Assembly: GCA_035504595.1 (NCBI GenBank)
Contig: DATJRQ010000004.1
Coordinates: forward strand, 33,613 to 97,612
DNA length: 64,000 nt
Source: Thermoplasmata archaeon
GTDB lineage: Archaea > Thermoplasmatota > Thermoplasmata > Lutacidiplasmatales > UBA184
Direction: 5' to 3'
Every line of letters begins with the position of its first letter. Within the stretch, counting starts at the first letter, position 1. This document shows positions 1 to 64,000 of this stretch, piece after piece. Made by a program: the position numbers and the translations under genes. The notes below the pieces were generated by a model. That model made no database searches. It saw only the letters and a program-made list of their open reading frames with translations, and was not told where the DNA came from.

Positions 1-1622
1 ACTCCGAGGGGAGCGCGGTCGAGCACTTGGCGGAGCACGACCGCGCTCAGCGGGTCCAGATACAGTTCGCTCGTCAGCGCACCGAACGGCGTGGCGGTCA
101 ACGAGTGGCCGGGAGTAAGGAACTCGTTCGCCTCGAGAAAGTCCCGGACCGTCTCGACCTTCGCGCGGAGCTCGCTGAGCGGGAGGGTCTGGCCGTAGAA
201 CGTCGCCGCAAAGAACCCCTCGAGCGCCTCCTCGGTCGCCACGGCCCGGCTCGCGACGAGCGCGAGCACGTGCATCCGGAGCGCCGGCTCGGCGGCGAGC
301 CGGCTGACGACCGTCTCGGGGGGCGCGGAGAGGTAGTCGTCCATCAGCCGGTCCTCGTCCTCGGGCGCCCGGGCGATGAGCAGCGCCTCGCCGTACGGGT
401 CGAACCGGGGGCGACCCGCCCGGCCCAGCATCTGGTGGACCTCCGTGGCCGGGATCGGTGCCTGCATGCCGAGCCGGTCGTCGTACCGGGTCGTGTCGCG
501 CACGATCACACGCCGCGCGGGAAGGTTGATGCCGGCGGCGAGCGTCGGGGTCGCGACGAGCGCTTTGAGGATCCGGTCGCGGAACGCATGCTCGACGACG
601 CGCCGCTCCGAGTTCGTGAGCGACGCGTTGTGGTAGGCGACGCCGTTGGGGATGAGCGCGGAGAGTCGACGCATTCCCTCGGTCTCCTCGTCCGCGGAGC
701 TTCCCAGCTCCTCGACGACCGCGCGCGCGCGGGCCTTCTCCTCCGCAGTGAGCAGCGCGCGGACCGTTCCCCCGAGCCCTTCAGCGACCTGTTCGCTCGA
801 CTTTCGCGTGTTGACGAACACGAGCGCCTGTCCGCCGTCCTGGAGGGCCGTGCGGACGAGGCGCGGAACCGGTTCCCCTGGTGCGGGGATCTCGCGGTGC
901 GTGAGGTCCGTGAACGTGACGTGGCCCGCGTGGTAGACCCCCTTCTTCAGTGGCACCGGCCGGTACTCGCTCGCCACGTGCCGCGCGCGCAACCACTCGG
1001 CGACCTCCTCCGAGTTTCCGACGGTAGCGGACAGTGCGACGACCTGCAGGTCCGGGTACGCCCGCCGGAGTCTCGTGAGGCTGACCTCCAGGGTCGGGCC
1101 GCGGTCCGGATCGCGCATGAGATGCACCTCGTCCGCCACGACCACGCCGAGGCGGTCGAGCCATGGGCTCCCCCGTCGGAGCAGGCCGTCCGCCTTCTCG
1201 CTCGTGGCCACCAGGATGTCGAGCGACTCGAGCTTCTCGGCCGAGAGGTCGAAGTCCCCCATCGAGATCCCGACCTTCACGCCGAGCGGGGCGAACCGGG
1301 CGAGCTCGTCGCCCTTCTCCTGGGCGAGAGCTCGGAGCGGAACGAGGTAGAGGCCGGTGCGCCCCGCCCGGGCGGCCCGAAGGAGCGCGAGGTAGGCAAC
1401 GAGCGATTTCCCGCTCGCCGTGGGGCAGGCGAGCAGCACGCTCTCCCCGGCGAGCACCGGCCCGAGTGCCGCGGCCTGCGGGGGGTACAGCGAACGAATG
1501 CCATCCTCCTCCAGGATCGCGCGGACGTCCGGGGCGATCGGCGTCGCGTCGAGAGGGACGAGCCCCTCGCTGGCGGGAAGCGGGGCGGAATCCGGCGGGC
1601 GCGCACGCGAGCGAGTAGGCAC
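1..1622 (-). CDS. hel308: Hel308/Ski2-like SF2 helicase, 5' portion (gene continues past the window start)
   Basis: Hand translation of the minus strand gives YPPQAAALGPVLAGESVLLACPTASGKSLVAYLA (Walker A), VVADEVHLM (DEVH), LSATVGN and HQMLGRAGRP (motif VI). There is no ATG; the first in-frame start is GTG at 1620-1622, 21 nt after the TAA of the upstream gene and in the same frame. It is missing from the ORF track because it has no stop inside the window. Confidence 0.85.
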   Translation of the reverse strand, partial: MPTRSRARPPDSAPLPASEGLVPLDATPIAPDVRAILEEDGIRSLYPPQAAALGPVLAGESVLLACPTASGKSLVAYLALLRAARAGRTGLYLVPLRALAQEKGDELARFAPLGVKVGISMGDFDLSAEKLESLDILVATSEKADGLLRRGSPWLDRLGVVVADEVHLMRDPDRGPTLEVSLTRLRRAYPDLQVVALSATVGNSEEVAEWLRARHVASEYRPVPLKKGVYHAGHVTFTDLTHREIPAPGEPVPRLVRTALQDGGQALVFVNTRKSSEQVAEGLGGTVRALLTAEEKARARAVVEELGSSADEETEGMRRLSALIPNGVAYHNASLTNSERRVVEHAFRDRILKALVATPTLAAGINLPARRVIVRDTTRYDDRLGMQAPIPATEVHQMLGRAGRPRFDPYGEALLIARAPEDEDRLMDDYLSAPPETVVSRLAAEPALRMHVLALVASRAVATEEALEGFFAATFYGQTLPLSELRAKVETVRDFLEANEFLTPGHSLTATPFGALTSELYLDPLSAVVLRQVLDRAPLG

Positions 1623-1643
1623 GTTCTCTCGGAGCGCCCCGGA

Positions 1644-2780
1644 TTAGTAACGATTCCGCGGGTCGGGGGGGTCGACGAGGCTCCGGGCGAGGATCAGTTC
1701 CTGGATCTCGGTCGTCCCCTCCACGATCGGGAACACTCGCGCGTCGCGCAGGAGTCGCTCCGCCGGGTGGCCCGACCGCGCGCCCGCCGCTCCGGCCACG
1801 TCGACGCCGAGCGACGCGATCGTCACAGCTGCGCGCGAAGCGACCAGCTTCGCTACCGACGCTTCCCGGACGAACGGTTGCCCCGCGTCCTTCCGGGCGG
1901 CGGCGACCTCGACCAGGGCGCGCGCGGAGGAGAGCTCGGCGTAGGCCCGGGCCAGCGCGGAGCGCTTCCACTCCGCGTCCTCCTCGCGGACCGACTCCAA
2001 CAAGACGTCGAACGCGGCCTGGGCCACCCCCAGGGCGCAACTGGCGATCCCGACACGTCCTCCGGCAAGGGCGCTCAGGGCGACCTTCAGTCCGCTCCCT
2101 TCGGGCCCGAGCAGGGCGTCCGCCCCGAGCGGCACGTCGCTGAGGACGAGTTCCGTGGTCTCGCTGCCGCGGAGCCCCATCTTGTCCAGCCGTTGGGCGA
2201 CCGAGAATCCGCCGGTGCCGGGCGGAACGATGAACGCCGAGATGCCGCGACTGCCGAGCGCTGGGTCGTGGGTGGCGAAGACCAGCACGACGCCGGCGCT
2301 CACGGCGTTCGACGTGAACATCTTCGTGCCCCGGAGGACGAATCCGTGGTCGTCCCGACGGTACCGGGTCGCGAGGCGGACGGTGTCGGAGCCGGCGTTC
2401 GGCTCGGTCAGCGCGAACGCCCCCACTCGCTCCCCCCGAGCGAGGGGACGGAGGAACCTTTCCTTTTGATCGTCGGTCCCCCATTCGAGGATCGGTTGGG
2501 CGCAGACCGACAGGTGCACGGCGAGGGTGACGGCGACCGCCGCGCTCTCGTGGGCGAGCAGTTCGAGAACGGTCGCCGTCGAGCGCGTGTCGCCTCCGCT
2601 GCCGTCCCATTCCTCCGGAAGCCCGAGGCCCAGGAACCGCTCGCGCGCGAGCTCCCGCAGCAGTTCGTCCGGGATCCGATCCTCGCGGTCGATGCGACCG
2701 GCGAGGGGCCGGACGACCCGCTCCGCCAATCGGTGCGCCCGCTCGCCCCAATTGACGGCGGCCGACGGCGGCGGGGTCAT
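1644..2780 (-). CDS. acyl-CoA dehydrogenase
   Basis: Starts at the inner ATG (2778-2780) of track ORF 1644..3416, giving 378 aa. ACAD-like motifs are GAFALTEPNAGSD, KMFTSNA and C-terminal IVEGTTEIQELILAR. The upstream 212 codons of the track ORF are Arg/Ser-rich shadow sequence. Confidence 0.9.
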   Translation of the reverse strand: MTPPPSAAVNWGERAHRLAERVVRPLAGRIDREDRIPDELLRELARERFLGLGLPEEWDGSGGDTRSTATVLELLAHESAAVAVTLAVHLSVCAQPILEWGTDDQKERFLRPLARGERVGAFALTEPNAGSDTVRLATRYRRDDHGFVLRGTKMFTSNAVSAGVVLVFATHDPALGSRGISAFIVPPGTGGFSVAQRLDKMGLRGSETTELVLSDVPLGADALLGPEGSGLKVALSALAGGRVGIASCALGVAQAAFDVLLESVREEDAEWKRSALARAYAELSSARALVEVAAARKDAGQPFVREASVAKLVASRAAVTIASLGVDVAGAAGARSGHPAERLLRDARVFPIVEGTTEIQELILARSLVDPPDPRNRY

Positions 2781-2850
2781 CGGACGGACGCACCCCGACG
2801 AACGCTTAAGGTGTGATGTTCGGTCGCCGCACCGGCGGGGGGAGGCGACG

Positions 2851-4755
2851 ATGGCGCGGGCTCCGACACCGAAGGACCGGTTCACGTCCCTCGACACGCT
2901 CGCGCTCGTCCGGGAGCTCCGGGCGCTTCCCCGCGCCCATGTCGACAAGGCGTTCGACCTCGCCGGCGGGGGTTGGTCGCTCCTGCTTCGGGCGCCGGGC
3001 GAAGGGCGACGAGAGCTGGTGCTTGTGCCCGGGCAGTACGCCGCCCTGGTCCCGAGCGGTCCGGGGCACACCGAGGAGCTCTCGCCTTTCGCGCGCGAGC
3101 TGCGTCGCCTGCTCGTCGGCAGTGGGCTACGCGAAGCGGGCGAACCCGGAGGCGAGCGGTACCTCGAGGTCGCGTTCGGTCGCTCCGACGACCCGCAGCC
3201 GACCCTGGTAGCGCTGGAGATGTTCGGCACAGGAAACCTGATCGTCGCCCAGGGCGGCAAGATCGTGGCGGTCGCGAAGGCCCGGCGGTGGGCACATCGC
3301 CAGGTGCGAGTCGGCGCGGAGTATTCTCGGCCTCCCGTGCGGGTCGACCCGTGGTCCGTCGGACGGGCCGGGCTCGAGGCGGAGCTGACGCGCTCGCGCA
3401 ACGACCTCGCGAGCACTCTCGCCGCTCGCCTCTCGTTTGGCGGCCCGGTCGCCGAGGAGCTGATCGCGCGCGCGGTCGCGGACGGCGCCGCGCCGGCCTC
3501 CGTCGGGGCCCCCGGCGTGGCGGAGCGCCTGCATCACGCCATCTCCGAACTCCTCCGCGAAGTCGGTGACCGCCCGCGCGGATTCGTGTACCGGCGGGAC
3601 GGGACGATCGTGGACGCTACCCCGTATCCGTCCCGGCGATGGGGGGACGTGCCGGGTGTCACGGTCGAGGAGCGGCCCACGTTCTCCCAGGCCGCGTTCG
3701 AATACTTCGGATCGCTCGTCGTGGTCCCCGCGTCCGTCGAAGAAGAGGCGGCCGGCCAGGCGCGCCGCGAACTGGAGCGGCTCCGCGCGCAGCAAACCGC
3801 GGCGATCGCGGGGCTTTCCGAGGCGATCCGGGCCCTGCAGGCCCGCGCCGAGGCGATCTTCGCGCACTACGCCGAGGCGGAAGCGGCGCTGGTCGAGGCC
3901 CGCGCCGCTCCCGTTCGGGAACCGAAGATCCTCCGGACGCTGGGGGAGCAAGCAGTGGAGCTCTCCGTCGACCGGACGCCGCGGGAGACCGCCCAGGAGC
4001 TCTACTCGGAGGCGAAGCGGCTGCAGGCGAAGCTCGCCGGCGCTCGAGCCGCGCTCGCGGACACCGAGGCGCGGGGCACGGCCTCCGCTCCGTCGGCGCG
4101 GCCCCATCCGGCGCGACCCGCGGGGGAGCCGGAGCGGAGGTCGAAGCCGCACTGGTTCGAGCGTTTTCGTTGGTTCATCAGCTCGGAGGGTGCGATCGTG
4201 ATCGCGGGGCGAGATGCCTCGTCGAACGACCTCATCGTCCGACGGAACATGAAGGAGGGCGACGTGTACCTTCACGCCGACCTGCACGGCGCGGCGAGCG
4301 TGATCGTGAAGCACCCGGCCCCGGGCGAGCCGCCGGTGACCGAAGTGACGTTACGGGAGGCCGGCCAGTGGGCCGTCGTGTACTCGAAGGCGTGGCGTGC
4401 CGGTCTCGCGGCGGCCGAGGCGTTCTGGGTGACGCCCGAGCAGGTATCGAAATCCGCCGCCAGCGGAGAGTTCGTCGCGCGGGGGGCGTGGGCGATCCAC
4501 GGCACGAAGCACGTCCTGCGCGACCTTCCGACGGAGATCGCGCTCGGCACGATCGAGTTCGACGGGGATCAGTTGTGGACCGCCGCCCCACCGTCCGCGA
4601 TCCGGACGCGCGGGGCGATCCGCGCTCTCTTGGTACCCGGACCGGAACGCGGACGGGACGCGGTCGAAGTCGAACTGGCCCGCGAGCTCGGGTTGTCGCG
4701 GTCCCGCCTCCAGGGGCTTCTCCCCGCCGGGGGCATCGAACTTCGGCGCGCGTAG
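2851..4755 (+). CDS. NFACT-family protein (archaeal RqcH/Rqc2/FbpA-like ribosome quality-control factor)
   Basis: Starts at the inner ATG 2851 of track ORF 2527..4755. It has an N-terminal NFACT-N-like region, an Ala/Glu-rich coiled-coil middle, and the C-terminal NFACT-R/DUF814-like block WFERFRWFISSEGAIVIAGRDASSNDLIVRR...GDVYLHADLHGAASVIVK. Confidence 0.8.
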   Translation: MARAPTPKDRFTSLDTLALVRELRALPRAHVDKAFDLAGGGWSLLLRAPGEGRRELVLVPGQYAALVPSGPGHTEELSPFARELRRLLVGSGLREAGEPGGERYLEVAFGRSDDPQPTLVALEMFGTGNLIVAQGGKIVAVAKARRWAHRQVRVGAEYSRPPVRVDPWSVGRAGLEAELTRSRNDLASTLAARLSFGGPVAEELIARAVADGAAPASVGAPGVAERLHHAISELLREVGDRPRGFVYRRDGTIVDATPYPSRRWGDVPGVTVEERPTFSQAAFEYFGSLVVVPASVEEEAAGQARRELERLRAQQTAAIAGLSEAIRALQARAEAIFAHYAEAEAALVEARAAPVREPKILRTLGEQAVELSVDRTPRETAQELYSEAKRLQAKLAGARAALADTEARGTASAPSARPHPARPAGEPERRSKPHWFERFRWFISSEGAIVIAGRDASSNDLIVRRNMKEGDVYLHADLHGAASVIVKHPAPGEPPVTEVTLREAGQWAVVYSKAWRAGLAAAEAFWVTPEQVSKSAASGEFVARGAWAIHGTKHVLRDLPTEIALGTIEFDGDQLWTAAPPSAIRTRGAIRALLVPGPERGRDAVEVELARELGLSRSRLQGLLPAGGIELRRA

Positions 4756-5363
4756 ACCCGCGTGACCTCGTCCGCCGGGAACGCGTCCCCCGGGCGGCGC
4801 CAGGTCCGCCCGCGGGCCCGTAGCCCCACGATCTCGACCGACTCCTCCTCCAGGTGCAGCGGGTCCCCGACTCCCAGCATCGTCCCGTGCGGGACCGCGA
4901 CCCGCTCCGAGCGCGTTCGATGCCCTTCCACGACGGACACGGGCACGACCGCGCCCTCGTCGCTGCGGGCCCACACGGTCCGCACCTCCGAGGCGAGCGC
5001 GTGGGGTCGGGACTTTCCCTCCCGATCTTCGATCCGGTGGATGAGGAGCGGGGGCTCGGCCTCCGGCACGCCCGAGCCGACCTGGAGCTTTCGACGCGGC
5101 GACACCCACATCGTCGACCGCTCGGAAGTGGGACCCGTCGACACGACGAGCGCGACCTCGATCCGGGTCTCGGGGACCGACGCGAACGGGTGGGTCCACT
5201 CGCACTCGCGACAGCGGGCGACGCCCCGGACGGCCGCGCCCCCTTTCGGGTCCACGCGAAGGATCCGGTGGGGGGTCGAGCGACCGCAGGCATCGCACCA
5301 CAACGTGGCCGCGTGCAAGCGGGTTGCCGACCGACGGTGCTCGGTGGTGACCGTCTCGTCCAT
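4569..5363 (-). CDS. zinc-ribbon protein, HVO_0476-like
   Basis: Starts at the inner ATG (5361-5363) of track ORF 4569..5924. It carries CDAC...CREC cysteine pairs followed by a beta-rich body ending ...EVTRVYARR, as I recall for the haloarchaeal HVO_0476 family. The ORF then runs ~58 more low-complexity codons to the first stop, antisense to the NFACT gene end. Confidence 0.6.
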   Translation of the reverse strand: MDETVTTEHRRSATRLHAATLWCDACGRSTPHRILRVDPKGGAAVRGVARCRECEWTHPFASVPETRIEVALVVSTGPTSERSTMWVSPRRKLQVGSGVPEAEPPLLIHRIEDREGKSRPHALASEVRTVWARSDEGAVVPVSVVEGHRTRSERVAVPHGTMLGVGDPLHLEEESVEIVGLRARGRTWRRPGDAFPADEVTRVYARRSSMPPAGRSPWRRDRDNPSSRASSTSTASRPRSGPGTKRARIAPRVRIADGGAAVHN

Positions 5364-5428
5364 CCCCCGACCCGAGCTGAGCAGGGCGGGCGGTGGGATT
5401 AGATGTGCACTCCGGTCCCGTGGGGAAC

Positions 5429-6508
5429 TCAGCTCGCGGCACCGGCGGCGCGTCGAAGGGCTCCGAATCGACGTCGCCGATAGGCACGGACCGCCCGATC
5501 CGGCGCGAGCGCGCGGTAGATCGCGAACAGCCCGATCTCGCCCAGGTAGCGCTGGCGCCGCCAGAACAACGTTCGGACGAAACCGGCCCAGGTCCCGATC
5601 GAAGCATGCGCGTCGGGGTCGAGGAGGTAGATCACCACCGCGACCTCCCGCTCGAAGCTCAGCACGAACCGCTCGGCCAATCGATGCCCGGGGCGTTGCG
5701 CGACCATCCGACGCATGACCTGGGCCGCGGCGTACGACCGCACGGTCTCTGCGATCGCCTTCGCCGCCGGTCCCCCGTCCAGGGACTCGTGACTGGCGCT
5801 CTGGTGGACCCGATATTCGTTGAGGACCCGCGACTCCACAAGCAGGGGGCGCCCGGTCAGGGCTGCCGCCGCGAACAGGAACAGATCGGGAGCCGCGGTG
5901 ATCTCCCGAAGCAGTCCCAGCCACGGTCGGATCGCGTCCGCGCGGATCGCCATCGTGCTGACGTTCACGTGGGCACCGTAATGGTACACGAACGCGAGAT
6001 CCGAGCCCCGCGGGGCGTCCGGCGAGATCGTGCGGGAGCGGGGCGTCTGGGGCCGATGGACGTCCCAGGACGGCAGCGGCTGCCCGCGTGCGTCGATCCC
6101 GCGGAAGGAGGTTCGGACGAACGCAGGTGCTGGCTCGGCCCGGAAATCCTCGACCAGTCCGCGCAGCTTCCCGGGCCGGAACCGGTCGTCGTCTTCGAGG
6201 AACGCGATCACCTCACCCCGGGCGAGTTCGATCGCGCGAGCGAACATCGCGCCCATTCCTCCCAGCTCCTCCGTGAACACACGCACCGGAGGCCCGGCGC
6301 CGGCGAGCGGGTGGTCGAGCTCGGGGTCCGCGAAATCCTTGAGGACGACGATCTCGAACGGGACCCCAGGAGGCTCCTGGGCAAGGAGCGAGCGAACCGC
6401 ATCCGGAAGGAACTGCTTTCGATGGTAGGCGGTCACGACCACCGTCAGCCACGGCTGCGCGGACTCGGACGTAGCGGGGACCCGACGCGCGGTGGCCGGG
6501 AGCGCCAT
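5429..6508 (-). CDS. family 2 glycosyltransferase (paralog 1)
   Basis: Motifs are LTVVVTAYHRKQFL...FEIVVLKDFAD...EVIAFLEDDDRFRPGKL (GT-A fold, DxD). ATG at 6506-6508 was chosen by alignment with the paralog upstream. The track start 6580 would overlap that paralog by 32 nt. Confidence 0.8.
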   Translation of the reverse strand: MALPATARRVPATSESAQPWLTVVVTAYHRKQFLPDAVRSLLAQEPPGVPFEIVVLKDFADPELDHPLAGAGPPVRVFTEELGGMGAMFARAIELARGEVIAFLEDDDRFRPGKLRGLVEDFRAEPAPAFVRTSFRGIDARGQPLPSWDVHRPQTPRSRTISPDAPRGSDLAFVYHYGAHVNVSTMAIRADAIRPWLGLLREITAAPDLFLFAAAALTGRPLLVESRVLNEYRVHQSASHESLDGGPAAKAIAETVRSYAAAQVMRRMVAQRPGHRLAERFVLSFEREVAVVIYLLDPDAHASIGTWAGFVRTLFWRRQRYLGEIGLFAIYRALAPDRAVRAYRRRRFGALRRAAGAAS

Positions 6509-6548
6509 TAGCTTGGCGGCGTATCGAGCGCTCGGACCGCGCGCGCCA

Positions 6549-7631
6549 CTAGTCGGCTCGGGGAGCCCCCGTGGCCGCACGGCGCAGGTCCCCGTGACGC
6601 CGGGCCCGGTACGAGCGGATGGCTCGGTCGGGCAGCAGCCAGCGGTACAGGCAGTAGGCCCAGAGCCCGGCGAGGTACTTCTGACGGCGGCGAGCGAACC
6701 ACGGGGCGAATCGCAGCCAGTCCGCGAACGAAAGTCGAGCGGACCGCTCGAGAAGGAACGCGACGGTCGCCGATTCGAGGCGGAACGCGGCGGCCATCGG
6801 CCGGGCCCGATCCGTACCGGGGACTTGCGCGAGGGCTTCTTGGGTCACCCTCGCGGCCACGAGCGTGCGCTGTACGTCGCGCACGTCGAGCGCTTCGTTG
6901 CCGGCCGCCAGCACCGGGTGGCTCGTGCTCGGATGGACCCGGTACTCGTTCCACCGTTCGTTGCCGACGCGCACGCTTCCGGTCGAACCGAGGGCCCAGA
7001 GAAACAGCGCGACGTCGGAAGAGGCGGGAAGCTGGCGGATCCACGATGAGCCCCGGCGCGCGAGGGCGGTCCGGATCGACATCGTGCTGAGGTTCACATA
7101 TCCCCCGTACCGGTACAGCCAGGGAAGATCGACCCGACCGTTCCCGGGACCCCACGTCACGGGGTGCGGCGCCTGCGGCCGGAAGCGCTCCCAGGAGGGT
7201 AGCGGGTCGCCGTTCTCATCGATCGCATCGTAGGCGTTGCGCACGAACTGGAGGTCCGCACTCGGTCGATACAGCTCGTAGAGGCCGGCGAGCTTCCCGG
7301 GACGGAACCGGTCGTCGTCTTCGAGGAAGCAGGTCACCTCGCCCCGCGCAAGTTCCAGACCGCGCGCGAGCATCTGGCCGATCAGGGGCAGGTCCTCTGT
7401 GACGACGCGGACCTTCGGCCGCAGGCTCTCCAACCAGTCGTCGATCGGACCGTCGGCGAAGTCCTTGACGACGACGACCTCGACGGACGTCGACGGGAAC
7501 GTCTGGTCGAGGACCGACTGGACGGACTCGCGCAGGAACGTCCGGCGTCGGTACGCGGTGATGACGACGGTGAAGAACGGCGGTGTCGCGGGAGGAGAGG
7601 TGTCGACTCTGGGCGCCACCCCTTCGACCAC
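6549..7631 (-). CDS. family 2 glycosyltransferase (paralog 2)
   Basis: Motifs are FTVVITAYRRRTFL...VEVVVVKDFAD...EVTCFLEDDDRFRPGKL. It is collinear with paralog 1 along its full length, including the C-terminal RRRQKYL...LPDRAIRSYRARR tail. GTG start. Confidence 0.85.
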   Translation of the reverse strand: MVEGVAPRVDTSPPATPPFFTVVITAYRRRTFLRESVQSVLDQTFPSTSVEVVVVKDFADGPIDDWLESLRPKVRVVTEDLPLIGQMLARGLELARGEVTCFLEDDDRFRPGKLAGLYELYRPSADLQFVRNAYDAIDENGDPLPSWERFRPQAPHPVTWGPGNGRVDLPWLYRYGGYVNLSTMSIRTALARRGSSWIRQLPASSDVALFLWALGSTGSVRVGNERWNEYRVHPSTSHPVLAAGNEALDVRDVQRTLVAARVTQEALAQVPGTDRARPMAAAFRLESATVAFLLERSARLSFADWLRFAPWFARRRQKYLAGLWAYCLYRWLLPDRAIRSYRARRHGDLRRAATGAPRAD

Positions 7632-7642
7632 GGGAGGCGTTC

Positions 7643-8623
7643 CTAGTGTGCGGGGGCCCCGACACCGCGAGCGGCCAACGCGAGGAGTTCGTTCAACGAG
7701 TCGTCGACGGTGTGGTGGCAGGAAACTCCGAGGCGTCGTTCCGTCTCGGCGCGGGAGACCGCGAACTCCGGGTCAATGAGCTCCACGCCCTGTCTCGGGT
7801 TCGGGACGAGGTCGACCCGGACGGCGGGACTTCCCGGGTGGAGGGCCGCCCATCCCCGGACGACCTTGTCGGCGATCTCGAGGACGGAGCAGGACTCCCC
7901 GCTGGCGACGTTGAACGTGGCGGCCCCGGTCTGCCCCGGCGAGGAACGAAGAAAACGGACGGCGGCCGCCCAGTGCGCCAGCGCGTCCTCGAGGTGAATG
8001 AAATCGCGCCGTTGAGTTCCCGGCGCATTGACGGTGAGCCGTCCCTCGGCGGCTTGTCGCGAGAAGAGCTGGAGGACGTTCCCCTTGGCCACCGCCCGCC
8101 CTTCCGACAGGTAGGTGCCGTACACGTTACTCATCCGCAGCACCGCCCCGGAGATCCCGGCGCTCGAGCTTAACTCCGACAGTATCGCTTCACCGGCGGC
8201 TTTCTGCCGCGCGTACTCGTGCGTCGGTCGCGCGGGGGTCTCCTCGGTCACGGGAAGCTGCTGGGGCGCTCCGACCACGGCGAGGCTGCTCGCGAACGCG
8301 ACGGGAACCCGACGGGCCGCGCACGCCGCGACGAGCGTTCGGGTGCCAGCGACGTTCACACGCGCGGTCCCGACCGGGTCGTCGGCGCACGCCATGACGC
8401 CCGACACGGCCCCGAGGTGCAGCACCACATCGCAGTCGGCGAGGACGCGCAGTCCCTCGGCCGAGGCAAGGTCCCGAGCTCGGACCGGCCAGCGGGACGA
8501 CTCGACCCGGACCGCGCCGCTGCCGTCGTCGACGGGGCACACGTCAAAACCCGCGTTCGCGAGGAAGGGAACGAGGGCGCCCCCGATGTATCCGGTCGCG
8601 CCGGTGACACCGACCCGGGTCAT
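7643..8623 (-). CDS. NAD-dependent epimerase/dehydratase (extended SDR)
   Basis: Starts at the inner ATG (8621-8623) of track ORF 7643..8947. N-terminal Rossmann motif MTRVGVTGATGYIGG, then a YARQK (YxxxK) catalytic motif. Confidence 0.85.
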   Translation of the reverse strand: MTRVGVTGATGYIGGALVPFLANAGFDVCPVDDGSGAVRVESSRWPVRARDLASAEGLRVLADCDVVLHLGAVSGVMACADDPVGTARVNVAGTRTLVAACAARRVPVAFASSLAVVGAPQQLPVTEETPARPTHEYARQKAAGEAILSELSSSAGISGAVLRMSNVYGTYLSEGRAVAKGNVLQLFSRQAAEGRLTVNAPGTQRRDFIHLEDALAHWAAAVRFLRSSPGQTGAATFNVASGESCSVLEIADKVVRGWAALHPGSPAVRVDLVPNPRQGVELIDPEFAVSRAETERRLGVSCHHTVDDSLNELLALAARGVGAPAH

Positions 8624-8693
8624 CGTCCCGAGGGGACGGGACCCCGCAGATAAAGCCGCGGAACGCGCACCCGGAACCCGTCGCCCGGGGGCC

Positions 8694-9677
8694 TTACCGG
8701 AGCTCCCATCGCCGGAGACTGGCCCGGAACAGCAGCCGGCGCGCTTCGGCCGGAGACAGGAGCGCCACGAAGGCGGTTCCGAGCACCCCCCGCTGCCGGA
8801 GTCCCGGCCCGTGCCAGATCGCCTTCCAGGCGGCGGCTCGGGGGCGGGTCCCGGTCTCGAGGTCCGCGAAGAAGTGGAACGCGGTCGCGCCCTGGTCGAG
8901 GAACCGCCCGAAGGGCGAGCCGGTGCCGCGGCGGGCGACGACGGCACGGGACATCACATCGTACGCCCGCGCGAACCGGGTGCTCGACGCGGCGTGCCGC
9001 CGGCGGAACTCGTCGGGCGACGAGGCGCCGCGCGTCTGGGACATGTTCTGGTCGTGGAGGCGGAGCCGCACGAGCGGCTCCGGGCTCAGTTCGATGCCCC
9101 CGTCGCCGAGGAGCGCGGCGACGAACCAAAAGAGGTCGCACGCCCAGCCGGCCTCCCGGAGCGTCGGCACCCATCCGAGCGCCCACGAGCGGCGGATCAC
9201 CGTCGAGGAGTTGTTCCCGGTCCAGACCCGCTCCACGAGGAACCGAAGGTCGTCCCGGTCCGCGGACGCGAACTGGGTCGGGTCCTTCCCCTCGATCTCG
9301 CGGTGCGTCGCATGGACGAATTGCCCGCTCCGGTCGATGGCGCGCTGGGCGTGACAGAAGTACACGAGGCGCCCGTCGGATCCGAACCGTTCCCGGATCC
9401 GGGGTACCTTCGTGGCCTCCCACACGTCGTCATCGTCGAGATAGGCCACCACGTCCCCCGTCGCCACCTCGAGCCCGCGCGCCTCCTTCTCGCCGGTGTC
9501 CGCGATGTCGCAGCGAAGATCTCGGTACCGTCCCTCGCACCCTTCGATCGGGCCGTCGAAGTTCCGAACGACGATCACTTCGTCCGCGCCGGAGTCGAGG
9601 GCCGATCGGACCGCTTCGGCGAGGAACCCGCGCCGGTTGTGGGCGGTGACGACCGCGGAGACGGTGACGCTGGTCAT
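8694..9677 (-). CDS. family 2 glycosyltransferase (paralog 3, more divergent)
   Basis: Starts at the inner ATG (9675-9677). Motifs are VSAVVTAHNRRGFL...DEVIVVRNFDG...DVVAYLDDDDVW. Confidence 0.8.
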   Translation of the reverse strand: MTSVTVSAVVTAHNRRGFLAEAVRSALDSGADEVIVVRNFDGPIEGCEGRYRDLRCDIADTGEKEARGLEVATGDVVAYLDDDDVWEATKVPRIRERFGSDGRLVYFCHAQRAIDRSGQFVHATHREIEGKDPTQFASADRDDLRFLVERVWTGNNSSTVIRRSWALGWVPTLREAGWACDLFWFVAALLGDGGIELSPEPLVRLRLHDQNMSQTRGASSPDEFRRRHAASSTRFARAYDVMSRAVVARRGTGSPFGRFLDQGATAFHFFADLETGTRPRAAAWKAIWHGPGLRQRGVLGTAFVALLSPAEARRLLFRASLRRWELR

Positions 9678-9709
9678 GCCCGCCTCAGGGCCGAGCGCCG
9701 GACGTTCGA

Positions 9710-9818
9710 TGGGGCTGCCCGAATTTGAATCGGGGTCCCGGGCTCCCAAAGCCCGAAGGATGGACCAGTAGAGCGGACGGAGGGGCGTACCTCGCGCCCG
9801 TAGCTACCCCACAGCCCC
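9710..9818 (-). tRNA. tRNA-Pro (anticodon UGG) with a ~34-nt intron inside the D-loop
   Basis: Minus strand reads GGGGCTG TG GGGT [45 nt] TCCT T CGGGC TTTGGGA GCCCG GGAC CCCGA TTCAAAT TCGGG CAGCCCC A. It has a perfect 7-bp acceptor stem, a perfect anticodon stem and T arm, and discriminator A. Total length is 109 nt. Confidence 0.75.
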
Positions 9819-9828
9819 ACATCCGGCG

Positions 9829-10257
9829 CTAGACGGCCTCGACCCGTTTGAGCGTTCGGCCGATCCGGCATTCGGCGGGCTCGGCGTCGACCCGTTCGAT
9901 ACGGAAGCGTTGCTTCGACGGCATCGTTGGTCCCGCACAGACGGACCAGTTCGGGCAGTCGATCCGCTGGCACGGATACCGGCCCGTCTCGACGGAGCTC
10001 CCGACGACCGCGCTCCGTGAATCGACGACGATCGTGCGCGCCACCGGTTTTACTTCGACCACGTGGGCCTCCGACTCCTGGAGGGCACACGGGTGCGTCA
10101 CCGGACGAACCTTCGCGACCTCGTACTGCCGACCGATGTCGAGCGTCAGACAGGCGTGACGGTACGGGCACGTTCGGCAGACCGGCGCCCCACCCTGGTA
10201 GATGAAGCGGTAGCCGTCGCGAGCCTCGGGAGTGGCGATGAGGGTGATCTCGGCCAT
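9829..10257 (-). CDS. UPF0179 family protein
   Basis: 142 aa. The N-terminus MAEITLIATPEARDGYRFIYQGG and the conserved Cys pattern (CRTCPYRHAC...HPC...C..IDC) are typical of archaeal UPF0179. Confidence 0.8.
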   Translation of the reverse strand: MAEITLIATPEARDGYRFIYQGGAPVCRTCPYRHACLTLDIGRQYEVAKVRPVTHPCALQESEAHVVEVKPVARTIVVDSRSAVVGSSVETGRYPCQRIDCPNWSVCAGPTMPSKQRFRIERVDAEPAECRIGRTLKRVEAV

Positions 10258-10258
10258 C

Positions 10259-11368
10259 CTACGCCACCACCCCCGTCCGTTTCGCGAGCCGCTCCGCCGC
10301 CTCCCGGGTCAAGCCGTTGTCGCCGAGGATCGTGTAGCGCTCGGGTCGAAGCGTGTGCGCGAGGACGAGGGCCTTGACGACCTCTTCCGAGGAGACCCCG
10401 AGCTCGTTCGCGGTCGTCGGCGCCCCGATCGTGCGGAGCGCGCCCTGGATCTTCTGCCAGTCGCCCCCGTGAAGGTACATCATCATGATCGCCCCGACCC
10501 CGCACTGTTCGCCGTGCAGGCTCGGGTGCGCGGCGACCCGGTCGAGCGCGTGGCTGAAGAGGTGTTCGCTGCCGGAGCACGGCCGGGAGGACCCGGCGAC
10601 GCTCATCGCGATCCCCGCCACGATCATGGGCCGGATCGCGATCCAAACCGACTCTTCTAGACCCGGCTTGATCGAGCCGGCGTGGTCCAGGATCTCGCTG
10701 GCGGCGTATTCGCTGAGCGTGGCCGCGGTGCTGGAGAACTCCTCGTTCTTCAACCGGACCGCCAGATGCCAGTCCCGTACCGCGGTGAGGTTCGAGATGA
10801 CGTCGGCACACCCCGAGGCGAGGAGTCGGAACGGGGCTTGCACGATGACGGCGGTGTCCGCGATGATCCCGAGCGGGACCGCGGCGCCGATGCTGTTCGT
10901 TCGCTCCGAGCCGTGCAGTGAGGCGCGGGGCGAGGAGATGCCGTCGTGGGCCGCGGACGTGGGTACGCTGACGAAAGGAATGCGGAGCCGGTGCGCGACG
11001 ACCTTGGTGATATCGATCTTGCTGCCGCCGCCGGCGGCGATAAGGAACCGGGCGCCCATCGCTCGTACCTCTCCCTCGACGCGCGCCACCTCGGTCTCGG
11101 TCGCCTCGTTGGCGATCAGCACCGGCGCGGTGAATCCCGTCTCGCCGAGGATCTCGGACGCCCGGTTGCCCGCCAGGACCGCGGTCTTCGGACCCGATAC
11201 CACGGCTCCCTTCTCGGGAAAATCGAACTGCTGACAGGCGGCTCCGAGCTCGCCGAGGACCCCGTGCCCTGCCAGGACGACGCGCGGGAAGACCATCCCA
11301 CGCGACTTGCCGAACGGAGAATCCGACCCGGCGGGCGGGTCGCGAGCGGCCGGTTCCGGGGTCGCCAT
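10259..11368 (-). CDS. egsA: NAD(P)-dependent sn-glycerol-1-phosphate dehydrogenase
   Basis: Iron-ADH/DHQS-like fold with motifs IAAGGGSKIDITK, FVSVPTSAAHDGISSPRASL and GSEHLFSHALD. The stop lies 1 nt from the UPF0179 start. An alternative start is the ATG at 11296. Confidence 0.85.
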   Translation of the reverse strand: MATPEPAARDPPAGSDSPFGKSRGMVFPRVVLAGHGVLGELGAACQQFDFPEKGAVVSGPKTAVLAGNRASEILGETGFTAPVLIANEATETEVARVEGEVRAMGARFLIAAGGGSKIDITKVVAHRLRIPFVSVPTSAAHDGISSPRASLHGSERTNSIGAAVPLGIIADTAVIVQAPFRLLASGCADVISNLTAVRDWHLAVRLKNEEFSSTAATLSEYAASEILDHAGSIKPGLEESVWIAIRPMIVAGIAMSVAGSSRPCSGSEHLFSHALDRVAAHPSLHGEQCGVGAIMMMYLHGGDWQKIQGALRTIGAPTTANELGVSSEEVVKALVLAHTLRPERYTILGDNGLTREAAERLAKRTGVVA

Positions 11369-11436
11369 GGCTCAGAGGGGCGGACGAGGGGAGCGCCTTC
11401 TTTAGCCTATGCTCGGGCGCCGAGGGCGGGAGGCGG

Positions 11437-12066
11437 TTACCGGCCCGGAACGTCGCCCCAGAGCACCTTGTGCTCCTGCAACATTACTCGGACGTCCAGT
11501 CGGTCTTTCAGGACCCAGTCCGCCAACCGGCCGGCGTCGGACCCCCACACCGGCTGGAACACAACGGTCGCCGGACCCGAGTGCTTCTGCAGGACGCGAC
11601 GCGCGTAGAGGTAGTCCCTCCGGTCGGCGATCACGAACTTCATCACATCTTGCTCCCGGAGGAGAGCGAGGTTCGCCCACCGGTTCTTCCGGTCCATTTG
11701 CGACGAGGGGCACTTCACGTCCACGCTGAGGATGACCCGCGGGATCCCGAGGTACGGCCGAACGTCGAGCGAGCCACCGGTCTCAATGACGGTCGTGAGT
11801 CCCCGGTCGGAGAGCTCACGGACGAGATCGACCGACTCGGATTGGAGCAAGGGCTCTCCCCCGGTGAGGCAGACGTTCTTCGTGCGATGGCTCGCTACCT
11901 CGCGGACCAGCGAGGAGATCGACCGCTCGGCACCGGGTCCGAACGAGTAGGTGGTGTCGCACCAGGCGCACCGGAGGTTGCACCGGGCGGTACGGACGAA
12001 CGACGTACGAACGCCCGTGAGCGGCCCCTCGCCCTGGACCGAGTGGAAGACCTCGATGATGCGCAT
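11437..12066 (-). CDS. queE: 7-carboxy-7-deazaguanine synthase (radical SAM)
   Basis: Starts at the inner ATG (12064-12066). Motifs are MRIIEVFHSVQGEG, the cluster motif CNLRCAWCDT, and LTGGEPLL. Confidence 0.85.
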   Translation of the reverse strand: MRIIEVFHSVQGEGPLTGVRTSFVRTARCNLRCAWCDTTYSFGPGAERSISSLVREVASHRTKNVCLTGGEPLLQSESVDLVRELSDRGLTTVIETGGSLDVRPYLGIPRVILSVDVKCPSSQMDRKNRWANLALLREQDVMKFVIADRRDYLYARRVLQKHSGPATVVFQPVWGSDAGRLADWVLKDRLDVRVMLQEHKVLWGDVPGR

Positions 12067-12181
12067 CCCTCGACCACCGGTTCGGGCGCCTAAAGTCGCT
12101 TCGCCCCGCGGCGCGGGAAGCGCGCGGAGGATCCCTGGTGAGCGCAACCGTTCAATAACTCGGTTCAATCGAAGCGCCGCG

Positions 12182-15073
12182 ATGGACGTCCGGACCGCGC
12201 TCCACTGGCAGGAGGAGTGGGCGCGCGCGGGCCTCGCGACCGGCCGGCGCGACCCCGGTCGGTCGAAGTTCTTCGCCCTCATCGCGTACCCCGGGTCGAG
12301 CGGATTTCTCCACGTCGGGCACCTTCGCGCCTACGCGTACGCCGACGCGCTTCACCGATACCATCGGTCGTTGGGGGAGGCCGTTCTGTTCCCGTTCGGC
12401 CTGCACGCGTCGGGTCTTCCCGCCGTCACGTTCGCGCAGCGGGTGAAAGCCCGCGACGACGTGGTCGTCCGTTCGCTCGAAGAGGCCGGGGTGCCACCGG
12501 CCGTATGGCCGGCGCTCGAGGACCCCGCCGAGGCGGCTCGATTCCTGGGGGACGAGTATCGACGGGTGATCCACCGGATGGGCGTCCTCATCGACGACTC
12601 CACCTACGTCACCACCATCGACGACGATTACCAGCGCTTCGTGGGCTGGCAGATGCGCGCGCTCTCCGCGCTCGGCGAGGTGGTGCGCGGGACGTACTTT
12701 GCGTCCGTGTGCCCGGTGTGCGGCCCGGTCGCGGTCGACCCGTCCGAGACCGACCTGTCCAGCGGCGGCGACGCGGAGGTCGTCCGGTTCACGACGGTGC
12801 CGTTCCCCCTGGACGACGGGCGAACGTTGCTGGCGGCCACCCTGCGGCCCGAGACCGTGTACGGCGTGACGAATCTCTGGCTCGCCCCGAGCGAAGAGCT
12901 GGTCGTTTGGCACCACGGCGAGAAGGAGTTCCTGGTCGCTCGGGGGGGCGCCGAACGGCTCGTCGAGCAGCACGGGGGGCGGGTGGGCCACGCGATCTCG
13001 GCGCGGGACCTCTTCGGCCGATCGGCTCGCGTGCCGCTCACCGACCGCCGGGTGCCCCTCCTCCCGAGCGCGCTCGTCGACCCGACGATCGGGACCGGGG
13101 TCGTGATGAGCGTCCCGGCGCACGCGCCGGCGGACGCGGCCGCTCTCCGCGAGATATCGGACGAACAACGCGCGGCGCTGGGTCCCGCGCCGGTGCTCCT
13201 CGAGATCCCGCCGGGCGCGGCTCTCTCCTCGTCAGAAGAGGCGTTGACGACCGGTGACGGAACCCCCGCCGAGCGAGCGCTGCGGGCGACGGGCGCCGAA
13301 CGACTCGCCGACGTGGACGCCCTCGCCGAAGCCACGGACCGGCTCTACCGTCTCGAGTTCGTCCGCGGGCGGATGACCGTCGCGAGCCTCGCGGGCGTGT
13401 CGGTCCGGGAGGCACGCGAACGCGTAGCCGAACAATTGCGAGCCGCCGGCGACTCCTTCGAGCTGCAGGAGTTCTCCAAGCCCGTGATCTGCCGCAACGG
13501 TCACTCGGTCATCATCCGCAAGCTCGAGGACCAGTGGTTCCTTCGTTACAGCGATCCGGAGTGGAAGGCGCGCACGATCCAGTCGGCCTCCTCGCTCGTC
13601 ACCTGGCCCGCCGAGTACGCGCGCGAACTCCCCGGCATCCTCGAGTGGTTCGGGAACCGGCCGTGCGCGCGGAAAGGACGGTGGCTGGGCACTCCCCTCC
13701 CGAACGACCCGGACTGGATCGTCGAACCGATCGCGGACTCGACGTTCTACATGGCCTACTTCGTCGTGCGACGGTTCGTCCACGCGGGAAAGATCCGCGT
13801 GGAACAGTTGACGGATGCGTTCTTCGATGCGGTGTTCCGGGGCACGGGCCCGGGGGAACCGTCCGTGCCGGCCGAACTGGCGCAGGAGATCCGGGAGGAG
13901 TTCCTGTACTGGTACCCGCTCGACATCAACATCGGCGGACACGAGCACAAGAGCGTTCACTTCCCCGTGTTCCTGTACACCCACACGGCGCTCCTCCCTC
14001 CCGAGCTCCGGCCCCGAGGGATCTACGTCAACGGATGGGTGACCGGACCCGCCGGGGCGAAGCTGTCGAAGAAGGACGTGTCGTCGAAGCGACCGCCCGT
14101 CGACCGCGCGGTCGAGCGGTGGGGAGCGGATGCGCTGCGGCTCTGGTACACCACCGCGGCCGCCCCGTACGTCGACGTCGAGTGGAGCTCGGAGGGTGTC
14201 GAAGCCGCGCAGGAGCGTCTCCAGGACGTCGAGCGCCTCGTCCGGGAATCCGGCGGCACGGGCCGGGGGGAACCCGAGCTCGATGCGTGGCTCGAGTCGA
14301 TGATGCACCGACTGATCGTTCGGGTCCGGACCGGGTTCGCGGCGGCCGACCTGCGGCCGGTCGGCGAAGACGTGTACGTGACCGTGCCCTCGCTGCTCCG
14401 CCGGTACTATGCCCGGGGCGGGCAGCCGGGCGACCTGACCGACCGGGTGGGGCGGACGTGGACGGTCCTCCTCCAACCGATCACACCGCATCTTGCCGAA
14501 GCGGTCGGAGAGGGGCGCTTCCCCGGGTTGGTCGCCGTCCAACCGTTCCCGCTCGCGACCGATTTCGCTCGTTCGGAAGAGGCCGAGGCGCGAGAGGAGT
14601 ACCTGCTCAAGGTCGAAGAGGACCTGCGCGCGGTGCTCCGCGCGGCGAAGGAGCGGCCCGAGGGCCCGCCCGACGAGGTCGTGTTCTACGTCGCCGCCGC
14701 CTGGAAGGTCCGCATCGAGGAGTGGATGCGGGAGGCCGTCGCCCGCGGGGAGACACCGAACGTTCGGTCGATCATGGAGCGCGTCGCCTCGCATCCGGAG
14801 CTCGCCGCCTTCCGGGCCGAGATCCCGAAGTACGTACAACGCGTCGGACCCCTGCTCCGCTCGGAGTCCTCGAGCGAACTCCCCCGCGGCGACGAGCGTG
14901 CCATTCTCCGCGCCGCCGAAGGGTACCTGGCGCGTCGCTTCTCCTTCCGGTCCGTGGAGGTCTTCAGCGAGGCCGAGGGCGCGGACGCCGACCCGATGGG
15001 CCGGCGCGAACGCTCCCGCCCCGGTCGGCCCGCCTTCTACCTCGTCCGTTCGACCGATGCCGCCCGCCCTTAA
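12182..15073 (+). CDS. leuS: leucine--tRNA ligase, archaeal type
   Basis: Starts at the inner ATG 12182 of track ORF 11951..15073, giving 963 aa. The HIGH-like motif is FLHVGH, the KMSKS-like motif is KLSKK, and a CP1 editing region is present. Confidence 0.95.
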   Translation: MDVRTALHWQEEWARAGLATGRRDPGRSKFFALIAYPGSSGFLHVGHLRAYAYADALHRYHRSLGEAVLFPFGLHASGLPAVTFAQRVKARDDVVVRSLEEAGVPPAVWPALEDPAEAARFLGDEYRRVIHRMGVLIDDSTYVTTIDDDYQRFVGWQMRALSALGEVVRGTYFASVCPVCGPVAVDPSETDLSSGGDAEVVRFTTVPFPLDDGRTLLAATLRPETVYGVTNLWLAPSEELVVWHHGEKEFLVARGGAERLVEQHGGRVGHAISARDLFGRSARVPLTDRRVPLLPSALVDPTIGTGVVMSVPAHAPADAAALREISDEQRAALGPAPVLLEIPPGAALSSSEEALTTGDGTPAERALRATGAERLADVDALAEATDRLYRLEFVRGRMTVASLAGVSVREARERVAEQLRAAGDSFELQEFSKPVICRNGHSVIIRKLEDQWFLRYSDPEWKARTIQSASSLVTWPAEYARELPGILEWFGNRPCARKGRWLGTPLPNDPDWIVEPIADSTFYMAYFVVRRFVHAGKIRVEQLTDAFFDAVFRGTGPGEPSVPAELAQEIREEFLYWYPLDINIGGHEHKSVHFPVFLYTHTALLPPELRPRGIYVNGWVTGPAGAKLSKKDVSSKRPPVDRAVERWGADALRLWYTTAAAPYVDVEWSSEGVEAAQERLQDVERLVRESGGTGRGEPELDAWLESMMHRLIVRVRTGFAAADLRPVGEDVYVTVPSLLRRYYARGGQPGDLTDRVGRTWTVLLQPITPHLAEAVGEGRFPGLVAVQPFPLATDFARSEEAEAREEYLLKVEEDLRAVLRAAKERPEGPPDEVVFYVAAAWKVRIEEWMREAVARGETPNVRSIMERVASHPELAAFRAEIPKYVQRVGPLLRSESSSELPRGDERAILRAAEGYLARRFSFRSVEVFSEAEGADADPMGRRERSRPGRPAFYLVRSTDAARP

Positions 15074-15654
15074 CGTCGGCGGCGTCCGCGGCTCCGCTTC
15101 GCGGGGGACCGCCGCTTCGGGGGGAAGTTCAGGTGCATGCGCGACGGGGTCGGGTGCGCCGACACCGTCCGATACTTCGCACTCTGCTTGGCCCCGTAGC
15201 TCCGCTCGATCGGTCCGGAGATCTCGAAGTAGATCAACTGCCCGACCGGCATGCCGGCGTAGACCCGGACCGGTAGCTTGACACTCATCTCGAGCGTCCA
15301 ATAGTTGCAGAACCCTTCGTCGCCCTTCCCCGCGGTCGAATGGATGTCGATGCCGAGACGCCCGACGCTCGATTTGCCCTCGAGAAATGGCACGAACCCG
15401 TGCGTCTCGGTGTACTCCTCGGTGACACCGAGGTACAGCTGGCCGGGGACGAGAACGTACCCTTCCTTCGGGATGCGAAACTCCTCGACCGGGTTCGCGA
15501 CCCGTGCATCGAGCGCCCCGCTCGTGTACAGCGCCAGGTACGGGCCGAGGTGGACGTCGTAGGAGTTCGTGCCGAGGCACTCGGGTCGAAACGGCCGAAC
15601 GACGATGCGACCCTTTCGCATCTCTTCGCGGATCTTGACGTCCGAGAGGATCAT
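15070..15654 (-). CDS. dcd: dCTP deaminase
   Basis: Motifs are MILSD..I, GTNSYDVHLG and GKSSVGRLGIDIH. Its stop overlaps the leuS stop (TTAA at 15070-15073). Confidence 0.9.
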   Translation of the reverse strand: MILSDVKIREEMRKGRIVVRPFRPECLGTNSYDVHLGPYLALYTSGALDARVANPVEEFRIPKEGYVLVPGQLYLGVTEEYTETHGFVPFLEGKSSVGRLGIDIHSTAGKGDEGFCNYWTLEMSVKLPVRVYAGMPVGQLIYFEISGPIERSYGAKQSAKYRTVSAHPTPSRMHLNFPPKRRSPAKRSRGRRRR

Positions 15655-15680
15655 GCGGCCGGCGCGCCGAGCCGACCTCG

Positions 15681-16544
15681 CTATTTAACGGGGGGCGCGG
15701 CGCCGGGCGCTGTCTCGAGCGCGAGCGCGGCGTACCCGACGACCTCGCGCATCGGCTGGGCCTCTCCGGAGTGGCCCCACCGCAGGAGGCGCGCGACGAG
15801 CGGTTCGCCCGCCAGGGCCGCGAGCAGGACCGTGGTCGGAGCGATCCCGCACATCGAGATGTCGTTCCGTCGGACGGTCTCGTAGAGCATCCGAGGGTCC
15901 CGCTCGAGTATGGCGTCGATCGCGAGCCGGTCGAGCCGTTCGGCGATCTGGGCCGGAACGTAATGCGAGAAATCGGTCGAAGCGACGAGGAGCACATCCC
16001 GGTGGCGCAGCGCGTCCGCGACGACCCGGGCGACCTCGAGGAGTCGGTCGAACCGGTCGAAACGGACCTGGAGGGCGACGAACTTCGGATGGGGCAGGAC
16101 GTACTCCAGGAACGGTAGCTGGACCTCGATCGAATGCTCCTCCGATTGCGCCTCTTCGTCCACTCGGACCGGCCCCCGGGAGAGGGCCTGCACGAGGCCG
16201 TGGTCGGTCTCCATGGGGCCCAAGGGCGTCATCCAGGCCCGATCCGAGAGTACCGGTCCGGCGCCGAGTCCCTGGTGGTCGACCCCCAGGATCAGTACGC
16301 TCGCTGGAGGTCGCTGGGCGCCGAGCAGCGAGTACGCATGCGCCGCGATCGGTCCGGAGAATTCGAAGCCAGCGTGAGGGACGACGATGGCCCGGAGCGT
16401 CCGGGTCGGGCCGCGATGTCGCGTCGGCAGCTCGCCGGGCCCCCGCGGGTCGAGGAAACAACGCTCGACTTGGTGGGCGAGCTCCGCCCCGCTCGGCGCG
16501 TAGAACGTGCCCGCCACCGCCGGGGGCCGTGGGAAATCCGTCAT
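15681..16544 (-). CDS. MEMO1-family protein (AmmeMemoRadiSam system protein B)
   Basis: Motifs are AGTFYAPSGAEL, IVVPHAGFEFSGPIAA, EHSIEVQLPFL, STDFSHY and MCG. Confidence 0.85.
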   Translation of the reverse strand: MTDFPRPPAVAGTFYAPSGAELAHQVERCFLDPRGPGELPTRHRGPTRTLRAIVVPHAGFEFSGPIAAHAYSLLGAQRPPASVLILGVDHQGLGAGPVLSDRAWMTPLGPMETDHGLVQALSRGPVRVDEEAQSEEHSIEVQLPFLEYVLPHPKFVALQVRFDRFDRLLEVARVVADALRHRDVLLVASTDFSHYVPAQIAERLDRLAIDAILERDPRMLYETVRRNDISMCGIAPTTVLLAALAGEPLVARLLRWGHSGEAQPMREVVGYAALALETAPGAAPPVK

Positions 16545-16551
16545 CCCGCGC

Positions 16552-17001
16552 TCACGGGGCCGACAGCTCGGCGACCACTTTTTGGGCCTCCGCCTCCGAG
16601 ATGCGAACTCGCTCGCCCCGGTGGAACGGGTTCGGCTCGCCGTAGCGGGGGATGATGTGGAAGTGGAGGTGGAACACGATCTGGCCGGCGCTGGCTCCCG
16701 CGTTCAGCGCCACGTTGTAATCGGGCGTCAAGCGCTCCGACCGACGACACATCGTCTCGAGCGTTCGAACGACCGCCGCGTGCTCGACGGGGGAGAAGTC
16801 GGTGAGGCGAGCGCCGTGTCGCTTCGGGATCACCAGCAGGTGGCCCCGGGTGAACGGGAACAGGTCGAGGAATGCGACGGTCCCCTCGTCCTCGTACACC
16901 CGGTACGCCGGTGCCCGGCCCGCCACGATCTCACAGAAGATGCAGGGTCCGCTCCGGTCCGGCGGAGGCGGCATTAGCGGCTGGACCGCCCCCTCCGCCA
17001 T
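16552..17001 (-). CDS. HIT-family (histidine triad) nucleotide hydrolase/transferase
   Basis: CIFCEI... plus the histidine triad HLHFHIIPR. Confidence 0.85.
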   Translation of the reverse strand: MAEGAVQPLMPPPPDRSGPCIFCEIVAGRAPAYRVYEDEGTVAFLDLFPFTRGHLLVIPKRHGARLTDFSPVEHAAVVRTLETMCRRSERLTPDYNVALNAGASAGQIVFHLHFHIIPRYGEPNPFHRGERVRISEAEAQKVVAELSAP

Positions 17002-17068
17002 AAAGGGTTGCGCGGTCCTGCGCCGCCCGGGTCCACCTCATTAGGAGTGCGAGACCTTGCGTGGGCGG

Positions 17069-19375
17069 ATGCGTAGTTCGCTCGTCGTGCTCGCCGTGCT
17101 GGCCGCGGGGCTGGTGGTCGCCTCCGCCGTTGGCCTGGGTCATTCGAATCCCTCGGCGGCGTCCGCGGCCCGGCCCTCCACCGGCCTGTCGACGGACACG
17201 GTCGCCGTACCGGCGGGAGCCGCGACGGTCCCGTTGCCCGCCTCGACCCCGCTCGAGGTGTCCCTGACCCTCGCCTACTCGCACGCGGGAGCCCTCTCGG
17301 CCTATCTCGCGGCGGTGGAGAGTCCCGGGTCCCCGCTGTACCGCGAGTACCTTTCCCACGCAGAGTTTGAGGCGGAGTTCGCGCCGACCGAGTCCGACGT
17401 CCAGTCCGTGCTCTCGGTCCTGTACGGCGAAGGGGCCCGGAACGTGACCGTCTCGCCGGACCGACTGATCGTGTCGGCCGAGCTGACCTCGGCGTCGGTC
17501 GATACCCTGTTCGGCGTCCGGATGGCGTACGTGGAAGGGGCCGAGAGCGGCCGATTGTATACCGCACTCGGCACCCCCACCCTGCCGTCGAGTCTCGCCG
17601 GTCGCGTCACCGGAGTCGATGGCCTCAGCAACGCAGCGGATTATCGACTCTCGTACAACGTGGCCCCCGAGGGGATCGGGCGCGCGCCGGCGGCCCCGGG
17701 GGGCGACCAGTTCGTGGTCAACAACTCCTCGGGAGTACGGTACTTCCCGGGCTCCGACTACACCCAGCTGTTCGGCGCGACCAACCTTCTTCCCGGCCCG
17801 TCGAGCATCGTGAACGCAACGTATCCGGAGCATGTCGCGATCGCCACGCTCCTTGCGAGCGGGTACAACGATTCGGGCTCGACGGTCGTGAACACCCCCC
17901 CGTACGACCCCCGGGCGGTCGAGGCGTACTTCAACGATACGCTCAACCCGGACTGGCCGATATCGAACGTTACCGGCGTGAACCTCACCATCGCGGGCGT
18001 TCCCTCCCCGGCCCCCGGGTATAGTCCGGATTTTGACGACTCGTTGGACTCCATCGAGAACTCGCTCGACCTCGAGATGGCCGGCAGTTTCGCCCCGGGG
18101 GCAGCGCTGTACAACTTCTACTTCGCCGGCTCACTGCTCTACTACGCCGCGACCGACTCCGACGTGGCGGGGTATTTCGTCCAGGACCTCGCGGCGGCGC
18201 TCTCGTACAACTACACCGCCACGGGCGTTCACCTGGGGGCGGTGAGCTGTTCGTTCGGGATCCCCGACCTCAATGAATCCGGTTGGAACGCCGAGCTCGA
18301 GGAAGCCGCGGCGATGGGCGTAACGGTCGTCGCCGCGAGCGGTGACCAGGGGAATGCCCCCGACTCGCTGACGGGCCGGGGCGACGGGCAATGGCCGCTG
18401 TGGCCCGCGACGGCCGCGTTCAACACATCCGGGGCGGTGTCCGTCGGCGGAGTCTCCGTCGAGGTGGGCGGGAGCCCCGCCGGCTGGTTCAACGATACGA
18501 ACTACACGCTGAACGTCTCCTGGGACCCCGACGTCGGACCGCTCACCCAGCTCTCCACGTGGTGGGACACGACGGCCGGTGCGGGGAACTTTGCCGGCTC
18601 GGAAGGAGGCGTGAGCGCCGTGGACGGGGAGCCGAACTGGCAGTTCCACTCCGCTGCGCAGCCGAACATCGTGAACGTCACGATCGACCAGGGGCTGTCG
18701 AATCTCGGCCGCTCCGGCCCGGACATCGCGTTCCCCGCCAACACCACCATCGCCTACGTCTACGCGAACGCCACCGGCGCCGTCTACTACATCATCCTCG
18801 GGGGCACGAGCATCGCGGCCCCCTCGTTCGCGGGGTTCCTGGCGGACGAGATCGCGGTCGCGCACCACGACTTCGGGTTCGTCGACCCGGAGATCTATCG
18901 TATCGCGAGCTACTTCGCCGCCCACCCGGGCCCGAACGACCCGTTCTACGACGTGAAGAACGGCTCGAACTACTTCTTCTCGGCGCTCCCCGGTTGGGAC
19001 GCGACCACCGGTTGGGGTGCGCCGCTCGGCGAACTGTTCTACGAAGCGGACGGCAACTCGGCGATCGCGAACTACACGTACACCGGCCCGACCCCGGGGC
19101 TGCCGGCGGCGGCGCCCCCGCCGGCGATCCCGTGGACGGAGATCGTCGTGATCTTCGGCGTCGGCGTGACGGTCGCGGTGGTGCTCATTCTCTCGATGGC
19201 GCGTACCCCCAAGAATCCCGTCGCACCGCCCCCTCCGACGTACCAGCCGATGCCGCCACCGGCCCCCGGCTCGTTCCCGACCGCACCGCACTCGGGCGCG
19301 ACGTTTCTCTGCCCCTACTGCGGCGCCATCCGGCCGGCGGAGCCGGTCCGCTGCCCGCGCTGCGGCGCGCTCTAG
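17069..19375 (+). CDS. S53 (sedolisin/kumamolisin-like) serine protease, secreted, C-terminally membrane-anchored, with a cytoplasmic zinc ribbon
   Basis: The in-frame ATG 17069 gives the signal-like N-terminus MRSSLVVLAVLAAGLVVASA. A pro-kumamolisin-type propeptide follows (PLYREYLSHAEFEAEFAP). Catalytic motifs are ENSLD (ExxxD) and GGTSIAAP. The C-terminus has a TM helix (IVVIFGVGVTVAVVLIL), a Pro-rich linker and CPYCG..x9..CPRCG. Confidence 0.8.
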   Translation: MRSSLVVLAVLAAGLVVASAVGLGHSNPSAASAARPSTGLSTDTVAVPAGAATVPLPASTPLEVSLTLAYSHAGALSAYLAAVESPGSPLYREYLSHAEFEAEFAPTESDVQSVLSVLYGEGARNVTVSPDRLIVSAELTSASVDTLFGVRMAYVEGAESGRLYTALGTPTLPSSLAGRVTGVDGLSNAADYRLSYNVAPEGIGRAPAAPGGDQFVVNNSSGVRYFPGSDYTQLFGATNLLPGPSSIVNATYPEHVAIATLLASGYNDSGSTVVNTPPYDPRAVEAYFNDTLNPDWPISNVTGVNLTIAGVPSPAPGYSPDFDDSLDSIENSLDLEMAGSFAPGAALYNFYFAGSLLYYAATDSDVAGYFVQDLAAALSYNYTATGVHLGAVSCSFGIPDLNESGWNAELEEAAAMGVTVVAASGDQGNAPDSLTGRGDGQWPLWPATAAFNTSGAVSVGGVSVEVGGSPAGWFNDTNYTLNVSWDPDVGPLTQLSTWWDTTAGAGNFAGSEGGVSAVDGEPNWQFHSAAQPNIVNVTIDQGLSNLGRSGPDIAFPANTTIAYVYANATGAVYYIILGGTSIAAPSFAGFLADEIAVAHHDFGFVDPEIYRIASYFAAHPGPNDPFYDVKNGSNYFFSALPGWDATTGWGAPLGELFYEADGNSAIANYTYTGPTPGLPAAAPPPAIPWTEIVVIFGVGVTVAVVLILSMARTPKNPVAPPPPTYQPMPPPAPGSFPTAPHSGATFLCPYCGAIRPAEPVRCPRCGAL

Positions 19376-20034
19376 AGGTCCGCCGGGGGGTCGGTCGCGT
19401 TCCCGACGACCGGGGGAACGAACGGCTCGAGCGGCTCCGCCTCGGCACCGTCCGGGAGCGGCGGCGGGTCCAGCTGGGCCCCGGCGGGGATCTCGGCGGC
19501 GACCGGGGGCGGCGCCGGTGGCACCCCGAGCTTCTGCTCGAGGAATCGGCGGATCTCCTCCGGTCGGGTCGAGGCGATCCCGAAGTACTCGGCGAATCGC
19601 TTGGTGGTCGAGAGCTCGAGCGTGGATCCTTTCGGGTCCGTGTGGACCAGGCCGAGCCCCCGGAGATGCTGCACCTCCTCGTACGCCGAGTCCCCGATCA
19701 TCCGAACGAGGACGCTCTGCAAGATCGGCTGGTGGTACGCGACCAGCGTGAGGGCCTTGAGCGTCCGGGGCGCCATCTCGACCGGTGTCACGGAGTGGAC
19801 GGCCGGGACGTATCGCTCCTGCAGCTGGAGCGCGTAGCGGTCCCCGACCCGGCGGACCTCGAGCGCCGACTGACGGTTCTCGTACGTCTGCTCGAGCGTG
19901 CGGACCGCTTTCTGGACGGTCCGCGCATCGTCGAGCGCGAGCGCTCCGGAGATCTCCTTCGCGCTGAGCGGTTTTCCGGCGGCGAACAGGACGGCCTCGA
20001 CCTGGAACACCAGGTCATCCAGCTTGGACGGCAT
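19372..20034 (-). CDS. scpB: segregation and condensation protein B
   Basis: N-terminus VEAVLFAAGKPLSAKEI and two winged-helix repeats. It lies directly downstream of scpA and smc. Confidence 0.85.
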   Translation of the reverse strand: MPSKLDDLVFQVEAVLFAAGKPLSAKEISGALALDDARTVQKAVRTLEQTYENRQSALEVRRVGDRYALQLQERYVPAVHSVTPVEMAPRTLKALTLVAYHQPILQSVLVRMIGDSAYEEVQHLRGLGLVHTDPKGSTLELSTTKRFAEYFGIASTRPEEIRRFLEQKLGVPPAPPPVAAEIPAGAQLDPPPLPDGAEAEPLEPFVPPVVGNATDPPADL

Positions 20035-20037
20035 CGT

Positions 20038-20988
20038 TCAACTCTCCTCGACCACGACCCGCCGGACGTCGCTCACGCGGACGAGGAGGACGGGGCTCTG
20101 GCCGAGCTCCTCCTGCGTCAGGTCGACCGACCGCTCGCGCGCCAGGAACAGCGCGGCGAGGAAGATCGCGACCAGCCGGTCGCGGCCGGAGAGCGGGTTC
20201 CACAGGTCGAGGAGGGGGAACGCCTCGCCGATCGGGTGGCGGAGCGCCGCCTCCCACGTATCGGCGAGGTCGTGCTCGGGCAGGTCGCCGTGCACGAGCA
20301 CCTCGGGGGGAGCGCGTTGCTCCTCTCGGAGCCGCTCGCGCAGCTCCTGGACGTGCACGGCGCGGCGGGCGTCCGCTTCGGCCTCGCCGAAGGCGCGGAC
20401 GAGCTCGAGGAGCGATACCGGCCGGGTCTCGGGGTGACGGACCATCTCGAGGAGCGGAGGCGCGTCGGCGGAGCCAAGAACGGCGGACGTAACGTCGACC
20501 GCCTCGGGCGTCTCCATCAGCGGAAGGTACGAATCGTCGATCGGGCTCGCGACGGCGTCGTCCGGTCCCGGTGCCGGGGCGTCCCGGGCCTTGAGCACCG
20601 CCTCGGACTGCAGGTAGAGGATGCTCCATGCCATGTACACCAGGCGGCCGGCGATCGCGAAGTTGACGGCGCCGTCCTCCTGGACGCGCTCGAGGTAGGA
20701 CTGGGTGAACTTGACCAGGTCGATCTCCCACGGGTCGAACTCCTCTTCCATGACGAGCTCGAAGAGGAGCGCCATCGCCTTCTGGAACGGGTCGGGGATG
20801 ACGAGGTGAACCCCTTCCTTGAGGTTCTCGACAAGCGTCAGATACCGCTCGAGCAGCGCGGAGGTGTCCTCGGACTCGCCGAGCAGCGACCGGTGGAACA
20901 CGAGGTAGCGGAGCACCTTTTCGGCCGCCTCGCGCGGGACCGCGTTCGGGGCGGCGAGGTCGGTCGCCTCGGCCTCGGAGATCGTCAC
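20038..20988 (-). CDS. scpA: segregation and condensation protein A (kleisin)
   Basis: Contains FDPWEIDLVKFTQSYLERV...NFAIAGRLVYMAWSIL. GTG start overlapping the smc stop (GTGA). Confidence 0.8.
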   Translation of the reverse strand: MTISEAEATDLAAPNAVPREAAEKVLRYLVFHRSLLGESEDTSALLERYLTLVENLKEGVHLVIPDPFQKAMALLFELVMEEEFDPWEIDLVKFTQSYLERVQEDGAVNFAIAGRLVYMAWSILYLQSEAVLKARDAPAPGPDDAVASPIDDSYLPLMETPEAVDVTSAVLGSADAPPLLEMVRHPETRPVSLLELVRAFGEAEADARRAVHVQELRERLREEQRAPPEVLVHGDLPEHDLADTWEAALRHPIGEAFPLLDLWNPLSGRDRLVAIFLAALFLARERSVDLTQEELGQSPVLLVRVSDVRRVVVEES

Positions 20989-23900
20989 TGCGCCTCCAGG
21001 GCGGGCGGTGCGGGCTCGGGCGCCCGGGCCCCTTCGCGGCTCTCGACATCGTGGATGTCGTCAAGGTGGATCCCGAGGACGCGGGAACATCCGTCCCCGT
21101 GCATCGTCACCCCATACAGATGGCTCGCGAACTTCAGCGTCACCTTGCGGAGGGAGATCACGACGAACTGGGCCCGCTCCGCGTTGTGCCGCAGCATCCG
21201 GCCGACGTACTCGGCGTTCAGCCCGTCCAGCGACATGTCGACCTCGTCGAAGACGTAGAGCGGGCTCGGGTCGTACCGCTGCAACGAGAAGATGAACGCG
21301 AGGCTGGCGAGAGACTTCTCCCCGCCCGAAAGCTGCTCGAGACGGAGGACCGTTTTCCCGACGGGACGCGCCTTGATGAGGAGTCCACCGGCGAGCGGGT
21401 CGGCGGGGTTCTCGAGAGCGATCTCGCCCTCGCCGCCGGCGCTCAGCTCCCCGTAGATCGCCTTGTAGTTCTCGTTGACCTTGACGACGACCTCGGTGAT
21501 CTTCTCGCGCTTCTTTTTCTCGATCTCTTGCACGAGGGCAACGAGCTCGGCCTTTTCGCTCGTCAGCCGCTCGGACTCGCGCGCGAAGTCGTCCAAGCGG
21601 GACTTCTCGCCGTCGTACTCCTCGACCGCGCGGAGGTTCACATCCCCGAGCGCGCCGAGCTGCTGGTCGAGCGTGGCGATCCGGCGCTTCAACTCCTCCA
21701 CCGAGATCGGCTTCTCGTCCGGTTCGGGGTCGGGGTACTGCTTCAGCGCTTCCTCGAGTTCGTGGAACTTCGTTTCCGCGACGGCGAGGCGCGTCTCTTC
21801 CTGCGTGAGCATTGAGCGGCGGGTCTCGAGGTTCGCTTGCGCCTCCCCGAGTTTTCGACTCACCCCGAGCCGCTCCTCTTCGAACCCGTGTTTCTTGGTG
21901 CCGAGTTTCTGCTGCGTCGCGCTCTGCTGGGACTCGACCGCGCGGAGCGCGTCGAGCGACTCTTTCGCTGCGAGGACCGACTTTTCGGTCTGAGCGATCT
22001 CCTTGGACTTCGCCGCGAGCGAGCTCTCGGCATCCTGAAGCTCCTTGCGCCGCGTCTCGAGGTTCGATTTGAGGGCGACCAGGGAGGCGCGGACCGACTC
22101 GAGCTCGCCGTTGACCCGGACGCGCTCTTCGGAGGTCTTCTGCGCCGCTTCCTGGAGGGTCCGCAACTTGGCTCCGAGCGCCTCGGGCAGCTGGCCGAGG
22201 TACTGCTCTTGGGCTTTGGCGATGGCCGCCTTGAGGCCGGCGATCTCCTCGGCGAGCTTCTCGACCGTCGCGCTCGCCGCGGCGAGCTGCGTCTCGGCCT
22301 TCGTCTGCTCCGCCGCCGCCGACTCGATCCGATCGTGGGCCGCCTCGAGCCGAGCACGAGCAGCGCCGAGGTCCTTCTCTAGGATCTGGCGGGACGAGGC
22401 ATGCGACTGGTCCTGGATCGAGCGCTTCGCGAGCTCTTCGCTGACCTCGCGAATTCGCCCGCTGACCTTGAGGAGCGACGCGCGGGCGGCCGCTTCGGCG
22501 CCGCTCTTCTCGCGCAGTTCGTCCCCGACGCGTTTCAACTCGACCGCGCTGTCCGCCCCCCGGCCCCGGGCCGAAGGATCGAGATATCCCCCCGAGATCG
22601 CGCCGGTCGCTTCGATGAGGTCGCCGGACAGCGTGACGAGGCGCACGCCGCCCATCTGGGCGCGTGCGTGCGGAAGGTCGTCCATGACGACCGTCTCGCC
22701 GAACACGTACCAGAACGCGGACCGAAGCGACTCGTCGAACTTGACGAGGTCGATCGCGAAGCCGGTCGCGCCCGCCGCCTTCGAGACGACGAGCGACTTC
22801 CCGTGGGGTCGGCCCGGGAGCATCTTGTTGAGCGGGAGGAACGTTGCGCGGCCCCGCTTCTCTTCGCGAAGGAGCCGGATGCATTCCTCGGCGACCTGGT
22901 CGGACTCGACGACGAGCGCCTGGAAGCGGTTCCCGCCAGCGACCTGCAAGGCCGTCTTCAGCTTGGGCTCGAACTCAGCGAGCTCCTCGACCGTCCCACG
23001 GATCCCCTCGATACGGCCGAGGTTTCGCTGGGAGAGCACGAAGTCGACCGCCGCGAGCTGATTCGGTCGCGCGCCGGACTCGGTGCGCGCCTTCAGGCGG
23101 GCATCCAGGGCCAGATAGCGCCGGTTGAGCTCCGAGACCTCTCGGGTCAGCCGATCGGACTCGGCGGAGAGATTCTTCTCCTGGTTCTTGAGCGAGAACA
23201 GCTCCTTCTGCAGGTCACCGGTCGCGGGCCCCCCACCCCCCTTCGAGGGGGCGGCTTCCCGGATGCGGAGCTCCAGGTCCTTCACCTCGACCTCGCGTTC
23301 TCGGAGGTCGTCCTCAGCCTGCGCCTGGGTCCGTTCGGCCGCCTCGCGCGCCGCGCTCGCGGCCTCGCGGGATTGTACCGCGGACTGCCACGCCTTCTGC
23401 TTCGAATCGGCCTGGCGTTCGAACTCGAGCTGCTGCTTCCGGGCGGCCGCGACCTTTTCTCCGGGTTTCCCGGGCGTGCCCGTCGCCGCCTGGATGTTCC
23501 GGGCATCCTCCTCCGCCCGGTCGGCGAGAGAACTGAGCTGTTTCGCGAGCGACGTCTCCTGCTTTTCCAGCGCGGCGCGCTGGGTCTCGTCGGTCGCGAC
23601 GGAGTTGCCGAGCTCTTCGGATTGCGACCGGAGCTCCTCGAGCCCTTCGCGCAGGTGGCTCAGGCTCTGGTCGAGCCGAGCATACGCCATTCGTTTCTCG
23701 TCGAGCTCCTGCTTGAATTTCACGGCGGCGGCGCCGCCCGCCGTCGCGATCTCGCGGTCGACCGCGTCGATCGCCGCCGACAGTTCGTCCTGGCGAGCGG
23801 TCAGTTCGGTGCGGGCCGCATCGAGCTTCGCGATCTCCTCCCGCACGGTCTCGACCTGTTTGCGGCAGGTCGCGAGCTCCTGCTCCGCCATCCGATGACC

Positions 23901-24614
23901 GGCGCGGGCGAGTCGGGCCTGCGTACGGCGCTGCTCGTCCTGGAGCTGCTTGTACTGGATCGCCTGGAGGCGCTGACCCTCGAGCGAGGCGAGGTGGCTC
24001 TTGATCTCACCGAGCAACGTCTGGATCCGGTCGAGGTTCTGGTCGAGGTCGGTGCGTTTCGTCGCGGCGTGGTCGAGTTCTTCGTCGTACTGGCTGATCC
24101 CGGCAAGGCGCTCGACGAGTCCGCGACGGGGCACCGGCCCCATCGTGACGACCTTGTTCACGTCGCCTTGCTGGACCAGATTGTATCCGTCGCCCGAGAG
24201 GCGCCCGTGCGACAGCAGGGCATCGATCTCGGTCTGCGTCGATCGCTTGCCGTTGACGTAGAAGTACGAGTAGTACCCGTCGGGGTCGCTCGGCGCGAGC
24301 TTCACGTACCGCGTCACCTCGACCTCGGGGGTGTCGACCGGAAGGAGGTGGTCCGAGTTGTCGAAGACCAGCGAAACCTCGCACTCGGTCGCGGCCTTCT
24401 TCGATGAGCCGCCGTTGAAGAAGAGATGGGTCAGGCGCTCCGCCCGCAGCGCTTTCGAACTGGTCGGTCCGAGCACGAACAGGATGGCGTCCGAGATGTT
24501 CGATTTCCCCATCCCGTTGGGGCCGGCAACGCCGGTGAATCCGGGTTGGAAGGGGATCTCGGTCGCGCCGGCGAAGGACTTGAAGTTGCGCACTTTGAGC
24601 CGCTTCAGATACAT
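20985..24614 (-). CDS. smc: chromosome segregation protein SMC
   Basis: 1209 aa. Walker A is GPNGMGKSN, followed by long coiled coils and a hinge. The signature motif is LSGGEKSLASLAF and Walker B is LYVFDEVD. Confidence 0.95.
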   Translation of the reverse strand: MYLKRLKVRNFKSFAGATEIPFQPGFTGVAGPNGMGKSNISDAILFVLGPTSSKALRAERLTHLFFNGGSSKKAATECEVSLVFDNSDHLLPVDTPEVEVTRYVKLAPSDPDGYYSYFYVNGKRSTQTEIDALLSHGRLSGDGYNLVQQGDVNKVVTMGPVPRRGLVERLAGISQYDEELDHAATKRTDLDQNLDRIQTLLGEIKSHLASLEGQRLQAIQYKQLQDEQRRTQARLARAGHRMAEQELATCRKQVETVREEIAKLDAARTELTARQDELSAAIDAVDREIATAGGAAAVKFKQELDEKRMAYARLDQSLSHLREGLEELRSQSEELGNSVATDETQRAALEKQETSLAKQLSSLADRAEEDARNIQAATGTPGKPGEKVAAARKQQLEFERQADSKQKAWQSAVQSREAASAAREAAERTQAQAEDDLREREVEVKDLELRIREAAPSKGGGGPATGDLQKELFSLKNQEKNLSAESDRLTREVSELNRRYLALDARLKARTESGARPNQLAAVDFVLSQRNLGRIEGIRGTVEELAEFEPKLKTALQVAGGNRFQALVVESDQVAEECIRLLREEKRGRATFLPLNKMLPGRPHGKSLVVSKAAGATGFAIDLVKFDESLRSAFWYVFGETVVMDDLPHARAQMGGVRLVTLSGDLIEATGAISGGYLDPSARGRGADSAVELKRVGDELREKSGAEAAARASLLKVSGRIREVSEELAKRSIQDQSHASSRQILEKDLGAARARLEAAHDRIESAAAEQTKAETQLAAASATVEKLAEEIAGLKAAIAKAQEQYLGQLPEALGAKLRTLQEAAQKTSEERVRVNGELESVRASLVALKSNLETRRKELQDAESSLAAKSKEIAQTEKSVLAAKESLDALRAVESQQSATQQKLGTKKHGFEEERLGVSRKLGEAQANLETRRSMLTQEETRLAVAETKFHELEEALKQYPDPEPDEKPISVEELKRRIATLDQQLGALGDVNLRAVEEYDGEKSRLDDFARESERLTSEKAELVALVQEIEKKKREKITEVVVKVNENYKAIYGELSAGGEGEIALENPADPLAGGLLIKARPVGKTVLRLEQLSGGEKSLASLAFIFSLQRYDPSPLYVFDEVDMSLDGLNAEYVGRMLRHNAERAQFVVISLRKVTLKFASHLYGVTMHGDGCSRVLGIHLDDIHDVESREGARAPEPAPPALEAQ

Positions 24615-24715
24615 CGAGCGTTCCTCCTCTCCGGCTGTTCCGTTCCCGTGCCCGTCGCCGACGGCGGCCCGTTTGTCAGACAGTCGTCAGCAGCCTTTCC
24701 CGAGCTCTGTCAGTC

Positions 24716-24723
24716 ATATTTAA
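24716..24723 (-). promoter_or_regulatory. TATA-like box (TTAAATAT on the minus strand) upstream of the smc operon
   Basis: This is the only AT-rich octamer in the 246-bp gap upstream of smc. It is bracketed by the inverted repeat CAGTCGTC (24681-24688) / GACGACTG (24724-24731) and sits about 100 nt from the smc ATG. Confidence 0.4.
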
Positions 24724-24860
24724 GACGACTGTTCGTCGGGAACTGTTCGCGGGCAAACCCCTCGGGAATTCACCGAAGGGGCCGTTTCTCACCCGACCCC
24801 TATCCGCGAACCCAGACGCCGCCGAGGGGTAGCGCCCGCCTCGCGTAGGCGCTTCCGCCC

Positions 24861-25847
24861 TCACATGATTGGGCCGGAAGGAATAGTGACGAACCCGGAT
24901 CGCAAGCTGACCGCCCCCGTGGTCCGATCGATCTGTCCGTGCACTCCGTAGGTCCGTCGCCCCGAACCCTGGTTCACGATGTACCACCACACCTCGAACA
25001 CGGCACCCTTCTCCCTCGCTTCGCCGAAGTGGTAGCTCTCGGCGAGCCATCCGCTCTTGGCCATCGCGGGGACGTACGTCCGCTCGAGCGCCTCCTGGGC
25101 GGAGTGAACCGGACCGGGCCTCGGGGGGACTTTCCCCACATCCAACACCCGATCCGCACCTTCCGAGTCGGACCCGAGCGAAAACCGACGGAATCGGATG
25201 CGGTACCGATCGGGCGTCTCGTTCTCCTCTAGGAGCAGCCACTTCCACGGGTTGGTGCTGGGCAGGACCTCGGAATACCCGAGCGCACGACGACGCGTAC
25301 CGGCCCTCCAGCGCGCGACGCTGCGGAAGACCAGGTAAGCGCCGTAGATTCCCACCAGGATCCATACCGTTTCTTCCCATACTCCGAACGCGACCGTTCC
25401 GTGTTCGAGGACGAGAACAATCAGGGTGCCCGCCGTCATGACCATCGTGACGAGGCTGACGGCGACGTCGGCGTTCAGTCGGAGGGCGCGGCCGGAGAAA
25501 GGAAGAAAGGGCCGGACCGCGTAGTTCGTAAATCCGTCCAGCGCGAGATGCGAAAGTCCCCCGATCTCCATCGCCACAAAGTAGAGCAGCGTCGATGCGG
25601 GCGTGAAGTACGGGAGGTACGGCACCACGAGACTCCCGACCGCCGCGATCAGGGTCACGCCGACCACCGTGTGGACGACCCCGCGATGGTGGAGGGACGG
25701 GAACCAGCGGGTCAGCGGGAACAACAGAATGTCCGCGTCGGGCAACCCGCCCGCCAGTGCCCCCGCCGCGATGTACTGCGGCGCGGCCGGGCCCCATACG
25801 ATGAACGAGAGGAGGTAGGCGAAGATGACGTGGGTGAAGAGATCCAA
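24861..25847 (-). CDS. membrane-bound metal-dependent hydrolase (DUF457/YdjM-like) with a soluble C-terminal extension
   Basis: TTG start. The N-terminus (M)DLFTHVIFAYLL and the His-rich multi-TM core (HHRGVVHT, GGLSHLALD) match the family. The C-terminal ~150 aa are non-membrane. Confidence 0.7.
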   Translation of the reverse strand: MDLFTHVIFAYLLSFIVWGPAAPQYIAAGALAGGLPDADILLFPLTRWFPSLHHRGVVHTVVGVTLIAAVGSLVVPYLPYFTPASTLLYFVAMEIGGLSHLALDGFTNYAVRPFLPFSGRALRLNADVAVSLVTMVMTAGTLIVLVLEHGTVAFGVWEETVWILVGIYGAYLVFRSVARWRAGTRRRALGYSEVLPSTNPWKWLLLEENETPDRYRIRFRRFSLGSDSEGADRVLDVGKVPPRPGPVHSAQEALERTYVPAMAKSGWLAESYHFGEAREKGAVFEVWWYIVNQGSGRRTYGVHGQIDRTTGAVSLRSGFVTIPSGPIM

Positions 25848-25922
25848 CCGGAAGCCTCCCCCCGGCAGCGTCTAGCCGACGTGGGAGATTATGGTGCCCC
25901 TCGAGCGCCACCCGGAGGGCGA

Positions 25923-27404
25923 TCAGACGGTCGCCGGCAGGGCCGTGGGCGGTGCGCCCCGAGCGAGCGTGCGCCGGTAGCCGACGTACGCGACCGCGAA
26001 CCCGACGAAGGGGAGGCACGTGAGGATCGCCGCAGTACGCAGGGAACCTTCCTCGTACCGGAGGCCGACCCGCCAATTGCCGACCGCCTGACCGAAGAGC
26101 CCCACGACCGACAGGAGGACCCCCAGGAGCAGGAGCGGCACGCCGAACAGGATCGCGACGGGAGCGAGGGGATAGGCGGACGCGTTGAGCGCCACCCCCC
26201 CCAGGAACAGGCCGAGTCCTCCTACGGTCATCGTGATCCCGAGGATCCCCGCGAGGGTGAGAAAGGCGGGCGACGTGAAGTCGCGAGAGCTGGCGGCCAT
26301 CTTCCGGAAGCCCGAGAAGTAGAGCAGGAACGAGACCGAACCGACGAACGCCGCCGGGACTAGGAAGGCGACCGCGAGGAGGGCGTGGCTGTACAGCCCG
26401 GCCGCGTTCCACGCCGCGCCCGGGTGGGCGAGGAGGCTTTCCGTCAGGAAGAGCGCCCCCGCGACGAAGAGCGCCTGCGCAACGGCCGCGGAGAGCGAGG
26501 CGTTCCGAAGCGACCGCACCCCCTCATACTCCGTGGCGTCGACGGCCTGCAAAAACTCCGTCTCTCGCAGGACGCCCATCCCCCGAATACAGACATACTC
26601 GACGAAGACGATCCCGACGATGAAGAAGCTCACCGGATACGGCTCGTAGAAGCCGATGAAGAGGCCGGCCCAGACCGCCGTCATCGCCACGACGATCGAG
26701 ACGATCACGGCGGTCGCGGCGCGCTTGGTCAACCGAACCGCGATCGCGGCCGGCGTCACCATCAGGGCGAAGATGAGGAGGACGCCGATGATCTGGACCG
26801 CGATCGAGATCGTGACCGCGAGGAGCAACAGGAAGGCGAGGTTGAGGAACAGCATCGGCATTCCCTTCGCTTCGGCAACGTCCTCGTCGAGGGAGGCGAA
26901 GAGGAGAGGCCGATAGATCATCGCCACGACGGCGATCACGACGAGTCCGGTCCAGAACGTGAAATCGACGCCGGCGGTGCTGATCCCCAACACTTCACCG
27001 AAGAGGATCGAGTACGCTTCCGTCGCGTACCCTTGATAGAGGCTCAGGAACAGAAGTCCGAGGCCCAGGGCGAACGCGAGCACGGTCCCGATCTCGACGT
27101 CGCGGTTCGACGCGCGGTTGCCGAGCAAGGCCATGCCGCTCGCGGTGACCATCGTGAACACCAGCAGCCCATACACCGGGTCGACCCCTACGAGCACCGC
27201 CGCCGCCGCACCCGAGAATCCGGTGTGGCCCAGGGCGTGGCTCGCGAACGCCGACCGTCGGAGTACCACGAAGTAGCCGACGAGCCCCGCGACGAGGGCG
27301 ATGATCGTCCCCGCCTCGAAGGCGTTGCGCATGAACTCGTACTGCCACATGAAGCGGAGGTCGGTGAACAGGTTCCAGCTCCACGGAGGACCGCCGCCGC
27401 TCAT
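25923..27404 (-). CDS. metal (Zn/Mn/Fe) ABC transporter permease (ABC-3 family) fused to an extra C-terminal multi-TM domain
   Basis: The first ~280 aa are a ZnuB/MntB-like permease (FMRNAFEAG..., ALMVTPAA). No stop codon follows, and ~210 further aa contain 5-6 predicted TM helices. Confidence 0.8.
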   Translation of the reverse strand: MSGGGPPWSWNLFTDLRFMWQYEFMRNAFEAGTIIALVAGLVGYFVVLRRSAFASHALGHTGFSGAAAAVLVGVDPVYGLLVFTMVTASGMALLGNRASNRDVEIGTVLAFALGLGLLFLSLYQGYATEAYSILFGEVLGISTAGVDFTFWTGLVVIAVVAMIYRPLLFASLDEDVAEAKGMPMLFLNLAFLLLLAVTISIAVQIIGVLLIFALMVTPAAIAVRLTKRAATAVIVSIVVAMTAVWAGLFIGFYEPYPVSFFIVGIVFVEYVCIRGMGVLRETEFLQAVDATEYEGVRSLRNASLSAAVAQALFVAGALFLTESLLAHPGAAWNAAGLYSHALLAVAFLVPAAFVGSVSFLLYFSGFRKMAASSRDFTSPAFLTLAGILGITMTVGGLGLFLGGVALNASAYPLAPVAILFGVPLLLLGVLLSVVGLFGQAVGNWRVGLRYEEGSLRTAAILTCLPFVGFAVAYVGYRRTLARGAPPTALPATV

Positions 27405-28285
27405 GCCCCCTCCTCGCCGCGGTCATCCTCGCCGCCGACGATCACGATGTTGTTCCGCGAGTCACGGAGAACCTCGACGCGGACCCCGTAGAGCGCCGTC
27501 AGACTTGCGGAGGTGAGCACTTCGCTCGGTCGGCCGGTCGCCACTTTCCCGTTCGCGATGTAGATCACTTTGTCGAGGCACTTGATCATCGGGTTGATGT
27601 CGTGGGCCACCAGCAGCGTCGTGACCCCCCGGGTCTGCACCAGGCGGTGGATCACCTCGACGAGCTCGCGGCTGCGGCGTATGTCGAGGTTCGACAGCGG
27701 TTCGTCGAGCAGCAACATGTCCGGGTTGCCGACCAGAGCTTCGGCGAGGAAGACCCGCTGCAGTTCTCCCCCGGAAAGCGCGCCCAGGGATTTGGACGCG
27801 AGGTCCGACGCGCCGACATCCTCGAGCGCCTGCTCGGCGGCGTCGGCCTCTTGGCGGAGGTTGAACCGCGGGCCCCAGGGGATCGGCCGGAACCGTTGAC
27901 CCGGACCCCATTGCCGCCCGGGGTAGGCAAGCCGGACGAGCTTGTCGCACTCGAGATGGGTGTCGCGGTCGATCGTATGCCGCTGAGGTACGTAGCCGAT
28001 ACGCGGGTTCCCCCGCCGCGGCGCACCGTCGAACACCCGGAGCACCCCGGCGGACGGCCAGTGGAGCCCGAGCAGCATCCGGAAGAGGGTCGTCTTCCCG
28101 GCCCCGTTGGGACCGATGACGGCCACGAACTCTCCCCGCTGGACATCGAAACTGGCGTTCCTCCAGACGACCTTGTTCCGATACCGGACCTCGAGCCGGT
28201 CGGCATGGATCGCCGGCGGCCCCGACGGGGGGGTCGAGACCACCGGGGGGTGGCTGACGAGCGGCTCGGCACTACTCTCGGCCAC
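27401..28285 (-). CDS. metal ABC transporter ATP-binding protein
   Basis: Walker A is GPNGAGKTT, the signature is LSGGELQR and Walker B is LLLLDEP. GTG start. The stop overlaps the permease ATG. Confidence 0.9.
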   Translation of the reverse strand: MAESSAEPLVSHPPVVSTPPSGPPAIHADRLEVRYRNKVVWRNASFDVQRGEFVAVIGPNGAGKTTLFRMLLGLHWPSAGVLRVFDGAPRRGNPRIGYVPQRHTIDRDTHLECDKLVRLAYPGRQWGPGQRFRPIPWGPRFNLRQEADAAEQALEDVGASDLASKSLGALSGGELQRVFLAEALVGNPDMLLLDEPLSNLDIRRSRELVEVIHRLVQTRGVTTLLVAHDINPMIKCLDKVIYIANGKVATGRPSEVLTSASLTALYGVRVEVLRDSRNNIVIVGGEDDRGEEGA

Positions 28286-28291
28286 GCGAGA

Positions 28292-29500
28292 TCATTGTCC
28301 CAGCACGTTCGCGTTCAGCGCATTGTAGAGGCTGTTGTACTCGCCGTACATCCAGTTCTGGAAGCTCGTACCGGGCGGTTGGATCGTTTCGCTCACGTAC
28401 GTGACCGTGATGTTGTACTGCGCCGCGAGATGTTCCATGGTGCTCGTGATCGGGGTCACCGTCTGGATGTTGTAAACGAGCACCCGTACATGCCCCGCTT
28501 CGATCTGGCACTGGAACTCTGCCACGCTTTGCGCGGGCGGGTCGTTTCCTTCCGCGATCGCTTCCATGAACGGCTGGGGCGCGATGAGGTCGAGCCCGGT
28601 GTAGTTCGCAAGGTAGACAAAAATGCTCTCGGTCGAGAGGACGACCGTGCCGGCGAACTCCGCTTTGATCTGGTTCGCCCGCGCGTACAGTTCGTCGATC
28701 GAGACACCTTGGGCGCCCCCTCCGGTGGACGAGTTCAGGTTCGCGAAATTCTGTTGGAAGATCGCGGTCGAGGAGGGTTGGAGCGCCACGAGGTCCGCGT
28801 ACATCGCTATCAGGGTGTGGTTCACGTAGAGGGGATTGTACCACTGGTGGGGATTGCCCGTCACGATTCCGCCGGTGACGCTCACTCCGTTCAGAACGCC
28901 GACGTTCAGGATTTCCTGTCCCGGTGTGTCCGATGCGGCGACGAGCTGGGTCCCCCAGTCATCGTAGCCGACCCCGTTCAGGATCACGAAGTTGGCGTTG
29001 GCGATCAGGGTCGCGTCCGTGGCGTTCGCTTCGTACTCGTGGGGGTCGGTGTTCGGGTCCGTGACGATGCTCGTCACCGATGTCAGGTTCCCGCCGAGCT
29101 GACTGACCAGGCTCCCCCAGAAATTCTCTCCGGCGACGACCTGGATCTTCGTTCCGTTCGGTACGGGGGAGATTGCCCCGTTCGTAGTGGTGGCGGCCGC
29201 GTAATTGGGCGTGGTGTCACCCGAAACTTGGCCCGGCGTGGCGTTCGCGCCCAGCTGCTGGGGCGTGAAGGAGGCGCACGGGTTCCCCGGCGCCTTGCTG
29301 GAGACTGCCGCGTAGGTGATCCCGCTGCCGACCAGTACGATCGCAATGATCAACGCGACGAACGTCACTTTCGAGGTCCGCCGTTTCGACGGTTTCCGGG
29401 TCGCCATTGCTCCGGGCGTCGTCGGACCCGACGAAGATCCCTCGTAGTTCGCATTCGGCAGCGCGCTGCTCTCCGGTGTGGACGGGTCATTATCGACCAT
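28292..29500 (-). CDS. metal ABC transporter substrate-binding protein (ZnuA/TroA-like), N-terminally membrane-anchored
   Basis: TM anchor is VTFVALIIAIVLVGSG. The body contains VVAGENFWGSL..., DPHEYE and FVILNGVGYDDW. It has at least 8 N-x-S/T sequons. Confidence 0.8.
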   Translation of the reverse strand: MVDNDPSTPESSALPNANYEGSSSGPTTPGAMATRKPSKRRTSKVTFVALIIAIVLVGSGITYAAVSSKAPGNPCASFTPQQLGANATPGQVSGDTTPNYAAATTTNGAISPVPNGTKIQVVAGENFWGSLVSQLGGNLTSVTSIVTDPNTDPHEYEANATDATLIANANFVILNGVGYDDWGTQLVAASDTPGQEILNVGVLNGVSVTGGIVTGNPHQWYNPLYVNHTLIAMYADLVALQPSSTAIFQQNFANLNSSTGGGAQGVSIDELYARANQIKAEFAGTVVLSTESIFVYLANYTGLDLIAPQPFMEAIAEGNDPPAQSVAEFQCQIEAGHVRVLVYNIQTVTPITSTMEHLAAQYNITVTYVSETIQPPGTSFQNWMYGEYNSLYNALNANVLGQ

Positions 29501-29502
29501 GC

Positions 29503-29946
29503 TCAGGATCCCTCCTCGTGGCTGGAACAGCCGAGGATCGGCTCACCGTGGGGACAGACGGACGGGTGACCTTCGGCGGCGCACACCTCTTCCACGGTCT
29601 TGTGGGACAGCGAGAGGTCGACCTCCCGGGCCGCCTCGCACGTCGCTTCGGGCGAGAGGCCGAGGTTGCCGAAGAGCGTCTCCGCGACGCGGTGATGGCG
29701 TTCGTACTCGAGGAGGGTCGCGCGTCCTCGGGAGGTGAGTCGGGACTTTCCTCGGAACCGCTCGACCAGCCCGAGCTGCTCGAGCGGCGTGACGTGGCCG
29801 AGCGCGGACGGGGGCCTCACCCGGAGGGTAGCGGCGATCGCCTTGAGCGACACGCCGCGTTGGGGCGTCTCCCGGGGCCCGATCGCACGTAGGACATCGA
29901 CTTGTCGACGGGTCAGGCGCTCGAGGGTCTCCATCGACCTCTCCAT
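29503..29946 (-). CDS. DtxR/MntR-family metal-dependent transcriptional regulator
   Basis: A winged HTH (LTRRQVDVLRAI...) is followed by a metal-binding/dimerisation region with His/Cys (EYERHHRV, CPHGEPI). The start is ambiguous: ATG 29946 or ATG 29934. The track start 30018 would have to read through an AT-rich palindrome. Confidence 0.8.
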   Translation of the reverse strand: MERSMETLERLTRRQVDVLRAIGPRETPQRGVSLKAIAATLRVRPPSALGHVTPLEQLGLVERFRGKSRLTSRGRATLLEYERHHRVAETLFGNLGLSPEATCEAAREVDLSLSHKTVEEVCAAEGHPSVCPHGEPILGCSSHEEGS

Positions 29947-29967
29947 CGAATGGCCATATATATCGGA

Positions 29968-29986
29968 TACCCTAATTATTAGGGTA
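29968..29986. promoter_or_regulatory. 19-bp perfect palindrome TACCCTAAT-T-ATTAGGGTA, candidate DtxR-type operator overlapping the operon promoter
   Basis: It has 9+1+9 symmetry and is AT-rich in a GC-rich genome. It lies 22-34 nt upstream of the regulator start codons and is immediately followed by ATATATAT (29956-29963). Confidence 0.5.
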
Positions 29987-30148
29987 CTCAAAATACGGGC
30001 GGAGGTTGGTCTCGGCATCGGCCGCGAGAGGTACCCCGTCCCACCCGCCGATCGAGGCGGCTTCGACGAACGGGAACTCGAGCGCCAGCTTCGGCGCTCC
30101 CCTCACTCCGAGGGGTCCGCGAGGCCGACCGCAGATGAGGAGGCGCAA
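29972..30148 (-). CDS. candidate small ORF (44-58 aa, start TTG 30148 or GTG 30106), unknown function
   Basis: Hand translation gives ...VRGAPKLALEFPFVEAASIGGWDGVPLAADAETNLRPYFEYPNN*. The last ~44 codons show a coding-like pattern (third positions mostly G/C, second positions about half). It falls below the ORF-track length cutoff. Confidence 0.3.
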   Translation of the reverse strand: MRLLICGRPRGPLGVRGAPKLALEFPFVEAASIGGWDGVPLAADAETNLRPYFEYPNN

Positions 30149-30250
30149 AGAGTCTTGAGACGACGGGCCTCCCTCCGACGGGAACCTCCCGGGGTCGGGC
30201 CGCCCGCGGCGGGCCCGCCGGGTCGCCCGAGTTCGCGCCGACCAGTCGAT

Positions 30251-30793
30251 CTACGCGGGGTTCCGGCTCCCTTGGTCCGGGGCCCGGATCATTTCCATGA
30301 CCTGCTCGCCCGGTGTATGTCCAAGCGACGAGAACTTGCCGGTGCGGCGAAAGCCTCTCGATTCGTACAACTGCACGGCGGTCCCCTGCCGAGGATTGAC
30401 GTCCAGTACGACCGCGGACCCCGGGTGCGAACTCCGCACCCACCCCAAGGCGGCATCGAGCAGCTTCCCTCCCACTCCGGTACGCCGACGTTCGGGGTCG
30501 ACCCACATCGCAAACAGATGGAGGTCCCCCTCCAGCGTGGCCACGGCCGCGGTCCCCACGAATCGGCCCGTCGAGTCCACAGCGACGAACGTAAGGGCGG
30601 CCTGCTCGGCGACTCCCCGGGAGATTCGCTCTCGCCACATCTCGGGGGAGAAGTCGCGCTCCCGGGCGAGCGTCGAACCAAAGGCGAGTGGGTCCGTCCT
30701 GAGTGCCTCCAACCGCAGATCGCGGTACGACTCCCACTCCCCCTCACGGACCGGTCGGACTTCGACCGTCGGGTCCTTCGGCGAATCGGGCAT
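30251..30793 (-). CDS. GNAT-family N-acetyltransferase
   Basis: 180 aa. The acetyl-CoA motif is WVDPERRRTGVGGKLL and the tail contains QLYESRGFRRTG. Confidence 0.85.
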   Translation of the reverse strand: MPDSPKDPTVEVRPVREGEWESYRDLRLEALRTDPLAFGSTLARERDFSPEMWRERISRGVAEQAALTFVAVDSTGRFVGTAAVATLEGDLHLFAMWVDPERRRTGVGGKLLDAALGWVRSSHPGSAVVLDVNPRQGTAVQLYESRGFRRTGKFSSLGHTPGEQVMEMIRAPDQGSRNPA

Positions 30794-30883
30794 TCGATCC
30801 TCCTCGACCGGAGTCGACCAGATAATCCTGGTGAGGGACGTGCCGAGTCCTCGAGCGGGGCCCGCGACGATCGAGCGTCCGCC

Positions 30884-31270
30884 CTAGGCGGGCCATGCCG
30901 TACCGCAGTACGGGCAATAGGCAGCCGGACCGTGGCGAACGGAGCCGCACTTCAGACAGATCTGAATTCGGGTGGCCGCGCTGGGTGGCGGAGGTGGCGG
31001 CGGAGGGTACCATCCGTAGGGCGGCGCTGGAAACCACGGGGGTGGGGGGCTGGCCCCGAACCGCCCCTTTTCGTCCGGTAGCACCGCTCCGATGATCAGC
31101 AGCAGCAGGCCGACGAGCGCGAGAACGATGCCGAAGATCGCAAAGAAGACGGTGAAAAAGAGAACGAATCCGAGGACGAGCAGAACGGCTCCGACGACCA
31201 GCAGATCTTCGTTGGCCATCGGATTGCGATCGGGACCTCGCGGTAGGATCCGGTTCGAACCATAAGACAC
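30884..31270 (-). CDS. small membrane protein: 2 TM helices, Pro-rich linker, C-terminal zinc ribbon
   Basis: TM region is LLVVGAVLLVLGFVLFFTVFFAIFGIVLALVGLLLLIIGAV. It is followed by PPPPWFPAPPYGWYPPPPPPPP and then CLKCG..x10..CPYCG. An alternative start is the ATG at 31219 (MANEDLL). Confidence 0.65.
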   Translation of the reverse strand: MSYGSNRILPRGPDRNPMANEDLLVVGAVLLVLGFVLFFTVFFAIFGIVLALVGLLLLIIGAVLPDEKGRFGASPPPPWFPAPPYGWYPPPPPPPPSAATRIQICLKCGSVRHGPAAYCPYCGTAWPA

Positions 31271-31660
31271 TTGGCGGCGGGCGAGCGGTCAGGCCCGGCG
31301 GCTCCCACCCCTTCGTCACGGGGAGGGGGGACGACGCTGCTGCGACCCTCATTCCACTGTGGGACTGTTCACCATCTGGTTCGCTCGAGTCTGGAGTCGC
31401 AGGGCGGATCGTGCGGTGGAACGTCGACCGAAACGTCGAGGGGGGTCAGTCCGACGACCGGCACTGCGAGGACGACCCGCTGCTCTTGTGGGCACTCTGG
31501 GAGGTTGGCGACGAGCCACACGCGCGCCCTCTTGGTCGGGGGACCCAAGGGAGAGCGACCGACCGGTTCCTTCGCCTACCGGAGGACGCCGCGCGTTCCG
31601 AAAATCCTTTTATCAGGGACGACCCTCGCACGTACGGATGTTTCGCCGCACGACGGGAGA

Positions 31661-31680
31661 GTAGGCCGCTGTCGGCCTAC
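31661..31680 (+). other. perfect hairpin GTAGGCCG-CTGT-CGGCCTAC
   Basis: 8-bp stem with a 4-nt loop, 33 nt upstream of the nitroreductase ATG and ~46 nt downstream of a TTTTATCA box (31608-31615). Confidence 0.5.
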
Positions 31681-31712
31681 CGTATCTGACGTATATTCCT
31701 CGGTCAGACCCC

Positions 31713-32249
31713 ATGGATGTTCTCGACGCCATCCGTAGCTATCGCCCCTGCGCGCAGTACCAGCCCCGCCCGATACCCCCGGAGAAACTGAAATCGGTTC
31801 TGGCGGCCGCGCGATTGGCCCCCAGCCAGCGGAATCTCCAACCGTGGCGGTTCGTAGTCGTCCAGGACGACGAGCGCAAGCGACTCCTCGCGCAAGCCTC
31901 GAATCGCGGAAAGATGATCGCCGAAGCGCCCGCGGTGATCGTCGCGTTCGCGATCGAGGAGGACATTCCCGTGACGATCGGCGGATACATTTCGGCCTAC
32001 CCGCTGGACGTCGCCGTTGCGGTCGACCATCTCCAGCTCGCTGCGACGGCGGAGGGGTTGGGCAGCATCTGGATCATCGAGTTCAACGAAGACAAGGTTC
32101 GCAACGTGCTCCACGTGCCCGAAGGGATCCACCCGATCGGGATCATTCCGATCGGCTATCCCGCCGAAGCGAACGGTACCTCGAAGACGAGCGACGACGG
32201 CCGAAAGAGCCCCGACGAGATCATCGCCTACAACGAATACCCGTGGTGA
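31713..32249 (+). CDS. nitroreductase-family protein
   Basis: Motifs are RSYRPCAQYQPRPIP, APSQRNLQPWRF and the typical FMN-reductase layout. 178 aa. Confidence 0.85.
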   Translation: MDVLDAIRSYRPCAQYQPRPIPPEKLKSVLAAARLAPSQRNLQPWRFVVVQDDERKRLLAQASNRGKMIAEAPAVIVAFAIEEDIPVTIGGYISAYPLDVAVAVDHLQLAATAEGLGSIWIIEFNEDKVRNVLHVPEGIHPIGIIPIGYPAEANGTSKTSDDGRKSPDEIIAYNEYPW

Positions 32250-32259
32250 CGCGCGGCGC

Positions 32260-32829
32260 GTGACCGATGTCACTTTCGTGAGCACCAACCCCGGGAAAGC
32301 GCGCGAGGTCCGCGAGGTCCTCGCTCCGTTCGGGCTCCGGGTCCGCTGGGTGCGGCGAGAACTGCCGGAGCCCCAGGCCGACCGTCTCGAGGACGTCCTG
32401 GCCGCCAAGCTCGACGCGGTCGGGGACCTCCCGGGCTACGTCCTCGTGGAGGACTCGGGTTTGTTCATCCCCTCGCTCCGAGGGTTCCCCGGAGTGTACT
32501 CCGCCCACATCCTCCGGATCTGGAAGTTCGGCCCGATCCTCGAGCTCCTGCGACACCGGCCGAGAGGCGCTTACTACCGGGCGATCGCCGGGCTCCGGTG
32601 CGGGTCCCGTCGGTGGACTTTCTCCGGGGAGGTGCGGGGCACGATCGCCCGAAGACCCGCCGGGACCGGGGGATTCGGGTACGACCCGATCTTCGTTCCG
32701 CGCGGCTGGGACCGGACGTTCGCGCAAGGGACCGCGGCACAGAAGAACGCCATCTCCCACCGGGCGCGCGCGATCCGCCAGGTCGGGGAGCATTTCGCGC
32801 GCCGGACCGGGACCCGTCGTCGAGCTTAA
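32260..32829 (+). CDS. rdgB: non-canonical purine NTP pyrophosphatase (RdgB/HAM1 family)
   Basis: In-frame GTG at 32260, 10 nt after the nitroreductase stop. Motifs are FVSTNPGKAREV, VEDSGLFI, GFGYDPIF and KNAISHRARA. Confidence 0.85.
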   Translation: MTDVTFVSTNPGKAREVREVLAPFGLRVRWVRRELPEPQADRLEDVLAAKLDAVGDLPGYVLVEDSGLFIPSLRGFPGVYSAHILRIWKFGPILELLRHRPRGAYYRAIAGLRCGSRRWTFSGEVRGTIARRPAGTGGFGYDPIFVPRGWDRTFAQGTAAQKNAISHRARAIRQVGEHFARRTGTRRRA

Positions 32830-32854
32830 CCGGGCGTCGGGGATTGCTGCCGCC

Positions 32855-33994
32855 GTGGCGATCGACGAGGTCACCGAGTCCCCGATCCTCGCGCTGATCG
32901 ACCAGATCTTTCAACTGCGTCAGCGCGGCGAGACCGTCCTGGGTCTCCACATCGGCGAACCGGATTTCGACACGCCCGTCGGCATACGAGAGGCTGCCTA
33001 CCGCGCGATGAACGAGGGGTTCACCCACTATGTCTCCGCCCAGGGAATGCCGGAACTTCGGTCCGCCATCGCCCACCGGCTGAACGAGCGCAATCGCATC
33101 CCGGCGACCGCCGACGACCTGGTGATCATGAGCGCGAAGTTCGCGATCTTCGCCACCCTGCTCGCGACGATCCGCGCCGGGGACGAGGTGCTGCTGCCCG
33201 ACCCGACGTACCTGTTCGAGCAGCCGTTGCAACTCGTCGGCGGCCGGCCCGTGTTCGTCCCGCTGCGGGAGGACTTCTCGCTCGATGTCGAGGCACTGCG
33301 GGCCGCGGTTACCCCTCGATCTCGACTTCTGATCCTGGTCTCGCCCGCTAACCCCACCGGGCGCGTTCTTCGGGCGCACGAGGTGCGCGCGGCCGTCGAG
33401 ATCGCCCGCGACGCGCATCTGACGATCGTCAGCGACGAGACGTACGAGGCGTTGGTCTACGAGGGACGGCACGTCAGTCCCGCGAGTCTCGCGGGACCCG
33501 ACGTGCCGGTCGTGACCGTCGGAAGCTTCTCGAAACTGTACGCGATGACCGGCTGGCGCGCCGGTTTCGTGGCCGCCCCGCCCGACATCCGCGGGAAGTT
33601 GGTGAAGGTCATGGAGCACACGCTGACGTGTCTTCCGCCGTTCGTCCAGAGGGCCTGCCTCTGGGCTCTCGAGAACGCCGCCGCCGACGAACAGCGGTTC
33701 CGCCAAGCGTTCCGCGAGCGCCGCGACCACCTCCTCGGTCGGCTCCGATCGGTGGAGGGACTTACCACGGTGAGCCCCGAGGGGGCGTTCTACGTCTTCC
33801 CTCGGTACGACGTGCCAGTGCCTAGCCTGGAGTTCTGCTCCCGGCTGCTGGCACGGGAGAAGCTCGCGCTCGTGCCGGGCGTCGCCTTCGGGCCCCATGG
33901 CGAGCGGCATGTCCGCCTCTCGTACACCGCTCCCATCGCGACGCTGGACGACGGTGTGGATCGACTCGAGCGGTTCCTCGCCTCGGCTCGGTAA
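32855..33994 (+). CDS. class I/II pyridoxal-phosphate-dependent aminotransferase (aspartate aminotransferase-like)
   Basis: Motifs are GEPDFDTP, NPTG and the PLP-lysine motif GSFSKLYAMTGWR. GTG start. Confidence 0.9.
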   Translation: MAIDEVTESPILALIDQIFQLRQRGETVLGLHIGEPDFDTPVGIREAAYRAMNEGFTHYVSAQGMPELRSAIAHRLNERNRIPATADDLVIMSAKFAIFATLLATIRAGDEVLLPDPTYLFEQPLQLVGGRPVFVPLREDFSLDVEALRAAVTPRSRLLILVSPANPTGRVLRAHEVRAAVEIARDAHLTIVSDETYEALVYEGRHVSPASLAGPDVPVVTVGSFSKLYAMTGWRAGFVAAPPDIRGKLVKVMEHTLTCLPPFVQRACLWALENAAADEQRFRQAFRERRDHLLGRLRSVEGLTTVSPEGAFYVFPRYDVPVPSLEFCSRLLAREKLALVPGVAFGPHGERHVRLSYTAPIATLDDGVDRLERFLASAR

Positions 33995-34041
33995 CGATCG
34001 GCCGAGCCCCCCTTTTAGTAGCCTTCCCGGCTCCCGCGGGC

Positions 34042-34701
34042 ATGCCCGGTGCCCGACGCGTTCACGACCTGACCGCCCGACTCGAGTCGTTCATGCCGGT
34101 GTGGCCCGGCTCGCCGCTCCCGACGTTCGAGCCCGCCGGCATCGTCGCCAAGGACGGGTACTCGATCGAACGGATCAGCTGCATGAGCCACACCGGGACG
34201 CACATGGACGCTCCGTACCACTTCGTCGAGGACGGACTGACGGTCGACCGGATCCCCCCCGAACAGCTCGTCGGACGCGCGGCGGTCCTGGACGTCCGGA
34301 ACGACCTCGACGGGGCGATCATCTCGACCGCCGCGCTCGAGAAGCACTGGCCCGAGAGAGGACGGCCCGAGATCGTCCTGCTGCGCAGCGACTGGAGCCG
34401 CAAGCGAGCACCGACCAAGGAGTACCTGTTCGACTTCCCCGGCCTCGACCCGAGGGCCGCCGAATTCCTGGCCTCGAGGTCGGTGAAAGGCGTCGGCACG
34501 GATACGCTCGGGATCGACCCGTACTCGAACACGAAGTTCGAAGCCCACAAGGTGCTCCTCCGCAAGGGGATCTGGATCCTCGAAGCCCTCGACAATCTCG
34601 CGGCCCTCGCGGAAGGGGTCGAGTACACGGTCGTCGCGGCCCCGATCAAGATCGCCGGGGGCAGCGGCGGAATGGCGCGCGTCTTCGCCCTCGAAGAGTA
34701 G
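34042..34701 (+). CDS. cyclase-family protein (kynurenine formamidase-like fold)
   Basis: Contains the HTGTHMDAPYHF motif. 219 aa. Confidence 0.8.
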   Translation: MPGARRVHDLTARLESFMPVWPGSPLPTFEPAGIVAKDGYSIERISCMSHTGTHMDAPYHFVEDGLTVDRIPPEQLVGRAAVLDVRNDLDGAIISTAALEKHWPERGRPEIVLLRSDWSRKRAPTKEYLFDFPGLDPRAAEFLASRSVKGVGTDTLGIDPYSNTKFEAHKVLLRKGIWILEALDNLAALAEGVEYTVVAAPIKIAGGSGGMARVFALEE

Positions 34702-34710
34702 GGGCGCCCC

Positions 34711-35508
34711 GTGTCGCCACTCACATCCGGACTGCAGGGCGCGCGGGTCCTCGTCACGGCGGCCAGCCAGGGGATCGGGTACGGAGCGGCGGCATCCCTG
34801 CTGGACGAGGGCGCTCGGGTCGTGGTGAATGGGTCGAATCCGGAACGTCTGCGCGCCGCGGTCGATCGGCTGGCGGCGCGGGGGGCCGTCCGTGGGGTCG
34901 TCGCCGACTTGAGCCGAGGTGCGGAGCTGGACCGGCTGCTCACCGAAACGGTCCGCGAGCTGGGCGGGTTGGATGCCCTCGTCTACGTCACCGGCTCCCC
35001 TCACCCCGGTCTCTTCCTCGAACAGTCCTACGAGGACTGGGAACGCGCGTCGGCGCTTCTCGTCGTCAGTCCGGCCTACCTGGCCCGCAAGGCCGCTGAG
35101 GCGATGCTCGCGTCCGGCTCGAAGGGTCGGATGGTGTTCCTCACCTCGGTCGCCATCCGGGAGCCGATCCCCAATCTCGCGACCTCGAGCGTGTGCCGCA
35201 TCGCGGTCGCCGGGTTGGTCCGGACCCTGGCCCGCGAGCTCGGGCCGAAGGGAATCCGGGTGAATGGGATCCTTCCCGGCTACATCCGCACCTCTCGAGT
35301 CGACGAGGTCGCCGAGGACGCGGCTCGTCGACGCGGCATCGCGCCCGCCGAAGTGATCCGGGGAATCGAGCACGACATCCCGCTCGGACGGATCGGGACG
35401 ACCGAGGAGCTCGCGCGAGCGGTCGTGTTCCTGGCGAGCGAGATGTCGAGCTACGTGTCGGGGGCCATGTTACCCGTCGACGGCGGACTCCTGCGGTCCA
35501 CCGGATGA
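34711..35508 (+). CDS. short-chain dehydrogenase/reductase family protein with a non-canonical active site
   Basis: The cofactor motif is TAASQGIGYG. At the position of the catalytic YxxxK the sequence reads S-S-V-C-R (SxxxR). GTG start. Confidence 0.8.
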   Translation: MSPLTSGLQGARVLVTAASQGIGYGAAASLLDEGARVVVNGSNPERLRAAVDRLAARGAVRGVVADLSRGAELDRLLTETVRELGGLDALVYVTGSPHPGLFLEQSYEDWERASALLVVSPAYLARKAAEAMLASGSKGRMVFLTSVAIREPIPNLATSSVCRIAVAGLVRTLARELGPKGIRVNGILPGYIRTSRVDEVAEDAARRRGIAPAEVIRGIEHDIPLGRIGTTEELARAVVFLASEMSSYVSGAMLPVDGGLLRSTG

Positions 35509-35514
35509 GCAAGC

Positions 35515-35871
35515 CTACGCTCGGTCGGGTCGCACCGTTTCGTGCAGGAACTCTTCGCGCCTCGGCGTGAACACGTCCAGCACGATCGTCGGGGTCTTCG
35601 CGTCCGCCCGGAGCTCGTGGGCCACCCCGCCCGGGATCGTGTACGAGGACCCGACCTTCAGGGTCCACGTCTCGGACCCTACCTCGAAAAGCCCCCCGCC
35701 CTGAAGGACCGTACCGGACTGGACGTGCGGGTGGGTGTGCTTCGCGAACGTGCTGCCGGGCGCGATCCGGTAGAGGACCATCATGACCGTGCTGTCGTGC
35801 GCCAGGATCCGGCGCTGGACTCCGGGTTGGATCTCGTGCCAGGCCTCGGGCTTGTCGTCCCACAACGGCAT
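35515..35871 (-). CDS. cupin-domain protein
   Basis: 118 aa with cupin motifs G..F.KHTHPH....VL.G and GGVAHEL. Confidence 0.75.
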   Translation of the reverse strand: MPLWDDKPEAWHEIQPGVQRRILAHDSTVMMVLYRIAPGSTFAKHTHPHVQSGTVLQGGGLFEVGSETWTLKVGSSYTIPGGVAHELRADAKTPTIVLDVFTPRREEFLHETVRPDRA

Positions 35872-35918
35872 GGGCCTCCCACACCGGGGGCGCTATTTCT
35901 GCGTGCCGGCCGCGCGGC

Positions 35919-37058
35919 TCACCGGAGCGCCTGCCGGAGGTCCTCGACGAGGTCGTCCGCGTCTTCCACTCCGACGCTGAACCGGAGCAACCCGTCGGTG
36001 ATTCCCTGCTTCGCCCGGAGCTCCTTTGGCACGGAACGGTGGGTCATCAGCGCGGGGACGTTCACGAGCGACTCCACCCCGCCCAGACTTTCGGCCAGTG
36101 TAAACACCTTCAGGCGGCGGACCACCCGGCGGGCGGCCGGAAGCCCACCCCGGATCTCCGCGGAGACCATGCCTCCGAAGTCGTCCATCTGCCGCCGGGC
36201 GACCGCATGACCCGGATGACGGGGGAGCCCCGGGTGCAACGTGCGCGCGACACGCGGATGGGTCGAAAGGAACGACGCGACGCGGCGAGCGTTCGTGCAG
36301 TGGGCGCGCACCCGGAGTCCCATCGTGTGGATCCCGCGCAGGACGAGGAAACACTCGAGGGGGCCGGGTACGCCCCCCTGCGTGTTCTGGTACCAGCGAT
36401 ACTTTTCGAGGAGCCCTTTCGAGCGGAACACGAGCGCTCCCCCGATGAGGTCGCTGTGACCCCCGAGGTACTTCGTCGTGGAGTGGACGACCACGTCCGC
36501 ACCGAACTCCAGGGGCCGCTGCAGCACCGGCGAGGCGAAGGTGTTGTCCACCGCGACCCGAGTTCGGCGAGCTCGCGCCACGTCGATCGCCCCGCGGAGG
36601 TCGGTGACCTTCAGGAGCGGATTGGTCGGCGTCTCGAGGTACAGCAGGTCCGTGCGCGGCCCGGTCGTCAGCGCCCGACGCACGTTCGCGAGGTCGGAGG
36701 TATCGATGAATTCGACATGAACGCCGTGCGTCCGTGCCACTTGCAGCAGCCGCCACGTCCCCGCGTAGAGGTCGTCACCGGCCACGATCCGGCTCCCGCT
36801 CGGATACGCCATCAACAACGCGGAGGTCGCGGCGAGCCCCGATCCGAAGGCGAGCGCGCCCGCGCCGCCCTCGAGCCGCCCGAGCACACGCTCGAGCACC
36901 GCTCGGGTCGGGTTTCCCGTTCGGGAGTAGACGAACCCTTTCGCGACCCCGGGGGCCGACTCCGCGTACGTGGAGGTGAGGTACACCGGGACATTCACGG
37001 CGCCGGTCAGCGGGTCCGGTTCCTGCCCGTCGTGGATGAGCCGCGTGTCCCAGTTCAT
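35919..37058 (-). CDS. Cys/Met-metabolism PLP enzyme (cystathionine gamma-synthase / gamma-lyase / beta-lyase family)
   Basis: Motifs are YSRTGNPT, ETPTNPLLKV and the PLP-lysine motif HSTTKYLGGHSD. Confidence 0.9.
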   Translation of the reverse strand: MNWDTRLIHDGQEPDPLTGAVNVPVYLTSTYAESAPGVAKGFVYSRTGNPTRAVLERVLGRLEGGAGALAFGSGLAATSALLMAYPSGSRIVAGDDLYAGTWRLLQVARTHGVHVEFIDTSDLANVRRALTTGPRTDLLYLETPTNPLLKVTDLRGAIDVARARRTRVAVDNTFASPVLQRPLEFGADVVVHSTTKYLGGHSDLIGGALVFRSKGLLEKYRWYQNTQGGVPGPLECFLVLRGIHTMGLRVRAHCTNARRVASFLSTHPRVARTLHPGLPRHPGHAVARRQMDDFGGMVSAEIRGGLPAARRVVRRLKVFTLAESLGGVESLVNVPALMTHRSVPKELRAKQGITDGLLRFSVGVEDADDLVEDLRQALR

Positions 37059-37224
37059 CGGCCGCCCGACCGACTACACGGCGGCGGGCTTCAAGGATTC
37101 GGCGGTTCCCGGTCGGACGTTGAGCGGCCGGCGTGCTGACGATACCATATTAATAGCACGAAGAAATCCGCGTGACAACCCCTAGCTCGGGTCCGGGCCG
37201 CGGGCGAGGTGCGGGAGAATCAAC

Positions 37225-38874
37225 GTGGCGCCTGCAACGGAGACGGAATCGGCGGGAACCGTGGTGAATGTGCCCGGGACGCAAGTGGCGCACGAGGCGT
37301 CGAGCCCGGACGTTTACGTTCGGCAGTCCTCTGGTCTCGTTCGCACCGTCAGCGCCCGCACCGCCCTCCTCGCGAATCTCGTGGGAATGGGCATCATTGT
37401 CAATTTTTTCTGGATCACCGAGGCGTCCGCGTTCTACCCGAACGCGAACCTCATCACGACGGTCGCCATCGGGGTCACGATCAACGTCGCGGTCGGATAC
37501 GTCTACTGGATGCTGGCGAGCGCGATGCCGCGGTCGGGCGGGGACTACATCTTCGTCGGGCGAATCTTCCACCCGTCGATCGGCCTCGGCGTTAACCTGC
37601 TCTTCTCGGTCGTCTTCGTTACCTGGGCGGGGCTGTTCTCGTTCTTTACCGCCTACTATGCCATCCCCACGATGTTGTCGGCCTACTCGTACGCGGGTGG
37701 GGGAAGCGGCGCCCTCACCACCGCGACGACCCTCTGGTCGAGCACGAACGACGCCTTCATCGTCGGATTCGTCGTGCTCCTCATCGTCATTCTCGTAAGC
37801 CTGCTCCCGACGAAATGGATCTTCCGAGTTTCGGTCGGACTGTTCGTTGGCTCGGCAATCGTATTCGCGATCATGATCGGCATTTTGATCGCCACCCCTC
37901 AGTCGGCGTTCGTAGCGGACTTCAATGCGCACCCGGTCTACGGAAGCAGCTACTCGAGCCTGGTCGACGCCGTGCCGATCACCGCGACGGGAACCTTCCT
38001 CGGCGTTGTCTACACGATGCTGAGCTTCATCGGTTACGCGAACAGCTCCTACTACGGCGGTGAGATCCGGGGCAACCCGACGCGGACGCAAGGGCTCGCC
38101 ATCTTCGGCGCGCCGATCATCTTCGCGATCCTGATCGCCGCCCTGTACGCTGCCTCCTACTACACCTTCGGGCGGGGCTTCCTGATCGGGATCAGCTCGA
38201 GCTACTTCGGAGCGCCGGCGCCGTACTGGCCGGGGCCACTGTTCCTCGCTGCGGCGATCGTCCGGGTTCCGATCCTCGCGGCGTTCCTTTCGTTCGGTCT
38301 CGTCCTGACGTTCTTTGGGTTCGCGTTGATTTACTTCATCCTTCCGACCCGGAACCTGTTCGCCTGGTCGTTCGACCGGATTTTCCCGACCTTCCTTACC
38401 CGAGTGACCAAGAACGGAGTCCCGTACGTGGCGGTCCTCGTCCTGGGTTTCTTCTCGATGGTCGCGCTCTGGATCCAGACGTACTACCCGACCTACTTCG
38501 ACTACGCGACGCTCGGGTACTCGAATTTCGGGTTCTGGTTCGCCGTCGGTATCGTTTGTCTCGCCGGCGCGCTCTTCCCGTTCCTCCGGAAGCGACAGTA
38601 CTCGCAAGCCCCGGCCATCGTCCGGGCCCGGATCGGTCCCGTGCCGATCCTCTCGATCGTCGGGTTTGCGGCAACCGGGGCCTCCTGGTTCGTCAGCTAC
38701 GCCGCCTCGACCGGAAACTACCTCGGCATTACGAGCGGTTACAGTCTGAACGAGCTGCTGTTCCTGCCCGTCGTGTTCGTGATTGGGATCGTGATCTACT
38801 TCGTCTCGTACGCGATCCAGAGGGCGCGCGGGGTCCCCGTCGACCTCATCAACAAGGAGCTGCCGCCGGACTGA
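37225..38874 (+). CDS. APC-superfamily amino acid/polyamine permease
   Basis: 549 aa with ~12 TM helices and the APC-like motif SAMPRSGGDYIF. GTG start. Confidence 0.8.
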   Translation: MAPATETESAGTVVNVPGTQVAHEASSPDVYVRQSSGLVRTVSARTALLANLVGMGIIVNFFWITEASAFYPNANLITTVAIGVTINVAVGYVYWMLASAMPRSGGDYIFVGRIFHPSIGLGVNLLFSVVFVTWAGLFSFFTAYYAIPTMLSAYSYAGGGSGALTTATTLWSSTNDAFIVGFVVLLIVILVSLLPTKWIFRVSVGLFVGSAIVFAIMIGILIATPQSAFVADFNAHPVYGSSYSSLVDAVPITATGTFLGVVYTMLSFIGYANSSYYGGEIRGNPTRTQGLAIFGAPIIFAILIAALYAASYYTFGRGFLIGISSSYFGAPAPYWPGPLFLAAAIVRVPILAAFLSFGLVLTFFGFALIYFILPTRNLFAWSFDRIFPTFLTRVTKNGVPYVAVLVLGFFSMVALWIQTYYPTYFDYATLGYSNFGFWFAVGIVCLAGALFPFLRKRQYSQAPAIVRARIGPVPILSIVGFAATGASWFVSYAASTGNYLGITSGYSLNELLFLPVVFVIGIVIYFVSYAIQRARGVPVDLINKELPPD

Positions 38875-38926
38875 GACCGGAGCCGACCACCCCCCTTAAG
38901 GGGAGTTTCCGCCCTCGCTCCCTCCC

Positions 38927-39961
38927 GTGTCCCACAGCGTGGAACTGACCATCGACCCGCTGCGCGGGGAGAAGCTTTCGATCGATCTCCCGCCCGAGTT
39001 TCGCACCCCCGTGCCCCGAGCTCGGAGCGAGCTCGGGCTGCCGGAGTGGGTGGACACGAGCGACCCGATGGTCGCCCGGGCGATCGCGTTGCTCGCGGCG
39101 GCCCGACGGCACGCGCCCGACCTCCACCTTGCGCTGCTCGGAGGCGCAGCCCACCGGTTCCGCTGCATTGCCAGCAACCGACCGGACCTGGGCCTTCGGC
39201 GGGATCTCCACGACCTCGACCTCGCGTGTCTCCACAAGGAGCTCTCGAAGGTCCGCGCGTTCCTCCAGACCGTCCGGACCCAGGAGGGGAGCGGCCTCCA
39301 GTTCTTCGAGACGAACGGCGACAAGATCTTCAACGCGATGGGCGAGGGACGGCGACTCCGGTACCACTTCGTGGCGGAGCAGACCGACGCGGGAGTTCGA
39401 CTCGCCACGCTCGACCTGCTCGCGGACGAGTTCCGTTTTTGCCATCGGTTCGACCTTCGACCCGATGTCACCTCGGCCACCTCGCAAGGCGGTACACTCA
39501 CTCCCACCCTGCTCCTCCTCACGAAGCTCCAGTACGTCCAGAGGATCCCCGGTGCGGACCGAGAGCGGGTCACGCCCGACCGGATACTCGAGCCGTTCGG
39601 CCGTCACGACCTGATCATCGGCCCCGAATCGAAGGATGTCAAGGACGTGATCGCGCTCCTCATCGACCTCCCGATCGCGGAGACGCCGGACGGAATCTCC
39701 CCCAGCCGGATCGAGGCTCTCGCCGGGACGGATTGGGGTCTCTGGCACACCCTCTCGTTGAACGTCGAGATGATCGAACGGTCTCCGATCCTGGCGGGAT
39801 TGCCGGCCGGACCCCGAGTCCAAGTGCGCAGCCGGCTCACGGGCCTGTCGTCGCTGCTGGCCTCCCTGCACCCGAAGCGCCGACTGGGTTTTCTCGGGGG
39901 GATGTGGTTCGAAGAGGTCGATGCGGTTCCCGCGGCGGATACGACGATCCGCGCCGGATGA
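38927..39961 (+). CDS. hypothetical protein (possible Pol-beta-fold nucleotidyltransferase-like N-terminal half)
   Basis: 344 aa with strong G/C third-position bias. LLGGAAHRF...x...DLHDLDLACL loosely resembles the G[GS]...DxD NTase motif. GTG start. Confidence 0.65.
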   Translation: MSHSVELTIDPLRGEKLSIDLPPEFRTPVPRARSELGLPEWVDTSDPMVARAIALLAAARRHAPDLHLALLGGAAHRFRCIASNRPDLGLRRDLHDLDLACLHKELSKVRAFLQTVRTQEGSGLQFFETNGDKIFNAMGEGRRLRYHFVAEQTDAGVRLATLDLLADEFRFCHRFDLRPDVTSATSQGGTLTPTLLLLTKLQYVQRIPGADRERVTPDRILEPFGRHDLIIGPESKDVKDVIALLIDLPIAETPDGISPSRIEALAGTDWGLWHTLSLNVEMIERSPILAGLPAGPRVQVRSRLTGLSSLLASLHPKRRLGFLGGMWFEEVDAVPAADTTIRAG

Positions 39962-39970
39962 ACTTGTCGC

Positions 39971-40963
39971 TCAGCCCTCGGTGAGCACCGCGGACGTCAC
40001 CGCGGTACCGTTCAAGTCGACGATCGCCCCGAGCAGCTTCCCTTCGGAGTAGGCGCTCCCACAGTTCACCGCGAGCGTCCGCCCGAAACTGGTCCGGCCC
40101 CGGGACTCGTGAATGTGACCGTGCAGACCCAAGAGGGGCTGGTGTTTCTCGAGCGCCCCCCGAACGGCGGTGCTCCCCACGTGGGCCAGTTCCGGCTCGC
40201 CGCCGGCGGTCATCACCTTGGTCAGTTTTGCATCGAGGCGCGGCGCGATGTCGAGCGGGGTGTTGTACGGGGGAACGTGGAAGTTGAAGATCGCGGACTC
40301 CGGGTGCTCCAGCCGTTCGGCGAGCGCATCGACCCGACGAGTGATCTCCTCCTCGGGCAGCTCGCGGTGCGTCTTCCACGGGGTGGGGTTGCTGTAGGCG
40401 AGCGTCACGACCTCACGTCCGTCATCGAGGTGGAGGATGGACGGGTCGGTCAGCTCCGCGACGGGGTCGGCGTCGATGACCGGCTCCATCGAGGTGAAGT
40501 CGTCGTTCCCCAGCCCGATCAGGAGTCGGGAGGCGTCCGCGTCGAGCCGTTCGCGGGCCCAGTCCAGCCAGAGTTTGAGCTCGGCGACCGAGCACTCCTC
40601 GAACTTTCGGTCCAGCGCGCCGGGGGTCTGGAGCAGCTCCTGCCACTCCGAGGGGGTGGTCCGGTACGGGAGGGTGGCCTCGTTCCGCATCGCCGCCTCG
40701 AGCGCCCGGAGCTCCTCGTCGGAGCTCGCGGTCCGCCGCTTCCCCTCGACCGTGGCGACCCAGCCCCCGTTCGACTCCACGATCGGGGTCAGGGTCTTCG
40801 CGGCGATGTCGCCTCCGACGAGAAGGACATCCGCGCGGTACACTTTCGCGGCATTGATGAACTTCCGCCAGCAGACCGCCGAGCCGTGAAGGTCCGCGAC
40901 GAAGAAGATCCGCGTCGATTTCGCCAAAGAGAACCCACTCACCGGAAGAGACGGGAAACTCAC
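39971..40963 (-). CDS. metallophosphoesterase (calcineurin-like)
   Basis: Motifs are FFVADLHGS, VGGDI, GNDD, FHVPP and GHIHE. GTG start, preceded by a TTTCTATC box 23 nt upstream. Confidence 0.75.
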   Translation of the reverse strand: MSFPSLPVSGFSLAKSTRIFFVADLHGSAVCWRKFINAAKVYRADVLLVGGDIAAKTLTPIVESNGGWVATVEGKRRTASSDEELRALEAAMRNEATLPYRTTPSEWQELLQTPGALDRKFEECSVAELKLWLDWARERLDADASRLLIGLGNDDFTSMEPVIDADPVAELTDPSILHLDDGREVVTLAYSNPTPWKTHRELPEEEITRRVDALAERLEHPESAIFNFHVPPYNTPLDIAPRLDAKLTKVMTAGGEPELAHVGSTAVRGALEKHQPLLGLHGHIHESRGRTSFGRTLAVNCGSAYSEGKLLGAIVDLNGTAVTSAVLTEG

Positions 40964-41064
40964 AAAAGAGTGCCGGTCGGGAGCGGATAGAAATCCACGG
41001 CCCCGGGGGGAGGAGCGCCCTCCGGGGTGCGGGAAAGGGTTCGCGTGGGGGGCTGACGAGTCGC

Positions 41065-42738
41065 CTAGTCCTCGCCGAAGTCGCCGCCGCCCATCCCGCC
41101 CATGCCCCCCATGCCGCCCATACCGCCGCCGGGTCCACCGGGGCCGCCGCTGGGGGCCGGGCTCGACTTGGACGCGATGACGTCGTCGATCCGGAGGATC
41201 ATGACGGCCGCATCCGTGGCGCTCTCGATCGCCTGGCGTCCGACGCGGATCGGCTCGATGACATGCTGGTTCGCCATGTCGTCGACCTTCCCTGCGAGGA
41301 CGTTGACGCCGTAGGACTTGTGGCCGCCCTTGTGTGCCTTGCGCAGCTCGATCAGGATGTCGATCGGGTCGAGGCCCGCATTCTCCGCGAGCGTGCGGGG
41401 GATCGTCTCGAGGGCCTCCGCGAAGCTCTCGAACGCGATCTGCTCGCGTCCGCCGATCTTCGCCGCCTCGTCCCGGAGCTGCATCGCGAGCTCGCCCGCG
41501 GTCGCGCCGCCGCCGAAGACGTACCGTCCGTCCTCGACCGCCACCGCGACCACGTTGAGCGCATCATCGAGCGACCGCTCGATCTCGTCGAGCACGTGCT
41601 CGGTGCCGCCGCGGATCAGGATCGAGACCGCGCGGGCCTTCTTCGCGCCCGTGACGAAGGTCAGTGCGTCCTCGCCGATCTTGCGCTCCTCAACGAGTCC
41701 CGCCGTACCGACGTCTTGCGGAGTGAGTTCGCTGACCTTCGATACGATGTTCGCCCCGGTCGCCTTCGCGAGCTTCTCCATGTCGGACTTCTTGACACGG
41801 CGGACCGCGTAGATGCCGTCCTTCGCAAGGTAGTGCTGGGCGAGGTCGTCGATCCCCTTCTGGCAAAGGACCACGTTCGCGCCGGACTTCTTGACCTGCT
41901 CGACCATCCGCTTCAGCATGTTCTCCTCCTCCTGGAGGAACGCGTTCAGCTGGTTCGGATCGTTGATCTCGATCTTCGCGTCAATCTCGGTCTTCTTGAT
42001 CTCGAGTGCGGCGTCCAGGAGCGCGATCTTCGGGTTCTCGATGCGCGACGGCATTCCCGAGTGGACCTTCTCCTTGTCGACGATGACGCCCTCGATGAGG
42101 GAGGTGTCGGAGATCTGGCCGCCCTGCTTCTTGACGATCTGGATGTTGTCGAGGTCGACGTAGTGGCCCTCGCCCTTCTTCTCGGCGACGGCGCTGACCG
42201 CCTTCACCGCGATCTCGCCGAGCGCGTCCCGGTTGAACGAGACCGACTTCGACGCCATCGACGTGACGGCGATCTGGAGGAGCGTCTCGTGGTCGCTCGG
42301 GGTAAGCGGGTGGCTGATCTGCTGGAGGATCTGCAGCGCCTTCGAGGACGCCAGACGGTATCCCTGGGAGATGATCGTGGGGTGGATGTTCTGCTCGATG
42401 AGCGTCTCGGCGCGCTTGAGAAGCTCGCCGGTGAGCACGACCGCGGTGGTCGTTCCATCGCCCGCTTCCTGGTCCTGCGTCTTGGCGACCTCGACCAGCA
42501 TCTTCGCGGCCGGGTGCTCGACGTCCATTTCCTTCAGGATCGTGACGCCGTCGTTCGTGACGACCACGTCGCCCATCGAGTCGACCAGCATCTTGTCCAG
42601 TCCGCGGGGTCCGAGGGTGGACCGGACCGCGTCCGCGATCGCCTTCGCGGCCTGGATGTTGTTGTTGAGCGCTCCGCGTCCCTTCTCTCGCTTCGTCCCT
42701 TCTCGCAGCACCAGAATCGGCGTGTTTCCTGCCATCAT
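41065..42738 (-). CDS. ths: thermosome subunit (group II chaperonin)
   Basis: Motifs are [26 protein letters not shown] and the C-terminal [15 protein letters not shown] tail. ATG at 42736-42738 is preferred over the track GTG at 42750. Confidence 0.95.
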
Positions 42739-42793
42739 GTTCGTTGTCACTCGAGATTACTCTCGACTGTCAGGTTCAGTGAGTAAGCCCTTC

Positions 42794-42801
42794 TATTTAA
42801 A
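42794..42801 (-). promoter_or_regulatory. consensus archaeal TATA box TTTAAATA (minus strand) for the thermosome gene
   Basis: Exact TTTAAATA, 56 nt upstream of the thermosome ATG, within a 340-bp intergenic region. Confidence 0.55.
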
Positions 42802-43078
42802 CATGGCTGGGCGGCATTTAGGTCGAACGGCCGCACCGAGGGCCGCCGGTCCAGGGGAGATCCCGTTCCACGGCCGGAACGCCGACCCGAGGGCACCCCC
42901 GAGCGGGGCCGTCGCGAAGGCGTCCCCGCGACCCGCGGCCGTGCCGCTCGACCCCAACGCGCCGGCCGGGGACGAGGGCACCGTGACTCCCGGCGAGGGA
43001 CTCGGTCGGTGATCCCACCGGTCACCGCGCAGGCCGCTTCCGGCCGATTGATATCACCCAGGCCGCTCGGGACCGAGA

Positions 43079-44407
43079 GTGGACGCGCCAGTGCCGGAGC
43101 CGACGAATTCGTACGGTCGGCTGTTCCGCAACCGGAACTTTCTCCGAGTGTTCTCGGCCGGGCTCGGGTCGGTCGCCGGTTCTTCGATCGCCGGCGTCTG
43201 TCTCGTCTGGATCGTCGCGATCGACACGGGCTCGGCGCTCGACGTAGCGTTCCTCGCCGCCGCGAATCTGGTCGCGGCGATCGTCTTCAGTACGCTCGGA
43301 GGTACTTTCGTCGATCGGTACGACCGGCGCCGGTTGATGATCCTCTCCGATGTCGTCCGAGCGGCCACGCTCGGGATCGTGGTGGTCGACCTCGCGCGCT
43401 TCGGACTGAACCTCCCCCTGCTGCTCGGTGCGAACGCGATCATCGGCGCGTTCACGGTCGTGTTCAACCCCGCGGAGCAGGCGATCGTGCCGTCGCTCGT
43501 GCCGCCGGCGGACGTGGCCGATGCGAACGGCCTGGTCCGGTCCAGCCGGTCGAGCCTCCAGTTCGTCGGGGTCGCGGTCGGCGGGATCCTGATCGTGACG
43601 GTGGGACCGGTGTGGGGGGTGGGCGTCAACGCGCTCACCTTCGCGCTCTCCGCCGCCCTGCTGACCGGGTTGCGAGTGCGCTCGCACCTTCCGGACTCGG
43701 GACCGAGCTCGGCGGCGCGGCCCGGCTACTGGTCCGATATGCGGCGCGGATTCGAGTGGCTGTGGCAGGCACAGGGATTTTTCCAGCTGACGATGTCGGC
43801 GATGTTCTTCAACTTCTCCTCGACCCTGATCGGTACGTTCCTCGTGTTCTACGCCACCCTGGTGCTCCACGGGTCCGCGGCCGTCTTCGCGGCGTTGCTG
43901 GCCGCCGAGGTTGCCGGCACGGCCATCGGGGCGCTCCTGGTCGGCCGCGTCGGAGCGGTCCGGTACGCGGGCAAGGCGTGGGTGGTTCCGTATGGGGTCG
44001 TTTCGGGGGCGGTGGCGCTCCTTCTGCCGCTCGTCGTGTACGCACCGGTGGACATCGCCGCGCTCTTCGTCCTCGGCGTCCTGGGAGGATTCGCCGGCAC
44101 CGCATGGCTCACCGCCGCGCAGCTCCTCGTGCCAACGGAGATGCAGGGCCGCTACTTTGGGATCGACTCGCTCGGCAGTGTCGCGATCCTCCCCGCGGCC
44201 CAGATCGGCGGCGCGCTCCTCATCGACGCCGTCGCGACGCGCGAGACGTATCTGATCGCGGCGGTCCTGTGGATGGTCGCGGGAGTCGCGTTCCTCTTCG
44301 CTCCCGCGATGTGGCGGCTGGGGGTGCCGCCCTCGGACCCTAGTTCCCGTACCGGCGCCGACGCAGCTGGAACGCCCGGATCGCTCGAAGGAACTCGACC
44401 CGGGTGA
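43079..44407 (+). CDS. MFS transporter
   Basis: 442 aa with ~12 TM helices. The N-terminus NRNFLRVFSAGLGS and the loop motif GGTFVDRYDRRRLM match the family. GTG start 23 nt after ATTGATATCA. Confidence 0.8.
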   Translation: MDAPVPEPTNSYGRLFRNRNFLRVFSAGLGSVAGSSIAGVCLVWIVAIDTGSALDVAFLAAANLVAAIVFSTLGGTFVDRYDRRRLMILSDVVRAATLGIVVVDLARFGLNLPLLLGANAIIGAFTVVFNPAEQAIVPSLVPPADVADANGLVRSSRSSLQFVGVAVGGILIVTVGPVWGVGVNALTFALSAALLTGLRVRSHLPDSGPSSAARPGYWSDMRRGFEWLWQAQGFFQLTMSAMFFNFSSTLIGTFLVFYATLVLHGSAAVFAALLAAEVAGTAIGALLVGRVGAVRYAGKAWVVPYGVVSGAVALLLPLVVYAPVDIAALFVLGVLGGFAGTAWLTAAQLLVPTEMQGRYFGIDSLGSVAILPAAQIGGALLIDAVATRETYLIAAVLWMVAGVAFLFAPAMWRLGVPPSDPSSRTGADAAGTPGSLEGTRPG

Positions 44408-45155
44408 GTCCCGGCCACATCACATCCGAAAAGTACAGCTCGCTGTACGCCGACTGCCAGAGCAGGAAGTTCGAGATCCGTTCCTCCCCGCTCGTCCGGA
44501 AGATGAGGTCGGGGTCGGGGAGGTCCCGAGTGTAGAGGTGGCGGGCAACCGCCTCCGAGTCGATCGAGTCCGGGTCGAGCCCGCGGTCCCGCACCTCGCG
44601 GGCGAGCGCACGGATCGCTTGTACGATCTCGTCGCGGCCCCCGTAGGCCAGCGCAACGTTGTACTGGTAGGCCGAGTAGCTCGCGGTCGCTGACTCGGCG
44701 ATCTGGATCGCCTCCTGGACCCGTTTCGGCAGCGCCGCCCGGTTCCCGATCACCCGGACCCGGATCTGGTGGCGGTGCACCCGCTCGTCCACCGCAATGT
44801 CGCGGAGCGCCTGGTCGAAGAGCCCCATCAGCCCCTCGAGCTCCTCCGGCGAGCGACTGAAGTTCTCGGTCGAGAGGGCGTACACGGTCAGGATGCGGAT
44901 CTTCAGGTCGAGGCACCAGTTCAGGAGCTCTTCCAGGGTGTCGCGTCCCGCGGCGTGCCCATCCTTCACGCCCATGCCGTGCTCGCCGGCGAACCGACGG
45001 TTGCCATCCATGATAATCGCGAGGTGGTTGGGCACCGGTTCCGCGCGCACGAGCTCCGCGAGCCGCTTCTCCGTAAGGTCCCGTAGGGCGTCGCCGACGA
45101 TGTGGGACAGGTAGGGGGACGGCGGCTCCTTGGTCCCCTTCTTCGCGTCGGCCAC
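44340..45155 (-). CDS. uppS: cis-prenyltransferase (undecaprenyl diphosphate synthase family)
   Basis: Motifs are HLAIIMDGNRRFA, ALSTENFSRS, YGGRDEI and FLLWQSAYSELYF. GTG start. Confidence 0.9.
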   Translation of the reverse strand: MADAKKGTKEPPSPYLSHIVGDALRDLTEKRLAELVRAEPVPNHLAIIMDGNRRFAGEHGMGVKDGHAAGRDTLEELLNWCLDLKIRILTVYALSTENFSRSPEELEGLMGLFDQALRDIAVDERVHRHQIRVRVIGNRAALPKRVQEAIQIAESATASYSAYQYNVALAYGGRDEIVQAIRALAREVRDRGLDPDSIDSEAVARHLYTRDLPDPDLIFRTSGEERISNFLLWQSAYSELYFSDVMWPGLTRVEFLRAIRAFQLRRRRYGN

Positions 45156-45232
45156 GATGGAGAGAGGGCGCGCTCGGGATAAGTCGTGGGGGGGTGGCCG
45201 CCGCGGGAAGCGGCCACACCGAGGTCGGGAGG

Positions 45233-45338
45233 CGCCCTGGTCGGGAGTTCCGGGCGAAGGGGTCGGGCCCCTCCGCGCCTTCGAACCCGAGTCGCAGGCT
45301 CGACAGACCTACATCCTAGACCGCTAGACTACCAGGGC
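45233..45338 (-). tRNA. tRNA-Asp (anticodon GUC) with a ~33-nt intron inside the T-loop
   Basis: Minus strand reads GCCCTGG TA GTCT AGCGGTCTA GGAT G TAGGT CTGTCGA GCCTG CGAC TCGGG [40 nt] CCCGA CCAGGGC G. It has a perfect 7-bp acceptor stem, a perfect 5-bp T stem and discriminator G. Total length is 106 nt. Confidence 0.75.
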
Positions 45339-45514
45339 AACCCCGCGGGGCTAACCGTTCTCTGCTATGAACCTTGCCGGACCGGTTCGCGCGCCGGCGC
45401 GCCCGCGCCGGCACGCGCGCGTTCGACCGGTGCAGCGCGAACCCCTCGTGCGAGTGGAAGCCGCGATTTATCTAGAACCGGAGCAGACCAGAGGTCCGCG
45501 AATCGGGTGCGAAC

Positions 45515-45667
45515 ATGACGGCGGCAATGAGTTGGTTCGTAACGGTGTTGGCGGCGCTCGCCCTCGTGCTGGTCCTGAACCAGATGGGGCTCGACGTGAT
45601 GGCGACGATCGGGTCGGCCCTCCATGGGGCGATCCACTTCCTCAGTCAACCGCTCGACGCGCTGTAG
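45515..45667 (+). CDS. candidate small membrane protein (50 aa)
   Basis: ATG-initiated MTAAMSWFVTVLAALALVLVLNQMGLDVMATIGSALHGAIHFLSQPLDAL*. About 90 percent of third positions are G/C. A TTTATCTA box lies at 45467-45474. It is below the ORF-track cutoff and overlaps the mtnA 3' end by 26 nt. Confidence 0.4.
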   Translation: MTAAMSWFVTVLAALALVLVLNQMGLDVMATIGSALHGAIHFLSQPLDAL

Positions 45668-46649
45668 GCCCGGAGGCGAGGAGCCGGGCGATCCCCTTCG
45701 GGGGGACGACGCCCAACGGCGTGACGAAGGCGGTGACGTACTTCGCGGGCGTCACATCGAACGCTGGGTTGCGGGCGTGGCTGCTCGCGGGCGCTGTTCG
45801 GCGTCCGGCGTACTCGAGGACCTCGGCCTCCGCGCGTTCCTCGACCGGAATGGTTCCCCCGCGCGCTTGGTGCGGGTCGAACGTGCTCCACGGGGCCGCG
45901 ACGTAGAACGGGACTCCGTTCTCGTGCGCGAGCACGGCCTTCTCGTACGTTCCGATCTTGTTCGCAAAGTCGCCGTTACGGGCGATCCGGTCCGCTCCGA
46001 CGATCACCGCGTCGACCTGACCGGTCCGGAAGAAGTGCCCCGCGGCATTATCAGCGATCACCGCGTGCGGGATGTGTTCCTTCGCGAGCTCCCACGCCGT
46101 CAGACGGGCTCCCTGGAGTAGCGGGCGAGTTTCGTCGACCCAGACGAACAGCTGTGTCCCGCGGTCGTGCGCGACGCGGATCGGCGCGAGCGCCGTGCCC
46201 CATTCCACGGTCGCGAGCGCGCCGGCGTTGCAGTGCGTAAGAACGCGGTGGGTTTTCCGGAACAGGGGGGCACCGGCCGTGCCGATCGCGTGGCACTCGC
46301 CGACGACCCGCTCCCGATAGGCGTTCGCGGCCGCGAGCGGGTCGGCCCCGGAAGCCCACGCGGCGCGGACCGCTTCGATCCCGACGAACAGGTCGTACGC
46401 CGTGGGTCGAGTGCTCCCGAGCTCCTTCGCGGCCGAAGCAGGGGTGTACGTGCCCTCGTTCGCGCCGAGGACCATCCCGTACGCGGCCGCGACCCCGATC
46501 GAGGGGGCACCCCGCACCGCCATCGTCCGGATCGCATCCGCGGTCGCGCGCAGGGTTCGCAGCCGCAGGGTGACGGTCCTGCCGGGGAGGGCGCGCTGGT
46601 CCAGGAGGTAGAGCGACGTGCCGCGAAACCAGAGCGCGCGCACCGGCAT
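45642..46649 (-). CDS. mtnA: S-methyl-5-thioribose-1-phosphate isomerase (eIF-2B alpha/beta/delta-like family)
   Basis: ATG at 46647-46649; the track TTG at 46691 would overlap pfk. Motifs are LYLLDQRALP, THCNAGALAT and GADRIARNGDFANKIGTY. Confidence 0.85.
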   Translation of the reverse strand: MPVRALWFRGTSLYLLDQRALPGRTVTLRLRTLRATADAIRTMAVRGAPSIGVAAAYGMVLGANEGTYTPASAAKELGSTRPTAYDLFVGIEAVRAAWASGADPLAAANAYRERVVGECHAIGTAGAPLFRKTHRVLTHCNAGALATVEWGTALAPIRVAHDRGTQLFVWVDETRPLLQGARLTAWELAKEHIPHAVIADNAAGHFFRTGQVDAVIVGADRIARNGDFANKIGTYEKAVLAHENGVPFYVAAPWSTFDPHQARGGTIPVEERAEAEVLEYAGRRTAPASSHARNPAFDVTPAKYVTAFVTPLGVVPPKGIARLLASGPTARRAVD

Positions 46650-46657
46650 CGAATACC

Positions 46658-47680
46658 TCAGGCGTCGAACGTGTGGAGGAGGTCGAGCCAATCGGGCGAC
46701 ACGACGCGGGTCGTGCCGATCGCCTCGTCGAGCGGGATCCCCTTCACGATCGGCCCCCGCAGGACGGCGACCTCGCCGTACTTACCCGCGATCGCGAGGT
46801 CGACCGCGCCCGCTCCGAGGCGCGTTGCGAGGATCCGGTCAAACAGGTCCGGGGCCCCACCGCGCTGGATGTGCCCGATCTGAGCGCTCCGGGTCTCGAT
46901 ACCGGTGGCCTCCTGGATACGACGGGCGAGCTCCGCTCCGACCCCGCGCTCCCGGAGGAGCTCGTGGCCGAACTCATCCTTCGCTCCCGTCGACCCTTTC
47001 GCGGCCCCGAGGTCCATCCCCTCGCTCGTGACCACGAGGGCGTACCCGCGCGCCGCGACGGCGTTCTGAACGAGTCGGAGGAGGACCGGCTCGGAGAACG
47101 GCTCTTCGGGGACCAGCGTCGCATCGGCGCCGCCGGCGAGGCCGGTGCCGAGCGCGACCCATCCGGCGTTCCGTCCCATCACCTCGAGCACGATCGCCCG
47201 GTGATGGCTCATCGCGGTGTCCCGCAGACGTTCGAGCGCGTCGACCGCGACCGCGGTCGCCGAGTGGAACCCGAATGTCCAATCCGTCCCCGCGACATCG
47301 TTGTCCATCGTCTTCGGTACGCCGACGACATGGCCGTTCCGCCGGTGCAGCTCCCGGGCGGCCGTGAGGGTATCGTCGCCCCCGATCGCGACGAGGGCAT
47401 CGATCTTGTGGGCCGCCAGGTTCGTGAGCACCTTCGCCGCATCGGACTCCTTCGCGAACGGGTTCGTGCGGGAGCTGCCGAGGACCGTTCCTCCGCGGTT
47501 CAGGATGTCGTGGACCGCCGGGACGTCCAGCGGCCGCGTCAGATTGTCCCGCAGGCCCTTCCAGCCGTCCAGGAATCCGAGCGTCGTGTGCCCCCGCTGC
47601 GCCGCCCGCATTACGACGGCGCGGATCGCCGCGTTGAGGCCGGGACAGTCCCCGCCGCCGGTGAGCACCCCGAATCTCAC
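46658..47680 (-). CDS. pfk: PfkA-family 6-phosphofructokinase with a PPi-dependent-type signature
   Basis: Motifs are GVLTGGGDCPGLNA, AIGGDDTL and GVPKTMDNDV. GTG start overlapping the upstream stop (GTGA). Confidence 0.9.
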   Translation of the reverse strand: MRFGVLTGGGDCPGLNAAIRAVVMRAAQRGHTTLGFLDGWKGLRDNLTRPLDVPAVHDILNRGGTVLGSSRTNPFAKESDAAKVLTNLAAHKIDALVAIGGDDTLTAARELHRRNGHVVGVPKTMDNDVAGTDWTFGFHSATAVAVDALERLRDTAMSHHRAIVLEVMGRNAGWVALGTGLAGGADATLVPEEPFSEPVLLRLVQNAVAARGYALVVTSEGMDLGAAKGSTGAKDEFGHELLRERGVGAELARRIQEATGIETRSAQIGHIQRGGAPDLFDRILATRLGAGAVDLAIAGKYGEVAVLRGPIVKGIPLDEAIGTTRVVSPDWLDLLHTFDA

Positions 47681-48783
47681 GCCGAGACCTCGAGATACTC
47701 CCGGGGAGCCGTGGTGAGGAACTCGTATCCGGACTTCGTGACGACCACGTCATCCTCGATGCGAACGCCACCGTGGCCCGGCAGGTAGATCCCAGGTTCG
47801 ACCGTGATCGCCATGCCGACCTCGAGGGGGTCCTCGACGTTCGGGCCGTAGCCCCAGCCGTCGTGGACGACGAGCCCGATCGAGTGGCCGACGCCGTGGG
47901 TGAGCCTCCCTTTCCAGGGAGACGCGTCGATCACGTTGGCCGCCGCCAGGTGCACCTCCTTCGCCGCGACGCCGGGCCGGATCGTCCCCAGGGCCGCGTT
48001 CTGCGCCTCGAGGACGGTCTCGTGGACCTTTTTCATTTCGTCATCGCGCCGGCCGAAGTGGAACGAGCGCGTGATGTCGCTCGCGTACCGTCGGTAGTAC
48101 GCACCGAAGTCGCAGACGATCGAGTCGCCCGCCTTCAACTTCGTCTCGGCCGGAGCGTAGTGGGGTTCCGCACTGTGGGGACCGAACGCGACGATCGTCG
48201 CGAACGAACGCCCGCTCGCACCGGCGCGACCCATGTGATAGTCGATCTCGGCGCCGAGCTCGAGCTCGGACATGCCGGCCTTGAGGAGTCCGGGGATCTC
48301 GCGCCCGACCTTGGAGCCGATCTCGGCGGCGCGGCGGAGCAGCTCGACCTCGTTCGGGTCCTTCGTGACGCGAGCCCGTCGGATCGCGTTCGAGGTGTCG
48401 ACCCACGTCGCATCCTTGATCTGGTCGTCGAGACGGAGGAACCATTCGTGGGTGAGCTCGCGGAAGTTGAGTCCCAGCTTCGACTTCGTGCCGAGGAGCT
48501 TGCGCACCTCGCCCGCGATCTCCTCGCGGCCCGCCACGTGGACCTTCACGTGCGGGTCTTTTTTCGCGGCAACCTGCGCGGTCTCCGCCTCGAGCGGGGA
48601 GCTCCAGACGTCGAGCTCGCCGTCCGGGTGGGCGACCGCGATCGAGCCTTCGAACAGCCCCGCGGGGACGTCGAAGACGTAGAAGAAGGTCTGGTCGAGA
48701 TGGGGGTCGATCGCGTTGGCCAGCACGATCGCGTCGGGCTTTGGGTCGAGCTGAGCGAAGATCTTCTGGATGCGCGGCTTCAT
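47677..48783 (-). CDS. M24-family metallopeptidase (Xaa-Pro dipeptidase/aminopeptidase P-like)
   Basis: The metal ligand pattern is DFGAYYRRYASDITR, HGVGHSIG, VEPGIY and RIEDDV. Confidence 0.9.
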   Translation of the reverse strand: MKPRIQKIFAQLDPKPDAIVLANAIDPHLDQTFFYVFDVPAGLFEGSIAVAHPDGELDVWSSPLEAETAQVAAKKDPHVKVHVAGREEIAGEVRKLLGTKSKLGLNFRELTHEWFLRLDDQIKDATWVDTSNAIRRARVTKDPNEVELLRRAAEIGSKVGREIPGLLKAGMSELELGAEIDYHMGRAGASGRSFATIVAFGPHSAEPHYAPAETKLKAGDSIVCDFGAYYRRYASDITRSFHFGRRDDEMKKVHETVLEAQNAALGTIRPGVAAKEVHLAAANVIDASPWKGRLTHGVGHSIGLVVHDGWGYGPNVEDPLEVGMAITVEPGIYLPGHGGVRIEDDVVVTKSGYEFLTTAPREYLEVSA

Positions 48784-50267
48784 GGCGCCGGCCGCACCGA
48801 GCCGGGGGTTTCAACCTTTGCGGGATGCGCTCGGAGGTCCTTCCACGAGAGGCGGGGCTCGCGAGCCGCGAGCACCTCATCGATCCGCCCGACCGCGAGG
48901 TTGCGCGGGGCGGCATGAAGGTTCTCCGGCGAGTCGGTGACCGCGCGCTCGAACGCCGCAATGTACCCGTCGAGCTCGCGCTTCGACTCGGTCTCCGGGA
49001 GCTCGATCATCAGCGCCTCCTCGACGAGCGACGGGAAGTAGACGGTCGGGGCGTGTACCCCTTCGTCCAGAAGTCGCTTCGCGAGGTCGAGCGTCCGCAC
49101 GCCCTTGGCCTTCAGAGGGACGCCGGAGAGGAGGAACTCGTGCTTCACGAGGGTCCGGAACGGCCGGGGCAGATACTTCCCCATCTTCAGGCCGAGATAG
49201 TTCGAGTTCAGCACCGCGCGACGGGAGACGTGGTTCAGCCCCTCCTCGCCGTGCGTGAGCGCGAAGACGAACGCGCGGAGGTCCAGGCCGAAGTTCCCGT
49301 ACGCCGTCTTGATCTTGCCGATCGATTTCGGCCGGTCGTAGTCGAACCGGAACTTCCGTCCGCTCTTCACGACCCGCGGAACGGGCAGGTAGGGGCCGAG
49401 CTTCTCCCCCGCGGCAAGGACGCCGGCCCCCGGTCCCCCCCCGCCGTGGGGGGTCGCGAACGTCTTGTGAAGATTGAGATGCGCGACGTCGAACCCCATT
49501 CGGCCCGGGTGGGTGACCCCGAGGATCGCGTTCAGGTTCGCCCCGTCGTAGTAGAGCGTCCCGCCGGCCCCGTGCACGATCTCGGCGATCTCGAGGATGT
49601 CGCTCTCGAAGAGCCCCGCGGTGTTCGGGTTCGTGAGCATGAAGCAGGCGGTCTTGTCGCTGACCGCGCCCCGGAGCGCAGCGAGGTCAACGCATCCCTC
49701 CTTCGACGGGATCTCGCGCGTGGAGAAGCCGGCCATCATCGCCGAGGCCGGGTTGGTCCCGTGGGCGGTGTCGGGCAGCAGCACCTCGGTTCGCTGGTCG
49801 AGCTCGCCGCGGTCCCGGAAGTAGGCGCGAACCATGAGGAGAGCGGCCCACTCCCCGTGCGCCCCGGCCCCGGGTTGCAGTGAGACCTCGGAGAGTCCCG
49901 TGACGCGCGCGAGGATCTTCTCCAGCCGCCAGATCACTTCGAGGGCCCCCTGCGCGGTCGCCTCGGGTTGGTACGGATGGAGGTCGGCCGCGCCCGGACG
50001 CCGGGCGAGGAGCTCGGAAACCTTCGGATTGTACTTCATCGTGCACGACCCAAGGGCGTACGGCACGGTGTCGATCCCGAAGTTCATCTGCGACAGCCGA
50101 GTGTAATGGCGGACCACCTCGAGTTCGCCGAGTTCGGGCCATCGAACCGCTTCTTTGCGACGCATCCGATCGGGGATGCCGGGGACCTCGGGCGGTGCCT
50201 CACCCGCGGGAGGTGGGGCGAGGTCCCAGACGTCGGGTTCGTCCCAGCGGGCTTGGCGGAACGTCAT
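48780..50267 (-). CDS. gcvPB: glycine dehydrogenase (decarboxylating) subunit 2
   Basis: Starts at the inner ATG (50265-50267) of track ORF 48780..50801. Motifs are LGSCTMKYNP and NLHKTFATPHGGGGPG (PLP lysine). Confidence 0.95.
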   Translation of the reverse strand: MTFRQARWDEPDVWDLAPPPAGEAPPEVPGIPDRMRRKEAVRWPELGELEVVRHYTRLSQMNFGIDTVPYALGSCTMKYNPKVSELLARRPGAADLHPYQPEATAQGALEVIWRLEKILARVTGLSEVSLQPGAGAHGEWAALLMVRAYFRDRGELDQRTEVLLPDTAHGTNPASAMMAGFSTREIPSKEGCVDLAALRGAVSDKTACFMLTNPNTAGLFESDILEIAEIVHGAGGTLYYDGANLNAILGVTHPGRMGFDVAHLNLHKTFATPHGGGGPGAGVLAAGEKLGPYLPVPRVVKSGRKFRFDYDRPKSIGKIKTAYGNFGLDLRAFVFALTHGEEGLNHVSRRAVLNSNYLGLKMGKYLPRPFRTLVKHEFLLSGVPLKAKGVRTLDLAKRLLDEGVHAPTVYFPSLVEEALMIELPETESKRELDGYIAAFERAVTDSPENLHAAPRNLAVGRIDEVLAAREPRLSWKDLRAHPAKVETPGSVRPAP

Positions 50268-51646
50268 GCCGACCTCCCCACAGCTTCGATCGCCGCGCGA
50301 GCGGCCCGGGCGTACTTTTCGATCTCCTTGGCCCCGATCGCATCGGACGGCGCGACGAGGAGCCGCTCCGGGGCCGGGGGCGACCCCGGACGCGGGTCGG
50401 CGAGGGCGTGGCCCCCGAGCACCTTGCGACGGCGGAGTCGGTCGAGGAACTCCGCGGCCGTGCCGCGCCCGAGCTCGACCGTGAACTCTCCGAGATAGGG
50501 CGCGTCGAACCGCGGCGCCTGCAGGCCGTCGATCCCGCCCAGCGCGCTCGCCAGCGTGCGGGCCTTCTCGGCGAGCGACCGCTGGAGATCCGCGAGACCG
50601 CGAGGTCCGACGGTGGTGGCGTAGACCACGAAGGCGAGAGCGATGAGCGACTGGTTGGTGCAAATGTTCGAGGTCGCCCGGGAGCGGCGGATGTGCTGCT
50701 CCCGGGTCTGCAACGTGAGGGCGTACGCGCGACGCCCGTCCAGGTCGTGTGACGCTCCGACGATCCGTCCGGGCGCGGCCCGAACGTTCTCCTCGCGGCA
50801 CGCGAACAGCCCGAGGAGGGGCCCGCCAAAGGACGGGGAGACGCCGAACCCCTGACCCTCGCCGACGACCACGTCCGCGCCGTACCGACCCGGAGCCTCG
50901 AGGACCGACAGCGAGAGGGGGTCCGCGCTAACGACGAGCGGGATCGTCCCGAGTATTCCCTTCAACTCGGCGACGCCCTCATCGATGTGCCCGAATCCGT
51001 TCGGCACGTCCGCCAGCATGCCGAAGACGTCGCCGCTCGCGACCGCTTTTCGCACCGCTTCCAGGTCGAGCCGCCCGGTGCGGTCGTCGTACGGGACCTC
51101 CTGGACCTCCAACTGGGGGCCGCTCGCGTAGTTGAGAAGGACGCTCTTCTCCTCCCACGGAAGGCTTGCGGGGATGAGGAAGCGACGTCCCTCGTGGATC
51201 CGACGGCAGAACAACACCGCCTCACCGGTCGCGGTCGCCCCGTCGTAAAGGGAGGCGTTCGCCACATCGAGCCCCGTAAGCTCGACCCAGAGGCTCTGGA
51301 ATTCGAAGAGGACCCGCAGCATCCCCTGGCTCGCCTCGGGCTGGTAGGGGGTGTACGATGTGTAGAACTCGCTGCGCGAGACGATCGCATCCACCGCCGC
51401 GGGCGAGTAGCGCGAACTGATCCGTCCCCCGAGAAAGTTGGCGAATCGGGACAACGGCTTGTTCCGCTCCAGGATCTGGTCGACGGCTCGGACGACCTCG
51501 CGTTCCTCGTGGCCGGGTCCGACCCCCAGGCGACCGATGCGCGCCTTCTTCGGAACGTCCGTGAACAGTTGTTCGACCGAGGAGATCCCCAGCGCCTCCA
51601 GCAGCGCGGCCTCTTCCCCGGGTTCGTTCGGAATCCAGCGAGGCAC
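50264..51646 (-). CDS. gcvPA: glycine dehydrogenase (decarboxylating) subunit 1
   Basis: No ATG lies near the conserved N-terminus. The in-frame GTG at 51644-51646 gives (M)PRWIPNEPGEEAALLEALGISSVEQLF, typical of GcvPA, and 460 aa. The upstream part of the track ORF is Arg-rich shadow. Confidence 0.9.
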   Translation of the reverse strand: MPRWIPNEPGEEAALLEALGISSVEQLFTDVPKKARIGRLGVGPGHEEREVVRAVDQILERNKPLSRFANFLGGRISSRYSPAAVDAIVSRSEFYTSYTPYQPEASQGMLRVLFEFQSLWVELTGLDVANASLYDGATATGEAVLFCRRIHEGRRFLIPASLPWEEKSVLLNYASGPQLEVQEVPYDDRTGRLDLEAVRKAVASGDVFGMLADVPNGFGHIDEGVAELKGILGTIPLVVSADPLSLSVLEAPGRYGADVVVGEGQGFGVSPSFGGPLLGLFACREENVRAAPGRIVGASHDLDGRRAYALTLQTREQHIRRSRATSNICTNQSLIALAFVVYATTVGPRGLADLQRSLAEKARTLASALGGIDGLQAPRFDAPYLGEFTVELGRGTAAEFLDRLRRRKVLGGHALADPRPGSPPAPERLLVAPSDAIGAKEIEKYARAARAAIEAVGRSA

Positions 51647-51784
51647 GAGTCGTCCCCGAAGGGCGAGCGAGCGGAGCCGCGGATAAATCCCTTCGGATGG
51701 TCGTCGGGACTCACTCGCCCCCCCCCGCGGGCAGGGCGGCAAGCCTAAGCGAGAGGGCCGTGTCGCGCGTCGCGGGAGGGTCGC

Positions 51785-52894
51785 ATGCCGCAGTCTCAGG
51801 TTCGAACCGCGCGGTCTCGCGACCGGGCGGCCCACCCGCCGCCGTCCGTCGCCATCCTCGATGCGGCGTTTCATCGGGCCTCGCTCGCAACGCCGCACGG
51901 GGATACCAAGGCCGCCCGCGACCGACTGCGCGCGAAACTGAAGATCGTCCGCAGCGCCGCGACAATCGTCCGCCACCTTCGCCTCGAGTCGCGACGATTC
52001 GGGAAACCCGGCCTCACCGATTTTGAGGAGGCCCTGGTCGCCGGTGCGTTCGGGGACGGCGTCCTCGACCGGGCCCTCGTGCGCGTGCGGCGCGCCGAAG
52101 AGCGGATCCGAGGGCTAGCGCGCGACGCCGAACGCGCAAACGCCCGCGCCTCCGGATCCGAGGAGCTCGGTGACCAGATCCGAGCGTTCTACGGCCGGAT
52201 ATCGAGCTTCGTGCGAGAGGTCGACGGGGACATCGAGAAGCTGCGGGCGATCACCCGGTTCCTCCGCGACCGACCGCGGCTCGACCCTTCCGCGCCGACC
52301 CTGGTCGTGGCCGGTTTCCCGAACGTGGGGAAATCGTCGCTGGTGGCGAAGCTCTCGACGGCCCGCCCGAAGATCGCCGATTATCCGTTCACGACGCTCT
52401 CGATCGCCGTGGGCCACGCCGACCTCGGGTTCGACCGATTGCAGGTGCTGGATACGCCCGGGGTGCTCGGACGCGCAAATCGCGCGAACCCGGCGGAGGA
52501 GGAGGCGACCACGGCGGTGGAGCGCGCGGCCACGGTCGTACTGTTCGTCATCGACCCGACCGGTGCGTCAGGATACTCGCTCGAGGAGCAGGAGGCGCTC
52601 CTCGCCCGATGGCATGAGGAGTACCCGAACGTGCCGATCGTCGATGTCGAAACGAAGTCGGACCTGCACGAGCGAGGGACCGATCGCCTGCGCGTCTCCT
52701 CGGTCACCGGGAACGGGGTGGACGAGCTGTGGGAGCGTCTCCGGGGGCTGATGCAACCGCGCGGCGAGCTTCCGCCGATGCAGAATGCGGTCGAAGAATT
52801 CGACCCTTCCGTGGAACCCGACGTGCCGGCCGCCCCGGACACGCCGCGGGGAAGGCGGCGGCGTCCGACCCGGCGCGAGCGTGGTCCGGATTGA
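51785..52894 (+). CDS. Nog1-family GTPase
   Basis: A Nog1-type N-terminal helical domain is followed by G1 GFPNVGKSS, G3 DTPG and G4 TKSD. Confidence 0.85.
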   Translation: MPQSQVRTARSRDRAAHPPPSVAILDAAFHRASLATPHGDTKAARDRLRAKLKIVRSAATIVRHLRLESRRFGKPGLTDFEEALVAGAFGDGVLDRALVRVRRAEERIRGLARDAERANARASGSEELGDQIRAFYGRISSFVREVDGDIEKLRAITRFLRDRPRLDPSAPTLVVAGFPNVGKSSLVAKLSTARPKIADYPFTTLSIAVGHADLGFDRLQVLDTPGVLGRANRANPAEEEATTAVERAATVVLFVIDPTGASGYSLEEQEALLARWHEEYPNVPIVDVETKSDLHERGTDRLRVSSVTGNGVDELWERLRGLMQPRGELPPMQNAVEEFDPSVEPDVPAAPDTPRGRRRRPTRRERGPD

Positions 52895-52904
52895 CCCGCG
52901 GGGC

Positions 52905-54137
52905 CTAGAGCGCGAAAACCTTGCCGTTGTCCGGCGTCAGCACGTTCAGCCCCTGCGGGAGCGCCTGCTTGAGCAGTTCCCGCCGATCCCCGTGCATGAG
53001 CACTACGGTCTCCGCGCGCGTCCGTTCGATGAACCGGACCAGGTCGGAGTGGCCCGCGTGCGCGGAGAAGTCGAACTTCTCGATGTCGCATACCGGTCGG
53101 ATCGTCATTTCGTCGATCGTGAGCGTCCCCTCGTCCATGAGCTGGCGTCCGTTCGACCCGTCGACCTGGTAGCCGGTGAGGAAGATCGAGTTCCGCGGGT
53201 CCCGGTACATCTCTCCGATGTAGAAGAGGACCGGACCGCCGTCGAGCATCCCTCCGGTCGTTACGATGACGTCCGCTTCCCGGATCGCCTTCTTCCGGTC
53301 GCCCGGCGCCTCCACGATGTGGACGCGTTCGATCGCCCGGCGGAAGCGGCGAGCGTCGGCGAGATATTCCGGGGCGCTGAGGTAGATCTGGTTGACCTTT
53401 CGGGCCATTCCGTCGAGGTAGGTCTCGAACCCGGCCCCATCCAGGGCCATCAGGACCTCCTGCGCTCGACCGACGGCGAAGGCCGGGACGATCACCTTGC
53501 CTCCGCGCTCGATCGTTCCCTGTACCCGGGCGCGGAACCGCTTCTCGGTCTCCTTCCGGTCCGGGTGCTCCCGGCCGGCATAGGTGGATTCGATCACGAG
53601 CACGTCGCACTCGACCGCTTCGGCGCCGCCCACCAAGTGGGTGCCGACCGTTTGAAGGTCGCCCGTGAACAGCACGTCCTTCGCCCCCTTGTACAACATC
53701 ATCGAGGCGCCCGGAATGTGGCCCGCGCTCGCCATCTGCACCTCGATTCCCTTGTGCCGGAACGTCGCGTGACGGTCGACGGCGGTGAATCGTGCGCTTG
53801 CCGCGTGGATGTCGGACGCGGTGAACGCGGGCAGGTATCCTTCGAGCCGCGCGATCTTGAGAGCGTCGCGGGTGAGCAGGTCGGCGACCGCGATCGTGAC
53901 CGGGGTCGCGACCAGGCGGGCGCGCGGAAGGCGGCTCAGCACCGGGGTCATCCCCGAGTGGTCCAGGTGGGCGTGCGAAAGGAAGGCGACATCGATGTTC
54001 GTCGGGGCGGGCCGGGGGTAGGTCGGGGGGTCGGTCGGGGTCATTCCGTAGTCGAAGAGGAGCGTCCGGCCCTGGTCGCGAACGACCAGGCCGAGCGACC
54101 CGATCTCCGAGGCGCCCCCGAGGAACTGGAACTCCAT
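52905..54137 (-). CDS. beta-CASP / metallo-beta-lactamase-fold ribonuclease (archaeal CPSF-like, short form)
   Basis: The ATG at 54135-54137 gives MEFQFLGGASEIG. Motifs are HAHLDHSG and ESTYAG plus beta-CASP motifs and a C-terminal HGD. Confidence 0.85.
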   Translation of the reverse strand: MEFQFLGGASEIGSLGLVVRDQGRTLLFDYGMTPTDPPTYPRPAPTNIDVAFLSHAHLDHSGMTPVLSRLPRARLVATPVTIAVADLLTRDALKIARLEGYLPAFTASDIHAASARFTAVDRHATFRHKGIEVQMASAGHIPGASMMLYKGAKDVLFTGDLQTVGTHLVGGAEAVECDVLVIESTYAGREHPDRKETEKRFRARVQGTIERGGKVIVPAFAVGRAQEVLMALDGAGFETYLDGMARKVNQIYLSAPEYLADARRFRRAIERVHIVEAPGDRKKAIREADVIVTTGGMLDGGPVLFYIGEMYRDPRNSIFLTGYQVDGSNGRQLMDEGTLTIDEMTIRPVCDIEKFDFSAHAGHSDLVRFIERTRAETVVLMHGDRRELLKQALPQGLNVLTPDNGKVFAL

Positions 54138-54234
54138 CGACGGGCCCAAGGACCCGTCCAGATAACATCATGCCGGTAGCGGGGGCTCCGGTCGGCGAAG
54201 AAGCCGTCATTAATCCGGCCCCTGTCCCCGGCCC

Positions 54235-55041
54235 GTGCTCGAGTCGCCGCGGGAGCTTGAGACGCTCTACCGGATCAGCGTCGCCGTGCATCGCGCGGTC
54301 CGGGACGCCCAGAGCTCCCCCCACCGCGGGGACGTCGTCGCGATGGGCGCCAGCGGAACCCCGACCGAGGAGATGGATCGCCTCGCGGAGTCGGAGATCC
54401 TGCGTTTCCTCGACGCGGAGAAGATCCCATGGGACCTGGTCTCGGAGGAGGTCGGTCATGTCGCCCGCGGCGGCGAACGGACCCTCGTGGTCGACCCCAT
54501 CGACGGGAGCCACAACGCGCTCCGGGGGCAGCCGATCTTCACCGTGTCGCTCGCGCTCGGGCGGACCGACCTCGGTGGGGTCGACGCCGCGCTCGTGCGG
54601 GACCTGCACCACGGGACGACCTGGTGGGCGACCCGCGGCGGTGGTGCCTACTGCGACGGCCGGCCGATCCGCACGCGCCGATGGGACCCCCGCACGGAGA
54701 TGCTGATGGTGAACCTCGGCCGGCACGCGACCGAGCGGGCGACACGGCTTGCGGGAAAGGTTCGCCGCGTGCGCTCGTTCGGCTGCGCATCCCAGGAGAT
54801 CGTGCTGGTCGCGCAGGGGAGCGCCGACGGCTACTTCTTCGAGAACACCCCCGACGGCCGCAATCTTCGGGCGACGGACATCGCGGCCGCCTACCGCATC
54901 CTGCTCGAAGCGGGCGGCGGGATGACCGACGCCGCCGGGGTACCGCTCGAGACGTTCCCCCTGAAACTCGAGCGCCGCACGAGCGTCCTCGCCTGGGGCG
55001 ACGGCGGTTTCCGCACCGGGGCGCTGGGGGGGTACCTCTGA
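54235..55041 (+). CDS. inositol monophosphatase-family phosphatase (candidate NADP phosphatase / FBPase-IMPase)
   Basis: Motifs are SEE, VVDPIDGSHN and the typical IMPase layout. GTG start. Ends TGA at 55039-55041, directly after a G7 run. Confidence 0.85.
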   Translation: MLESPRELETLYRISVAVHRAVRDAQSSPHRGDVVAMGASGTPTEEMDRLAESEILRFLDAEKIPWDLVSEEVGHVARGGERTLVVDPIDGSHNALRGQPIFTVSLALGRTDLGGVDAALVRDLHHGTTWWATRGGGAYCDGRPIRTRRWDPRTEMLMVNLGRHATERATRLAGKVRRVRSFGCASQEIVLVAQGSADGYFFENTPDGRNLRATDIAAAYRILLEAGGGMTDAAGVPLETFPLKLERRTSVLAWGDGGFRTGALGGYL

Positions 55042-55061
55042 GGATCGGCGTCACGGCCCAT

Positions 55062-55916
55062 ATGGGCAAGCCCAAGGCCGGCGACCTTGCGAGCGAACTG
55101 CTCCGGCAAGTGGGCGACCGCGCGGAGGTGATCCTCTCCGACGAGGTCGCCTCCGTGGACCGGGCCCGCCCGCACGCCCCGATCGAGCAGCTTCGCTGCG
55201 ACGTGCTGGTCGCCATCGGGGGTGACGGGACGTTCCTCCACGCGCTCCGCCGCTCGAACGTCCCGCTCCTCCCCATCAACGCCGGCACGGTCGGGGTCCT
55301 CGCCGAGGTGGAGGCGCGCCGCCCCAAGGAGTTCGAAGCGGCGATCGACCGGCTCCTTTCGGGGTTCTACTTCCTCGAGGATCGGATGAAACTCGCCGCC
55401 CAGGTCGGTGAACGCCCGCTCGCCGACGCCACGAACGAGTTCGTCGTGCACTCCAGCGCCGTGGCGAAGATGGGTGTTTTCGAGCTGGCGTTCGACGGCC
55501 ACGTCGCGGGCCGGTTGCGAGCGGACGGATTGATCGTAGCGAGCCCGACCGGGTCGACCGCCTACTCGTTGAGTTCGCGAGGACCGATCGTCGACAGTTC
55601 CATTGACGCCCTCGTCGTCACCGCGATCGCGCCGTTCCGGACCGACCCGCGCGCGCTGGTCCTCGAGCCAATGCGGACCGTCCGGCTTCGGCCGGTCGAG
55701 GCGTCGCCCGGGGCGGTCGTGGTCGCGGACGGCGAAGAGGAGCACCGGCTCTCGCCGTCCACCCCGGTGACGATCTATCGGTCCCCGCGGCGCGCGGTGC
55801 TGGTCCGATTCGGGTCGCGATTCTTCCAGCGGCTCCGGGGAAAGCGGATCCTCCCCTGGTCCGAGGAGTTCGCCGAGGAGGGGCCGACGTTTGCCGATCT
55901 TCCGCCCCCAACGTAA
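55062..55916 (+). CDS. nadK: NAD kinase (N-terminus uncertain, see findings)
   Basis: Motifs are IGGDGTFLHA, NEFVV and ASPTGSTAYSLS. The first ATG is 55062, but the conserved first strand LRIGVTAH is encoded upstream of it (55038-55061) with no ATG/GTG/TTG available. Confidence 0.85.
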   Translation: MGKPKAGDLASELLRQVGDRAEVILSDEVASVDRARPHAPIEQLRCDVLVAIGGDGTFLHALRRSNVPLLPINAGTVGVLAEVEARRPKEFEAAIDRLLSGFYFLEDRMKLAAQVGERPLADATNEFVVHSSAVAKMGVFELAFDGHVAGRLRADGLIVASPTGSTAYSLSSRGPIVDSSIDALVVTAIAPFRTDPRALVLEPMRTVRLRPVEASPGAVVVADGEEEHRLSPSTPVTIYRSPRRAVLVRFGSRFFQRLRGKRILPWSEEFAEEGPTFADLPPPT

Positions 55917-56430
55917 GCGACCGCCGGGCGCCGCCAAGCTCGGTGACACGCCGACGGCCATCACGCGACGGGCGCTCGAGAGCGCCCTCGCGAGCGCCCG
56001 CTCCTCCTACCCCAACGAGTTCGGCGGGGTGCTGCGCGCCGACCCTCCCGGCGTGATCAGCGAACTCCTGCTGGTTCCCGGAACGACCGCGGGTCGACGC
56101 CACGCCAACTTCCAGTTGTGGATGCTCCACGCGGACATCTCGGTCGCCGGGACCGTCCACTCCCACCCTTCGGGCGCCCTCCGGCCGTCGGACGCGGACC
56201 TCCGCCTGTTCCGCAGCTGGGGGCGACGCCACCTGATCCTCGGCCACCCGTACACCCCGGGAATGTGGCGCGCCTACGACGGGAACGGGCGCGAGACGAC
56301 GCTCAAGGTCGTCGAGACACCGCGCGGGGCGTACGATGCGCCGCCGTCGCGGTACGGCGCGACGCCCCCGCGGGTCGCGACCCCTCGAGCGGCGAGCGTC
56401 GACGCCGAGTTCCTCGACGACGAAGCGTGA
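55891..56430 (+). CDS. JAB/MPN-domain (JAMM) metalloprotease
   Basis: Motifs are NEFGG (Glu) and HSHPSGALRPSDAD (HxHx7Sx2D). The only available start is TTG 55891, which overlaps the nadK end by 26 nt. Confidence 0.75.
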   Translation: MPIFRPQRKRPPGAAKLGDTPTAITRRALESALASARSSYPNEFGGVLRADPPGVISELLLVPGTTAGRRHANFQLWMLHADISVAGTVHSHPSGALRPSDADLRLFRSWGRRHLILGHPYTPGMWRAYDGNGRETTLKVVETPRGAYDAPPSRYGATPPRVATPRAASVDAEFLDDEA

Positions 56431-56439
56431 GCCCCGGGC

Positions 56440-58032
56440 TCACTCGCGGACCGGGATCGTCGGCACCGGCAACCGGTCGGGGTACCGGTTCGGGTCCGCC
56501 ATTTCGCGTCCCTGACGGACCGCCGGGCTGTAGAGGCCGTTCATTTTCGCGACCCCCTCGAGGAAGTTGATGAACCCGCGGAACGCGCTGCGGTAGAGCC
56601 GCGTGTGGTTCCCTTCCCAGTCGAAGAAGTCGTTCAGCAGGCCGCGCGATTGGCGGAGGCCGTGCGTGAGCGCGCGCTTCAGGAGCTCCTCCTGGAGCGG
56701 GGAGAGGCGGTCGCGCCGGAACCAGTCCCGAGACTTGAGGTGCCCCAGCGGGACGAAGAACATCGGGACGAGGATCGCCTTGAAGTCCCACAGGTCGTCG
56801 ATGAGGTCGATCGTCTTGGCGACGTCGTCCTCCGTCTCCTGGGGCAGGCCGACGATGAACGTGCACGCCGGATACACCTTGTTGTCGTTCATCAGGCCGG
56901 CGGCCTGGACAACGAGCTCGGGCCACTGGGACGCCTTGAACGGTGCGACCTTGCCCGGCATCGCGGCGGTGATCATCCGGGGCGAGCCGGTCTCCACGCC
57001 GACCTCGACGCCCCACCAGTCCTGCTTCTCGTCGAGGAGGACCTCGCCGCACTTCTGGAGGAGCTTCGGTTTCGTCATCAGCGACGCGATCGCCACGTGG
57101 CTCCATCCGACCTGCGCGTAGTACTTCTTCGCGAGCTTCAGGAGCGGGATCAGCTTCTCCTCGTGGGGCATGACGTTCGGGCTGCCGTAGAAGTAGACGT
57201 CGTCGGAGTGCAGGAGTCCCTTCTTGACCCCGATCTTTGCGTTGACCTTGAGCTCCTCCTCGATCTTGTCGAGGGGGTACCAGCGCGTCGGGCGGGTCGT
57301 CACGGAGCAGAACGAGCATCCGCGGCAGCATCCCCGGCCGATCTCGATGAGGCCGTTGACGCTCGGGAACCGGATCGAGGAGATCTGCTCGACCTTGGGC
57401 GCCTCCTTCGCGCTCATCACGACGTGCGGGGGCAGGAACTCGTCGTGAAGGGCCTTCTGGACGATCTCGCGCACGAAGATGTCGCTCTCGCCTTCGACGA
57501 CGGTGTCGATGCCGCCGATCGAGTCGAGGAACTCCTGGATGAACGGAAGCTTCATCCGCGTCGCCGGAGAGAGCTGCCAGGCGCACGGCCCGCCCGCGAT
57601 GATCTTGAGACCCTGCTTCCGGGCCTCGACGACCGCGGGTTGGCTGAGCATCCGCTTGAAGTTCACCGAGTTGAGCGGCTCCTTTTTCATCACGCCGCCG
57701 AACGTCGAGCTGGGCGGGTTGAGGCCGAAGTAGTCGTGGCCCGACACGAGGAGCACCTTCGCCTGGCCCGGCATGTAGCGATCCAGGTAGGACGGGTGGA
57801 CGATGCGGGCATCGAACCCCGCATCCATGAGCGACGCTTCGATCTTCCGCATCCCATACGGGGCCTGCTGCGGATATCCGTTCTCGTCGACCTTCATGGT
57901 CGGGTAGAACATCTTCTGGTACACCGCTTCGGGGAAGACGTAGGCCGGGGTGGTCGTGCCGAACCCCAGGAATTCCTTCCCGTGGTGATTGCTCATCATC
58001 GTCCAATCGCAGGTGATCACAACTTCCGGCAT
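56440..58032 (-). CDS. radical SAM protein with an N-terminal B12-binding-like domain (class B-like)
   Basis: 530 aa. A Rossmann-like N-terminal half is followed by GRGCCRGCSFCSV (CxxxCxxC). GGGAGG lies 4 nt before the ATG as a Shine-Dalgarno-like element. Confidence 0.85.
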   Translation of the reverse strand: MPEVVITCDWTMMSNHHGKEFLGFGTTTPAYVFPEAVYQKMFYPTMKVDENGYPQQAPYGMRKIEASLMDAGFDARIVHPSYLDRYMPGQAKVLLVSGHDYFGLNPPSSTFGGVMKKEPLNSVNFKRMLSQPAVVEARKQGLKIIAGGPCAWQLSPATRMKLPFIQEFLDSIGGIDTVVEGESDIFVREIVQKALHDEFLPPHVVMSAKEAPKVEQISSIRFPSVNGLIEIGRGCCRGCSFCSVTTRPTRWYPLDKIEEELKVNAKIGVKKGLLHSDDVYFYGSPNVMPHEEKLIPLLKLAKKYYAQVGWSHVAIASLMTKPKLLQKCGEVLLDEKQDWWGVEVGVETGSPRMITAAMPGKVAPFKASQWPELVVQAAGLMNDNKVYPACTFIVGLPQETEDDVAKTIDLIDDLWDFKAILVPMFFVPLGHLKSRDWFRRDRLSPLQEELLKRALTHGLRQSRGLLNDFFDWEGNHTRLYRSAFRGFINFLEGVAKMNGLYSPAVRQGREMADPNRYPDRLPVPTIPVRE

Positions 58033-58152
58033 GGAGCCTCCCTTGAACGGTAGCCAATTCGGCTGCGTCGGGGACCACCGCCCCCCCTTTTTAGGGTTGC
58101 GAAGCGCCGGTCGCGACAGTTCACTGGGTAAACTGCTGGCCCGCGGGAGAGT

Positions 58153-58413
58153 TCACTCGAAGTCGGCCTCGTCGTCGTCGCGGGGGAGCACGCCGTCGAG
58201 CGACTCGCTGCTCTCCTCGCTGCTTTCGGAGCCGTCCCCCGTCTCCCGGAACGCCGGGTCCCGTTGGAGGAGATGGATCCGGACGCAGTCCCGATGAGCC
58301 GGACTTCCGTTCCAGGAACTCGTCTCGTCCGGAGCCCCGAGCGGTTCCTTGCAGAGCGTACAGATCTCGGGGGGCGGGCTGATCCACGAGATACGGCGGG
58401 CTGGCGCGTTCAT
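58153..58413 (-). CDS. small CxxC...HxxC zinc-finger-like protein with an acidic Ser/Glu/Asp tail (86 aa)
   Basis: Starts at the inner ATG (58411-58413) of track ORF 58153..59454, giving MNAPARRISWISPPPEICTLCKEP...AHRDCVRIHLL...SESSEESSESLDGVLPRDDDEADFE. The rest of the track ORF is shadow sequence antisense to the CBS gene. Confidence 0.5.
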   Translation of the reverse strand: MNAPARRISWISPPPEICTLCKEPLGAPDETSSWNGSPAHRDCVRIHLLQRDPAFRETGDGSESSEESSESLDGVLPRDDDEADFE

Positions 58414-58524
58414 GGCCGTAGGTACCGATGGGCGTCCCCGTCCTTTAGTTTTCGGCAACCACGGTACCTGCCTGACGCGGCGTCCCAAGCTCCATAACCC
58501 GGTCCGGCCGTTCGGGTCGCGGCG

Positions 58525-59103
58525 ATGGACGCGCTGACCGAGATCCGCAAGCGCCGGCTCGCGCTGGGCATTTCGCTCGGCGAACTCGCGCGGGCCGTCG
58601 GGCGGAGCGACGCGACCCTGTCCCGGATCGAGCGGGGTCGCATTCGGCCCTCGTACGAGCTCGTTCAGCAGATCCTCGGCTTCCTGGAGCAGCAGGAGGC
58701 GTTCGCGGCCCCTCGGCTGACGGTGGCCGACGTCATGAACCGTTCCCTCGTGACCGTCGAGTCGTCCGCTACCCTTGCCACGGCGGCCCAGCGGCTCGAG
58801 GGCGGGGCGTTCTCCCAGCTGCCCGTCGTCGACGGAGGCCGGGTGGTCGGCTCGCTTTCCGAGTCGGCCCTCCTCCGCGCGCTCGCCCAGCCGACCTCGC
58901 GACGCGCCCGCGTGGGGGACGTGATGGAAGTCGCGTACCCGGTCGTCGATCCGAGCTTCCCCGCCGACCTCCTCCCGGGCCTGCTGGGGCGGTACTCGGC
59001 CGTTCTCGTCTCCCGGCGCGGCGAGCTGCAGGGGATCGCCACCAAGGCCGATCTGATCCGCGGGCTCCGGGGGACGCCCCTGCGGCGGCGCGCCGAGGGC
59101 TAG
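58525..59103 (+). CDS. XRE-type HTH domain fused to a CBS-domain pair
   Basis: The HTH is RKRRLALGISLGELARAVGRSDATLSRIERG. Two CBS motifs follow (VADVMNRSLVTV..., VGDVMEVAYPVV...). Confidence 0.85.
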   Translation: MDALTEIRKRRLALGISLGELARAVGRSDATLSRIERGRIRPSYELVQQILGFLEQQEAFAAPRLTVADVMNRSLVTVESSATLATAAQRLEGGAFSQLPVVDGGRVVGSLSESALLRALAQPTSRRARVGDVMEVAYPVVDPSFPADLLPGLLGRYSAVLVSRRGELQGIATKADLIRGLRGTPLRRRAEG

Positions 59104-60053
59104 CGGCGCCGGTTCGACGTTCGGGCGGCGGCGAGCACCGATTCGACCGCGAGCTCCGCCGCGCGCATTCCCAAGCGATCGGCGAGCTCGCCCGGGCGGC
59201 GCTCCCGGGGTCGAGCGCGCCGCGCCGTGGCGGCCGCAAAGACGACATCGCCGTCCGTCGAGCTGTGGAACGGGCGAATCGCCGACGCGAGGCCGGTGTG
59301 CACCATCGCCGCGACGCGCCCGAGCGTCGGCCGGTCGACATCGGCTTCCGTGACCACGATCGCGAGGGTCGTCGAGGTGGATCGTAACGGATGCAGTCGG
59401 CCGCTGTCGGGTGGAACGATACCGCCGCGAGGTCCGCGCGCGCCGGCGACCCACCGACCGCTCGCCGGGTCTCGGACCGCGCCGACGGCGTTCACCGCGA
59501 CCAGCGCCCCGAGCGCGCCGGTGCTAGCGTCCCGGCTCCCGACCGAGCCGACCCCCCCGCGCATCCCCCACTTCCGGCCGCGGTACTTGCCCACGGTGGC
59601 CCCCGCGCCCGCTCCGAATCGCCCCGATCGCACCGGGGCCCGGTCGGCCCGCCGCGCCGCTTCGTACCCGAGTGGCAGGTAGTCGGGGATCGGCCCAGCC
59701 TCGCTCGGAAGGTCGAACAGGGCCGCGCCCGAGATCTGCGCGATCGGATTCGGGTTCCGAAACACTCCGGAACCCCCGCCGGTCTCGAGGATGCGCGTGC
59801 GAACGCCGCGGGCGGCGTCCAGACCGTAGAGGCTCCCTCCGGCGAAGAAGAGCGCCCATCGTCGGCCGAACGTCGCATCGAGCGAGAGCGATGCGGTGTC
59901 GTAGGTGGCCGACGCACCTCCGCGAACGTCCACGACCGTAGCGGCGGGTGTGTCGAACAGGACGACCGAGACACCGCTCGTTCCGTCGGGGGTTTCGACC
60001 TGGCCGACGCGTACGCCGGGAACGAGCGTCAGCGTCCGGGCGGGCGTCGGCAC
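59100..60053 (-). CDS. P1/S58-family peptidase (DmpA/L-aminopeptidase-like, Ntn fold)
   Basis: 317 aa. Family-typical blocks are GVRVGQVE..., GVSVVLF, GGSLYGLDAA and NAVGAV. Confidence 0.8.
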   Translation of the reverse strand: MPTPARTLTLVPGVRVGQVETPDGTSGVSVVLFDTPAATVVDVRGGASATYDTASLSLDATFGRRWALFFAGGSLYGLDAARGVRTRILETGGGSGVFRNPNPIAQISGAALFDLPSEAGPIPDYLPLGYEAARRADRAPVRSGRFGAGAGATVGKYRGRKWGMRGGVGSVGSRDASTGALGALVAVNAVGAVRDPASGRWVAGARGPRGGIVPPDSGRLHPLRSTSTTLAIVVTEADVDRPTLGRVAAMVHTGLASAIRPFHSSTDGDVVFAAATARRARPRERRPGELADRLGMRAAELAVESVLAAARTSNRRR

Positions 60054-60144
60054 GGGGGCTCCAAGCGCTCCCGGGTTAAGCCGTGGTGGGGTTCGTGTTA
60101 GTGAAGCGGGGCACTTTATCTACGGAGCGCCTTCGAGAAACCCG

Positions 60145-60726
60145 ATGGCCAAGTCAGCGCCCGACCCCACGAAGTCGGAGGAGGGCCCGGAAGGATTTCG
60201 GGTCGCACGCGGAACTCCGCCCGGTCGCCACCCGCTGCTCGATGTGTTCCCGGGCCTCGACGCCCTCCCCCTGGCCAAGCGGCTCGAGCCGAACGCTCGG
60301 AAGCGGGCGAGGCTGTTCCGCGCAACCTGCGTCGAGGTCGTCGACCAGGACATGTGGATGTACGTCGCGCCGTCCGAAGTGCCTGAGATCTCCCGCGGGC
60401 GGTGGAAGCCCGTCGTCTCGCCCGACACGGACTGCATCGTGGTGGGCAAGGCGCACCTCGACGAGAGCCCGCCGTTGATGCTGTTCATGGACATCTATCA
60501 CGAGCTCTGCCACGTTCGCCAGCGTCAGGGCGGCGCCAACCTCTGGGAACCGGGCGTGAGCTACGTCAAGCGATGGACCGAGATCGAGGCGTACCGGCTC
60601 GTCATCGAGGAGGCCCGGGCGCTCGGGGTCTCGGACGATTTCCTCCGCGAGTACCTCAAGGTCGAGTGGATCTCCGAAAAGGAACACCGCGAGCTGCTCG
60701 CCGAGCTGAACGTTCCGGCCCGATAG
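60145..60726 (+). CDS. hypothetical HExxH-motif protein (putative zinc metallopeptidase-like)
   Basis: Starts at the inner ATG 60145 of track ORF 59905..60726, giving 193 aa. Contains MLFMDIYHELCHVRQ and a downstream EIEAY. A TTTATCTA box lies at 60115-60122, 23 nt before the ATG. Confidence 0.65.
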   Translation: MAKSAPDPTKSEEGPEGFRVARGTPPGRHPLLDVFPGLDALPLAKRLEPNARKRARLFRATCVEVVDQDMWMYVAPSEVPEISRGRWKPVVSPDTDCIVVGKAHLDESPPLMLFMDIYHELCHVRQRQGGANLWEPGVSYVKRWTEIEAYRLVIEEARALGVSDDFLREYLKVEWISEKEHRELLAELNVPAR

Positions 60727-60837
60727 ATCGGGGCCCGAGCGCCGGTCCTCGGGGCCCGGCGCCTGCCGAAGGAACGCCGCCTTTATCCTCCGACCCCCAG
60801 AATCGTCGCGTTACCCCGGGGTTCCCGTCGCTCGTCT

Positions 60838-62247
60838 ATGGACATCAAGGCGAAGGCGAACATTCGACCGTCGTCGAGCGACCTTTGGTTCCTCGCGTAC
60901 CTTCCGCTCGCGATCTCGGACGGGATCGCCGCGCCGCTGATCCCGCTGCTCGCCCTCCAGAAATTCTCGGCGTCGGCGTTCGCGGTCACGATCATCATCG
61001 CGGCGTCGGCGATGAGCCAGGTCCCGTTCACGATCCTCTGGGGCAACCTGTCGGACCGGGTCGCCCACCGGAAGTACTTCCTGGTGGGTTCGTTCGTCGC
61101 GACCGGACTGTCGATCGTCGCGATCGCGCTCGCGACGAACATCCTGACGTATTTCTGGCTCAACATCGTGGAGGGGCTCGCCTCCGCCGCGAGCGCGCCG
61201 ATCGGGACGATGCTGCTCCTCGAGACGCGCCACAAGCGCTGGTGGCCGACGGACATCGGTCTGTTCGGTCTCATCTCCGGGCTCGGCACGACCGTCGGGC
61301 TCGGTCTGGGGTTCATCTGGCTGTTCGTCGTCGGCGTCAACCAGAATGTCATCCACGGGATGACGGCCCTGCTCATCCTGGCGGGGATCCTCGCGCTCCT
61401 CTCCGCCGGGATCGCCTGGGCCTGGATCGAGGAACCCCTGGGGCGGCTGGAGCGCCGGACCGTGGCCGACCTGCTCCACCTGCAGCGGGGCGTGACCGAG
61501 CGAGTCCGCCAGATCAAGACCCGCGTCGTCGGCGTGATCGACCTTACCCGGTCGAGCGCCGAGCGGCTGCCCGCGAAGGAGTACCTGTTCCTTGCCGCGC
61601 TCGGCGTCATGAGCGTCGGGTTCGACATCTTCTACGGGCCGTTCCCCGTCTTCCTCTGGCAGGACGCCCGCTTCACCGACGCGGGGGTCTTCATCGTCTA
61701 CCTCGGCGCCGCCGCGGCCTCGACCGCGCTCTTCTTCCACTCCGGCAAGGCCGTCGACAACCACTCGCCCAAGGGCGTCTTCCTCGAATCGCTCGGCGCC
61801 CGCGTGGCGCTGATGCTGTTATTCCTGTGGGGCCCGCTCTACATCCTGTTCGGCCTCGGGAGCCCCGCGCTGCTCGCATGGCTCACGGTGCTGAACGCAC
61901 TACTCGGGGTCAGTTGGGCGTTCATTTCGACGGCGAGCACGCTGTTCCTGGTCCGCCTGGTCGGACGCTCGGCGCGGGGCCGGGCGCTGGGGCTGTACAG
62001 TGCCGTGGCGGGCGCCGGCGGCCTCCTGGGCACGCTCCTCGGGGGCTGGCTCTACGCCACCTACGGGGTCCACCTCGCCTACTCGATCGCCGCTTTCACG
62101 GTCGTCGTCGGCGGGATCCTGCTGCTCCCCATCCCGTACCACATCTTCCAGGTGCCCAAGCCATCGACCCATCGGGCCCCCCTCGCTCGGAGCACTCGCG
62201 CCACGGTGCCGCGCCCGCCCCGTCCGCCCCCCCGAGAGTTCCGGTAG
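60838..62247 (+). CDS. MFS transporter
   Basis: 469 aa with ~12 TM helices and the loop motif GNLSDRVAHRKYF. Confidence 0.8.
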   Translation: MDIKAKANIRPSSSDLWFLAYLPLAISDGIAAPLIPLLALQKFSASAFAVTIIIAASAMSQVPFTILWGNLSDRVAHRKYFLVGSFVATGLSIVAIALATNILTYFWLNIVEGLASAASAPIGTMLLLETRHKRWWPTDIGLFGLISGLGTTVGLGLGFIWLFVVGVNQNVIHGMTALLILAGILALLSAGIAWAWIEEPLGRLERRTVADLLHLQRGVTERVRQIKTRVVGVIDLTRSSAERLPAKEYLFLAALGVMSVGFDIFYGPFPVFLWQDARFTDAGVFIVYLGAAAASTALFFHSGKAVDNHSPKGVFLESLGARVALMLLFLWGPLYILFGLGSPALLAWLTVLNALLGVSWAFISTASTLFLVRLVGRSARGRALGLYSAVAGAGGLLGTLLGGWLYATYGVHLAYSIAAFTVVVGGILLLPIPYHIFQVPKPSTHRAPLARSTRATVPRPPRPPPREFR

Positions 62248-62254
62248 GCGCGTC

Positions 62255-62737
62255 TCAGGCCGAGTAGAACATTTCCCACGCGAGCGTCCGGATGACGTAT
62301 CCGAGCGCGAGATTCGCGAGGAACGGCTCGAGCTCGGGCGGATACTGGTCGACCTTGCAGGAGCGGAACCCGCACTGGCCGACCGCCATCGGTTCGGTGC
62401 CCCGGAGGACCACGAACCGCCCGGTCAACCGCTCGTTGATCGTGTACTTCACGCCGCGGTACTCGATCGTCATCGGCCCGAGGGCGCTCGAGACCGTCTT
62501 CCAGCTCTGACCCCCGACGTGGATGCGGATCTCATCGTTCTTCCTCGAGTAGGCGACCGTCGAGTGCACTTCGTTCGATTGCGGGGGCACGTAGGTGTGA
62601 TACTCCGTGGAGAACAGGGCGGCGATCTTGCTGCCGATCCCTTCCTGCTCGGATTGCACCGGACGGCAGTTCCAGGTGGTGTCGCCGACCTTGATCTCCA
62701 CGACGTTCTTGAGGATTCGAGCCGTCGCCTCAATCAT
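62255..62737 (-). CDS. hypothetical protein (160 aa, beta-rich, no recognised motif)
   Basis: The ATG start and the composition (not Arg/Pro/Gly-skewed) argue for a real gene. It looks lower in GC than its neighbours by eye. Confidence 0.65.
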   Translation of the reverse strand: MIEATARILKNVVEIKVGDTTWNCRPVQSEQEGIGSKIAALFSTEYHTYVPPQSNEVHSTVAYSRKNDEIRIHVGGQSWKTVSSALGPMTIEYRGVKYTINERLTGRFVVLRGTEPMAVGQCGFRSCKVDQYPPELEPFLANLALGYVIRTLAWEMFYSA

Positions 62738-62775
62738 CGGGCGTCTTCCGGCGGACGACCCCTCTCGTATTAATC

Positions 62776-64000
62776 ATGGCCCGAGTCGGCCGTTCCGTGT
62801 TGGATAACCGCTGGTCGCCGCCGCCGGGCGAACAGCGCATCGGGCTCGGATTCTACGCCACGTCCGCGCCGGGGGTGGCGGGGCGGCTCAAGCTGTCCCC
62901 CGAGGAGTTCCGTGTCACGGAGATCTCGAGCTACCCGCTCCCGGACCCGGAAGGGCTGTTTGTCGTTCTGCGGGTCTCGAGCCGGGACTGGGAGCAGCAC
63001 GAACTCGCCTCGGCGATCGGCCGTCGGGTCGGTGTCCCGCCGCACGCGGTGAAGTGGGCCGGCACGAAGGACCGGCGGGCCGTCGCGGAGCGGCTCTTCT
63101 CGTACCGCGGTGCACTCCCGGAGGGAGGCCTCGGACTGCGGGACGTCACCGTACTCGACGCCTACCGGGCGCGCGACGGTCTGGTGCTCGGCCACCACTA
63201 CGGGAACGCGTTCGACCTCACCGTGGGGGAGCTCCCCCTTGGGATCGCCGAGGTCGTCGAGGCGTACCGCGCCGTCGAGTCGGAGCTGCGCCGCACCGGG
63301 GGATGCCCGAACTTCTTCGGCCCCCAGCGGTTCGGGGAAGTACGGCCCATCACCCAGGAGGTCGGGCGATGGGTCGTACGGGGCGATATCGCACGAGCCG
63401 TCGAGGTGTACCTGGTCGACCGTCCGGGCGACGGGGTTCCCGGCGCCGGCGATGCGGCACGGCGCTCGTACGCCGAACACCACGACCCGGTCCGCGCGCT
63501 GCGCGAGTTTCCCCGAGAGTACCGCTTCGAGCGAACACTCCTCGAATCGCTCGCCCGGGGCCAATCTCCGGAACGCGCCTTCCACGCCCTCTCCCGGGAC
63601 CTCCGAACGCTGTTCGTGCACGCCTTTCAGGCGCTGATCTTCAACCGGTGGCTCGTCGCGCGCCACGGAGCGGGCCTTCCGTTGGACCGACCGGTGGAAG
63701 GCGACCAGATCGTGCGCCTCGCTCGCGACGGTACCGTACGGGGCCCCGAATCCGTCCCCGTGGGTGCGGACAATCTTCGGGAATGTTCCGAGCTGGTCGA
63801 CCGGGGCCGCGCCCGGGTCGCCGGGCCGCTCGTGGGGTACGGCACCCCGTCCGAACCGGGGGTTCCCGGAGTGCTCCTCGAGGGCGTGCTCCGGGACGAG
63901 GGAGTGGACCGGCCGATGTTCCAGACGCCGCGGACACCCGAAGTCGCAAGCCGCGGCGCGTGGCGTGCGATCGTCGTGCCCACTCCGCCGATCGCGATCT
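62776..64000 (+). CDS. truD: tRNA pseudouridine(13) synthase TruD/Pus7, 5' portion (continues past the window end)
   Basis: Hand translation from ATG 62776 gives EQRIGLGFYATSAPGVAGRLKLSPEEFRVTEI, the catalytic motif GTKDRRAV, and CPNFFGPQRFG. It is absent from the ORF track because it has no stop in the window. Track ORF 62770..63666(-) is its shadow. Confidence 0.85.
   Translation, partial: MARVGRSVLDNRWSPPPGEQRIGLGFYATSAPGVAGRLKLSPEEFRVTEISSYPLPDPEGLFVVLRVSSRDWEQHELASAIGRRVGVPPHAVKWAGTKDRRAVAERLFSYRGALPEGGLGLRDVTVLDAYRARDGLVLGHHYGNAFDLTVGELPLGIAEVVEAYRAVESELRRTGGCPNFFGPQRFGEVRPITQEVGRWVVRGDIARAVEVYLVDRPGDGVPGAGDAARRSYAEHHDPVRALREFPREYRFERTLLESLARGQSPERAFHALSRDLRTLFVHAFQALIFNRWLVARHGAGLPLDRPVEGDQIVRLARDGTVRGPESVPVGADNLRECSELVDRGRARVAGPLVGYGTPSEPGVPGVLLEGVLRDEGVDRPMFQTPRTPEVASRGAWRAIVVPTPPIAI

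Follow-up and report, generated by a model that had tools for sequence, protein, structure and literature searches.

Non-canonical tRNA introns are already well known from Archaea, and one of them lies in the D-loop of a euryarchaeal tRNA. In the archaeal bulge-helix-bulge (BHB) motif the exon helix h is followed by four nucleotides of the central helix H, a 3-nt bulge, the helix h', the opposing four nucleotides of H, a second 3-nt bulge and the other strand of h. That such bulges are cut after their second base also follows from the eukaryotic anticodon-intron pair. In the canonical intron, anticodon bases 34 and 35 are part of the 4-bp central helix and the cut after the second bulge base falls at 37/38 (PMC4090602).

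The closest single case to the locus described here is the pre-tRNA-Glu(UUC) of Methanopyrus kandleri, which contains an HBh' intron in the D-loop (PMC5829648). Both loci combine a short D-loop intron with a euryarchaeal tRNA and with splicing by proteins, which in our case is predicted. Moreover, in both of them one well-formed 3-nt bulge is located between the central helix and the intronic hairpin, and the other splice site is not canonically closed. In contrast to M. kandleri, the present intron interrupts tRNA-Pro instead of tRNA-Glu, is located at position 17/17a and belongs to a mesophilic order of acid-soil Thermoplasmata, in which it is fixed throughout with a constant geometry and two competing registers of the central helix. 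[quoted passage not shown]

A second group of related introns is found in Thermoproteales/Crenarchaeota and in ARMAN-2 (Ca. Micrarchaeum), where they are cut by EndA of the (alpha-beta)2 or epsilon2 type with broad specificity (PMC3239211, PMC4090602). These introns resemble ours in occupying sites outside 37/38, including the T-loop site 59/60 at which the tRNA-Asp of our window is interrupted, and in the presence of strict and relaxed motifs within one genome. Their endonucleases, however, possess the loop insertions L1/L2/L3, whereas the class expected for Thermoplasmata is alpha'2. Compared with the canonical hBHBh' intron at 37/38, the inferred EndA/RtcB enzymology, the cut after the second bulge base and the hairpin serving as h' are alike. 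The present intron differs by its position in the D-loop rather than the anticodon loop, by an imperfect central helix and by two extra bases, which depart from the 3-4-3 arrangement. Literature searches directed at non-canonical tRNA introns and at the order Lutacidiplasmatales brought up no description of non-canonical introns in Thermoplasmata, and the paper describing the order mentions neither tRNA introns nor the splicing endonuclease. The additional interest of the locus lies in its lineage, in the fixation throughout a whole order and in the relaxed motif.

An interrupted tRNA-Pro(UGG) gene

The window, i.e. the whole stretch of 64,000 nt that was analysed, belongs to a Lutacidiplasmatales/UBA184 Thermoplasmata archaeon and has a G+C content of 68.7%. 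Read from 9818 to 9710, a tRNA-Pro gene begins with the acceptor strand of GGGGCUG/CAGCCCC, U8, G9 and the D-stem strand GGGU. The anticodon arm CGGGC-UUUGGGA-GCCCG, a variable loop of 4 nt, the T arm CCCGA-UUCAAAU-UCGGG and a discriminator A complete the exons; CCA is not encoded. All parts of an elongator tRNA-Pro(UGG) cloverleaf are present, namely a 7-bp acceptor stem, a D arm, a 7-nt anticodon loop with UGG, a T arm with a loop of the UUCRANY type and the discriminator base. The D-stem strands GGGT and TCCT are, however, spaced by 45 nt, although a D-loop normally measures only about 11 nt. These elements, their coordinates and the wide D-stem spacing had been described in an initial annotation of the DNA, and all of them are seen on direct reading of the minus strand.

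In our view this gene probably encodes a functional tRNA-Pro(UGG) that is interrupted between positions 17 and 17a by a 34-nt, protein-spliced intron of archaeal type with a relaxed HBh' motif. A functional tRNA-Pro(UGG) with a non-canonical D-loop intron of about 34 nt in a euryarchaeal genome had been suggested initially, and the conservation throughout the order, the covariation of the intronic hairpin and the BHB-type geometry support this proposal. The features of the locus and of a second interrupted tRNA gene are collected in Table 1.

Table 1. Coordinates of the features in the window. Arrows mark predicted cleavage positions.
Feature	Position	Strand	Remarks
UPF0179 gene	9829..10257	-	stop codon 10 nt ahead of tRNA-Pro
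Interrupted tRNA-Pro(UGG) gene, whole	9710..9818	-	direct reading; G1 = 9818, discriminator A73 = 9710
Exon 1, GGGGCUGUGGGGUAGCU	9802..9818	-	tRNA positions 1-17, per favoured junction
Exon strand of central helix H, G12 U13 A14 G15	9804..9807	-	invariant in alignment
5' splice-site bulge C-U↓A, 3 nt	9801..9803	-	between central helix and hairpin; 3 unpaired nt in 108/112
Intron, 34 nt, ACGGGCGCGAGGUACGCCCCUCCGUCCGCUCUAC	9768..9801	-	boundaries predicted from the BHB cutting rule
Intron hairpin, helix h'	9774..9800	-	about 10 bp, one bulged base, closing pair C:G; RNAfold and covariation
Intron tail CUCUAC, 6 nt	9768..9773	-	conserved; complementary to G12-G15 in two registers
Exon 2, UGGUCCAUCC...CAGCCCCA	9710..9767	-	tRNA positions 17a-73, per favoured junction
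Alternative 3' site, register II	9760..9767	-	bulge U-G↓G 9767..9765; UCCAU 9764..9760 pairs with G7-G11 (9812..9808)
tRNA-Asp(GUC) with 33-nt intron at T-loop 59/60	45233..45338	-	strict hBHBh'
tRNA-Asp exon 1	45338..45280	-	
tRNA-Asp intron	45279..45247	-	
tRNA-Asp exon 2	45246..45233	-	

In the T arm (9720-9736) the pair 53:61 is A:U, and the variable loop is no longer than 4 nt, two features shared without exception by the 112 aligned sequences. In tRNAs this pair is nearly universally G:C.

Genomic context

The UPF0179 gene follows a gene for a protein resembling glycerol-1-phosphate dehydrogenase (EgsA-like), and the 3' end of tRNA-Pro is located 32 nt before the ATG of a family-2 glycosyltransferase gene. 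The order EgsA-like glycerol-1-phosphate dehydrogenase, UPF0179 and tRNA-Pro is kept in all relatives looked at. Identical copies were found on metagenome contigs from soil and peat, and the homologues of UPF0179 come, where a source is named, from a Thermoplasmata archaeon or from Candidatus Lutacidiplasmatales.

Between 9678 and 9828 the tRNA-Pro gene is squeezed between protein genes of the same strand, which leaves no noncoding room for a promoter of its own, and a T-rich terminator is absent. This tight packing, together with the missing promoter room and terminator, suggests that tRNA-Pro is co-transcribed with its neighbours and subsequently processed by RNase P/Z. A scan for sigma-70 promoters and intrinsic terminators around the gene, a type of scan that is unsuited to archaea, returned nothing. 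A heuristic search for a T arm plus acceptor over the 64-kb window revealed no tRNA beyond tRNA-Pro. The weak matches of the Rfam search (mir-433, sX9 and sR55) were dismissed as chance. The sR55 C/D-box sRNA match is located at 20758-20824 on the plus strand and is probably fortuitous, with 22 bits at a threshold of 35 and E=0.5.

Recognition by tRNA search programs

ARAGORN did not call tRNA-Pro on the unspliced genomic DNA, and Rfam (RF00005) gave no tRNA match for the gene, whether the gathering threshold or a cut-off of E<=1 was applied. After removal of about 32-39 nt from the D-loop, ARAGORN calls tRNA-Pro(tgg), and the 75-nt spliced product with the favoured junction results in a clean tRNA-Pro(tgg) cloverleaf. 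Since the failure of both programs is caused by the insert in the D-loop, it was not counted against the gene. The same failure would also be expected of a pseudogene, i.e. a disrupted, decaying or silent copy, or of a gene into which a small mobile element has inserted, with a working tRNA-Pro(UGG) located elsewhere in the genome. The conservation described in the next section renders this explanation extremely improbable.

With its intron search switched on, ARAGORN mistakes the interrupted tRNA-Pro(UGG) of relatives for a tRNA-Thr(ggt) containing an intron of 17-25 nt or invents introns of kilobase length. The miscalled tRNA-Pro loci include L018, L026, L037, L047, L066, L072 and L082. Automated annotation of these genomes may thus be wrong for tRNA-Pro(UGG). 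Because ARAGORN and Rfam miss or mislabel the genes, genomes of an order that is abundant in acid soil and peat can seem to lack tRNA-Pro(UGG) and tRNA-Asp.

Conservation of the interrupted gene

One genome per species (185,579 species) was scanned for the pattern TGGGGTAG, followed by a gap of 12-42 nt and TGGTCCATCCTTNGGG. This resulted in 112 stretches containing an interrupted tRNA-Pro with the insert at the identical site. Nearly all of them are titled Thermoplasmata, two being labelled 'bacterium' and 'Methanobacteriota archaeon'; UBA184 is among them, and so is Ca. Lutacidiplasma silvani AcS3-62. The latter is the type genome of the order Lutacidiplasmatales (PMC9287336). An alignment of the 112 distinct precursor sequences is near-invariant outside the insert, and positions 1-15 of exon 1 do not vary at all, although the invariance of the exon bases of the D arm is in part imposed by the search pattern.

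Loci reached by way of UPF0179 are independent of any DNA search pattern. At 74-88% identity of the UPF0179 homologues, seven loci with four further distinct sequences were obtained, all with an insert that agrees in length and site, and four more loci (72-74% identity) likewise carry the insert. Together with the window these represent 9 distinct sequences. With 112 stretches from species representatives and 9 independently reached loci, the occurrence of the interrupted tRNA-Pro gene is far beyond chance.

Among 241 million metagenome records, a search for the same exons with a D-loop gap of 1-4 nt returned zero intronless copies, and this collection does contain the host lineage. An intact, intronless tRNA-Pro(UGG) elsewhere would have contradicted the initial proposal; no intronless copy with these exons was found in the metagenome collection. 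In addition, the anticodon-stem pair 31:39 is exchanged from C:G to U:A by a double change in 5 of the 112 sequences. Near-invariant exons combined with such a double change mark a tRNA under selection.

A pseudogene is at odds with these data in several respects. The exons are near-invariant in more than 110 species and the insert shows compensating changes, which points to purifying selection on both. Furthermore, the insert occupies a single fixed site, and an intronless version with these exons was not found in the metagenome collection. A repeated or mobile element was rejected as well: the tail motif of the insert is not repeated beyond chance in the window (9 matches versus 6.9 +/- 2.5 expected). 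The intron predates the diversification of the order, and its geometry has remained fixed while its sequence turned over. It thus offers a clean natural data set from which the indispensable features of a relaxed splice signal can be read.

Structure of the insert

In the 112 sequences, GGGGUAG and UGG are separated by 32-38 nt. When the inserts alone were folded with RNAfold, 108 of 112 consisted of 3 unpaired nucleotides, a hairpin and 6 unpaired nucleotides. In the window, the hairpin h' has the sequence CGGGCG-c-GAGG ... CCUC-CGUCCG. In the alignment of 112 sequences, 9 of its 10 pairs are altered on both sides and 91% of the cells are paired. None of 500 shuffles reached the observed values, and slid registers are only 35-51% paired. 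A shorter hairpin, GGGCG/CGCCC, had been assigned initially; the covariation supports the longer one given in Table 1 in its place.

The three bases before the hairpin are all variable, namely the D-loop positions 16 (C88/A14/U10) and 17 (U108/C4) and the subsequent base (A84/U28). Variation at positions 16 and 17 is usual in tRNAs. The tail behind the hairpin has the consensus C-U-C-U-A-N, the last base being C81/U24/A5/G2 and all others conserved to at least 94%.

Since the structure rather than the sequence of the hairpin is conserved and the motif is not a strict BHB, one could also imagine that the insert is never removed and that the mature tRNA has an extra hairpin arm on its D-loop. 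This is highly improbable. The fixed flanks of 3 and 6 nt and a tail complementary to G12-G15 suit a splice signal but not an arm, and a helix at 17/17a would adjoin G18-G19 at the elbow formed by the D- and T-loops. We know of no precedent for a retained hairpin arm on the D-loop. A further argument is provided by the intron in tRNA-Asp, which is discussed below.

Splice motif and position of the junctions

The layout of 3 nt, hairpin and 6 nt corresponds to a BHB-type motif, to which the 5' side contributes a 3-nt bulge and the 3' side four nucleotides of H followed by two bases of the second bulge. In the model that we favour, the intron of the precursor would fold into the approximately 10-bp helix h', and G12-G15 would pair with the conserved tail to form the central helix H, so that C16-U17-A bulges out between H and h'. 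EndA would then cut at U17↓A and two bases past the opposing strand of H, the likeliest site being C↓U17a, and a ligase of the RtcB type would join the exons to a 75-nt tRNA with the D-loop AGCUUGGUCCA. The model predicts the exon junction ...GGGGUAGCU↓UGGUCCAUCC and an excised intron of 34 nt.

The tail can pair with G12-G15 in two registers, and both give the identical 5' cut, which is most likely U17↓A as judged from the layout of the motif. In register I, CUCU is located opposite G12-G15 and AC↓U represents the 3' bulge. It comprises the pairs G15:C, A14:U and G12:U together with a U13·C mismatch in every sequence, and 73% of the cells are paired. The exon helix G7-G11/U39-U43 is five bases away from H, not three, and the 3' bulge is not directly closed. 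In register II (GUAG/CUAN) the tail is shifted by two bases and 97% of the cells are paired. Here, a textbook 3-nt bulge U-G-G links the central helix to the 5-bp exon helix. Two bases of the tail remain opposite the 5' bulge, which results in a 3x2 internal loop at the 5' site.

If register II determined the 3' site, the same intron would be cut between G18 and G19. This would yield the junction ...UAGCU↓GUCCAUCC, an excised intron of 36 nt and a 9-nt D-loop AGCUGUCCA without G18. The better pairing is in line with this possibility, as is the minimum free energy fold of the window precursor, in which G12-G15 pair with CUAC. Register II is also energetically favoured in 105 of 108 sequences, with a mean advantage of 6.6 kcal/mol, and it accounts for the invariant A34, which pairs with U13. 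In addition, hBH has been treated as a valid splice site on its own (PMC4090602). Nevertheless, we regard a cut in this register as unlikely because G18 would be deleted. The product would lack one partner of the near-universal G18-G19 pair, even though its T-loop UUCAAAU is canonical. With U and G assigned to the intron, it would be fortuitous that the insert is followed by UGGUCCA, the standard 3' part of the archaeal D-loop. Furthermore, C30, which is invariant, and U31, which is conserved to 94%, would be left without a partner and without an explanation, and seven sequences have A or G where pairing with G12 is needed.

We favour the 3' cut C↓UGG over UG↓G, which rests on four features of the sequences. 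The predicted cut would restore the standard D-loop AGCUUGGUCCA beside a canonical T-loop. The insert is followed by exactly the usual UGGUCCA, and register I accounts for both C30 and U31. Finally, the composition of the 3' bulge, A-N↓U, matches that of the strict intron in tRNA-Asp of the same lineage. In the initial annotation the boundaries had been placed at C16↓U and A↓C; these would be cuts after the first bulge base and fit no register of the central helix. According to the BHB rule the predicted intron is ACGGG...CUCUAC, one base further 3' than placed there.

A BHB-like motif can be formed at the junctions, as was demanded initially, but in relaxed form only. A strict BHB scan of the precursor gave no 3-4-3 motif that yields a sensible tRNA. 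The strict hBHBh' definition comprises two 3-nt bulges separated by exactly 4 bp and outer helices of at least two Watson-Crick pairs. The precursor departs from it, since the spacing between hairpin and exon helix amounts to 9 nt instead of the 7 nt of a strict 3-4-3 motif, i.e. two bases too many. The relaxed HBh'/hBH class is defined by one or more 3-nt bulges between the central helix and an outer helix and by a second cut placed two bases past the opposing strand of H. The geometry of this class is found: in 108 of 112 sequences a C-U-A bulge separates G15:C from the C:G pair that closes the hairpin, and the 6-nt tail is constant. Relaxed introns are also characterized by an excision that restores a functional tRNA, and the predicted D-loop and clean cloverleaf are those of such a product. 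In either register the motif is a relaxed bulge-helix-bulge of the HBh'/hBH classes known from Crenarchaeota, from ARMAN-2 and from the D-loop intron in tRNA-Glu of M. kandleri (PMC3239211, PMC4090602, PMC5829648).

No single register explains the conservation of the tail, in which every position but the last is conserved to at least 94%. The precursor may switch between conformations, or the enzyme may read the tail sequence directly.

Splicing endonuclease

According to reviews, euryarchaea whose endonuclease is of the alpha4 or alpha'2 type possess canonical introns with strict BHB motifs only. A relaxed D-loop intron in Thermoplasmata would be an exception, meaning that either the range of EndA has been broadened or alpha'2 enzymes are more tolerant than assumed. 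Thermoplasmata belong to the euryarchaeal 'Cluster II', for which only alpha'2 EndA has been reported; strict motifs are described as a requirement of alpha4 and homodimeric EndA, and the loop insertions L1-L3 are reported to accompany a broad specificity (PMC5829648, PMC3239211).

A phmmer search with M. jannaschii EndA found no homologue among the ORFs of the window, and a hidden Markov model of five solved EndA catalytic domains detected none among all ORFs in 1.65 Mb of related loci. A profile search of a large protein database likewise gave no EndA of the lineage, only enzymes of the alpha4/alpha type from other, mostly low-G+C lineages (Methanococci, Sulfolobales, Hadarchaea-type and low-G+C proteins). 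As a tentative and rather doubtful proposal, Lutacidiplasmatales may have independently evolved an EndA of broadened range by a new loop insertion or subunit arrangement. If true, tRNA genes and EndA would have co-evolved independently once more, within a group thought to possess strict alpha'2 enzymes only.

The intron of tRNA-Asp(GUC)

An intron in a tRNA-Asp 35 kb away had been noted initially; it is present and located in the T-loop (Table 1), so that both tRNA genes in the 64-kb window carry non-canonical introns. The ARAGORN call for tRNA-Asp (45265-45339) was rejected, as its false 3' end lies inside the intron. The intron occurs in at least 120 metagenome contigs. In its motif the T stem serves as h, and UUCG pairs with CG(G/A)A; of 106 sequences, 104 form all four pairs. 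The two bulges read A-A↓N and A-C↓U, the latter with A in 105 and C in 98 of 106 sequences, and h' is again a covarying hairpin.

This textbook BHB intron indicates that the splicing machinery of the lineage is active on non-canonical sites, and it thereby also speaks against an insert that is retained in mature tRNA-Pro. A common origin of the two introns, as previously considered, does not emerge from their comparison: the local alignment score is 14 versus 12.2 +/- 2.4 for shuffled sequences, and 25% of 2000 shuffles reach it. The shared strings of the GGCGCG..AGG type on which this idea was based are located in G+C-rich stems that vary freely within each family.

In the metagenome contigs L131, L168 and L242, a tRNA-Asp whose T arm is identical bears A+T-rich inserts at the same T-loop site 59/60. 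The occurrence of the Asp intron may thus not be confined to the high-G+C lineage of Lutacidiplasmatales.

Follow-up and report, generated by a model that had tools for sequence, protein, structure and literature searches.

The DNA analysed here is a stretch of 64,000 nucleotides (the window), which is archaeal and has a GC content of ~69%. A tRNA-Asp(GUC) gene on its minus strand is flanked by genes encoding a thermosome, an archaeal UPP synthase, an MTNA/IF-2B-like protein and a phosphofructokinase (PFK). The nearest relatives of the UPP synthase come from MAGs annotated as 'Thermoplasmata archaeon', and an identical UPP synthase is encoded on ENA metagenome contigs of 58 and 131 kb. The lineage is uncultured and found in peat and acid-soil metagenomes, and one relative bears the isolate name AcS1-45 (locus L013). 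The order Lutacidiplasmatales/TMEG has been described as having ~69% GC and ~2.1 Mb (PMC9287336), and judged by GC content, habitat and this name the lineage probably belongs to it.

Several smaller features were seen around the tRNA gene. The UPP synthase gene (minus strand) and the gene for an MFS transporter (plus strand) are convergent and overlap by 68 nt (44340..44407), and the same overlap is present in loci L001-L006. The element ACTTATCC (45177..45184, minus strand; CTTAATCC in L003) precedes the start codon of the UPP synthase gene (45155) by about 25 nt and suggests a separate TATA box and a leaderless UPP synthase mRNA. Between the tRNA-Asp gene and the IF-2B-like gene there is a hydrophobic ORF of 50 amino acids (MTAAMSWFVTVLAALALVLVLNQMGLDVMATIGSALHGAIHFLSQPLDAL; 45515..45667, plus strand) that overlaps the 3′ end of the IF-2B-like gene on the opposite strand, and a gene of 49-50 amino acids without a Pfam match occupies its place in L001-L004 and L208-L210. 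Elsewhere in the window, Rfam gave a sub-threshold match to the archaeal box C/D sRNA sR55 at 20758..20824 (plus strand), with 22 bits against a gathering score of 35 (E = 0.5).

The complete pre-tRNA-Asp(GUC) is 106 nt long (45233..45338, minus strand), with G1 at 45338 and the discriminator G73 at 45233. An earlier note on this DNA had placed a tRNA-Asp here, and reading the minus strand from 45338 to 45233 showed that its coordinates and every element that it listed are correct. The acceptor stem GCCCTGG/CCAGGGC forms all seven pairs, the D arm is GTCT-AGCGGTCTA-GGAT in DNA (GUCU-AGCGGUCUA-GGAU in RNA letters), the anticodon arm is TAGGT-CTGTCGA-GCCTG with the anticodon GTC (Asp) at 45304..45302 on the minus strand, as read from the sequence and by ARAGORN, and the variable region has 4 nt. 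No CCA is encoded at the 3′ end in the sequence read directly from 45338 to 45233. The T stem TCGGG/CCCGA encloses 40 nt instead of the standard 7. On the minus strand, the gene would be divided into a 5′ exon (45280..45338; tRNA positions 1-59) that ends in ...UCGGG-UUCGAA and is invariant or nearly so in 47 aligned relatives, a putative 33-nt intron between tRNA positions 59 and 60 (GGCGCGGAGGGGCCCGACCCCUUCGCCCGGAAC; 45247..45279), and a 3′ exon (45233..45246) that comprises U60, the T-stem strand CCCGA, the acceptor strand CCAGGGC and the discriminator G, as given by the sequence, the alignment and ARAGORN. When the intron (45279..45247) is removed, a 73-nt tRNA is left, with the T-loop UUCGAAU and a flawless cloverleaf according to ARAGORN.

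Upstream of the gene, TTCATA (45366..45371, minus strand) lies at -33..-28 from the tRNA 5′ end with AAGG just before it. This element is conserved, and exact TTCATA was found at -32..-35 in 69 of the 104 distinct upstream regions of tRNA-Asp. From its position and conservation, AAGG-TTCATA is likely an archaeal TATA/BRE promoter element. None of the relatives has a T-run terminator behind tRNA-Asp; in 102 of 103 cases, the longest run of T in the 40 nt that follow is 1-3.

The gene order M24 peptidase, PFK, IF-2B, tRNA-Asp, UPP synthase, MFS transporter, thermosome is kept in relatives. The 16 syntenic relatives, in which the UPP synthase is 65-93% identical, all have a tRNA-Asp gene that is split by an insert at this position. 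Synteny was lost in relatives with a UPP synthase of ≤55% identity and in two at 65-70%. A metagenome scan with the 5′-exon pattern alone yielded 120 loci. The intron was present in all 116 high-GC loci, and the four intronless copies were all on contigs of 31-43% GC; these low-GC copies belong to other organisms. Pooling the syntenic relatives with the metagenome loci that carry the 5′-exon pattern gave 127 complete genes; an insert (28-34 nt, mode 33) is present in 125 of them and absent from two, and the distinct insert sequences (28-34 nt) number 108. Given the 16 syntenic relatives and the 116 high-GC loci, chance is excluded as the source of the split gene. The two complete intronless genes lie on 43%-GC contigs from other metagenomes (L088, 4783..4855, plus strand, pattern start 4815; L112, 4683..4755, plus strand, pattern start 4715), and their acceptor stem, anticodon arm and T arm are the same as those of the intron-bearing gene. 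They are a view of the uninterrupted gene, from a low-GC relative or another archaeon.

The insert was scanned for a bulge-helix-bulge (BHB) with a 4-bp helix, a 3-nt bulge on each strand and cuts after the second bulge base. Exactly one solution has the T stem as the outer helix, with exon 1 ending at A59 (45280) and exon 2 starting at U60 (45246), so the junction is compatible with a BHB, incompatibility being what the earlier note had named as evidence against an intron. In this solution (all on the minus strand), T-loop positions U54-U55-C56-G57 (45282..45285) form the exon strand of the central helix and pair with CGGA at intron positions -6..-3 (45249..45252), giving UUCG/CGGA with four of four pairs. 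By the same geometry, the 5′ bulge is A58-A59-G(i1) (45279..45281) with a predicted cut between 45280 and 45279, and the 3′ bulge is A-C-U60 (45246..45248) with a predicted cut between 45247 and 45246. The outer helix h is the 5-bp T stem, which is invariant. The inner helix h′ (45253..45278), which is borne out by covariation, consists of the pair G(i2):C(i27) (45278 with 45253), an unpaired C (45277) and a 9-bp hairpin, GCGGAGGGG/CCCCUUCGC (45276..45254), with the loop CCCGA. The insert thus has two 3-nt bulges on opposite strands around a 4-bp helix together with both h and h′, its excision restores a standard tRNA, and the structure is kept while the intron interior varies, as in a complete hBHBh′ motif. 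Relaxed forms (HBh′, hBH/BHL), in which a bulge or a flanking helix is missing and which require an (αβ)2 or ε2 EndA of broad specificity, do not describe it. The earlier note had described half of a BHB, with TTC/GAA and GGCG/CGCC helices around a GAA bulge; that register is not conserved in the relatives and was rejected, and the complete 3-4-3 motif lies in another one, with UUCG/CGGA as its helix and AAG and ACU as its bulges.

The variants show which parts of this structure are kept. In 106 of the 108 variants, C-G-R-R occupies intron positions -6..-3 and pairs with UUCG, and the pairing holds in 100% of the cells of alignment A2, a gapless alignment of 47 distinct precursors with a 33-nt intron. 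The bases opposite U54 and U55 vary between A and G only, and G57 always faces a C, irrespective of the base with which the intron begins, which favours the BHB register over a competing G(i1):C(-6) pair. The 5′ bulge reads AAG in 82 variants, AAC in 22, AAU in three and AAA in one. The 3′ bulge is ACU in 98 of the 108; departures from ACU affect its intron bases only, U60 being kept. Support for the central helix comes from conservation and from the R/R variation opposite the two U's, and it has no true double compensatory changes because its exon strand cannot vary.

These data also bear on the position of the junction, which the earlier note had considered ambiguous between 58/59 and 59/60. 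An intron with its junction at 58/59 would leave the T-loop as UUCGACU; either excision takes out 33 nt, and ARAGORN accepts both products as tRNA-Asp. For a 58/59 junction, the central helix would be G53-C56 against CCGG, which starts with a G:G clash, and no BHB solution exists. Moreover, the last intron base varies (C, U, G or A), A59 and U60 are fixed across the variants, and only 59/60 gives an invariant UUCGAAU. We therefore consider a 58/59 junction very unlikely, and the ambiguity is settled in favour of 59/60, the only position that both fits the BHB geometry and keeps the mature loop invariant.

Covariation was assessed in alignment A2. In the predicted structure 97.9% of the cells pair, and when the partner is slid by 1-3 columns this falls to 30-60%. 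Double substitutions were found in nine pairs, eight of them in the intron hairpin (8 of its 10 pairs), and none of 500 shuffles matched the observed scores. Compensatory changes also occur in the other intron length classes, and in the 29- and 30-nt classes the first inner pair changes from G:C to C:G. Across the 47 aligned sequences the exons are almost invariant and the intron interiors diverge freely, as one would expect if a gene under selection carries an intron that is spliced out. Within the tRNA itself, positions 26 and 44 (window 45312 and 45294; alignment A2 columns 27 and 45) read G...C in 41 sequences and C...G in six, and judged from the alignment this switch is a compensated change within the mature tRNA body.

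Folding predictions differ with the length of the intron. In the 29- and 30-nt classes, the complete hBHBh′ is predicted unaided both by single-sequence minimum free energy (MFE) folding and by RNAalifold. In the 33-nt class, which includes the copy in the window, folding replaces the central helix by G(i1):C(-6) and an open 6x6 loop, so the BHB is not the predicted ground state in that class. MFE folding of the whole precursor fails to give even the cloverleaf, and thus its free-energy gap to the BHB model (median 7.5 kcal/mol) carries little information. In 72 of the 108 variants, just one G:C pair of the inner helix borders the 5′ bulge before an unpaired base or a mismatch interrupts it, which makes the 5′ site less regular than the textbook motif; h′ is continuous for 9-11 bp in 14 variants. 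Given this irregular inner helix in most variants, the 5′ site of the tRNA-Asp intron might be mildly relaxed.

Other kinds of insert were considered. Neither box C (RUGAUGA) nor box D (CUGA) was found within the 33-nt intron, and the interior sequence is not conserved. The catalytic core of a group I intron comprises more than 200 nt with helices P1-P9; the insert has 28-34 nt, and Rfam gave no intron match. If the 33 nt were instead kept in the mature tRNA, they would form an enlarged T-loop or an extra arm. Splicing is a prediction and the insert can form a stable hairpin, both of which are in keeping with retention. T-loop positions U54-G57 make the elbow contacts with the D-loop in the established tRNA structure, and a retained insert would tie up precisely these bases, which a working T-loop requires. 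In addition, the conserved features are those of an endonuclease substrate (the 3-4-3 motif and the splice-site bulges), the remainder drifts in sequence and in length (28-34 nt), and we know of no tRNA with a 40-nt T-loop. Retention is thus improbable to a high degree.

It is scarcely plausible that the locus is a decayed tRNA pseudogene or an insertion scar, with the functional tRNA-Asp elsewhere in the genome. The portion of the genome examined is 64 kb, and a second gene is possible. Against this, the exons are essentially invariant in more than 100 distinct copies, the hairpin pairs change by compensatory substitution, the promoter-like upstream element is conserved, and the 5′-exon scan returned no intronless copy from any high-GC contig.

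Standard gene finders do not describe the locus correctly. In the window, ARAGORN calls a 75-nt tRNA-Asp at 45265..45339, whose acceptor stem contains mismatches and whose T-loop has 8 nt, and it makes no tRNA-Asp call in L002-L007. The Rfam tRNA model finds nothing in the window at its gathering score and gives a partial match of 19 bits, below gathering, at the tRNA-Asp site. Both were rejected as guides to the gene, the one giving a wrong 3′ end or no call and the other no call. That the 75-nt model is itself a real, intronless tRNA has next to no chance of being right: it is the sole standard-tool call at the site, but its acceptor stem has the mismatches c-c and g-a, its 8-nt loop is closed by a T stem with a mismatch and a wobble, its 3′ end falls within the freely varying part of the insert, and ARAGORN makes no call at all in L002-L007. 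The comparative data refute this model, which is an artefact. The earlier note had expected standard annotation to under-call tRNAs in this genome, and ARAGORN and the Rfam tRNA model bear this out. tRNAscan-SE in archaeal mode probably does not share the problem, since it recovered tRNAs for all 20 amino acids from a genome that probably belongs to the same order (PMC9287336).

The comparative pattern contradicts all four of these alternatives (the 58/59 junction, the retained insert, the pseudogene and the 75-nt model), and jointly they are left with a small share of the probability. Taken together, the structure, the conservation and the covariation bear out the 33-nt T-loop intron at a non-canonical position that the earlier note had proposed, and as far as sequence data can tell, the locus is very probably a functional tRNA-Asp(GUC) gene with an archaeal BHB intron between T-loop positions 59 and 60.

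The mechanism would most likely be ordinary archaeal tRNA splicing, with nothing new in the biology of BHB splicing, and the order of its steps is inferred from established archaeal BHB introns. In the precursor, U54-G57 would pair with CGGA as the central helix, the T stem would serve as the outer helix and the intron hairpin as the inner helix. By analogy, the splicing endonuclease EndA would cut after the second base of each bulge (A58-A59|G and A-C|U60), and an RtcB-type ligase would then join the 2′,3′-cyclic phosphate of A59 to the 5′-OH of U60. The product would be a 73-nt tRNA with the canonical T-loop UUCGAAU, to which CCA would be added after ligation, as none is encoded. Modification of the T-loop may occur only after splicing, because U54-G57 would be base-paired until the intron leaves.

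The geometry is identical to that of the canonical anticodon-loop intron at 37/38 (hBHBh′, 3-4-3). At both sites, six bases of a 7-nt loop precede the intron, intron positions -6..-3 are paired with loop bases 1-4, the stem that closes the loop acts as the outer helix, and the two 3-nt bulges are each cut behind their second base; the 37/38 intron masks the anticodon, whereas the tRNA-Asp intron masks U54-G57 of the T-loop. The Haloferax tRNA-Trp intron, which carries a box C/D guide RNA, is likewise removed through a BHB, but it has ~100 nt with C/D boxes and the intron described here has 33 nt without such boxes.

Position 59/60 is among the documented non-canonical intron positions (PMC4090602). 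In ARMAN-2, introns at 59/60 occur in pre-tRNA-Cys(GCA) and pre-tRNA-Pro(GGG) (PMC3239211), and they share with the tRNA-Asp intron the site, the T stem as outer helix and the splice-site logic. The EndA of ARMAN-2 cleaves a 59/60 intron in vitro (PMC3239211). The ARMAN-2 tRNA-Pro intron at this site is a strict hBHBh′ like that of tRNA-Asp here, whereas the tRNA-Cys intron has 13 nt and is a relaxed hBH (PMC3239211), the tRNA-Asp intron being longer and having both bulges. Thus the type of intron is already known, and what is unusual is its Thermoplasmata host: known 59/60 introns are hosted by DPANN or Thermoproteales, whereas the present one is in a tRNA-Asp of a high-GC member of the Thermoplasmata and is fixed clade-wide. 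No other tRNA with a 59/60 intron was found in 865 kb of high-GC DNA of the lineage, in which the tRNAs found were two intronless tRNA-Ile genes and the tRNA-Pro of the window. With regard to the idea that the intron shields an integration site, viral contigs gave no match to the spliced or unspliced 3′ part of tRNA-Asp.

The second tRNA gene of the window, tRNA-Pro(UGG) (9818..9710, minus strand), has an insert of 34-35 nt in its D-loop and was missed by both ARAGORN and Rfam. Five distinct relatives (L211-L216) keep the insert, and its hairpin shows compensatory changes among them. It is best read with a clean 5′ bulge C16-U17|A and a 3′ bulge A-C|U around a central helix of G12-G15 against CUCU with a fixed U-C mismatch; the outer helix is absent, and the junction candidates are 17/17a and 16/17. 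The T stem of this tRNA ends with A53:U61 and not with a G:C pair. On its sequence, the D-loop intron looks like a relaxed HBh′-like motif. Its closest parallel is the D-loop intron of Methanopyrus kandleri pre-tRNA-Glu(UUC), a relaxed HBh′ at 20b/21 and a rare non-canonical case in the Euryarchaeota (PMC5829648), which its own enzyme cuts poorly in vitro, whereas the tRNA-Asp intron has both bulges. The statement of the earlier note that both tRNA genes in the window carry non-canonical introns stands for tRNA-Asp with its intron at 59/60, and the conserved D-loop insert of tRNA-Pro is a putative second case.

The two introns differ in what they imply about the endonuclease. Strict enzymes cut motifs in which the two bulges and the two flanking helices are all present. 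The tRNA-Asp intron has all of these, so it does not by itself imply an endonuclease of broad specificity, which the earlier note had concluded from the introns of both tRNA genes. If the reading of tRNA-Pro is right, the enzyme of the lineage must handle a relaxed site, and it is the tRNA-Pro intron that might imply a broad specificity. Searches by tblastn with EndA of M. jannaschii and A. fulgidus found no match in the window or in the fetched loci, and a database search with the catalytic repeat of A. fulgidus EndA returned 48 short proteins, none of them from this lineage. The Euryarchaeota are described as having few introns, all at the canonical position, and strict α4 or α′2 endonucleases (PMC4090602). 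'Cluster II' Euryarchaeota encode exclusively α′2 EndA, and the EndA of Thermoplasmatales was grouped with that of α′2-type orders (PMC5829648).

These results extend introns at position 59/60 to the Thermoplasmata, where reviews give the Euryarchaeota canonical positions and strict endonucleases only. They also resolve the tRNA-Asp of a lineage that would otherwise seem to lack a proper one, the common finders mis-calling or missing it. The more than 100 natural variants amount to a mutational map of a T-loop BHB, in which CGRR, the AC|U bulge and the first inner G:C pair are kept and the rest is changeable. We propose, tentatively and with doubt outweighing confidence, that this soil and peat order of Thermoplasmata is a euryarchaeal lineage that routinely keeps non-canonical tRNA introns, of the full BHB type at 59/60 in tRNA-Asp and of a relaxed HBh′ type in tRNA-Pro. 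Reviews allot this class the homodimeric α′2 endonuclease alone and regard it as strict. If the proposal is true and the lineage has an α′2 enzyme, the accepted view that intron diversity is linked to endonuclease architecture would have a counter-example here; if the enzyme is not α′2, an unrecognised endonuclease variant would be present. With its tRNA-Asp and tRNA-Pro introns, an abundant soil archaeon offers a direct test of the proposed co-evolution between intron position and the type of endonuclease.
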